A stretch of DNA of 33,262 bases, from positions 1-33,262 of the forward strand of contig CAUTRH010000001.1 in the NCBI GenBank assembly GCA_963540905.1, written 5' to 3'. Below the pieces are notes generated by a model, which was not told where the DNA came from, did not search any database, and worked only from the letters and a program-made list of their open reading frames with translations. A program made the position numbers and the translations under genes. The DNA comes from an uncultured Acholeplasmataceae bacterium. GTDB taxonomy: Bacteria > Bacillota_I > Bacilli_A > Acholeplasmatales > Acholeplasmataceae. This document shows positions 1 through 33,262 of this stretch, piece after piece (the first letter of the stretch is position 1; each line of letters starts with the position of its first letter).

Positions 1-75
1 ACAGAAGCAAAAGTTTTTTTAATTTAATGTTGGCGTGATATCCTTTTTATGTAGATATACTTTGTGAGGTAATGA

Positions 76-210
76 ATGAAAAAAACAAATTTAATGTGCA
101 GTCAATGCCTTCAGAGAAACTATCAAGTTGCAGTTGGCAGTAAAAGAATTGAAATCAAAAAATACTGCCCAAAATGCAACTCACATACCCTACATAAAGA
201 AAATAAATGA
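76..210 (+). CDS. rpmG: 50S ribosomal protein L33 (44 aa, Zn-ribbon form)
   Basis: Absent from the ORF track because it is too short. ATG at 76 lies 6 nt after GAGG (66-69). It translates to MKKTNLMCSQCLQRNYQVAVGSKRIEIKKYCPKCNSHTLHKENK, with two CxxC pairs and the KKYCPKC..HT.H.E.K tail typical of L33. The TGA stop at 208-210 overlaps the ispG ATG (ATGA). Confidence 0.85.
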   Translation: MKKTNLMCSQCLQRNYQVAVGSKRIEIKKYCPKCNSHTLHKENK

Positions 211-1250
211 TTACAAAAAGAAATAAAACTACTCGGTTTAAATGTGGTAGTTTGATAATTGGTGGAAATAACAACATATACATCCAGTCAATGACTACTA
301 CTAAAACTAAAGATGTCGAAAACACGGTTAAGCAGATAAAAGAGCTAGAGCAAGCAGGTTGCCAAATCATCAGAGTAGCAGTTCTAGATGAAACCGACGC
401 TAAATCAATTAAAGAAATTAAGAAACAAATTAACATTCCTTTAGTTGCAGATATCCATTTTGACTATCGACTAGCTTTAATTGCAATTGAAAATGGTGTT
501 GATAAAATTAGAATTAACCCTGGCAACATTGTAAATAAAAACCACATCAGGCAAATTGTGGATGCTTGTAGAGCAAAAGGAATCGGTATTAGAATTGGAC
601 TAAACTCAGGCTCCTTGCCAAATGCTTTAACGGCAACTGCTGAAAACTTTATTAAAGTAATGAAAAAAGAAGTTGAAATGCTTGAAGAATTTGGTTTTAC
701 AGACATTTGTCTATCTTTAAAGGCAACTTCTGTTTTAACTACTATTAAGTGTTATGAACTTGCTGCAAAAACATTTAAATATCCACTGCACATCGGAGTA
801 ACTGAAGCGGGTACTTTAATTGGTGGCACTGTTAAAAGCAGTTCAGCGCTTTCTGTGCTTTTACTGAAAGGAATTGGCAACACTATACGCGTGTCTTTGA
901 CTGAAAACCCAGTTTTAGAAATTAAAGTTGCAAAAGAAATTCTCAAGTGTTTAGGTCTAAAAAAAGATGGTGTTGACTTTCTAAGCTGTCCGACCTGTGG
1001 GCGTTTGGAATACAATATGGAAGAAATTGCTAAACGCGTTGAAACTTTTTGCGATACTTTAAATAAAAAGATTAAAGTTGCTGTTATGGGTTGTACTGTC
1101 AATGGTCCCGGAGAAGCAAGAGATTCTGATATTGGAATATGTGGAAACAAAGACAGTGTTTTAATTTTTAAGAAAGGTAAAGTCTTTAAAAAAGTTAAAC
1201 CAAAAGAGGCTTATGAAGAATTAACCAATATTATTTCAAACGATTTTTAA
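207..1250 (+). CDS. ispG: 4-hydroxy-3-methylbut-2-enyl diphosphate synthase (GcpE, MEP pathway)
   Basis: 347-aa ORF with PLVADIHFDYRLAL, DKIRINPGNI, CPTCGR and GCTVNGPGEA, which are the IspG TIM-barrel and 4Fe-4S cluster signatures. Confidence 0.93.
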   Translation: MITKRNKTTRFKCGSLIIGGNNNIYIQSMTTTKTKDVENTVKQIKELEQAGCQIIRVAVLDETDAKSIKEIKKQINIPLVADIHFDYRLALIAIENGVDKIRINPGNIVNKNHIRQIVDACRAKGIGIRIGLNSGSLPNALTATAENFIKVMKKEVEMLEEFGFTDICLSLKATSVLTTIKCYELAAKTFKYPLHIGVTEAGTLIGGTVKSSSALSVLLLKGIGNTIRVSLTENPVLEIKVAKEILKCLGLKKDGVDFLSCPTCGRLEYNMEEIAKRVETFCDTLNKKIKVAVMGCTVNGPGEARDSDIGICGNKDSVLIFKKGKVFKKVKPKEAYEELTNIISNDF

Positions 1251-1327
1251 CACTTTAAAATAAAAAATAAATCTAAGCAAATAATTTGTTTTAATTTTAA
1301 AATAGAATATACTTATAGTATCGGATC

Positions 1328-1360
1328 GGTCAAGAAGCGTACGGCGCCTTGACCATTTTT
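1328..1360 (+). terminator. GC-rich hairpin plus T-run (intrinsic terminator, attenuator or 3' end of a small RNA)
   Basis: GGTCAAG (1328-1334) pairs with CTTGACC (1348-1354). An inner GCG/CGC extension is present, followed by ATTTTT (1355-1360). The element is roughly 59% GC in an AT-rich spacer. It lies 78 nt after the ispG stop and 15 nt before the ancestral abi ATG (1375). Confidence 0.6.
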
Positions 1361-1432
1361 AATGGTAAAGATAAATGAAAGAGTTTAAAACTATAAGACA
1401 GTAATTAAATATTTTAAGAAAAAGAGGCTTGA

Positions 1433-2329
1433 TTGTACCAAAAAACGGTAAGCCAAAAAAAATTTCTAGAAGAAAATAATTATTATAATGTGATAAATGG
1501 TTATAAATATTTATTTCTTGGAAAAGACACAACCGGTAATTTAGTAAATCCTGAGTGTTTTGTTGAAAATACACACTTTGATTCACTAAAATTCCTATTT
1601 CTGTTTGACAGAGAACTAAGAATAATTTTTTTAAAATACATTTTAATTTTTGAAAACACATTCAAAAGTATACTATCTTATGTTTTTACCAAAAAATACC
1701 CTAATTCAAACTCATACCTTGATAAAACAAATTTTTCTAAAGATAGAAAGTCTGCATTTAACCAAATTATAGTGTCAACCAAAATATTATCCGAACAGGT
1801 AGATTATGAAGGCCCTATTAAACACTATTTGGATGTACACACCGATGTGCCTTTTTGGGTTTTAGTTAATAGAATGACTTTGGGCAATTTATCGCATTTT
1901 TACGATTCATTGCAAGAATCTGAGAAGAATGAAATAGCCAATAAATTTTATACTAAATATAATAAAGAATACAAAACAAAAAGTGTATACAAACTACAAA
2001 CTGGTAATTTTAGATTAGGATTAAAAATAATATACCTTGTTAGAAATATGTGTGCACATGATGAAAGACTATACAATGTTAAACTAAAAACTAAAAAAAT
2101 AAATAATTTGAGAAACTTATTTAATCTTGATGAAAATACCGGACATAATAAACTTATTGATGTTATTTTATTTCTGAAATTTTTATTAAATAAAAATGAC
2201 TTTAGGAATTTTTACCTAGAATTGACAAAATTACTGGGGAAATACAGAGATAAATTTGATGCAAATATCTATGACTTAATTTTAGATTCCATGGGTATAG
2301 AGATCAGCGAACTTAAAAAACTTAAATAA
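1433..2329 (+). CDS. Abi_2 family (AbiD/AbiF-like) abortive-infection protein, HEPN-type; 5' end appears degraded
   Basis: 298-aa ORF (TTG start in the track) with NNYYNVINGYKYLF and FDRELRIIFLKYILIFENTFKS. It carries YLVRNMCAHDERLYN, an Rx4H HEPN motif at nt 2042-2059, which is characteristic of Abi_2. The expected N-terminus (MKEFKTIRQ-stop-LNILRKRGLIV) is upstream in another frame (1375-1440). Confidence 0.8.
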   Translation: MYQKTVSQKKFLEENNYYNVINGYKYLFLGKDTTGNLVNPECFVENTHFDSLKFLFLFDRELRIIFLKYILIFENTFKSILSYVFTKKYPNSNSYLDKTNFSKDRKSAFNQIIVSTKILSEQVDYEGPIKHYLDVHTDVPFWVLVNRMTLGNLSHFYDSLQESEKNEIANKFYTKYNKEYKTKSVYKLQTGNFRLGLKIIYLVRNMCAHDERLYNVKLKTKKINNLRNLFNLDENTGHNKLIDVILFLKFLLNKNDFRNFYLELTKLLGKYRDKFDANIYDLILDSMGIEISELKKLK

Positions 2330-2336
2330 TTTTATT

Positions 2337-2363
2337 AAAAAGAGACGCCAAGCGTCTCTTTTT
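2337..2363. terminator. Bidirectional intrinsic terminator between convergent abi and trpS
   Basis: AAAA-AGAGACGC-CAA-GCGTCTCT-TTTT. The 8-bp GC-rich stem (2341-2348 / 2352-2359) is flanked by an A-run and a T-run. Confidence 0.8.
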
Positions 2364-3366
2364 AATATCCTAAACCAACTGCTTTTTTGACCTTTGTATA
2401 GTTTTCTTTTGCTAGTTTTTCAGCAAACTTTTTGCCGCTCTCCAGAGTTTCAATCAACTCTTTTGAGTTAACAAGTTTTTCTATATTTTCGCCTAACGGA
2501 ACGATTTCCTGAATTAAAAGTTCAGCAAGGTCTAGTTTGAATTCTGCATAAGTTTTTGCATCTTTATATTTAGTTTCAATGTCTTTAATAGATAAATTAG
2601 TCAGAGCTGCATATATATTGATTAAATTAGAAATTTCAGGTTTTTTATCCATATCAAAATAAATTTTTGCTTCTGAATCCGTAACAGCTGATTTTATTTT
2701 TTTAAGTATGGAATCCCTAGAATCTGAAAGTAATATATAGGATTTTGGGTTTTCAGAACTTTTAGACATTTTTACAAAAGGGTCTTGTAAGGACATTATA
2801 CGGCGTGTATGTTTATTGATTTCATATTTAGGTATTTTAAAGGTTTCGCCGTACAGTTTATTAAAACGCTTAGCCAGAGTTTCTGTTAACTCCATATGTT
2901 GTTTTTGGTCTTCACCAATTGGCACAAGGTCTGCGTTGTAAAGTAAGATGTCTGCAGCCATTAGGGCAGGATAGGTAAAAAGCGAACTTTTGATGTTTTT
3001 AGTGTTAGCGGACTTTTCTTTAAATTGAATCATTCTGCTAAGCTCACCAAAATAAGCAGTAGACTCCATTAAAAATCCAAGTGCAGCGTGTTCATTAATT
3101 TCAGATTGCACAAAAATATGAGTGTGGTTTTTGTCAAAGCCCAGCGCTGAATAGCAGGCTGCGATTCTTAAAATATTTTCTCTTAGTTCTTTTGGGTCAA
3201 TTGGCAAAGTAGTGGCGTGCAGGTCTGCAATAAAAATCAAAAGTTCTGAGTCTGGATTCGCCTGAACAACCGCTTTTAGGTTTTTTAAAGCACCTAAATA
3301 ATTGCCAAGAGTTAGGCTTCCGGTTGGTTTAATTGCTGTTAAAATAATTTTTCTATTTTTGTCCAT
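2362..3366 (-). CDS. trpS: Tryptophan--tRNA ligase
   Basis: Class I aaRS with TGSLTLGNYLGA (HIGH-like) and KMSKS (FVKMSKSS). Start reassigned to ATG 3366 (MDKNRKIIL), 7 nt after AAGGA. The track start at 3384 is a TTG inside the upstream gene. Confidence 0.92.
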   Translation of the reverse strand: MDKNRKIILTAIKPTGSLTLGNYLGALKNLKAVVQANPDSELLIFIADLHATTLPIDPKELRENILRIAACYSALGFDKNHTHIFVQSEINEHAALGFLMESTAYFGELSRMIQFKEKSANTKNIKSSLFTYPALMAADILLYNADLVPIGEDQKQHMELTETLAKRFNKLYGETFKIPKYEINKHTRRIMSLQDPFVKMSKSSENPKSYILLSDSRDSILKKIKSAVTDSEAKIYFDMDKKPEISNLINIYAALTNLSIKDIETKYKDAKTYAEFKLDLAELLIQEIVPLGENIEKLVNSKELIETLESGKKFAEKLAKENYTKVKKAVGLGY

Positions 3367-4195
3367 ATGAATATCCTTTGACAACTTTGGTCTCTATTTT
3401 GGAAACCCCTCTAAAAACCTCGCCATCAACTTGTGCAGTTTTAGTGTTTTCGGTTTCTATTGTGATTTCTTTAGCTTTAAAAGTTTTAACGAATCTTTTA
3501 AAGACTGTGTGCCAGCCTAAATAAATAAACGGAAAAAGTAGCAATAAAAGTAATCTTGAACGAATTGTTACTAATATCAAATAAAGAAAATCTTCTCTTT
3601 TGGCCATTGGAGCAATTTTCATACCACCCCCAAAATAAGGGCCGTGCATCACGGAAGCCAAAAAACAGTTTTTGTATTCGCTAGCTACACCATCTACCGC
3701 TACTTTTACTGAAAACGGTTTATATCTAAAAAAAGTAGCAATGGTGACTTTAGCAAAAGTGCTTTTGATTTTATATACACGCATATTATCTAGACGTCTG
3801 CAAATTTCTCCGTCTATACCAATTCCCACACCATTTAAAAATAAGAAGGTTTCATCGCCTATCTTGGCTTGTCCAAAATACTTTAAATTGGCTTTAAAAT
3901 CAACTGCCTTGGTTTTGTCTTTAAAGCCACGAAGAAAATCATTTCCGGTTCCACCGCGCGCAACTAACACTGTGGCTTTAACCTGGGTTAGGTTAACTGA
4001 GTTTACAATTTTATTTAAAGTACCATCTCCACCAAATATCAAAATCACGTCTCTTTTGGAAAAAGACTTGAAATACTTTTCAATATCGGAAAGTGCGAGT
4101 ATTGAGTTTAAAGTAGCATTATCTTGATTTTCTAAATAAAACTTATGGGCTTTTTTGTAGTTTTTAGAAAGTGGGTTGTAAATAATTCTATACAT
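3353..4195 (-). CDS. Diacylglycerol/lipid kinase family protein (YegS/DagK-like)
   Basis: 280 aa with the IFGGDGTLN and GGTGNDF motifs of the DAGK catalytic domain. Overlaps the trpS start by 14 nt. Confidence 0.8.
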   Translation of the reverse strand: MYRIIYNPLSKNYKKAHKFYLENQDNATLNSILALSDIEKYFKSFSKRDVILIFGGDGTLNKIVNSVNLTQVKATVLVARGGTGNDFLRGFKDKTKAVDFKANLKYFGQAKIGDETFLFLNGVGIGIDGEICRRLDNMRVYKIKSTFAKVTIATFFRYKPFSVKVAVDGVASEYKNCFLASVMHGPYFGGGMKIAPMAKREDFLYLILVTIRSRLLLLLLFPFIYLGWHTVFKRFVKTFKAKEITIETENTKTAQVDGEVFRGVSKIETKVVKGYSYGQK

Positions 4196-4206
4196 TAAAA
4201 AGTAAG

Positions 4207-5442
4207 TTAAATTGCAAAAGCACTAAATTGTTTTTTGCCGCGTTTAATTACAAAATATTTTTTAAAAGCAGGTTTTAAGTCACTTAGTCTAAGTTCAAGG
4301 TCAGTGATTTTCTCTGAGTTTACAGAAATAGAGCCCGCTTGCATAAACTCACGAGCCTCGCGTTTAGATTTCGCTAAATTAAGTGAAACTAAAATATCTA
4401 AAATACTTGCGTCTTTTTCAAACTTTTGTTTACCAAATACTGAGTAAAGCATTTTATATTCGTTTTCGCCAAGTTCGGCAAGAGCTCCTTTAAATAAAGC
4501 ATCTGTAATTTTTTTAGCAGAATTAAGTGCTTCTTTGCCGTGTACAATCTCGCAAACAAACTCGGCCAGTTTGGTCTGTGCAAGTCTTTTTTCAGGCTCC
4601 TTCTCAACAGAAAGTGCGAGTTCTTCAATTTCTTTTACAGAAAGTAGGGTAAGTAGTTTTAAGTACTCAACTATCATTTTATCTTCAACATTTAAAAAGT
4701 ATTGATACAAGGTGTATGGTGAAGTTAGGTTTTCGTCTAACCAAAGCGCGCCACTTTCAGATTTACCAAACTTAGTACCGTCTGCTTTTAAAAGTAGTGG
4801 TGAAGAAAGTCCAAGTGCATCGTTTTCGCCTTCTAGTTTACGAATCAGTTCAAGGCCAGCAGTGATATTTCCCCATTGCTCAGAGCCACCGAACTGAATC
4901 TTGCATTCGTAGTTTTTATAAAGATAGTAAAAGTCAATAGACTGAAGTAATAGATACGAAAACTCGGTGTAAGAAATTCCGGTTTCCAGACGTCTTTTAA
5001 TTACATCTTTTTCAAGCATATAGTTAATGCCGAAGTTTTTGCCAAAATCTCTTAAAAATTCAATAATGGAAAGTTTAGACAGCCAGGTTGAGTTATTTAC
5101 AAAAATTACCTTGTCTGACTTTAAGATTTTTTTAACTTGTTTTTCAATTGAGTCAACATTCTTTTTAACTTCTTCATTTGAAAGAATACGACGTTCACCG
5201 TTGGGTTTAGGGTCGCCAATTGCTCCAGTTGTCCCACCAATTAAGCAAATTGGAATCAAGCCTCTTTCTTCAAGCAGTTTGATTCTAATAATTTGGACTA
5301 AATGACCGCAAGTTAAGGAACTTCCAGTTGGGTCAAATCCGATGTAGAACTTAGTACCTGGCACTAAGTTTTTTTCAGCAAGTTCTAAAGAAGAACAGTC
5401 TTTAACCATTCCCCTCCATTTAAGTTCTTCAAGTAAATTCAT
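4207..5442 (-). CDS. tyrS: Tyrosine--tRNA ligase
   Basis: 411 aa with GFDPTGSSLTCGHL (HIGH region), KFGKS (KMSKS equivalent) and a C-terminal S4-like domain. Confidence 0.93.
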   Translation of the reverse strand: MNLLEELKWRGMVKDCSSLELAEKNLVPGTKFYIGFDPTGSSLTCGHLVQIIRIKLLEERGLIPICLIGGTTGAIGDPKPNGERRILSNEEVKKNVDSIEKQVKKILKSDKVIFVNNSTWLSKLSIIEFLRDFGKNFGINYMLEKDVIKRRLETGISYTEFSYLLLQSIDFYYLYKNYECKIQFGGSEQWGNITAGLELIRKLEGENDALGLSSPLLLKADGTKFGKSESGALWLDENLTSPYTLYQYFLNVEDKMIVEYLKLLTLLSVKEIEELALSVEKEPEKRLAQTKLAEFVCEIVHGKEALNSAKKITDALFKGALAELGENEYKMLYSVFGKQKFEKDASILDILVSLNLAKSKREAREFMQAGSISVNSEKITDLELRLSDLKPAFKKYFVIKRGKKQFSAFAI

Positions 5443-5445
5443 AAA

Positions 5446-6441
5446 TTACCTACTACTTTCTCTTTCAATCAATTCATAATCTACGAAAGTTTGTGTCTTA
5501 TCTATTTTAACATTTTCAATTAACTGGGTTAAATAAATTAAGGCCTGTTCACCCAAACGGTAATTAGAATAAGAAATTGAGGTTAGTTGAGGGGTAAAAA
5601 GTTTACAAAAGTTAGTGTTTTGCATACAAACTACACGGTAGTGAACACCACATTTTAAGTTTTTTTGTCTAAGCAGGTTAATGGCTTTAAGCGCTGCGAT
5701 GTCTCTCGTTGCAACAATTGCCTCTATACGGTTTTCTGCAAAAAATGACAAAAACTCGTGTTCCTCGATGTCTTCAGGATCAATTCTAAAAATATAGGGT
5801 TTTAAGTTACTTTCGTTGACTGTTTCTAGATATCCACTTTCCTTTTCTAAATTAGAAAAGTAAGTTATTTTAGAAGTTAAAAATAAAATTCTTTTCGTGT
5901 TTTTATCAATTAAGTGTTTAGTTGCGGTTGCAACCGCTTTTTTAAAGTCCAGGGCTGTAAAAGTTACGCCTGGCAACTTAACTGCTGTGTTGATAAAGGT
6001 AAACGGAAAATTAGCATTTAACAAAGGCTTGGTAAACGCATCTATTTGTTCGTTTGTGATGTGTTCATCTAAAAAGATAATTCCGTCTATTTTTTCAGCC
6101 AGTACAGATAAAATAAAGGCTTCGTAGTTGCTTTTAGATTTGTATGAAAAAATACGGATTGTGTATTTTTGGTTTGCCGCTGCGTCTAAAATTCCGGAAA
6201 TTAGCCTAGATATTGAAGGTCTGGAAACTTCCGATAAAATAAGCGCTATATTGCGCGAGTTTTGAGATGCCAAAGAAGCGGCTACTTTGTTTGGAAAATA
6301 TTGCATTTCTTTGATAATCTTCCAGACTTTTTCGTGAGTTTTGGCGCTAACTTTACTTGATTTCGCCAAAACTCTAGAAACTGTAGCAATAGATACATTG
6401 GCTTTTTTGGCAATGTCGTAGATTGTGTGTTTTTTAGACAT
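5446..6441 (-). CDS. LacI/CcpA-family transcriptional regulator
   Basis: N-terminal HTH TIYDIAKKANVSIATVSRVL followed by a periplasmic-binding-protein-like sugar-binding fold, 331 aa. RBS is AAAGGA. The stop is 3 nt from the tyrS ATG. Confidence 0.85.
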   Translation of the reverse strand: MSKKHTIYDIAKKANVSIATVSRVLAKSSKVSAKTHEKVWKIIKEMQYFPNKVAASLASQNSRNIALILSEVSRPSISRLISGILDAAANQKYTIRIFSYKSKSNYEAFILSVLAEKIDGIIFLDEHITNEQIDAFTKPLLNANFPFTFINTAVKLPGVTFTALDFKKAVATATKHLIDKNTKRILFLTSKITYFSNLEKESGYLETVNESNLKPYIFRIDPEDIEEHEFLSFFAENRIEAIVATRDIAALKAINLLRQKNLKCGVHYRVVCMQNTNFCKLFTPQLTSISYSNYRLGEQALIYLTQLIENVKIDKTQTFVDYELIERESSR

Positions 6442-6482
6442 AAGTTATTCCTTTGTGAGATATTTGGGTTTTATATGAAAGT

Positions 6483-6510
6483 ATAACCCGATGCAAAAGC
6501 ATCGGGTTAT
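6483..6510 (-). terminator. 12-bp perfect hairpin (terminator or attenuator after the lipoprotein gene, ahead of the lacI-family gene)
   Basis: ATAACCCGATGC-AAAA-GCATCGGGTTAT. U-rich flanks are present on both strands but weaker on the minus strand. Confidence 0.55.
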
Positions 6511-6530
6511 TTTATGAAAACAAATTTAAA

Positions 6531-8513
6531 TTAGTAATAAATTTTAATTTGTTTAATGTTAAAACGGTGGTGATAATTATCTTTAGGTTTTTCTGTGGCG
6601 GAAAGTTTTAAACGAAAAGCGTCTGCTGATTCGCCAATTTCAAGCGAATATGTTTTGCCGTCAAATTCGTTAATGTCGGTGATTTCTTTCGCAGTTTTCC
6701 ATTCGCCGTTTGCTCTATATTGAATTTCTAATTTTTGGAATTTATTGATACCTGATTTGTTAGTCCATTTCTCCATAAAAAACTCAATTTTTGATTTAGA
6801 AGCAGTTTTTCCTAATTCCATTTCAATATAACTGAAGATGTCATTATCATTTTTGGCAACTGTAAATCCAGTTTTTCCAGAAGAAGCGCTAACACCTTTA
6901 AATTTAAGTGTATCATCTGAGCCAGTTATTTGATTTTTAATTTTTTGAGTTCGTACCTTATAACCGCTTCCTGCGGATGATTTAGTAAAATCATAGTGTT
7001 TAGTTAGTTTCATGCTACTTGGATCTTCTGGTTTAGTACCTTGAGAGATTAGCGGAACCAGTTCTTCAACAAGTTTTTTAAGAGCCTCTAGTTGTTCGGC
7101 TTGTTGTTTAGTATAGCCTTCTTCCCATTTTTCTAGTTTTACTTTTGCAACTGGGTTGTAAACATCGTTAAACTCAGTTCTTTTTGTTTGGTCTGCTTTT
7201 ACGTATTTACCAGAAACTTGATCTGGTTCTTTGTTTTCAAAAGGTAGGTCTTTAATTTCTTTTGCTTTGTCTAATACTCGCTCAGCTTCATCTTTTAATG
7301 AATTTTGTTCACCTGTTTTAACTAAATTTTGATATTTTTGAACAAGTGCTTTAAAATTATTAAATTCTGCTTGCAGTTCTTTGCTTGCCATGTCAAATTT
7401 ATGGTCGTTTAATTTTTCTTGAATATCTTCAATTTGAGCCTTAAGTTCATTTAATTGTTTTTGAGATGCGTGAACATAATGTTTGTCTTTTTTAACTTCG
7501 CTTGGAATGCGGCTAATCCATTCAAGCTGAGTAAGTTCAATGGCTTTTTGAACAGTAGCGCTAACATCTGCTGTGATGTTTTTACCGTCTTCCAGTTTTT
7601 TAGTTCCTTCAGTTACAAGTTTCTTAATTTCTTCTAGTTTAGTTTTTAACTCTTCGTACTTTGCCTTTTCTTCGTTTGTAGGTACGCGGTCAAAAGTGTA
7701 TTTAGAAACTGTTTTGTAAAGAGTGTCTAATTCTTGTTTTTTAGCGTCTGTTGCTTTGATATATTTAGTTCCTTCGTCAAACTCACTGGCCTCTTTCTCA
7801 GACCAAGTCATAGCCAGGAAACTTTTTGCTGATGCTAAAACTTTTTGAGCCTGGCTATTGCTAATGTATCCGTCTTGACGAGTACCTGTGGCAATTTTTG
7901 TTAAATTGTGTGTAACTTGACCTTTAAGAATGTTATATTCTTTAAGTTCGTTTTTAGATAGGTTTTGAGAGTCGGCTGCTTTTAGTGCGTTTAGACGGGC
8001 AACAAATTTATTTTTATCGGTAGATGTGCGAACATATTCTTTGTCTTTTTCAACCATTTCGGGTGCTTTGTTGATAAAATCTAGTGCTGCTAGTCTTTCG
8101 CCGTCTGCAATTGTTTTGTCAAACTCTGCTTTATCTACTTTATTTCCTTCAGGGTCTGGGGTAGGTTGAGTTCCGTCTTTTTTAAGAACTGTGATTGTAA
8201 AAGTTTTTTTCGCGTCTTCAATTTGCGCAGTTAAGTTAACAGTTTCGTCGTTATTTTGACAGGCAACTAAAACTTTTCCGTCTTCATCAATTTGCACAAC
8301 CTTGTCGTTTGAAGATTGCCATTTGATTTTAAATTTATCAATCTTGGTTGGAACTGTAAAATCTGACTTTACAGTGTCCTTAGTTTCACCTTGAGCAAAT
8401 TGTAGCTCTACGCCTTTGATAATTTTGTGCGGATCTGCTTTTTTACATGCAAAAGCAAAACAAAAAATTAGCGCAGCTAAGATGAAAAAGAAACTAGTTT
8501 TAAGTGCTTTCAT
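6531..8513 (-). CDS. Large surface lipoprotein with Ig-like N-domain, 4 tandem helical repeats and a C-terminal beta-rich domain
   Basis: Start reassigned to ATG 8513 (MKALKTSFFFILAALIFCFAFAC, lipobox FAFA-C) after GGGGGAAG. The track start is a TTG. There are four repeats of about 92 aa, each with a K-Y-V/I-x-A motif and ending in G-T-K/R or G-E-Q. Confidence 0.8.
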   Translation of the reverse strand: MKALKTSFFFILAALIFCFAFACKKADPHKIIKGVELQFAQGETKDTVKSDFTVPTKIDKFKIKWQSSNDKVVQIDEDGKVLVACQNNDETVNLTAQIEDAKKTFTITVLKKDGTQPTPDPEGNKVDKAEFDKTIADGERLAALDFINKAPEMVEKDKEYVRTSTDKNKFVARLNALKAADSQNLSKNELKEYNILKGQVTHNLTKIATGTRQDGYISNSQAQKVLASAKSFLAMTWSEKEASEFDEGTKYIKATDAKKQELDTLYKTVSKYTFDRVPTNEEKAKYEELKTKLEEIKKLVTEGTKKLEDGKNITADVSATVQKAIELTQLEWISRIPSEVKKDKHYVHASQKQLNELKAQIEDIQEKLNDHKFDMASKELQAEFNNFKALVQKYQNLVKTGEQNSLKDEAERVLDKAKEIKDLPFENKEPDQVSGKYVKADQTKRTEFNDVYNPVAKVKLEKWEEGYTKQQAEQLEALKKLVEELVPLISQGTKPEDPSSMKLTKHYDFTKSSAGSGYKVRTQKIKNQITGSDDTLKFKGVSASSGKTGFTVAKNDNDIFSYIEMELGKTASKSKIEFFMEKWTNKSGINKFQKLEIQYRANGEWKTAKEITDINEFDGKTYSLEIGESADAFRLKLSATEKPKDNYHHRFNIKQIKIYY

Positions 8514-8556
8514 AAATACTTCCCCCAAAGACCAAAACGTCTTTTAATACAAAGAA

Positions 8557-8594
8557 ATTATACAACATAAACCTAAAAATGTAAACGCTTACAT
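8557..8594 (-). promoter_or_regulatory. Sigma-70-type promoter of the lipoprotein gene with overlapping cre/LacI-type operator
   Basis: On the minus strand: -35 TTTACA (8580-8585), 17-nt spacer, -10 TATAAT (8557-8562). The palindrome ATGTAAACGCTTACAT (8579-8594) contains TGTAAACGCTTACA, a full match to the cre consensus TGWAANCGNTNWCA, and covers the -35. Confidence 0.6.
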
Positions 8595-8608
8595 TAGGCA
8601 AATTAAAA

Positions 8609-8628
8609 ATGGGCCAACGATGGCCCAT
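8609..8628 (-). terminator. Intrinsic terminator after the 247-aa lipoprotein gene
   Basis: ATGGGCC-AACGAT-GGCCCAT stem-loop. On the minus strand it is followed by TTTTT. Confidence 0.7.
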
Positions 8629-8642
8629 TTTCTTTATTTTTA

Positions 8643-9386
8643 TTAAAAACCGAAACTTGTAGTTGGAGTAAATCTCAATTCGCCTTTGACTCTTACTAAA
8701 AATAAGCCTTCAAAGGATTTTCTCATGCCTTCTTTGCCTTTAAGTTCTTGAATCTTTTTAAGCATTGGTTTATTTTTTAATTTTTGTTCTGATCTTCCGT
8801 CGTATTTGATTTCATACTCGGTATCAGCGATTGAAACTCTAACAGTTATATAAATATACGATTTATTGTTTTTTGTTCTAGTTTCTTCTTTGTAGTTTTT
8901 GATTTCTGCATCAAACTTAACAATTTTGTTTTCATGTGTTTCAACTTCGCTTGCTGGACGGTGAGAAATATCTACAGCTGAGTAAGTACTGTTTAGTTTT
9001 GCAAACACTGGTGCAGGTTTCTTTGCAATTTCCTTGCCATATTGACTTTCGTTTACCACTGCTTTCATGCTTACTTTATCACCAGTCTTAACACCTTTTG
9101 CATAGACATAAGTTAAGTTTAAAGCATTGCCCTCGCCGTCAATTAGTTTGTTATAGCCACCAACGTTAACATAGTAACCCTCAACGTGGATTTTTGTGCC
9201 TTTTTCTTTAGTTGCCGCTTCCTTTATGCTCATTTTTTGAAATCCATCTTCTTCTGGTTGAGGTGCTGGAGCAGGTGCTGGTGGATTTGGTGTAGGATTT
9301 GGTTTTGGTGTGTTTTTGCACGCAAACATAAATCCAGCTGATAATACTAATACAAGTGTTAAAGTGATTTTTTTAAAAATTCCCAT
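8643..9386 (-). CDS. Lipoprotein with Pro/Thr-rich linker, function unknown
   Basis: Start reassigned to ATG 9386 (MGIFKKITLTLVLVLSAGFMFAC, lipobox) 5 nt after AAGGAG. The linker is PKPNPTPNPPAPAPAPQP. The globular part was not recognised with confidence. Confidence 0.75.
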   Translation of the reverse strand: MGIFKKITLTLVLVLSAGFMFACKNTPKPNPTPNPPAPAPAPQPEEDGFQKMSIKEAATKEKGTKIHVEGYYVNVGGYNKLIDGEGNALNLTYVYAKGVKTGDKVSMKAVVNESQYGKEIAKKPAPVFAKLNSTYSAVDISHRPASEVETHENKIVKFDAEIKNYKEETRTKNNKSYIYITVRVSIADTEYEIKYDGRSEQKLKNKPMLKKIQELKGKEGMRKSFEGLFLVRVKGELRFTPTTSFGF

Positions 9387-9418
9387 TTTATCTCCTTTTT
9401 TAAAAAACTTCACTTACT

Positions 9419-9447
9419 AGTATAGACTATCAATTTCAAAAATTCAA
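9419..9447 (-). promoter_or_regulatory. Putative promoter of the 247-aa lipoprotein gene
   Basis: On the minus strand: TTGAAT (9442-9447), 17 nt, TATACT (9419-9424). Confidence 0.45.
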
Positions 9448-10061
9448 TCAATATCAGTCAAAAATGTAAGCGTTTTCACTTCAAGAGTTTCTATATCGGG
9501 GCAATCTTTAAGCGCGCTTAAACTTTCAGATGGTTGTAGTTTGATTTCTGCGTAAATTTGGTCTTTATATAAATACTTACTGTCAATTTGTTTTAAAGCA
9601 GAAACAAGGTTAAGTACTCTTTCTTTTGCGCTGTAGTTAAATCTAAAAGTTGCAAGTATGTAATTCTCTTCTTTGACTTTCTTAATTTTTTTAATGACTT
9701 CAACTGTAAGACTTCTGTAGGTTCTGGTTAAAGCAGTTAATCCCAACTTAATTCCGCCAAAGAAACGAATGATAACTACAGCAAAATCAGTGATATTTAG
9801 ATTTTTAATGGCTGTGTAAATCTGAAAACCTGCGCTTCCACCTGGTTCTTTGTCGTCACTGAACTTAAAGTTTTGCTTAATTTTATATGCGTATACATAG
9901 TGAGTAGCACCTGGATACTGCTTTTTTATTTCTATTAATTTATGTTCAAAGTCGGCGACAGTTTCCATCTTTATTACTAGTGTGTAAAAGACTGATTTTT
10001 TAATTTCCGTTACTAAATCTATGCTGTTTTTTAATAAATACACTAATCTCTCCGTGTGCAC
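9444..10061 (-). CDS. yigZ: YigZ/IMPACT family (UPF0029) protein
   Basis: 205 aa with IKKSVF, ATHYVYAY, SDDKEPGGSAG and RFFGGIKLG motifs typical of IMPACT N-domain proteins. GTG start with no clear SD, so the start is uncertain. Confidence 0.75.
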   Translation of the reverse strand: MHTERLVYLLKNSIDLVTEIKKSVFYTLVIKMETVADFEHKLIEIKKQYPGATHYVYAYKIKQNFKFSDDKEPGGSAGFQIYTAIKNLNITDFAVVIIRFFGGIKLGLTALTRTYRSLTVEVIKKIKKVKEENYILATFRFNYSAKERVLNLVSALKQIDSKYLYKDQIYAEIKLQPSESLSALKDCPDIETLEVKTLTFLTDID

Positions 10062-10092
10062 TGTGCTAAAATTACCTAAAGAGGTTTTATAA

Positions 10093-10491
10093 ATGAAAGA
10101 AAAACAAATTTCTCTAACTGCTCTTTATTTATATCTTACAACAGTGCTTGCTGCTATCGCAAGTGCGGTGCTACTAAGTGCATTTAACTTAATAAAGGCA
10201 AATACTACTGACTTAAAACCAGAAATTCAGTCATCTGCTCAACTTTCTTTAATTTTAACAACAGCGGTAATTATGTTGATTGTGGCAGCAATTTCAGCGT
10301 TTACTTATTTAATTTTTTATGTGCTAACTTATATTAAAAACAACCAAATTACTAAAAAGTTTGATTTTGTTTGTTTCTTAATTGGTTTTTTCATTCCAAT
10401 ATTTGCGCTTATCTTTATTGTCAAAGTCGGACTTTTGCAAAACAAATGTCTTTGCAAAAAAACATGTAATGCAGAAAACAATCAAAATTAA
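10093..10491 (+). CDS. Small integral membrane protein (3 predicted TM helices, Cys-rich tail)
   Basis: 132-aa ORF with RBS AGAGG 7 nt upstream, three hydrophobic segments and the tail NKCLCKKTCNAENNQN. No family recognised. Confidence 0.6.
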   Translation: MKEKQISLTALYLYLTTVLAAIASAVLLSAFNLIKANTTDLKPEIQSSAQLSLILTTAVIMLIVAAISAFTYLIFYVLTYIKNNQITKKFDFVCFLIGFFIPIFALIFIVKVGLLQNKCLCKKTCNAENNQN

Positions 10492-10512
10492 CTTAAAAAA
10501 TCAAATCGACCT

Positions 10513-10541
10513 AAAAAACCCCATAATTATGGGGGCTTTTT
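10513..10541 (+). terminator. Putative intrinsic terminator after the membrane-protein gene
   Basis: AAAAAA-CCCCAT-AATT-ATGGGG-GCTTTTT. The likely cca start codon (10529-10531) is inside the 3' arm. Confidence 0.5.
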
Positions 10542-11644
10542 ATATTTTAAGAAAATTAGAAGACACAGGGTATTCTGCGTACATTGTAGGCGGATTTGTT
10601 CGTGATTTGGTTTGTGGGTTTAAAAACTTAAGTACAGATATCGACATCACTACAAGCGCAGAACCCACAGAAATTAAAAAAGTATTTAAACACACTTTTG
10701 ACAAAGGTATCAAATACGGCACAGTTGGCGTGTTGGTCGGCGGAGTTGCTTACGATGTGACGACTTACCGAAGTGAAAAAAACTACCAAGACAGCAGGCA
10801 TCCCGAAACTATTGTTTTTACCAAAGAAATTAATGAAGACTTAGTTAGAAGAGACTTTGCGATAAATGCACTAATCCTGGATAAAAACTATACAGTTTTA
10901 GACTATGTTGGTGGGCTTTCTGATATCAAAAACAAACAAATTAAAACAATAGGAACGCCAGACAATCGTTTTAAAGAAGATGCACTTAGACTAATTCGCT
11001 TGATTTACTTTCAAACAAAACTGGGTTTTTCAATAGAAACCAACACTAAAGAAAGTTTAAATAACCTTAGTTATTTAGTAAAAGAAATCCACCCTGAACG
11101 CATAACAAGCGAGTTTACTAAGGTTTTTTTAAATGGATATTTTCGTGAGTTTATCAATAATTTACGTGAAACTAAGATGTTTGATATAATTATTAAGCGC
11201 AAGTTTACAGACAATCTACTAAATGATTTTACTAACTGCTTAAATGTAGACGAGATGTTGGTTTTTCTGAATTTCTTTGAAAAACAAGAAAACCCATATT
11301 TAATCTAAACAAACAAAGTTAAAAATCAAATTAAGTTTGTTAAAAAGATTATTGAAAATAAGTATCTGGAAAAAGATTTGCGCGTAAACTTGATTCGCTT
11401 TCAAACAGAGACTATAGACCTTGCTTTAAAAATTGCTAAATATTTTTACAATAAAGATTACTGTCGAAATGAAGTTGTTTCAGATGTTAAAAGATATCTT
11501 GAAGCAGAGAAATACATTAAAAGTAAAAATATCAACTACGAAAAACTATTTAAAAATAAAGCAAAGGCTGAATATGGTGAACTTATTTTGATGCTCATCA
11601 AAAAAGTGGCCGATGAAGGATACCTACTGAATGAAATTAATTAA
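10529..11644 (+). pseudogene. cca: CCA-adding enzyme / tRNA nucleotidyltransferase interrupted by one in-frame TAA (11306-11308)
   Basis: MGAFYILRKLEDTGYSAYIVGGFVRDLV..DIDITT is the Pol-beta nucleotidyltransferase head. The 88-aa track ORF (11378-11644, TTG start) is in the same frame, and every codon between it and the TAA is sense. The joined length of 371 aa is normal for cca. Alternative start at ATG 10469. Confidence 0.75.
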
Positions 11645-11661
11645 AAAAACAAATCTAAGAC

Positions 11662-13167
11662 TTAAAAATTTTGGTTTTTTTGCTTTCTTAAAAAGACACA
11701 CAATAAAGTTGCTTTTCTATATTTTAGTTGTAGCAAATAATAATTATAACTATTAAAATAATCGCTTTCTTTTAGCGCTTCGAATAAACCTGGAAACTCA
11801 ACGAAAGGATTTGAGTTACCTTGATATTTTAAAATTATTTTATTTCGTCTTTTTTCAAATTCAGAAATGGGGGTTTCTACACCCCATTTTTTAATTTCTG
11901 AAAGCGAACCCATCATAGTTGAAACTCGGCTGTAGTTTAGGTTTTCAAAATCAATTAGCTTAAGTTCAGGGTAAATTAAAGCCATGTAAAAAAGGATACG
12001 AGCGACTTCTCCGCTTGAGACTTTAGACGGCCAAAATTGTTGGTTTTTTAAAGTATATCTAAAAGGATTTGATAAATCTTGGTGCTCACTAAAAAAATAG
12101 TTTGACCTAAACTGATTGACTTTAGCGGTTGAAAGTCTAAGGTTGTGCAGATCAGTTCTAATATCACGATCGCTTTGTTGAACCCTTTTCAAGCCTAGGC
12201 GTGAGTTTGGCCAAACGTGTTCTTTGTTAAGTTCTTTACCATCCCAAACTGCAGGATAAAGTTTGTTGTCATAAATTGTGGTAATTTGTGTAAGGTCATC
12301 AATTGACTTGTCTGAGTTTATTAGCACACCCTGACATTGATTGTATGTGAGGTATGTAAGTGGTTTGAAGTTTTCCTTTAACGAGGCGATTAAAGAGTTT
12401 ATCTCTGCCTTGTTTTTTGGATTTAATTTTTCAAGTTGAATGTCATTGTTAACGTTATTTTCTTCACAAATATAAGGAAAATAAATAAAGGTTGTGTATT
12501 TTTGTTGGTTAATAGATATATATTTAGTTTTAATAAAAATCAGCTCACCAACCATGTAATTAGGCTTTTCTGGATAGATTTTGATGTTTTCAAAGTTTTT
12601 AAAATTAGCCGTAACTTTACCTAAATACTCTTGTTTGGAAAATTGGTAAATCAGTTTTTCAACTTCTTTTTCATACTCCTGTTCTGTGGACTCACTATGC
12701 TTAAACTTAGATAAAGTAATTAAAAAACTTGGGTCAAAATTATAATATTTTAGATTTTCTATTGCTTTAATTATTTTTATTTTTTCGCCTAACAAAGCGT
12801 TTTTGTAACCTTTAATTTCCAAAATAAATTCTTTTTTAAATCCACTAATTTCTGCAAGTAACTTAGTTTTAGTATCTAAAAAAGGTTGCGCAACTTCACC
12901 TGTTTTTAAGTCAACTAATTTGTTATTTGCAGACCAGTTTACAGTTTTGCCAAGATACATTTTAGGCAAATATACTTTAGTTAAAATTTCATTTTTAAAA
13001 CTTTGCTCAATTGAAAGTCCTGAGGTTGGATTGTTTTTATTGCCCAAGTTTTTGAGCAATAAAAAAACAACAACCAAAGAGATTGCTATAAACAAAAGTG
13101 TAGCCTCAGCTACATTGAAAAATTGACTTCTTCTCCTTTTGTCAACAATTTCAATGGTGTTGTTCAT
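11662..13167 (-). CDS. Membrane-anchored extracellular nuclease, endonuclease I family C-terminal domain
   Basis: 501 aa with N-terminal TM anchor ATLLFIAISLVVVFLLL. The C-terminal part has EHVWPNS, DLHNLRLSTAKVNQFRSN and ARILFYM motifs typical of Endonuclease_1. Confidence 0.75.
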   Translation of the reverse strand: MNNTIEIVDKRRRSQFFNVAEATLLFIAISLVVVFLLLKNLGNKNNPTSGLSIEQSFKNEILTKVYLPKMYLGKTVNWSANNKLVDLKTGEVAQPFLDTKTKLLAEISGFKKEFILEIKGYKNALLGEKIKIIKAIENLKYYNFDPSFLITLSKFKHSESTEQEYEKEVEKLIYQFSKQEYLGKVTANFKNFENIKIYPEKPNYMVGELIFIKTKYISINQQKYTTFIYFPYICEENNVNNDIQLEKLNPKNKAEINSLIASLKENFKPLTYLTYNQCQGVLINSDKSIDDLTQITTIYDNKLYPAVWDGKELNKEHVWPNSRLGLKRVQQSDRDIRTDLHNLRLSTAKVNQFRSNYFFSEHQDLSNPFRYTLKNQQFWPSKVSSGEVARILFYMALIYPELKLIDFENLNYSRVSTMMGSLSEIKKWGVETPISEFEKRRNKIILKYQGNSNPFVEFPGLFEALKESDYFNSYNYYLLQLKYRKATLLCVFLRKQKNQNF

Positions 13168-13190
13168 TTAAAAAATTATTTTTTGATTTT

Positions 13191-14555
13191 CTAGTAGTTT
13201 AGGTTTTTAGAGGTTCTTGGGAAAGGCACAACATCACGGATGTTTTCAATACCAGTTATAAACATCACAAGTCGCTCAAATCCAAGTCCAAAGCCTGCAG
13301 ACTGAGTGCCGCCATGTCTTCTTAAATCCAAATACCATTTAAGTGGTTCAATGTCCATTTTGAGTTCTTGCATACGACTAAGCAGTTTATCGTAGTCATC
13401 TTCGCGTTGTGAACCGCCGATTAACTCACCAGACTTAGCAACAAGCAAATCGCAGGCTGCCACGGTTTCGTTGTCGTAGTTTTGTTTCATGTAAAAGGCT
13501 TTAATTTCTTTTGGCCAGTTGTAGATAAAAACAGGCGACTTGAAATAAACATCAGTTAAGTATTTTTCGTGTTCAGTAAATATGTCTTGACCATGCTTTG
13601 GTTCGTTTTCGAACTTAACTTTAGCCTTCTTTAAAATATCTATCGCCTCGGCGTGGGTGACTCTCGCAAAAGGTTTGTCTTTAACTTCAGTTAGCCTGTC
13701 AATTAAACCAGGTTCTACAAACTTATTAAAAAGTGCAAGTTCTGGTTGCAGTTTCAAAAACGCCTCGTTTATTAAAAACTTAACCATTTCCTCGGCTAAA
13801 GCCATGTCTTTTTCAAGGTCAAAGAAAGCAATTTCGGGCTCTACCATCCAAAACTCAGCCGCGTGTTTAGGAGTGTTTGATTTCTCTGCTCTAAAGGTAG
13901 GTCCAAAAGTATAGACTCTTTGAAATGCTTGTGCGTAAGCCTCGGCGTGTAGTTGTCCAGTTACTGTTAAGATAGCCTTTTTTTCAAAAAAATCTTTTTT
14001 ATAGTCAGTTTGACCTGGCTTTAGCGTAGAGACTACAAACATCTCACCAGCACCTTCTCCGTCATTTGAAGTTATGATTGGTGAGTTTAGATAAATAAAT
14101 CCCTTTTCTTGAAAGAAAGTGTGAATAGCGTGTGCAAGTACAGAACGGGTTCTAAAAACTGCGTTAAATAAATTGGTGCGTGGTCTTAACTCAAGGTGTT
14201 CTCGCAAAAACTCACGGGTGTGTCTTTTTGGTTGAATTGGATAGTCTGGGTCTGTGTTTTTAATAATTTTGACTTCAATTGCTTTGATTTCAAAACTCTG
14301 TGCACGGTCTGGGGTGAGAACTACAACACCAATGACTGAAATAGAAGCACCTGAGTTTAACTTAGCGACATCTGCGAAATTACTCAAACCAGCCTCGTAA
14401 ATCACTTGGATGTTTTCAAGTCTAAGACCGTCGTTTAAAGCGATAAACCCAAACTCTTTTTGGTCGCGATTAGTTTTAATCCAGCCATTTATAGTAATTT
14501 CTTTGCCAGCATAATCTTTGAAGTTGGTGGCTAAAATTTGTGAATCTATTAACAT
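13191..14555 (-). CDS. asnS: Asparagine--tRNA ligase
   Basis: Class II aaRS of 454 aa with an OB N-domain, FRAEKSNTPKHAAEFWMVEPE (AsnRS motif 2 region) and GFGLGFERL (motif 3). Confidence 0.9.
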   Translation of the reverse strand: MLIDSQILATNFKDYAGKEITINGWIKTNRDQKEFGFIALNDGLRLENIQVIYEAGLSNFADVAKLNSGASISVIGVVVLTPDRAQSFEIKAIEVKIIKNTDPDYPIQPKRHTREFLREHLELRPRTNLFNAVFRTRSVLAHAIHTFFQEKGFIYLNSPIITSNDGEGAGEMFVVSTLKPGQTDYKKDFFEKKAILTVTGQLHAEAYAQAFQRVYTFGPTFRAEKSNTPKHAAEFWMVEPEIAFFDLEKDMALAEEMVKFLINEAFLKLQPELALFNKFVEPGLIDRLTEVKDKPFARVTHAEAIDILKKAKVKFENEPKHGQDIFTEHEKYLTDVYFKSPVFIYNWPKEIKAFYMKQNYDNETVAACDLLVAKSGELIGGSQREDDYDKLLSRMQELKMDIEPLKWYLDLRRHGGTQSAGFGLGFERLVMFITGIENIRDVVPFPRTSKNLNY

Positions 14556-14621
14556 CTCTACTCCTTTTTTAATTTAAGATATCTATATAGTTCTTCAAGT
14601 AAATAATAAGTACTTAAAAAA

Positions 14622-15248
14622 CTAATCTTCTTGCTCTTGACTAGGTTTTTTATTTTCAACAAAAGAGATTGTCAAAACTCGGTCTTTACCTTCACCGTGT
14701 GAATGAGTCTGAATTTTTTTCCAGTCGCTTAGTTTTTCGTGAATTATATGGCGTTCATATGAGTTTAAGTTTTTGAGTTCTACAGACGCTTTACTTGCCA
14801 AAACTTTTTTAGCCTCTTTAGTTGCCAAAATCTCTAAAATGGTTTTGCGTTTAGCAAGGTAACCTGAGATGTCTAAAACAACCTCGGTTTGTTCTTCACA
14901 AAACTGCTTTGTCGCGATTTTTGTCAAAACAGCAAGCGAATGCAGTGTGTTTCCACGGTTCCCGATTAAAAAAGCGTTTTCAGAAGTCTCTAAATTAAAA
15001 ACAATTAGTTTGCCTTGTTCAAGAGTTCTAAACTCAATTTTAAGGTCAATATCAAGAGTCTTAAAGATGTTTTCTAAATACTCCTTGGCAATCAACGCAG
15101 GAGATTGTTTGACAAAAACATTAAAAGTTCCAGGAGTAGTTGAAATGGCTTTAAGTTGGGTTGGATTGCAAAGCAGTTCTTTAGCAGCAATTTGAATCGC
15201 TGCCTCTGCAGAATCTGCTTGAATGTTGTCAAGTTCTTTAATATTCAT
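14622..15248 (-). CDS. jag: Jag/KhpB RNA-binding protein (Jag_N-KH-R3H)
   Basis: 208 aa with LIGNRGNTLHSL (KH) and SYERHIIHEKL (R3H). Occupies the conserved position downstream of yidC. Confidence 0.85.
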   Translation of the reverse strand: MNIKELDNIQADSAEAAIQIAAKELLCNPTQLKAISTTPGTFNVFVKQSPALIAKEYLENIFKTLDIDLKIEFRTLEQGKLIVFNLETSENAFLIGNRGNTLHSLAVLTKIATKQFCEEQTEVVLDISGYLAKRKTILEILATKEAKKVLASKASVELKNLNSYERHIIHEKLSDWKKIQTHSHGEGKDRVLTISFVENKKPSQEQED

Positions 15249-15250
15249 AA

Positions 15251-16873
15251 TTATAATAACTCCTCTGTTTGGGGTTTGTTTTCTTTTTTAATTGAAACAA
15301 TTTTATAAAAAGCGGTTTGACCGATTGAAAATAAGTTACCAATTATCCAGTAAAACGCCAGCCCACGGTCGTTAATTGACCACCAAGTCATCACGCCCGC
15401 CATGATAATTCCGAAAATCAGCATCATGTGTTGGTTGCGTTTAGGGTCTTTTTTAGGGTCAATTACTACAGTTCTTGCGTCTTTTTCGCGCATTTTTGCG
15501 GTTTTATATGAACTGATTAGCTGAATTAAAACCATGGTGCAAAATACGATAAATGCAAGTAGATAGTTAGTTAAGTCTTTACCAGCGCCTAAGTTCAGAC
15601 CCATAAAAGATTTATCCCAAACTTGGTATGCGTAGTATCCACCTTCCACGGTAACTCGGTTAATAGTGTTATAAACTCCAATAAAAATTGGCATTTGCAA
15701 GAATGGAATTAAGAAAGAGGAGAAACCTACTTTGTGTTTGCGATAAATTCGCATCGTCTCCATTTGTTTTTGTTGAATAAAGGCTTTGTCTGTTCTGCCC
15801 TGATATTTACGCTCTAGTTTATTTAAGTCAGGGGTCATTTTCTGCATTCTGGCAGACATTACATTAGTGCGGGCGTAAATTGGCCAGGCCAAGATACGAA
15901 CGATAATTGTTGTAAAAATGATACCAATTGCGAATTTACCAGCAATTGAGGTATTTCCAAGCAACCAACCCATCCAGGCTGTGGTTAAGTAGTCGAACCA
16001 ACCAAAAGTTTGTTTGTGTAAAGGATACTGGCCTCCACCTACAAAAACGTCGGTTGTTAGCTTAAAGTCGCTGTATTTTGCTAAAAACTCAGAGTTTTCA
16101 CTTAACGCTGAATTAAAGTTAATTTGATAGCTGTAAGTAATTACTTCTTTGTCTTTGTTTTTAACTAAATATCTAGCTTGTTCAAAATTGCTATCTATGA
16201 CTTTTTTGGCAATTAAGTCCTTAGTTTGGATTTTCTTATCGTGTCCTTCTTCAAGTTCTAACAGACTTTTTGTGTAAAGTGATTTTTCAATAACTTCAGG
16301 CTCTGGTGCTTTATCTAAATTAAAACGATAAATATTGCTAAACTTAACTAAGTCAGAAAAATTAACGCGCTCACCAATTCTTCTAAAGAACGGAAAAGGT
16401 GTTAAAACAGGGTTTTTAGCGTTACCGATATTCAGTTCGTAAGTTTGGAAATACATGCTAGCTTTGCTTGCTTTGAAAAGTGCTTTGTCGTAAACCACAT
16501 TAAAAGTGCGAGTGATATTTTTGTCTTGCACATCGGTTAAAGTGACGTCAATTAGTCCGTTTGCATCAACTTTCTCACCAAGAGTTAGTCTGTATCCGTC
16601 TTTGAAGTTGCCACGATCAAGTTGTTGAACAGATCCGTCTTCAAGTAGACGATATACTGAAAGAGAAGGTAAGTTTTCAGTAAGCGGGGCAAGTGCTCTA
16701 AAGTCATTTCCTTGCAGAGAAACTTCTTTGCCTGAATTTAGTTGAACTCGCTCTGAGTAGGTACCAAATTGATGGTATAGACCAATGATTTTTTGTTTTT
16801 TATTACAAGACACTAAAGTAAAAACTAAAACTGCTGAAATAAAAAACAAAAGCAGGGTTTTGATTTTATTCAT
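15251..16873 (-). CDS. yidC: Membrane protein insertase YidC with lipoprotein signal and a ~265-aa extra N-terminal extracytoplasmic domain
   Basis: 540 aa with lipobox LVS-C at Cys23. The YidC/Oxa1 core runs from about aa 290 (IIVRILAWPIYARTNVMSARMQKMTPDLNKLERKY). ATGA overlap with the rnpA stop. Confidence 0.9.
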   Translation of the reverse strand: MNKIKTLLLFFISAVLVFTLVSCNKKQKIIGLYHQFGTYSERVQLNSGKEVSLQGNDFRALAPLTENLPSLSVYRLLEDGSVQQLDRGNFKDGYRLTLGEKVDANGLIDVTLTDVQDKNITRTFNVVYDKALFKASKASMYFQTYELNIGNAKNPVLTPFPFFRRIGERVNFSDLVKFSNIYRFNLDKAPEPEVIEKSLYTKSLLELEEGHDKKIQTKDLIAKKVIDSNFEQARYLVKNKDKEVITYSYQINFNSALSENSEFLAKYSDFKLTTDVFVGGGQYPLHKQTFGWFDYLTTAWMGWLLGNTSIAGKFAIGIIFTTIIVRILAWPIYARTNVMSARMQKMTPDLNKLERKYQGRTDKAFIQQKQMETMRIYRKHKVGFSSFLIPFLQMPIFIGVYNTINRVTVEGGYYAYQVWDKSFMGLNLGAGKDLTNYLLAFIVFCTMVLIQLISSYKTAKMREKDARTVVIDPKKDPKRNQHMMLIFGIIMAGVMTWWSINDRGLAFYWIIGNLFSIGQTAFYKIVSIKKENKPQTEELL

Positions 16874-17208
16874 TGTTCCTCCACTTTATAGATTTTATTT
16901 AAAGAACCAGTCAGTTCTTTTTTAATTTCTATAAATGTTAGTATTGCTGCTACAGGTTTAACTACAACTATTGTTAAAAAACTTAATTTGCATTGTTTAT
17001 AGTTTCTCAAAATATTTCTGATTTGTCTTTTAATTTTGTTGCGTTGAACAGCGTTGCCAAATTTTTTACCAATCGAGATACCAAACCTGGAGTGTGGTTC
17101 TTCTGTTTGTCTAAACACAATTCTAAAGTGCAGTGTGCTGAATTTCTTGCCGGTTTTAAATATTTGGTCAAACTCTGCGTATTTTTTGACTCTGTATTTT
17201 TTTTCCAT
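16870..17208 (-). CDS. rnpA: Ribonuclease P protein component
   Basis: MEKKYRVKKYAEFDQIFKTGKK..RNKIKRQIRN is typical RnpA. The start at ATG 17208 is preferred over the track start at 17241, which remains possible. TGA stop. Confidence 0.85.
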   Translation of the reverse strand: MEKKYRVKKYAEFDQIFKTGKKFSTLHFRIVFRQTEEPHSRFGISIGKKFGNAVQRNKIKRQIRNILRNYKQCKLSFLTIVVVKPVAAILTFIEIKKELTGSLNKIYKVEEQ

Positions 17209-17286
17209 AATGTGTATAAAAAACCACCTTAAAATATTCAATTTAAAAATATTTATCTGGTGGTTAGGTTCAAATATTTATTTAAA

Positions 17287-17442
17287 TTATTTTTGGTGTT
17301 TAGTGTCACTAACTGTTAAAACTAAACGTCCTTTTGCACGTCTTCTTTGTAGAACTCTACGGCCGTTTGCAGTGCTCATTCTTTCCATGAAACCATGTGT
17401 ACGTGCTCTTTTAATTTTACTTGGTTGATATGTTCTTTTCAT
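17287..17442 (-). CDS. rpmH: 50S ribosomal protein L34
   Basis: [44 protein letters not shown] plus a 7-aa tail. ATG 17442 lies 6 nt after AAAGGA. The track ORF is extended upstream. Confidence 0.92.
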
Positions 17443-17470
17443 ATTAGTCCTTTCAAACAATGCTCTTAAA

Positions 17471-17499
17471 AGTTTAACACATCGTAGCTTTTTTTGCAA
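17471..17499 (-). promoter_or_regulatory. Putative rpmH operon promoter
   Basis: On the minus strand: TTGCAA (17494-17499), 17 nt, TAAACT (17471-17476), with TG 1 nt upstream of the -10. Confidence 0.5.
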
Positions 17500-17562
17500 T
17501 TTTTTTTAATGCGTAAATTGAGAATATTGGTTTATTTTTAGCGAGTTCAACCAAACTGTTTT

Positions 17563-17742
17563 TTATCCACAATATTTGATTTTAACCACAATGTGGACAA
17601 CTTGTGTGTGGAAAACAAAATGTGTAGATGTGGATAAGTTCGCGAAAATCGGCTATTTAAAAGGTTCTTTTGGCTTAGTTGTCCACAATTTTACCCACAT
17701 TAGTCGGGCCTTATGCAAGTTATCCACAGAAAATGTGGATAA
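17563..17742. other. oriC part 1: DnaA-box cluster upstream of dnaA
   Basis: Perfect TTATCCACA boxes at 17563-17571, 17629-17637 (reverse complement), 17720-17728 and 17734-17742 (reverse complement). One-mismatch boxes at 17582-17590, 17592-17600, 17607-17615, 17679-17687 and 17691-17699. Confidence 0.9.
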
Positions 17743-17799
17743 ACTAAATTGTTTTTGTTTACATTGTATTGATAAAATACTTACACAAAAGGAGAACTT

Positions 17800-19191
17800 A
17801 TGGACAGCGACGTAAAAAAACTGTGGTCAGACATTATCAGCCAACTTAAAAACGAAATTGAAGAAGAGAGTTTCGACTCACTTTTTGGAAATAAAACGAG
17901 TATTTATAGGGTAGATAACAACATTGTCTATATTTTGGTAGATAACGATTTTGTCAAAACTAGACTTTCTGTATACCACAGCGATAAAATTAACGAAATC
18001 GCGGCTACTCTGTTTCAAGAAACTCCATTGTCATTTAAATTTATTACAGAAACCGACCTTGAATATGAAAAAGAAAAAGAAAGTCCTGCTGCTTTTGAAA
18101 CCGATGGTTACCTTGACAGTAAATTAAACCCAAAGTACACTTTTTCTAACTTTGTGGTCGGAGTTTCAAACTCTTTTGCATATCGCTGTGCGATTTCTGT
18201 TGCTGAGCAGCCTGCTTCAACTGGAAACCCTTTCTATATTTCTGGGGCGGTAGGGGTCGGCAAAACTCACCTAATGCACGCAATTGGCAACGAAATGATT
18301 AAAAATAACCCAAATTTAAAAGTTCTATATATTCCTGCAAGCACTTTTGTTGAAGAATTTACTAGCGTTTTTTATGGGAGTGATAAAACTAGCCGCATGC
18401 AACAGTTTAACAAAAAATTCAAATCTTTAGACTGTCTGCTGATTGACGATATTCAAATGATTAGCGGTGCTGAAAAGACTCAAAATGAATTTTTTAAGCT
18501 ATATGAACACCTTCATAACTCAAATAAACAAATAGTTTTAGCCTCTGACCGCAAAACTAGTGAACTGCAAAACATCCACTCTCGCCTAGTTTCTCGCTTT
18601 GCGTGGGGCTTGACTGCCAGTATAGAAGTTCCAAACGACGAACACCGCGTCTCAATTTTAAAAAGAAAAGCCAGCGAAATGTTTGCACCAGAAATCGCAA
18701 GTCAAATTGGCGAAGACATTTTAATGTATATCGCTAAAGTTATTAAAACCAATGTGCGTGATTTAGAGGGTGCATTGTATTCATCTATCATGAACTGCAC
18801 AATGTCTAACATTCCAATTAACTTAGAAAACGTCAAAGAAGCCATTCGCGTGCTTATCAACGCACAAACCGAGACTTTTGTGCCAAAGGCTTCAGTTGAA
18901 AAAGAAGTTAACAACATAATTTCGGTAGTTGCTAAATACTATGAACTTCAGCCTTTTGACATTCTTTCGTTAAAGAAAAGTTACAAAGTTGTCACCGCTA
19001 GACACCTTTGTATGTATTTAATTCGCCAACACTATAACTTGGTTTTTACAAAAATCGCGAAACTTTTCAACCGTAAAGACCATACTACCGTGATTTCTGC
19101 TGTTGAAAAAATTCAAAAAGAAATATCCGAACAGGTTGAGTTAAAAAAAGCTATTGAAGACATTGAAAAGAAACTTGGGATTTTAAAATAG
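17800..19191 (+). CDS. dnaA: Chromosomal replication initiator protein DnaA
   Basis: 463 aa with Walker A GAVGVGKTHL, LLIDDIQ, and a C-terminal DNA-binding domain (DHTTVISAVEKI). RBS is AAGGAG. Confidence 0.97.
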   Translation: MDSDVKKLWSDIISQLKNEIEEESFDSLFGNKTSIYRVDNNIVYILVDNDFVKTRLSVYHSDKINEIAATLFQETPLSFKFITETDLEYEKEKESPAAFETDGYLDSKLNPKYTFSNFVVGVSNSFAYRCAISVAEQPASTGNPFYISGAVGVGKTHLMHAIGNEMIKNNPNLKVLYIPASTFVEEFTSVFYGSDKTSRMQQFNKKFKSLDCLLIDDIQMISGAEKTQNEFFKLYEHLHNSNKQIVLASDRKTSELQNIHSRLVSRFAWGLTASIEVPNDEHRVSILKRKASEMFAPEIASQIGEDILMYIAKVIKTNVRDLEGALYSSIMNCTMSNIPINLENVKEAIRVLINAQTETFVPKASVEKEVNNIISVVAKYYELQPFDILSLKKSYKVVTARHLCMYLIRQHYNLVFTKIAKLFNRKDHTTVISAVEKIQKEISEQVELKKAIEDIEKKLGILK

Positions 19192-19201
19192 TTTTACTTT
19201 T

Positions 19202-19226
19202 AAAAGACGGACGAACCGTCTTTTTT
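19202..19226 (+). terminator. Intrinsic terminator after dnaA
   Basis: AAAAGACGG-ACGAA-CCGTCTTTT followed by TT. Confidence 0.75.
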
Positions 19227-19250
19227 ATTGCAGTTTTAACTTGCCGATAA

Positions 19251-19386
19251 TGTGGAAAACTTAACAAAACTGTGGATAAAATGTGGACAACAAAATACGC
19301 TTAATTTGGACGAAATTTGCGTTTTTTTTGCCCTTATAATATAATATAATAGGTGCTTGAAATAGTGGTTTTTGAAGTTATCCACA
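19251..19386. other. oriC part 2: DnaA boxes plus AT-rich candidate unwinding region between dnaA and dnaN
   Basis: Boxes TGTGGAAAA 19251-19259, TGTGGATAA 19271-19279 (perfect), TGTGGACAA 19282-19290 and TTATCCACA 19378-19386 (perfect). (TATAA)x3 at 19335-19349. The stretch from 19387 to 19440 is almost pure A/T. Confidence 0.8.
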
Positions 19387-19442
19387 TTTCCACTTTTCCT
19401 AACAACAATAAATAGATAATAAAATAAAAAAAAGGAATTTTT

Positions 19443-20600
19443 ATGAACTTTAAAATCAAAACAGAAACCTTAATTGAATACATCAACTTGGTTGCTAAAG
19501 CCTTACCAAACAAAAGCCCTAGACCACTTAGTGAAAGCATTAAATTCTCAGTTAAAAAAGACTCAATAAAAATATTTGCGAACCACAAAAACTTAGAGAT
19601 TATGGCAATAGTTGATACTAACATTGAAGTGCTTGTAGAAGGTAACGCAATCTTAGATGGCAAAACAATTTTAAACATTATTAAGTCACCAGGTATTGCT
19701 TTGCACGAAGAAGTTCAGTTCATTCAAATTTCTGAATACCAAGTTCTGATAATCGCTGGAACTTCAGAGTTTAGACTAAATGCTTTAAACTACGACCTTG
19801 AACACTTGATTTTTGAAGAAGATGAAAAACCAATTGTCATTTCTAGCGAAGATTTAGCAATTTCTTTAAAAGAAGTGGTTTACTGTACAGCAGATCCAGA
19901 TGCCAAACCAAGAATCGTTTGTTTAACTGGTGTGAACTTTGCGTTTAGCGAACGCAGATTAACACTAACCGGTAGCGACAACGCTAGACTTGCCCAAAAA
20001 CGACTTGAAGTTAATTCAAAGAAAAACCTGAATTTAACAATACCTGCCGAATCTATTAAGGAACTGCTTAAAATTCTTGAACAAACTAAAGGCGATGTTG
20101 AAATTTCTGTGAACCCACTTTGTTCAAAAGTGTTGTTTGTGATTAAAAATGTCTTCTTTCAAACCGCTGTACTTTCAGATAAATACGGTAATCTAAACAG
20201 TGCTACTCAATTTGAAACTAAACTATCAATTCCTTTAAAAACTGTTGAGTTTAGCAATGCCCTTAAAACAATTTCAGCAGTTACTGATAAATCAAAGTCA
20301 ACTTACTTAATTAACTTCACTTTAAAACCAAACAAGACTTGTGAAGTTGCAACTTCTGAAAACGGAAAAGGTTCGTCTCGCACTATTTTAATTCCAGCAG
20401 GAGAAATTTACAATCAATTGGCCGAGACCTTCTTAATGATTTTTTCACTTAAACACTTGCAAGAAGCAATCTTGGTGTATGAAAGTCTTGGTATTGAAGA
20501 ACTCGCGCTTGAGTTTTACTCAAATGACCGTGCAGTTCGAATTACCTCACTTGAAGAGCCTGAACTAGTTACTCTAATTACCCCTCTTAATAATTTTTAA
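19443..20600 (+). CDS. dnaN: DNA polymerase III beta sliding clamp
   Basis: 385 aa in the conserved position after dnaA, with a three-domain clamp-like pattern (N-terminal MNFKIKTETLIEYINLVAKALP). Confidence 0.9.
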   Translation: MNFKIKTETLIEYINLVAKALPNKSPRPLSESIKFSVKKDSIKIFANHKNLEIMAIVDTNIEVLVEGNAILDGKTILNIIKSPGIALHEEVQFIQISEYQVLIIAGTSEFRLNALNYDLEHLIFEEDEKPIVISSEDLAISLKEVVYCTADPDAKPRIVCLTGVNFAFSERRLTLTGSDNARLAQKRLEVNSKKNLNLTIPAESIKELLKILEQTKGDVEISVNPLCSKVLFVIKNVFFQTAVLSDKYGNLNSATQFETKLSIPLKTVEFSNALKTISAVTDKSKSTYLINFTLKPNKTCEVATSENGKGSSRTILIPAGEIYNQLAETFLMIFSLKHLQEAILVYESLGIEELALEFYSNDRAVRITSLEEPELVTLITPLNNF

Positions 20601-20618
20601 AAAAGGGAAGTAAAAGTT

Positions 20619-20876
20619 ATGAAACAAATTAAAATTGAAAACATTGAAATCATCAGACGCACCCCAAAGGCTGTGTTAGTAGGATTCCCCACTGAATCTG
20701 AATACTCTAAATACGCAGTTTGGTTTCCAAAATCTAAAGTTAACATTAGAGGTAAAACCGCGTTAATTACTTTAGTTGGAGATGAGTATCAACTTGTATT
20801 TAAAGAAACCCCGCTACTTGACCGCAACGCTATTGCAAAGGGGTTCTTAACTGAAGTTATTGAAGAAGAAAACTAA
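20619..20876 (+). CDS. Hypothetical 85-aa protein
   Basis: Clean ORF with RBS AAGGGAAG 8 nt upstream, 18 nt after dnaN, and followed by a terminator. No family recognised; it does not look like YaaA/S4-type or RecF. Confidence 0.6.
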   Translation: MKQIKIENIEIIRRTPKAVLVGFPTESEYSKYAVWFPKSKVNIRGKTALITLVGDEYQLVFKETPLLDRNAIAKGFLTEVIEEEN

Positions 20877-20915
20877 AAATTATTTATATTTCTACGTTTT
20901 ATATTAAGTTTAGTT

Positions 20916-20955
20916 AAATAAAGGTGCGATTTCTAAGCGCCTTTATTTAATTTTT
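20916..20955 (+). terminator. Intrinsic terminator after the 85-aa ORF
   Basis: AAATAAAGGTGC (20916-20927) pairs with GCGCCTTTATTT (20937-20948) with one G-U pair, followed by a T-rich tail. Confidence 0.65.
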
Positions 20956-21014
20956 AAAAACCTTTAACAAAACAACGCAGATATGTAATTTATTTAAAAA
21001 CACAAGGAGACTAA

Positions 21015-22925
<1,911 letters not shown>

Positions 22926-22936
22926 AGGAGCACACC

Positions 22937-25516
22937 ATGCTTAATTTTTTAGACGAAGAAAAATTAGAAACAGAACTTAACGGAGAAAATTTAGAAGAAC
23001 TTAGCCAAGACGAAGAGCAAATAGAAGATTTTGAGACTAACCTTGCTGATTTTAAAGACGCCAAAGAAGAACCAGTTGAAATAGTAAGCGAAATCAAAGA
23101 CTCGTTTCTAGACTACGCGATGTCGGTTATTGTTGACCGAGCACTGCCAGACGTCAGAGACGGGCTTAAACCAGTGCAAAGAAGAATTCTTTACGCTATG
23201 AACGAACTTAACATTTTGCCAGGCTCTGCACACAAAAAATCTGCTCGTATCGTTGGTGAAGTAATTGGTAAGTATCACCCTCATGGTGACTCATCTGTAT
23301 ACGAAGCGATGGTTAGAATGGCCCAAGACTTTTCGTATTTGTACCCTTTAGTTGATGGACACGGTAACTTTGGTTCAGTTGACGGAGACGGCGCTGCTGC
23401 CATGCGTTATACCGAAGCCAGAATGTCTAAGGTTGCCCTTGACTTAGTCAGAGACCTTGAAAAAGAAACAGTTGATTTTGGTGATAACTACGACGGTAGC
23501 GAAAAAGAACCAAAAGTCTTGCCTGCTCGTTTTCCGAACTTACTTGTAAACGGAGTTAAAGGAATTGCCGTTGGTATGGCAACATCAATTCCACCTCACA
23601 ACATGCAAGAGATACTTGCAGGTACCATAGCGCTGATTGACAACCCAGATTTACCACTTACTGATTTGATGAACATTATTAAGGGACCAGATTTTCCAAC
23701 GGGTGGCGAGATTCTTGATTTAAACGGCTTGCATCGTGGTTATCTAACCGGACAAGGCCGCGTGGTTATTCGCTCAATTGTTGACATTAACACCACCAAG
23801 AGCGGAAAATCACAAATCATTATTAAAGAAATTCCATATATGGTAAACCGCAAATTACTCATTGAAAAAATCTCTGAACTTGTTAAAGAAAAAGTAGTTG
23901 ATGGAATTGTAGGGATGGCAGATGAATCTAACCGCAAAGGTACTCGCATAGTTCTGGACTTAAGACGAGACGTAATTTCGGAAGTAGTTTTAAATAACTT
24001 ATATAAATACAGCCAACTGCAGTCTAGTTTTGCGATTAATATGATTGCTTTGGTTAACGGAGTTCCAAAACAACTTGGGCTTATTCCAATACTTCGCAAC
24101 TTTATTGAGTTTCAAATTGAGTTGTTGATTCGCAAAACTAAGTTTGAATTAAAGAAAGCAGAGGCTAGAATTCACATTATAAAAGGGCTTATTAAAGCGC
24201 TTTCAGCAATAGACCTTTGTGTTAAACTAATCAAAGAATCCAAGACTCCAGAAATTGCTAAAACCAAATTGATGGAAAATCTAGACATTGATGAAGTTCA
24301 AGCAAAAGCAATTTTAGCCTTGACCTTGCAGAGACTAACAGGTCTTGAAATTGAAAAAATTCACGAAGAGCACCAAGAATTGCTTGCGAAAATTGAGTAC
24401 TACAACTTAATTTTAAGCAGTTCAGATAAACAAAAAGAAATCATTAAAGGTGAACTTAATGAACTAATTGCTAAATACAACAAGCCACGTAAGTCTATTT
24501 TGAACTTCTCAACTTCGCTAGATATTGAAAACGAAGACTTAATTCCACGTAGAGATGTAATTATTACAGTTACCGAAAACGGCTATGTTAAGCGAATAGA
24601 TGCAGATCAGTATAGAGTGCAGTCTAGAGGTGGAGTTGGAGCAAGTGGCATTAAAGTTAATGAAGACGATAAAGTTCAAGTGATTTTAAAAACCAACTCA
24701 CATGACCAAATTCTAATCTTTACTAACTTTGGGCGCGTATATCAACTGAAAGCCTTTAAAATTCCTGAAGCCTCAAAACAAGGCAAAGGACTGCCTTTAG
24801 TTAACTTAATTGACTTTCAAGAAAATGAACACTTTCAATGTATTACTAATTTAACCCCAGATTTAGAAAACGGATATTTATTTTTCTTAACAAAAGGTGG
24901 AAAGATTAAAAAAACTCCAGACAGCGAGTTTAGCCGAGTTAACGCAAACGGAAAAAAAGCCATTCAGTTAGTTGAAGACGATGAACTGCTTCAAGCTGTG
25001 CACTTTGAAGGAAATCCTTTTATTATGATTGCCACCAAACACGGACAGGCTTTGAAATTTAAGTCTGATACTCTTCGTCCACTTGGTCGCACATCTCAAG
25101 GTGTACGCTCAATTTCTTTAGCAGAGGGTGATGAAATTATTGGCTGCTCTATTGTTAAAGACGACGAAACCGATGTTTTAGTGATTTCTGAACTTGGCCT
25201 TGGTAAGCGAACTCAAGCAAAAGAGTACCGCACAACTTCGCGTGTCGGAAAAGGTGTGAAAACTATGAAAATCACCGAAAAAACCGGTAGCCTAGTAGCG
25301 CTTATCGTTGCAACTGACCAGCAAGACTTAATTGCTTCAACTAATTTAGGTGTAGTAATTAGAACCCCGATTGCCGAGATTTCCAGAACTTCTCGTAACA
25401 CCCAAGGCGTTAAAATTATCAAACCAGCCGAAGGCTCAAAAGTCCAAACTATTACCTTGGACGAGTCTTTTCAAGAAACCGATAAAATGCCTCAAAGCGA
25501 GATAGAAAGCGAGTAA
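22937..25516 (+). CDS. gyrA: DNA gyrase subunit A (with ~35-45-aa acidic N-terminal extension)
   Basis: 859 aa with [28 protein letters not shown], the active-site region AAMRYTE and C-terminal beta-pinwheel repeats. A strong RBS AAGGAG precedes ATG 22937. Confidence 0.96.
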
Positions 25517-25522
25517 GCATAG

Positions 25523-26803
25523 ATGTTTGATTTAAATTATTTACAAAAAAACTTTAAAAAAGTCCAAAATAAGTTAGCGTTAAGACCAAACTTCAATAAG
25601 GAAGAGTTTGCAAAACTGCCTAAACTAATTTCAAATAAGCGCCGAATTCAAGCAGAGATTGACAATTTAAGAGCTAAGAAAAATACACTAACTGCGCAGA
25701 TCCCAGAACTTAAAAAACAAGACAAAGACATTACCTTGGTGCTAGCCGAAAGCAAAGAATGTGGTGAAAAAATTTCTAAACTTACTCAAGATTTTGAAGT
25801 TGTTTCTAAAGAACTTGAAGACTTGATTTTAGATCTGCCAAATATTCCCGACAGCGAAGTAACTTTCGGCAAAGACGAAAATGAAAACACCGTAATTAAA
25901 ACTTACCTTGAACCTACAAAATTTGACTTCACTCCAAAAGATCACGTTACTTTAAATGAGCGACTTGGGCTGTTTGACTTTGAGCGTGCAAGCAAAGTTG
26001 CAGGTGCTAGATTTGTCTACGACATCGGACTTGGTGCAAGACTAGAGAGAGCGCTAATTTCGTTTATGTTAGACCTTCATTCTAAACGTGGCTACATTGA
26101 GTGTATTCCACCTTATTTAGTGTCAAAAGACTCAATGTATGCAACTGGTAAGTTTCCGAAATTTATGTCAGAGGCTTATCATCTTGAAGACACTGAACTT
26201 TATTTAAACCCGACTGCAGAAATTCCAATGATTGACATGTATAGAAACGAAATTTTGGATTTTGGTGTTTTGCCACTCAAATACTGCGCCTACTCAACTG
26301 CCTTTAGACCAGAAGCAGGAGCTGCTGGTAAAGACACCAAGGGTCTAATTCGGCAACATCAATTTCACAAAGTTGAACTAATTGCTTTCACTAAACCAGA
26401 AGAAAGTAAAAAAGAACTTAAGAAAATGTTAAAAGAAGCCGAACTAGTTCTGCAAAAACTAGAGTTGCCTTACCGAGTTGTTAGATTGTGCTCAGGTGAC
26501 TTAGGCCACTCAATGTCTTTAACTTACGACATTGAAGTTTGGTTGCCCGGACAAAACAAATATAGAGAAATTTCTTCTGTTTCAACTGCTAACGACTACC
26601 AATCAAGACGTGCAAATATTCGTTTTAAACGCACAAAAGACGCAAAAACTGAGTTTGTACACACTCTAAACGGTTCAGGTGTGGCAGTTGGTAGATGCGC
26701 GATTGCTATAATTGAAAACTACCAACAAGCAGATGGCACAATTTTAATCCCAAAAGCATTGCAAAAATATATGGGAGTAAAAGAAATCAAACCTATAAAA
26801 TAA
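25523..26803 (+). CDS. serS: Serine--tRNA ligase
   Basis: 426 aa with an N-terminal coiled-coil arm, FRPEAGAAGKDTKGLIRQHQFHKVE and NGSGVAVGR class II motifs. Confidence 0.95.
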   Translation: MFDLNYLQKNFKKVQNKLALRPNFNKEEFAKLPKLISNKRRIQAEIDNLRAKKNTLTAQIPELKKQDKDITLVLAESKECGEKISKLTQDFEVVSKELEDLILDLPNIPDSEVTFGKDENENTVIKTYLEPTKFDFTPKDHVTLNERLGLFDFERASKVAGARFVYDIGLGARLERALISFMLDLHSKRGYIECIPPYLVSKDSMYATGKFPKFMSEAYHLEDTELYLNPTAEIPMIDMYRNEILDFGVLPLKYCAYSTAFRPEAGAAGKDTKGLIRQHQFHKVELIAFTKPEESKKELKKMLKEAELVLQKLELPYRVVRLCSGDLGHSMSLTYDIEVWLPGQNKYREISSVSTANDYQSRRANIRFKRTKDAKTEFVHTLNGSGVAVGRCAIAIIENYQQADGTILIPKALQKYMGVKEIKPIK

Positions 26804-26805
26804 AA

Positions 26806-26833
26806 AAAGAAAGTCTATTTCAGACTTTCTTTT
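26806..26833. terminator. Bidirectional terminator between convergent serS and the HIT gene
   Basis: AAAGAAAGTCT-ATTTC-AGACTTTCTTT. It overlaps the last codons of the HIT gene. Confidence 0.7.
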
Positions 26834-27219
26834 AATAAATGTTCAGTTTCTTTAAAATCAATAGGCTCAATTTCAAAGCGTTGGGTTTTAAACTCAAGGC
26901 CAGTATATCTAGGAATTACATGAATGTGAAAATGCATCACCTGTTGATTGGCTAACTTGCCTGCGTTTGTATAGATATTCACACCTTTAGCGCCTAAAGC
27001 AGTTTGCATAGTTTGTGCGATTTTTTGGCTAACTTTAGTTAAGTGCATCAAGGTTTCTGTATCTATATCTAAAAAGTTACATGCATATGTCTTTGGTATT
27101 ACTAGAGTGTGTCCCTTGCTTAATGGATTGATATCTAGAAAAGCCAAACACAATTCATCTTCATACACTATGTTTGCAGGAATTTCCCTATTGATTATTT
27201 TACTAAAAATTGTTTCCAT
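26815..27219 (-). CDS. HIT family (histidine triad) nucleotide hydrolase
   Basis: 134 aa with IFSKIINREIPA and the HFHIHVIP histidine triad. Confidence 0.9.
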   Translation of the reverse strand: METIFSKIINREIPANIVYEDELCLAFLDINPLSKGHTLVIPKTYACNFLDIDTETLMHLTKVSQKIAQTMQTALGAKGVNIYTNAGKLANQQVMHFHIHVIPRYTGLEFKTQRFEIEPIDFKETEHLLKESLK

Positions 27220-27267
27220 TATTACCTCATTTTTTAAAAATTATACTAAATTCAGAAAGGAGTTGCA

Positions 27268-28356
27268 ATGAAAGACAGAGTTATAGTAGACCCAATTTAC
27301 GGCTACGTTATTTTAAAAGAAGATATTATTAAACGCTTAGTTGATACTAAGTTTTTCCAAAGGTTACGCCGTATTTATCAAATGGGCAATTCCTTTTTTG
27401 TATTTCCTTCTGCTGTGCACACTAGATTTTCACATTGCCTCGGGGTTTATGAACTTGCAAGACAAATTTCAGAAAAATTGCCAATTTCAAAAAGAGAGCA
27501 ACTAATTTTAATGGTTTCGGCCTTACTTCATGACATCGGACATGGCCCTTTTTCACATTTGTATGATAGTCTAGTTAACGGAGTTCACGAATTAAGAGGT
27601 GCTTATATTATTGCAAGCGATCCCGAGATTAGCGGTATTTTAAATGAAGTCGACAAAGAGTTTGTCAAAGACGTTTGCTCAGTCTTAACAAAAGACAAAA
27701 GATTTCCTTTACTTGAATCTATACTATCTAGTCAACTAGATATTGACAGACTAGACTACTTAAAAAGAGATGCGTATTTTGCAGCAGTTAAAACTGGAGA
27801 TATAGACTCATCTAAACTAATTAACAGTCTAACTGTCCACGATGGGAAGTTGTGCTTTAAGGAAAGCGCAGTATATGCAATTGAAAATTATTTAATTTCT
27901 CGCTATCACATGTATATGCAGGTTTATTTACATCCTAGCGTAATAGGCCGTGATTTTAATTTAATGGAGATTTTTAAAGACCTGGAAAGTATCGAAGATC
28001 CTCTACTTAAAAAAGTTTTAAAATCGCCTAACGACCCAGATTTAAACTTATTTTTAAATTTAGACGATGCATATTTTTTAACTTATTTTAAACAACTTAG
28101 CGAAAGCAATTCACAGACCGCTAAGTTAGCACAAGAGTTCATATATCGCCAAAACTGGCAACCAAAAGAATTCTCTGGCGAAAAACCAAATGTTAGAGTT
28201 TGGGAACTTAAAAAACAAATTTATGATTTTCAAAAAGAACCAATTTTACTTTTAACTCAAGATAAGCAAATAGTTAGACTACAAGACTACTCTGATTTCG
28301 TTGCAAACTTAGCAAAGCGTGCAAAAGTTGTAAAACAATATACTTGGGGCAAATAA
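27268..28356 (+). CDS. HD-domain phosphohydrolase (dNTP triphosphohydrolase-like)
   Basis: 362 aa with RFSHCLGVYELA, LLHDIGHGPFSH and DIDRLDYLKRD motifs. Confidence 0.85.
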   Translation: MKDRVIVDPIYGYVILKEDIIKRLVDTKFFQRLRRIYQMGNSFFVFPSAVHTRFSHCLGVYELARQISEKLPISKREQLILMVSALLHDIGHGPFSHLYDSLVNGVHELRGAYIIASDPEISGILNEVDKEFVKDVCSVLTKDKRFPLLESILSSQLDIDRLDYLKRDAYFAAVKTGDIDSSKLINSLTVHDGKLCFKESAVYAIENYLISRYHMYMQVYLHPSVIGRDFNLMEIFKDLESIEDPLLKKVLKSPNDPDLNLFLNLDDAYFLTYFKQLSESNSQTAKLAQEFIYRQNWQPKEFSGEKPNVRVWELKKQIYDFQKEPILLLTQDKQIVRLQDYSDFVANLAKRAKVVKQYTWGK

Positions 28357-28883
28357 TGCAAGTATTTGTAGTTGAAGGGAAAAACGACATTAAGGTTGTC
28401 AAAAGCGTATTTCCTGAAAGTATTTGTATTAAAACTAACGGTCTTGGCATTAACAAGACAACTATTGACCAACTCAAAAGCCTTGAAAAAGACAACGAAA
28501 TAATTGTAATTACAGATCCTGACAGTGCTGGTACTAAGATTAGAAACATTGTTTTATCAGAAATCCCTTCTGCGAATTTTTTAGATTTACCTAAAGACAA
28601 ATGTATCAAAAAGCGTAAAGTTGGGCTCGAAAACCTATCTAAAGAAGACTTCTTAAAAATACTAAACACTGGTAAATTGCTCAACAAGGCTATTTTAAAG
28701 CAAAATAATTTTTCTTTATCGGATTTAGTTGAACTAAAAATAACAGGTCCTGAAAGCAGAGGAAACAAAAATAAACTACACTCCCTGCTTGGTATTCATC
28801 ACTTCAATACAAAGCAACTTCTGAATTTCTTAAATAATTCAAATTACACAAAACAACAATTAAAAGAGGTCTTAAATGCATAA
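28356..28883 (+). CDS. rnmV: Ribonuclease M5 (Toprim)
   Basis: MQVFVVEGKNDIKVV and IIVITDPDSAGTKIR. Start set at ATG 28356, overlapping the upstream TAA (TAATG). The track start at 28344 is inside the HD gene. Confidence 0.85.
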   Translation: MQVFVVEGKNDIKVVKSVFPESICIKTNGLGINKTTIDQLKSLEKDNEIIVITDPDSAGTKIRNIVLSEIPSANFLDLPKDKCIKKRKVGLENLSKEDFLKILNTGKLLNKAILKQNNFSLSDLVELKITGPESRGNKNKLHSLLGIHHFNTKQLLNFLNNSNYTKQQLKEVLNA

Positions 28884-29655
28884 GTTCAAAAAACATTTTG
28901 GCCAAAACTTCCTAAATGATTTAAACATTTTAAACAAAATAGGTGCTGAAGTTAGACCTGATTTAAATATTTTAGAAGTTGGACCAGGAGAAGGCGCGCT
29001 TACCAAAATTCTTTTAAAAAAATCAAAATCAGTCTTTTCTGTAGAAATAGATAAAGAGCTGACAGAGAAACTAACAGACCTTAAAAATCAGCACAAAAAC
29101 TTTAATTTCGTTATCGCTGATTTTCTTGAATATAGCCTTACTGGGCAAAATTACGATATTGTGATTGGCAATATTCCTTACTATATATCTTCAGACATAA
29201 TCTTTAAAATCATCAATAGCCAAGTTTCTGAATTTATCTTAATGGTTCAAAAAGAATACGCAGATAGACTAGTTGCCGGTGTTGGTTCTTCAGAATACTC
29301 AAAGTTAAGCGTTTCAGTTCAAAGTTTCTTTGAAGTTAAAAAAGCGTTCACTGTTTCTAAAAACTGCTTCTATCCAGTTCCAAAAGTAGATAGTGCAGTT
29401 GTTTATTTTCAAGCAAAACAAGCATTGATTTTAGAAACCCAAAAACAAGTGTACTTTGAGTTCTTAAAAACTTGTTTCTTTTCTAAACGAAAAACTCTGT
29501 TTAATAATTTGCTTAAAACTAAAATTGAAAAACAAGATATTTTAAATGTTTTTAAAGACCTTAAAATCAATCAAAACATCAGAGCAGAAAAACTGACGGC
29601 AATTGAGTTTCAAAACTTGTTTTTAAGGTTGATCAAAATTAAGGAGGAAATATGA
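28876..29655 (+). CDS. rsmA: 16S rRNA (adenine1518/1519-N6)-dimethyltransferase
   Basis: 259 aa with KKHFGQNFL, VGPGEGALT and GNIPYYISS motifs. Confidence 0.92.
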   Translation: MHKFKKHFGQNFLNDLNILNKIGAEVRPDLNILEVGPGEGALTKILLKKSKSVFSVEIDKELTEKLTDLKNQHKNFNFVIADFLEYSLTGQNYDIVIGNIPYYISSDIIFKIINSQVSEFILMVQKEYADRLVAGVGSSEYSKLSVSVQSFFEVKKAFTVSKNCFYPVPKVDSAVVYFQAKQALILETQKQVYFEFLKTCFFSKRKTLFNNLLKTKIEKQDILNVFKDLKINQNIRAEKLTAIEFQNLFLRLIKIKEEI

Positions 29656-30548
29656 AAGCAAAGGCTTATGCCAAAATCAATCTAGATTTAAGAGTGGGTG
29701 AGGTAATGGAAAACGGTTTGCATGAAATCATTTCTATTGTTGCACCAATTTCTTTGCATGACAAAATCTGGGTTAAATTGACAAACAAATCCAAAAACCA
29801 AATCGTTTCTAAAACTCCTTGGTTTAAAGTAGATAAACTAAGTCAGTTTTTAACTGACTTTCAAACTGACTTTCAACTTACTAAAAAGGTAGCACTGTCA
29901 ATTCAAAAAAATATTCCGCTAGGCGCTGGACTAGGCGGTCTTAGTACTGTGCTTGCAACTCTTTTAAATTGTTTGTCTTCTTTATATAAGTTAGATTTAA
30001 CACTAATGCAAAAAGCAGACTTTATTGAAAAATACGGACAAGACTGCATTTACTTTTTAAAGCCACTGCCTGGCGTGATGCTAAAAACTGGTTCAACTGT
30101 TGAGTATCTTGGTAAATGCCCTTTTAAGTATGTACATTTAAAAAACTTTAGTGAACCTTTTGAAACTGAGCGCATGTATCAAAAAATAAAACCTTCCGAA
30201 ATTGACACCGAGAAAGTAAAAGAACTAATTAAGTTATTTAATGAAGGTAAAACTGATCAGTTTTGGGCGAGTGTTCAAAATGACTTTGATAAGGTATATG
30301 AACTTATTAACCCTGAAGAACAGGCTGTATATCTTGCACTTAAAAAAACATCCTTTAAACTACAGACTACTGGTTCTGGTTCTTCTGTTTATACACTTGA
30401 CGGAAATTTTGAAGATAAACAAATTAAATATCCTGCGATTTCTTATTTTAAGAGATACAAATTTTTAAACTACCAAAACATTAAATTTAGCAAACAATCC
30501 ACTTTTAAAAAAACTCTTTACTTTTTACAAAAACTTATCTTTGTTTAA
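29652..30548 (+). CDS. ispE: 4-diphosphocytidyl-2-C-methyl-D-erythritol kinase (MEP pathway)
   Basis: 298 aa with AYAKINLDLRV and the GHMP kinase motif IPLGAGLGGLST. ATGA overlap with rsmA; the rsmA-ispE order is conserved in Firmicutes. Confidence 0.85.
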   Translation: MKAKAYAKINLDLRVGEVMENGLHEIISIVAPISLHDKIWVKLTNKSKNQIVSKTPWFKVDKLSQFLTDFQTDFQLTKKVALSIQKNIPLGAGLGGLSTVLATLLNCLSSLYKLDLTLMQKADFIEKYGQDCIYFLKPLPGVMLKTGSTVEYLGKCPFKYVHLKNFSEPFETERMYQKIKPSEIDTEKVKELIKLFNEGKTDQFWASVQNDFDKVYELINPEEQAVYLALKKTSFKLQTTGSGSSVYTLDGNFEDKQIKYPAISYFKRYKFLNYQNIKFSKQSTFKKTLYFLQKLIFV

Positions 30549-30584
30549 ATTTATAGAACCAATTTTATCAATAAAGTTGAAATG

Positions 30585-30623
30585 TACCTCATTTTCTAAG
30601 CACAAGAAATGAGGTATTTTTTT
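30585..30623 (+). terminator. Intrinsic terminator after ispE
   Basis: TACCTCATTT (30585-30594) pairs with AAATGAGGTA (30607-30616), followed by T7. Confidence 0.8.
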
Positions 30624-30757
30624 ATGCGGTGTATGTGAAGAAAATTATGAAGTTACTTCATTGTTTATCTAAAGTTGTGCATTTAACTCTAATGGCTGAT
30701 CACAATAATCACAAACATTTTTATTTTATAAAAACTTCGCTATTAGCGAAAATATAT

Positions 30758-30835
30758 TTTTAAGTAAAAAAAACAATTGAAAATTTTACTTAAAAATTGT
30801 ATACTTAGGCTAAGTAAAGTAAACTTTACTTAAAA
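30758..30835 (+). promoter_or_regulatory. fic promoter embedded in an array of TACTTA/TAAGTA half-sites (candidate operators)
   Basis: -35 TTGAAA 30777-30782, 17 nt, -10 TATACT 30800-30805. Inverted repeat TTTTAAGTAAAA (30758-30769) / TTTTACTTAAAA (30784-30795), symmetric about CAATTG. Palindrome TACTTAG-G-CTAAGTA at 30802-30816. Direct copy TTTACTTAAAA at 30825-30835. Confidence 0.6.
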
Positions 30836-30844
30836 GGCGAAATT

Positions 30845-31996
30845 ATGAAATTAGAAACTAACAGAGCAGGTATTTTAAAGAAGATGCAAAGCGGCTACGA
30901 ATGTTTTGTTCCACACGATTTAAAACATTTGAAATTAAATATAAACGCTGAACTTCAAAGTTTAATCAATAAAGCTAACTTACTTTTAGGTAAATTAGAC
31001 GGAATGGCTACAATTTTACCAGACATTGATTTATTTGTCTCTATGTATGTGCAAAAAGAAGCAGTTATCAGTTCGCAAATAGAAGGTACACAAGCATCAC
31101 TAATCGACGTTTTACAAAAAGACAGGAAACAAGAAAAAATCAACGAAACCGCTGAAATTATTAATTACGTCAAGGCAGCTAACTATGCTTTTAATAGATT
31201 AAAAGAACTGCCACTATGCATGCGACTAATTAAAGAAACCCATTCTATTTTGTTGTCAGATGTTCGTGGTAGTGAAAAACTACCAGGTGAGTTAAGACGA
31301 TCTCAAAACTGGATTGGCTACCCTGGATGTACACTAAGCACAGCGAGTTTTGTGCCACCAGCTCCTGCAGAAATGGAAAACGCTTTAAGTGATTTAGAGA
31401 AGTATATCCACGAAGAGAGTCCAATTTCTAATTTAGTTAAAATAGCGTTAATTCATTACCAATTTGAAACAATACATCCGTTTTTAGATGGCAACGGCAG
31501 GATAGGTAGATTATTGATAGTGTTATTTTTAAAGGAACAAGGTTTGATTGAATACCCTGTTCTTTATTTAAGTTATTTTTTTAAAACAAATAGATCTATC
31601 TACTATGAACTCTTAAATAACGTCCATACTAAAGGAGAATTTGAAGAGTGGGTTACGTTTTTCATAAAAGGAATTTGTGAAGTATCTGAAGATGCTATTT
31701 CATCTATCAAAAAGATTATAAAACTTAAAAAAGTAGACATAGAAAAAATTAGAAAAGCTACAAAAAGAAATGTTTCAAATTTACTTTCGGTATACGCTTT
31801 TCTGTTAAAACATCCCATTTTAGAAGTCAAAGATATCTGTAATTTCTTAAGTTTAAGTAAACCTACTGCAAATATTTTGCTAGAAACGCTAACAGACCTG
31901 GGAATACTTGAACTTCTTGAGGATAAAAAACGATATAAACAGTATGTCTATAGACAGTATGTTGATATTCTTTCTGAAGGAACTGCACTAGAGTAA
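30845..31996 (+). CDS. fic: Fic family protein (AMPylase-type; Fic_N inhibitory helix + Fic core + C-terminal wHTH)
   Basis: 383 aa. Fic motif HPFLDGNGRIGR at nt 31475-31510. Inhibitory motif S-S-Q-I-E-G, matching (S/T)xxxE(G/N), at nt 31070-31087. The C-terminal LSLSKPTANILLETLTDLGILE is HTH-like. Confidence 0.9.
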   Translation: MKLETNRAGILKKMQSGYECFVPHDLKHLKLNINAELQSLINKANLLLGKLDGMATILPDIDLFVSMYVQKEAVISSQIEGTQASLIDVLQKDRKQEKINETAEIINYVKAANYAFNRLKELPLCMRLIKETHSILLSDVRGSEKLPGELRRSQNWIGYPGCTLSTASFVPPAPAEMENALSDLEKYIHEESPISNLVKIALIHYQFETIHPFLDGNGRIGRLLIVLFLKEQGLIEYPVLYLSYFFKTNRSIYYELLNNVHTKGEFEEWVTFFIKGICEVSEDAISSIKKIIKLKKVDIEKIRKATKRNVSNLLSVYAFLLKHPILEVKDICNFLSLSKPTANILLETLTDLGILELLEDKKRYKQYVYRQYVDILSEGTALE

Positions 31997-32021
31997 GAAC
32001 TAAAAAACACTTAAACAAAGT

Positions 32022-32064
32022 AAAAACACCCCATTTCCAATTATCTAAGAAATAGGGTGTTTTA
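32022..32064. terminator. Bidirectional terminator between convergent fic and rpsD
   Basis: AACACCC-C-ATTTC / GAAAT-A-GGGTGTT stem with one mismatch, an A-run upstream and a T-run downstream. Confidence 0.7.
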
Positions 32065-32081
32065 TTTTTAACCTAAGTTAA

Positions 32082-32681
32082 TTAACGGTTGTAGAACTCA
32101 ACAATAAGTTGTTCGTTAATTTCTTGAAGCACTTCTTTTCTTTCAGGGAAACGTACAAAAGTTGCTGCTTTTTTGTTTTCGTCTAATTCAACAAATTCAA
32201 AACTTCTGAATTTAGCCTCTAGACTTTCTTTCACAACAAGTAAATCTTTCGAACGTTCTTTTAAAGAAATAACTTGACCTGGTTTTAGACGCATTGATGG
32301 AATATCTGCTTTTTTGCCATCAACTAAAATGTGTCCGTGGTTAACAAGCTGTCTTGCTTGTTGGCGAGTTCTAGCAAGGCCTGCTCTATAAACTAAGTTA
32401 TCTAGTCTAGATTCTAGTAGCTTGATGAAGTTTTCACCTAAGTTACCTGCAAGTTTTTTAGCCTCGTGGAAAGTTTTGACAAATTGTTTTTCAGATACAC
32501 CGTATGTAAATCTAACTTTTTGTTTTTCATTTAACTGAGAACCATAGTCAGATACTTTAGCGCGTCTTTTGCCGTGTTGACCAGGAGCATATGCTCTTTT
32601 TTTCAGTTCTTTGGCAGTTTCTGAAACTGAATAGCCTAAACGGCGAGATTTTTTCCAAGTTGATCCTAAGAAACGTGACAT
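32082..32681 (-). CDS. rpsD: 30S ribosomal protein S4
   Basis: 199 aa with [16 protein letters not shown] and the S4 domain [35 protein letters not shown] is AAGGAGG. Confidence 0.96.
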
Positions 32682-32862
32682 ATATTTTTACCTCCTTATA
32701 GAATAAGTCAGCAAAACGTATTTATTTAACTTTATAATCTTTAAATTGCCTCATTTGTAAAGCAATAAACAAACTACTACATCCTAAGTTAAAGATATTT
32801 AAAGCAAATAAATGCGTGCTTTAACAATTAGAAAGTATACAACAGTTTAGTGATTTTGGCAA
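32682..32862 (-). promoter_or_regulatory. rpsD promoter and ~145-nt 5' leader
   Basis: On the minus strand: TTGCCA (32857-32862), 17 nt, TATACT (32834-32839). The leader contains an 8-bp hairpin TTAAAGCA/TGCTTTAA (32799-32824). Confidence 0.5.
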
Positions 32863-33043
32863 TTATGATGTATTTTTTATTTTATTTTTAATCGTTCTTT
32901 TTAGATTATGTAAGTATACACTTAGGTGTTATTTTAGTTAGGTAGATATTTGTAAAAGGTTATGTTTTTTACAGGTAATTTTATTTTTAAACGACTAGTT
33001 ATATTTTTGTGAAAAGTTTAGGTTAAATTATTATCAAAATGGC

Positions 33044-33083
33044 TTGCAAAATAGGGGACAAAGTGGTATATATAAATGTCCCC
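33044..33083 (+). promoter_or_regulatory. Promoter with extended -10 bracketed by a 7-bp GC-rich inverted repeat (candidate operator)
   Basis: -35 TTGCAA 33044-33049, 17 nt, TGgTATATA (TG at 33064-33065, -10 at 33067-33072). GGGGACA (33054-33060) and TGTCCCC (33077-33083) flank the -10. Confidence 0.55.
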
Positions 33084-33096
33084 AAAAGGAGAGCGT

Positions 33097-33262
33097 ATGG
33101 AAAACAATTTTGAAAAAATCCAAAATTTATTACGAACTAAAGCCGAATTGCAAGCAAGACTCAGTTTGATACCTTATGATGGATCGGTTGAGATAAAAGA
33201 TGTTACGGGAAAAAAATATCTTTATATACGAAAAAGAGAGGCGGGGAGAAAGACATCAACTT
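33097..33262 (+). CDS. Hypothetical protein, 5' fragment (runs off the window)
   Basis: ATG 33097 lies 5 nt after AAGGAG. Open frame to the window end: MENNFEKIQNLLRTKAELQARLSLIPYDGSVEIKDVTGKKYLYIRKREAGRKTST. The LIPYDGS.EIK...KYLY.RKR..G+.TS pattern resembles, from memory only, the N-termini of some Firmicute Fic-family or defence-associated proteins. Confidence 0.55.
   Translation, partial: MENNFEKIQNLLRTKAELQARLSLIPYDGSVEIKDVTGKKYLYIRKREAGRKTST

Follow-up and report, generated by a model that had tools for sequence, protein, structure and literature searches.

The hairpin that precedes the abi gene in the analysed DNA is part of the abi cassette: it arrived with abi and is not a feature of the ispG gene downstream of which it lies. 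We consider it likely that the hairpin is strongly transcribed as a self-terminating RNA of ~42 nt, and that this RNA would limit read-through into abi and, by analogy with studied relatives, bind and inhibit the HEPN dimer. The kind of system, an AbiD/F HEPN toxin with an upstream RNA antitoxin, is already known, such pairs having been characterised only in 2025 and their toxins proposed as ancestors of Cas13. The RNA motif itself is absent from Rfam 15 and distinct from RF03085, novelty being judged here against Rfam. In the following, the window is the whole stretch of 33,262 nt that was analysed, which belongs to an uncultured Acholeplasmataceae lineage.

The element lies in the spacer between ispG and abi and stands out by its GC content, which is 63% in the hairpin compared with 17% in the surrounding spacer; the preliminary description had put the spacer at ~25%. 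Upstream of ispG is rpmG (76-210). In the list of features below, A3 is a gap-free alignment of 26 non-redundant sequences, and R1 is a covariance model trained on the abi-linked hairpin family.

207-1250, + strand: ispG (GcpE), the upstream housekeeping gene (Pfam GcpE, E = 5.5e-135)
1286-1291, + strand: -35-like hexamer TTGTTT, with 3/6 consensus positions; homologous loci have TTGACA at the same position
1308-1313, + strand: -10 hexamer TATACT; TATAAT in the closest relatives
1314-1369, + strand: match to R1 (62.3 bits, E = 2.8e-12), a score obtained partly by construction, as the window sequence belonged to the training alignment
1320-1327, + strand: AUCGGAUC, predicted leader at the 5' end of the small RNA, whose start at ~1319-1321 is deduced from the position of the -10 hexamer
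1328-1354, + strand: conserved hairpin with a 7-bp outer stem, an AA bulge on the 5' side, a 3-4-bp inner stem and an ACG/UACGG loop
1355-1360, + strand: U-tract AUUUUU, at which the small RNA presumably ends and which would be its intrinsic terminator; T44-T47 are invariant in A3

In the window the two promoter hexamers are 16 nt apart. The leader ATCGGATC comes after TATACT and is followed by the 27-nt hairpin, which by sequence reading is GGTCAAG-AA-GCG-TACGG-CGC-CTTGACC; ATCGGATCGG occupies 1321-1330. The U-tract (ATTTTT in the DNA) is immediately 3' of the hairpin, and 15 nt past it, at 1375, is the ATG of the ancestral abi frame. On the other side, the ispG stop ends at 1250, and the hairpin is 78 nt downstream. 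Hexamers, spacer, hairpin, T-run and the distances to the ispG stop and the ATG are all where the preliminary description had placed them. Its 7+3-bp stem was confirmed too, except that the inner stem can be extended to 4 bp (GCGU/GCGC, with one U·G pair), closing on an ACG triloop.

The RNA from 1319 to 1362 (44 nt) folded with -14.1 kcal/mol, compared with -8.0 +/- 2.4 kcal/mol for shuffled sequences (z = -2.5), and 4/200 shuffles folded as well. The family consensus pattern has one match in the 33-kb window, where 0 are expected. We conclude that the hairpin is more than chance, and the decisive evidence is its conservation across dozens of unrelated genomes.

General scans of the window listed neither the hairpin nor its promoter. 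The terminator scan probably missed the hairpin on account of the AA bulge, and the promoter scan omitted the site at 1286-1313 because its -35 hexamer matches the consensus at only three of six positions. A minus-strand promoter-like site at 1333-1306, which the promoter scan did return, was rejected as a by-product of the hairpin arm TTGACC; it is not kept where the arm reads CCTGACC. A second small palindrome overlaps the 3' arm of the hairpin, with 1348-1357 facing 1361-1370. It was dropped as an RBS-masking or antiterminator fold, being lineage-specific (weakened in locus L009 and only 4 bp elsewhere).

The same unit of promoter, leader, hairpin and U-tract was found ahead of abi homologues in 43 unique regions (protein identity 37-100%), with the hairpin starting 44-59 nt ahead of the abi ATG. 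Across the family it consists of a promoter, AUARGAUUA-GGUCAGG-AA-GCR-UACGR-YGC-CCUGRCC-AUUUUUU, an RBS and the ATG, and the homologues have 5-10 U after the hairpin. Loci L001, L002 and L006-L010 share the gene order ispG-abi-trpS and carry a hairpin identical to that of the window. The unit is also present at abi genes that are just 37-58% identical at the protein level, in unrelated genomic contexts and different phyla. Carriers are Acholeplasmataceae, Lachnospiraceae, the Streptococcus mitis group (mitis/oralis/infantis), Gemella, Kandleria, Veillonella, Lancefieldella/Atopobium, Erysipelotrichaceae, Amygdalobacter, prophages and Streptococcus phage Javan119. This conservation upstream of abi homologues in unrelated contexts supports the earlier proposal that the hairpin is a candidate cis-encoded ncRNA or attenuator.

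In the reverse direction, we scanned metagenome contigs for the exact hairpin pattern, which gave at least 120 loci, and scored abi as linked when it started no more than 200 nt downstream on the same strand. Among the matches listed, an abi homologue followed in 93 of 120 loci (93/115 informative ones), 5/120 ended at a contig edge and 22/120 had no abi homologue in that range; about 19% of the hits were thus without an intact abi nearby. Several of those 22 listed loci contain a decayed abi, and in one the abi gene is split from the hairpin by an inserted gene.

The preliminary description had named a trivial alternative, namely that the hairpin does no more than terminate the rpmG-ispG operon, as a plain intrinsic terminator. 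Hairpin and ispG have the same orientation at the given distance of 78 nt, no other terminator-like site lies between them, and an incidental stopping of ispG transcripts at the hairpin is plausible in this genome. As the origin of the element, however, this reading is refuted, and in general we regard it as highly improbable. The identical element sits beside abi in dozens of genomes whose upstream genes are unrelated, and its own promoter is located between ispG and the hairpin. The ispG genes of other genera (L213-L215, 65-67% identical) gave no match to R1, and that of L214 has its own, different terminator; thus the hairpin is absent after ispG in the other Acholeplasmatales-like genera examined, and we found no case for its being kept after ispG independently of abi. 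In L216, where ispG is 88% identical to that of the window, abi is mostly deleted. What this locus retains is the promoter, a hairpin that has diverged (R1 score 32.9 bits) and a C-terminal abi remnant. The persistence of the hairpin alongside the remnant indicates that the element came with abi.

The preliminary description had also proposed a search for covarying base pairs in upstream alignments. Such pairs were found: both sides have changed at three pairs (GC<->AU, GC<->UG and GC<->AU/CG), and the covariation score was 0.294, compared with 0.161 +/- 0.015 for shuffles and reached by 0/500 of them. The number of covarying pairs alone is not significant, as 168/500 shuffles reached it. Covariation is limited because the hairpin sequence is so conserved. 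In A3, 97.7% of cells at the paired positions of the 26 sequences form standard pairs, compared with 26-46% in slid controls, and RNAalifold independently predicts the same fold. U·G pairs are frequent at two positions (14/26 and 16/26 sequences). Since they would be C·A mismatches on the opposite strand, we read the structure as that of a + strand RNA.

These observations also bear on the idea that the inverted repeat works as DNA, as a repressor operator or autoregulatory site. A near-palindrome directly downstream of a promoter would suit such a function, and ToxN-type systems have been reported to be autoregulated (PMC13064643). Yet the repeat is asymmetric, with the AA bulge in one arm only, and the frequent wobbles would be mismatched in DNA or on the other strand. 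Moreover, the invariant U-tract is accounted for by the formation of an RNA 3' end, and Pfam finds no DNA-binding domain in the Abi_2 protein. We give a function as DNA very little credence.

The promoter geometry is conserved along with the hairpin. A perfect TTGACA-17-TATAAT promoter is present in 22 of the 43 unique loci, and in the Acholeplasmataceae lineage the -35 hexamer is TTGTTT or TTGTCT and the spacer is 16 nt long. The gap between the -10 hexamer and the hairpin is 15 nt in 35/43 loci and 14 nt in the Acholeplasmataceae lineage, where the leader is 1 nt shorter. By this geometry transcription would start ~8-9 nt ahead of the hairpin, close to the onset of conservation in A3, so that the predicted RNA would be about 42-45 nt long, in agreement with the earlier estimate of ~40-45 nt. 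With a consensus-strength promoter 15 nt upstream, the short RNA would be abundant. Across loci the interval from hairpin to ATG is only 17-32 nt and is occupied by the U-tract and RBS, which leaves no room for a separate abi promoter; abi transcription must therefore cross the hairpin. We infer both ends of the RNA and the efficiency of its termination from the sequence, the features related to termination being the hairpin of -14.1 kcal/mol, the invariant U-tract and the missing space for a second promoter.

In the mechanism that we favour, a mobile toxin cassette of the AbiD/F type (Abi_2, HEPN RNase) would have inserted between ispG and trpS. The sigma-70-type promoter (1286-1313) would start an RNA at about 1320, made up of the 8-nt leader, the 27-nt hairpin and the U-tract, and the U-tract would stop most transcripts to give the ~42-nt RNA. 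Only read-through would carry transcription to the abi RBS and to the ATG 15 nt downstream, which would amount to attenuation in cis. The terminated RNA would in addition bind the HEPN dimer and block its RNase site, as a type III antitoxin in trans, by analogy with RCd22/AbiFCd and AbiFr/PbAbiF. An antitoxin role is probable on this analogy, in which the nearest studied proteins are only ~27% identical to the abi protein here (phiC2 AbiF) or match at E = 8e-12 (PbAbiF); binding of RNA to protein and neutralisation of toxicity are likewise extrapolated from those relatives.

It is also conceivable, if rather unlikely, that the hairpin and U-tract act in cis only, as a strong attenuator or insulator on the 5' border of the abi cassette that keeps toxin transcription low, the RNA being without function in trans. 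Hairpin and invariant U-tract resemble an intrinsic terminator, and abi expression is possible only by read-through. The terminator of AbiD1 has been described as restricting full-length mRNA (PMC2661086), and RCd22 too acts in cis (PMC12373285). However, a terminator requires just a stable stem and a run of U, yet the leader AUARGAUUA, the AA bulge, the loop, the stem and the U-tract are near-invariant across phyla in loci whose proteins are ~50% identical. This constraint far exceeds the needs of a terminator and suggests sequence-specific recognition. The expected abundance of a short RNA from a promoter of consensus strength also speaks against a role in cis only, as does the finding that the RNAs of both tested relatives bind protein in trans as well (PMC12373285, PMC13064643). 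[quoted passage not shown]

A known parallel for action at both levels is RCd22, encoded upstream of abiFCd in C. difficile: premature termination counters the toxin in cis, and binding of the RNA neutralises it in trans (PMC12373285). The RCd22/AbiFCd pair (C. difficile prophage phi027 and phage phiC2) shares with the present locus an Abi_2/HEPN toxin and a structured ncRNA immediately upstream on the same strand. RCd22 has a SigA-type promoter of its own, and its transcription mostly stops short of the toxin gene, whose mRNA is made by read-through; the element here likewise has its own promoter, and its sequence predicts a similar course of transcription. The hairpins are alike in having an outer stem rich in GC, an A bulge on the 5' side and a short inner stem that opens with (A)GC. 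In contrast, RCd22 is ~100-130 nt long and comprises two RF03085 hairpins and a separate terminator, whereas the RNA here would be ~42 nt, with one 27-nt hairpin fused to the U-tract. The distance from start site to ATG is 168 nt for RCd22 and ~55 nt here. RF03085/RCd22-type hairpins have a 6-nt 3' internal loop (CAAAUC) and a loop of ~11 nt; the element here has no internal loop and can close on a triloop.

To our knowledge, RF03085, the abiF RNA motif of Weinberg et al. 2017, is so far the sole curated RNA family for AbiD/F toxins. The element shares the location of that family, on the same strand upstream of an abiF/Abi_2 gene. Its architecture is different. RF03085 has a 6-bp outer stem, a 1-nt 5' bulge, a 3-bp inner stem, a loop of ~11 nt and a 6-nt internal loop; in the element the outer stem has 7 bp, the AA bulge 2 nt, the inner stem 3-4 bp and the loop 3-5 nt, and the 3' internal loop is missing. 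On phiC2 the RF03085 consensus reads CCCGCC-A-AGC-loop-GCU-CAAAUC-GGCGGG, and this positive control scored 37.6 bits (gathering threshold 37). At the gathering score Rfam gave no match in the whole window, and in 20 homologous loci it returned tRNA and tmRNA only and no RF03085. RF03085 was also absent at E <= 10 from 1150-1550 of the window and from 2880-3010 of L012. Permissive Rfam matches on the element (CRISPR-DR54, NrrF, RsaH and others) were at chance level and were discarded. When RF03085 was searched against the abi-linked hairpin loci and R1 against phiC2, neither model matched the other family.

A second studied relative is PbAbiF. The protein P0001, an intact relative of the abi product, matches PDB 8VZ6 (PbAbiF) over residues 4-236 with E = 8e-12. 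PbAbiF binds one AbiFr RNA per monomer with the HEPN site blocked (PMC12737573, PMC13064643), and the inhibitory nucleotides of AbiFr are reported to lie in a single-stranded bulge (PMC12737573, PMC13064643; on Zilberzwige-Tal et al., Cell 2025). The PbAbiF-AbiFr complex and the present locus have in common a homologous, if distant, protein and would share the principle that one ncRNA per HEPN monomer blocks the RNase site. The preliminary description had noted that AbiF-type toxins have been reported to be paired with upstream ncRNAs, and this is borne out by RCd22/AbiF (PMC12373285) and by AbiFr/PbAbiF (PMC12737573, PMC13064643). With AbiFr taken as described there, the sole unpaired internal nucleotides that the element could set against the inhibitory bulge are the AA bulge and the triloop. 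We infer that the 3' internal loop of RF03085 corresponds to the inhibitory bulge of PbAbiFr. The element is without this loop, so the RNA-protein contacts here, if any, must differ.

Among other abortive infection systems, AbiD1 of L. lactis offers a likeness in architecture, there demonstrated by experiment: promoter, short terminated transcript, a poly-U immediately ahead of the RBS and mRNA from rare read-through. A single transcript could be seen from its abi promoter, 50 b in length and with its end at a terminator close upstream of abiD1 (PMC2661086); only in later work was the upstream RNA regarded as a likely antitoxin (PMC13064643). Classical type III toxin-antitoxin systems (ToxIN, AbiQ, CptIN and TenpIN) have the same order of RNA antitoxin gene, terminator and toxin gene, in which the terminator sets the ratio of RNA to toxin. 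Their antitoxins, however, are tandem repeats processed by an endoribonuclease of the ToxN fold, whereas the unit here is single and the toxin is of the HEPN type; the window holds one copy of the element and no relevant tandem or direct repeats.

The toxin gene of the window belongs to the AbiD/F HEPN type by its Abi_2/AbiD/F assignment and its R-phi-xxx-H motif, in a copy that is cut at the N-terminus. Seen from sequence, a predicted RNA partner for such a system, conserved, structured, upstream and with its own promoter, is present at 43 unique loci. The features of the gene are as follows.

1375-2329, + strand: abi (Pfam Abi_2, E = 3e-36; PADLOC AbiD, E = 1e-41; HEPN), ancestral ORF of 317 aa, disrupted
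1402-1404, + strand: TAA nonsense codon, the tenth codon in the ancestral frame of abi; five intact relatives have CAA here (alignment A4)
1455-1462, + strand: run of A that is longer by one A and shifts the frame by +1 compared with intact relatives (alignment A4 and translations)
2042-2059, + strand: HEPN catalytic motif RNMCAH (R-phi-xxx-H), the counterpart of RNQCAH in AbiFCd (PMC12373285)
2333-2367, no strand assigned: terminator-like 16-bp palindrome between the convergent genes abi and trpS, the 3' boundary of the abi cassette (terminator scan)

The homologues of abi are 317 aa long. In the window, the nonsense codon and the frameshift cut off the conserved N-terminal 19 residues, and the longest intact ORF (1433-2329) encodes 298 aa from a TTG start. 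NCBIfam gave no name for the Abi protein. The promoter is also affected: an A->C change at 1312 sets the window apart from L001, L002 and L007-L010 and weakens the -10 box. With a broken abi and a weakened -10, the local copy is probably a decaying relic, unless both lesions are assembly errors. With its toxin gene disrupted, the system probably does not operate in the window, where the hairpin may by now be used mostly to stop rpmG-ispG transcription. For the window genome the significance is thus modest, the cassette being a decaying insertion downstream of ispG.

Beyond this genome, the locus points to a second, very compact RNA class in addition to RF03085. The hairpin class goes with a large Abi_2 clade, abundant both among bacteria of the human mouth and gut and in prophages of streptococci, and it broadens the view of how RNA restrains HEPN toxins. 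A minimal RNA of ~42 nt would be useful for structural and engineering work, and R1 is ready for annotation. Stand-alone copies of the hairpin without abi were seen in phage-like contigs. A bolder proposal, which we regard as a long shot, is that the family forms a minimal class of AbiD/F antitoxin RNAs of ~42-45 nt in oral and gut Firmicutes, Actinobacteria and prophages, one hairpin serving as both antitoxin and terminator, and that the abi-less phage-like copies are decoy antitoxins that would disarm host AbiD/F. The pseudo-ToxI of phage PhiTE is reportedly an analogue of such a phage decoy.

R1 gave no match in phiC2, satellite phage Javan324, Mycoplasma or more distant Abi_2 clades, and no upstream hairpin was seen at the Mycoplasma loci L058 and L059. 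Upstream hairpins of other kinds, which R1 does not recognise, occur in distant Abi_2 clades, namely in Collinsella (L067-L085), L064-L066, L069, Javan324 and phiC2.

Among more distant Abi_2 clades, with 29-35% identity, each clade has a conserved promoter-proximal hairpin RNA of its own, with a U-tract after it. These hairpins were found at the following loci:

L064-L066 and L069: distant-clade hairpin
L067-L085 (Collinsella loci): distant-clade hairpin
L088, about 480-590: distant-clade hairpin

One example is AGAUCGUACUCCGGUGUCC...GGGGUCUUUUUU; another, from Collinsella, is a leader with two hairpins. At these loci, no hairpin was matched by RF03085, the Rfam abiF RNA motif, or by R1, the covariance model built from the family of the abi-linked hairpin in the window. 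The failure of both models suggests that several classes of Abi-linked RNA are uncatalogued.

In the window, a second inverted repeat pairs positions 1348-1357 with 1361-1370 (CTTGACCATT / AATGGTAAAG; 9 of 10 positions complementary, 3-nt loop), overlapping both the 3' arm of the abi-linked hairpin and the stretch just 5' of the abi ATG. This repeat offers an alternative fold that could hide the abi start codon region from translation in mRNA made by read-through, similar to the stem described for AbiD1 of Lactococcus lactis, which masks the ribosome-binding site and poly-U. The repeat is restricted to the window's lineage; some other taxa show CCAU/AUGG only.

The abi cassette appears to have decayed repeatedly in the window's Acholeplasmataceae lineage, as in the following cases:

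Window 1375-2329 (+): abi with a nonsense codon and a frameshift
P0004, from the metagenome-assembled genome of L010: truncated Abi product of 217 aa
L216, 4045-4391: near-complete deletion of abi, with the promoter, a diverged hairpin and a C-terminal remnant retained

At one streptococcal locus (L169), abi is intact and is preceded by an inserted gene of ~113 codons, located about 224-565 nt past the hairpin, so that the toxin gene is parted from its own RNA and promoter. The product of the inserted gene begins MCKYHIVFTPKYRRKV, and we take it to resemble IS200/IS605 TnpA-like transposases.

Hairpins of the abi-linked type also occurred as orphans, defined as having no abi gene within 200 nt (L091, L219, L226; L109, L181, L195, L199; L096, L143, L097, L147; L144; L220; L221). 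Some lie directly 3' of a streptococcal phage lysin-like gene, and others between an HNH gene and a gene whose product is 1300-1550 aa long and contains fragments of RNA-polymerase Rpb1/Rpb2. Further settings are 5' of a KilA-N gene, 5' of a DUF188 gene and immediately preceding a tRNA gene. Orphans account for four of the eight exact-pattern matches of the hairpin in viral contigs. They may be leftovers of deleted abi cassettes or phage decoy antitoxins.

Two tandem units, each consisting of a -10 box and a hairpin, were detected by R1 on the minus strand of L159 (1107-1162 and 1163-1218), with no abi gene after them. The second unit has diverged (outer stem GGGCGG/CCGUCC) and still folds, scoring 45 bits with R1.

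In phage Javan119, an Rfam match to the Streptococcus pyogenes small RNA Spy779816 (L087, 2154-2252, minus strand) falls in the interval that separates abi from the integrase gene; at 44.5 bits it is below the gathering score of 67.

Follow-up and report, generated by a model that had tools for sequence, protein, structure and literature searches.

A probable AbiF-like toxin-antitoxin cassette with a decayed toxin gene and a conserved upstream hairpin in a polymorphic ispG-trpS slot of uncultured Acholeplasmataceae

The window analyzed here is a stretch of 33,262 nucleotides from an uncultured Acholeplasmataceae bacterium (assembly GCA_963540905.1, contig CAUTRH010000001.1, positions 1 to 33,262 of the forward strand). 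Near its left end a cassette of approximately 1251-2335, which begins after the ispG stop codon and stops short of the terminator that ispG and trpS have in common, holds the remains of an Abi_2 gene in a wider neighborhood of rpmG, ispG, trpS, a DAGK/YegS-like kinase and tyrS. A sequence-only reading had described a defense gene wedged between ispG and trpS and unaccompanied by an integrase; Pfam matches to both flanks confirm this location, the flanks are core genes and there is no integrase in the window. The insert has a G+C content of 22-30% versus 33-38% in the flanks. The features that matter for what follows are listed here.

207-1250, plus strand: ispG (GcpE), the left flank (Pfam GcpE, 5e-135)
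1286-1313, plus strand: putative sigma-70 promoter with -35 TTGTTT (1286-1291), a 16-nt spacer and -10 TATACT (1308-1313)
1324-1360, plus strand: conserved leader and candidate antitoxin ncRNA, with GAUC at 1324-1327, a hairpin at 1328-1354 and A+U5 at 1355-1360
1375-2329, plus strand: Abi_2 / AbiD-F (AbiF-like HEPN RNase toxin) pseudogene, colinear with intact 317-aa orthologues
1402-1404, plus strand: first lesion, a nonsense codon TAA at codon 10, which is CAA (Gln) in all allele-A relatives
1433-2329, plus strand: longest remaining ORF, 298 aa from a TTG start, with AGAGG at 1423-1427, 5 nt upstream
1455-1462, plus strand: second lesion, a +1 insertion following codon 29 that makes the homopolymer A8, where relatives have A7 (CCA AAA AAA TTT) or A6
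2042-2059, plus strand: HEPN catalytic motif RNMCAH (Rx4H), which aligns with RNSCCH of 8vz6_A
2336-2364, no strand assigned: native bidirectional terminator of ispG and trpS (A-run, AGAGACGC-CAA-GCGTCTCT, T-run), outside the cassette
2362-3384, minus strand: trpS, the right flank (Pfam tRNA-synt_1b), which relatives call as 334 aa from an ATG at 3366

The window gene is an AbiD/AbiF-family toxin gene that is now a pseudogene of that family. The body at 1433-2329 had been described as a complete-looking Abi_2 protein with RNMCAH at 2042-2059, and the Pfam profile search that was proposed for it bears this out from end to end: the 298-aa ORF matches Abi_2 (PF07751) at 3e-36 and 125.8 bits, against a cut-off of 25.6 bits, over profile positions 1-184 of 184. 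The best PADLOC model is AbiD (1e-41, 141 bits), and conceptually joining the upstream codons takes this score to 161 bits, with the match then reaching back to model position 4. A protein search returned 663 relatives, among which 317 aa is the commonest length, and residues R223, N224, C226, A227 and H228 of the HEPN motif are invariant across 40 homologues. The closest intact orthologues, P0001 (97% identical) and P0002 (88%), occupy the same ispG-trpS slot. In sequence, P0001 matches 8vz6_A (PbAbiF bound to its ncRNA) at 8e-12 from residue 4 through the HEPN motif, and its AF2 model (pLDDT 86) has 8vz6_A as its single significant PDB match (TM 0.72/0.76, E=1e-10).

The ispG-trpS junction was compared across the window clade, a set of uncultured Acholeplasmataceae MAGs retrieved by means of ispG and 93-97% identical in that gene. 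This comparison, likewise proposed by the sequence-only reading, revealed a presence/absence polymorphism in which occupied slots coexist with empty ones, as set out below by locus.

Allele A, intact: L023 (=L001), L002, L004, L005, L009
Allele A, broken at the 5' end: the window
Allele A, at least two frameshifts in the C-terminal half: L003
Allele B (~45% identical to A), intact: L012, L013, L015
Allele B, frameshift near codon 286: L007
Allele B, nonsense at codon 37: L014
Allele B, at a contig end and not scorable: L010
Empty sites of 43-47 bp holding the bidirectional terminator only (AAAAAGAGAC...GTCTCTTTTT): L008, L011, L017, L018
Empty site in which the two stop codons abut: L016
Scar of 200 bp with the promoter region, the hairpin and the last cassette bases, the ORF being deleted: L006

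The island is thus no recent arrival but has long been present in this slot in polymorphic form, the clade having two alleles, empty sites and a scar; no direct repeats were evident at the cassette junctions. Two hairpins had been proposed to bound the island, and both exist. The downstream one (2341-2359) is the native ispG/trpS terminator, since it is the sole content of the empty sites, and a terminator scan also finds it (2336-2364). The upstream one is absent from the empty sites, and it therefore belongs to the cassette and is not a boundary.

The gene had been called solo, a description that does not hold, as this conserved upstream hairpin accompanies genes of the same Abi_2 subfamily in unrelated genomes. 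In the window the hairpin has an outer stem of 7 bp and an inner stem of 4 bp, with the AA bulge between them and the loop ACG at the tip; its predicted folding energy is -14 to -15 kcal/mol. Family-wide, the outer stem measures 6-7 bp and the inner stem 4 bp, a 2-nt bulge (AA) interrupts the 5' side, and the tip is a triloop; an A and a U-run come after the hairpin. The window hairpin lies 14 nt from the start codon with the U-run directly after it, and doubles as a predicted intrinsic terminator. Among 13 distinct variants, most of them found with a pattern that constrains the 3' half, all 143 cells are paired, with two compensatory pairs and three one-sided wobble-compatible changes, while slid controls bring the paired share down to 20-45%. 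Transcription is predicted to start near 1320, 2-4 nt ahead of the GAUY. A consensus scan missed the putative promoter because its -35 matches at 3/6 positions, and its -35/-10 geometry is shared by both alleles (A and B) and by Streptococcus and Faecalimonas-type loci.

The element is conserved beyond what its neighboring coding DNA would suggest. Alleles A and B, whose proteins are only 45% identical, have an identical hairpin bulge and loop (AAGCGTACGGCGC), and the hairpin also precedes 50%-identical homologues in Streptococcus intermedius, Faecalimonas-type gut contigs and others. Between lineages with 60-63% identity in coding DNA, identity in the leader is 78-89%. With a degenerate pattern of 26 nt based on the element, 97 metagenome and two viral stretches were retrieved; an Abi_2 gene starts 16-28 nt downstream in 91 of these 99 matches, and the other eight are four contig ends and four orphans or scars. 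The CM R1, built from the hairpin variants, gives one hit only in the window (1324-1359, 53 bits, E=7e-13) and exactly one per occupied locus; its hits fall only upstream of genes of this Abi_2 subfamily, with none in the empty sites, in phiC2 or at more distant Abi_2 loci, and no second copy in the window. On viral contigs, more distant Abi_2 genes either retain the order of GAUC, bulged hairpin and U-run while differing in the sequence of the stems, or have other structured leaders. The Rfam abiF model (RF03085) has no match at E<=10 on a 101-nt slice of the window or in the related loci, while a phiC2 control scores 37.6 bits with the same model, and an Rfam scan of the whole window at gathering threshold returned nothing relevant. 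As separate observations, the subfamily with the 37-nt element occurs commonly among Acholeplasmataceae and among Firmicutes of the gut and mouth, and the Streptococcus intermedius copy sits in a prophage-like region next to an integrase.

A precedent for such an arrangement exists in AbiF, described as a type III toxin-antitoxin toxin that is neutralized by an upstream ncRNA ending at a terminator (PMC12373285). In Clostridioides difficile, AbiFCd is toxic and the RNA RCd22, which runs to a terminator and includes two hairpins of the abiF type (RF03085), neutralizes it in cis and in trans, the toxin mRNA arising by read-through (PMC12373285). In the window, a conserved structured RNA with a putative promoter and a predicted terminator lies directly upstream of the gene, as in AbiF-type toxin-antitoxin systems. 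We favor, with a probability of about 0.72, the interpretation of 1286-2335 as an AbiF-like abortive-infection / type III toxin-antitoxin cassette whose toxin gene has recently decayed. By analogy, the upstream hairpin most likely acted as the antidote to this toxin; the role rests on analogy because RF03085, the abiF motif in the literature, has no match in this hairpin. In such a scheme, a constitutive promoter would fire into a leader of ~40 nt consisting of GAUC, the bulged hairpin and the U-run, and most transcripts would end at the U-run to give an abundant short RNA, with occasional read-through supplying the mRNA for the 317-aa HEPN RNase. Bound by the short RNA, the RNase dimer would stay silent as long as neither infection nor stress disturbed this balance. 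We infer RNA production, transcription termination and neutralization of the protein from the published AbiF systems.

The parallels with these systems are close at the level of the protein and looser at the level of the RNA. AbiFCd-RCd22, of the C. difficile prophage phi027/phiC2 (PMC12373285), shares with the window an Abi_2/AbiF HEPN toxin with RNxCAH, a common N-terminal motif 'EEQI.iLK.RGL', and a SigA-type promoter, hairpin RNA and Rho-independent terminator ahead of the toxin, those of the window being predicted from sequence. RCd22, however, is ~100-130 nt long with two RF03085 hairpins and a separate terminator 168 nt from the ATG, whereas the window element is one 27-nt hairpin that is itself the predicted terminator, 14 nt from the ATG. 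RF03085 combines a 6-bp stem, an A bulge, a 3-bp stem and a 3' CAAAUC bulge, unlike the window hairpin with its 5' AA bulge, and the reported inhibitory bulge of the RF03085 hairpin is on the 3' side while the AA bulge is on the 5' side. In addition, AbiFCd lies inside a prophage lysis module, whereas the window cassette is chromosomal, sits between core genes and has a broken toxin. The PbAbiF-AbiFr system of a Prevotellaceae (Zilberzwige-Tal et al. 2025), for which the dimer with its ncRNA has been solved (8VZ6), is similar to P0001 in fold (TM 0.72/0.76), and is described as an RNase that acts as a homodimer and is kept silent by a hairpin RNA encoded in cis; AbiF is regarded as the ancestor of Cas13 (PMC12737573, PMC12373285). 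It differs in being only 21% identical to the window family and in having a different RNA motif, and RNA binding by the window family is presumed. [quoted passage not shown] ToxIN and AbiQ-antiQ present the same order of promoter, antitoxin RNA, terminator and toxin, and likewise a toxin that is lost more easily than its antitoxin, but there the antitoxin consists of tandem repeats, which an unrelated endoribonuclease outside the HEPN group processes, and the window element is without repeats. Taken together, the protein is a member of the AbiF family and the RNA is a motif other than RF03085, possibly an undescribed variant.

The alternative that survives best concerns the hairpin rather than the gene. 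It could be a purely cis-acting terminator or attenuator, providing insulation of the toxin from ispG read-through and/or translational control and having no antitoxin activity in trans, and the account of gene decay would be unchanged. The U-run directly after the hairpin and the 14 nt to the start codon agree with this, as do the missing RF03085 features; the scar in L006 keeps the hairpin and could still terminate ispG there, and lactococcal AbiD1 is regulated at the level of translation through its mRNA (PMC2661086, PMC13064643). A plain terminator, however, needs no invariant loop and bulge bases, nor would it account for a leader so much better conserved than the coding DNA, and the conservation of GAUY and AA, both of them unpaired, suggests that they are recognized in a sequence-specific manner. 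We consider a function in cis alone unlikely on balance. Building on the interpretation as an antitoxin, we offer as a tentative proposal, to which we give somewhat less than even odds, that the 37-nt element (GAUY, invariant AA bulge, AYG loop and U-run) represents an undescribed class of AbiF antitoxin RNA in which a single hairpin is both the antitoxin and the terminator that throttles the toxin, that it serves a large Abi_2 subfamily, and that it may be kept after toxin loss as a useful orphan.

The damage to the reading frame could be located precisely by comparison with intact orthologues. From the ATG at 1375 the window reads MKEFKTIRQ, the TAA at 1402-1404 and then LNILRKRGLIVPKNGKPKKISRRK followed by a stop, while the +1 frame contains a TGA at 1430-1432 directly followed by the TTG at 1433, from which it is open for 298 aa to 2329. 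The N-termini of P0001 and P0002 read MKEFKTIRQQ(I/L)NILRKRGLI(V/I)PKNGKPKKFLEENNYYN, and because they start likewise, frame 1 of the window is correct through PKNGKPKK (to 1461). Much of what had been deduced from the letters alone proved accurate, namely a broken N-terminus upstream with MKEFKTIRQ, the stop and LNILRKRGLIV in one frame from 1375, a Q or E expected at the stop (the orthologues have Q, encoded by CAA), and the TTG directly after a TGA as the start of the long ORF. The frameshift is also real, but its proposed site at the A6 run 1440-1445 is not, as that run is unchanged relative to the relatives and the extra base lies in the A8 tract at 1455-1462; the 'KTVSQKK' of that reading is out-of-frame sequence when set against the intact orthologues. 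Both the C>T at 1402 and the extra A were seen in a DNA alignment with L001-L003 and by blastn against L002, L004, L009 and L023. A third window-specific change, A>C at 1312, converts the -10 box from TATAAT, which all relatives have, to TATACT (1308-1313). From these comparisons, the toxin gene appears to have been knocked out recently by a nonsense codon and a homopolymer frameshift, with the RNA element untouched, and the substitution in the -10 box may add to the knock-out.

An error of sequencing or assembly, by which the true genome would have an intact 317-aa gene, is quite improbable. One of the lesions is a one-base homopolymer change, the classic type of error, and no second assembly of the strain was found in the contig index or among metagenome contigs: exact-protein look-ups of the 298-aa ORF and of ispG in the contig index returned nothing, and a degenerate 50-nt pattern over the lesion (allele-A 5' region) had no match in metagenome contigs. 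The other lesion, however, is a C>T substitution and no homopolymer error; an alignment of 7.2 kb with four relatives, at 91-93% identity, shows no coding indel apart from the A8, all six neighboring genes keep the length of their orthologues, and the single indel also disposes of pervasive homopolymer errors in the window. Two errors within 60 nt in the one dispensable gene would be improbable, relatives carry analogous independent lesions, and the third window-specific change falls in the -10 box.

Very unlikely, too, is that the A8 insertion created a functional, N-terminally truncated protein by placing the TTG at 1433 in the frame of the body. The 298-aa ORF is open, it contains the whole Abi_2 domain (1-184) and the HEPN motif behind an SD-like AGAGG, and a low dN/dS on the window lineage would fit continued selection. 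Such a protein would nonetheless have lost the helix at residues 7-16, in a part of the model that is confident (pLDDT 91 for residues 11-20) and aligned to the solved N-terminus of PbAbiF. It would be without I13, L14, R15, R17 and G18 and have P22, G25 and P27 replaced, such that, of the nine positions ahead of K28 at which 40 homologues show no variation, eight are lost or replaced, and its first nine residues after the TTG are out-of-frame relative to the family. The possibility that homologues routinely begin at the equivalent of 1433 had been raised, but no natural family member does so, and members listed at 299 aa reflect start-codon calls with 18 intact codons upstream. The AGAGG is simply the conserved RKRG codons, and recent inactivation explains the low dN/dS equally well. 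Recoding or phase variation, in which readthrough of the TAA with slippage on the A-run, or reversible A7/A8 switching, would regulate the toxin, is the most remote of these explanations: 8-A runs can slip at low frequency and the tract is A6, A7 or A8 among relatives, but a full-length protein needs two independent rare events because the TAA is 53 nt upstream of the A-run, the frame-breaking length is present in the window only, allele B and other genera are without the A tract altogether, and there is no conserved recoding signal as every orthologue is in frame. Acholeplasmas use the standard genetic code. An alternative code in which TGA or TAA is sense was rejected for this member of the Acholeplasmataceae, its neighboring genes being full length under table 11 and ispG ending in TAA.

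With the gene accepted as inactivated, its substitutions give an indication of timing. Pairwise dN/dS of the Abi_2 gene is 0.08-0.23, and the window-specific changes comprise 10 synonymous, three missense and one nonsense. With 79% of sites nonsynonymous, the probability under neutrality of three or fewer nonsynonymous changes among 13 is 2.6e-5, which indicates that purifying selection acted until recently. The inactivation appears recent relative to the window's branch because that branch shows purifying selection. The suggestion of a freshly inactivated gene is in this way supported, by intact orthologues in the same slot, by lesions specific to the window and by the selection on its lineage.

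Loss of the toxin gene is not confined to the window. The clade offers 13 scorable occupied slots, made up of eight intact copies, four broken copies (the window, L003, L007 and L014, each with a different lesion) and the deletion scar of L006; the hairpin is kept in 13/13, and the ORF is lost in 5/13. Metagenomic copies linked to the motif and with enough sequence divide into 45 that are intact, 31 with premature stops and ~11 with ATG>CTG, most of the latter also carrying an internal deletion, in proportions that are indicative only, as coverage is low for many contigs and only sequences with an intact hairpin entered the sample. For the latter reason, that sample alone cannot show that the RNA is kept while the toxin is lost. 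Considering the clade lesions, the scar and the lesions in ~40% of metagenomic copies together, toxin loss with retention of the RNA is recurrent, a pattern that fits a self-toxic gene that is easily lost and an antidote or terminator that is harmless or useful to keep. Hairpin retention could also simply reflect its use as an ispG terminator after insertion.

By analogy with the published systems, the cassette is most likely an ordinary decaying toxin-antitoxin module of known kind. Its wider interest lies in what accompanies the gene. As the functional unit consists of protein and RNA, other 'solo' Abi_2 genes should be checked for a leader RNA, particularly as the Rfam abiF model misses the RNA of this Abi_2 subfamily entirely. 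If the antitoxin role is correct, a second hairpin architecture on the same protein fold would widen the range of RNA partners of AbiF and bear on the path from AbiF to Cas13. A single slot between two housekeeping genes that is empty in some members of the clade, scarred in one and otherwise filled by either of two alleles (45% identical), with four copies broken independently, also constitutes a natural record of the gain, replacement and loss of a self-toxic defense gene. Elsewhere in the window, an apparent split gene at 10093-11308 was considered and rejected, being a small membrane ORF followed by a nucleotidyltransferase with no evident frameshift. Taken alone, the broken gene is an ordinary pseudogene; the unregistered RNA motif and the polymorphic slot are more of note than the broken gene itself.

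In six sister MAGs (L007, L010 and L012-L015) the same ispG-trpS slot is filled by a second Abi_2 allele (for example at 2839-3833 of L012), which shares only ~45% protein identity with the window's allele and carries the same leader hairpin. Two of these copies are broken, by a frameshift near codon 286 in L007 and by a nonsense mutation at codon 37 in L014, and these are independent events.

The start codon of the Abi gene is changed from ATG to CTG in one gut-metagenome lineage (L097-L099, L105, L117, L119, L122, L134, L156, L164 and L182), and an internal deletion of residues ~59-221 is common to most of these contigs. This form recurs across many independent samples, and we therefore take it to be a dead allele in circulation, with the hairpin in front of it still intact. 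At other loci the leader hairpin is kept while the Abi gene is cut to 0-9 codons or is absent, with loss of the remaining ORF:

L006, 2832-3033: deletion scar/orphan hairpin
L185, L146/L179 and L130 (metagenome contigs): deletion scars/orphan hairpins

Leaders of more distant Abi_2 genes were located on viral contigs (L196, L199, L216 and L224, about 1400-1500; L201-L215). One type retains the arrangement of GAUC, bulged hairpin and U-run with unrelated stem sequences, and the other comprises different structured leaders in which the terminator is separate; the Rfam abiF RNA model RF03085 matched none of them. In the lineage of the Abi_2 homologue P0003, a second, protein-level partner may be provided by an ORF of the RnlB_antitoxin family, located 40 nt downstream (L084, 3996-4355; L085, 1326-1685).

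The following genes place the window adjacent to the replication origin:

15251-16873, minus strand: yidC
16870-17241, minus strand: rnpA
19443-20600, plus strand: dnaN

The whole 33 kb window contains no tRNA and no Rfam match at gathering level. The mechanical trpS ORF, which runs for 340 aa from TTG 3384, extends into the end of the DAGK/YegS-like gene (3353-3384); since trpS is called at 334 aa in relatives, ATG 3366 is the likelier start. Two ORFs overlap at 10093-11308: one of 132 aa, membrane-like, and a PolyA_pol/CCA-type nucleotidyltransferase ORF whose mechanical start lies in the overlap. No clear frameshift is present, and the nucleotidyltransferase probably begins at an internal ATG, giving a short enzyme of about 260 aa.
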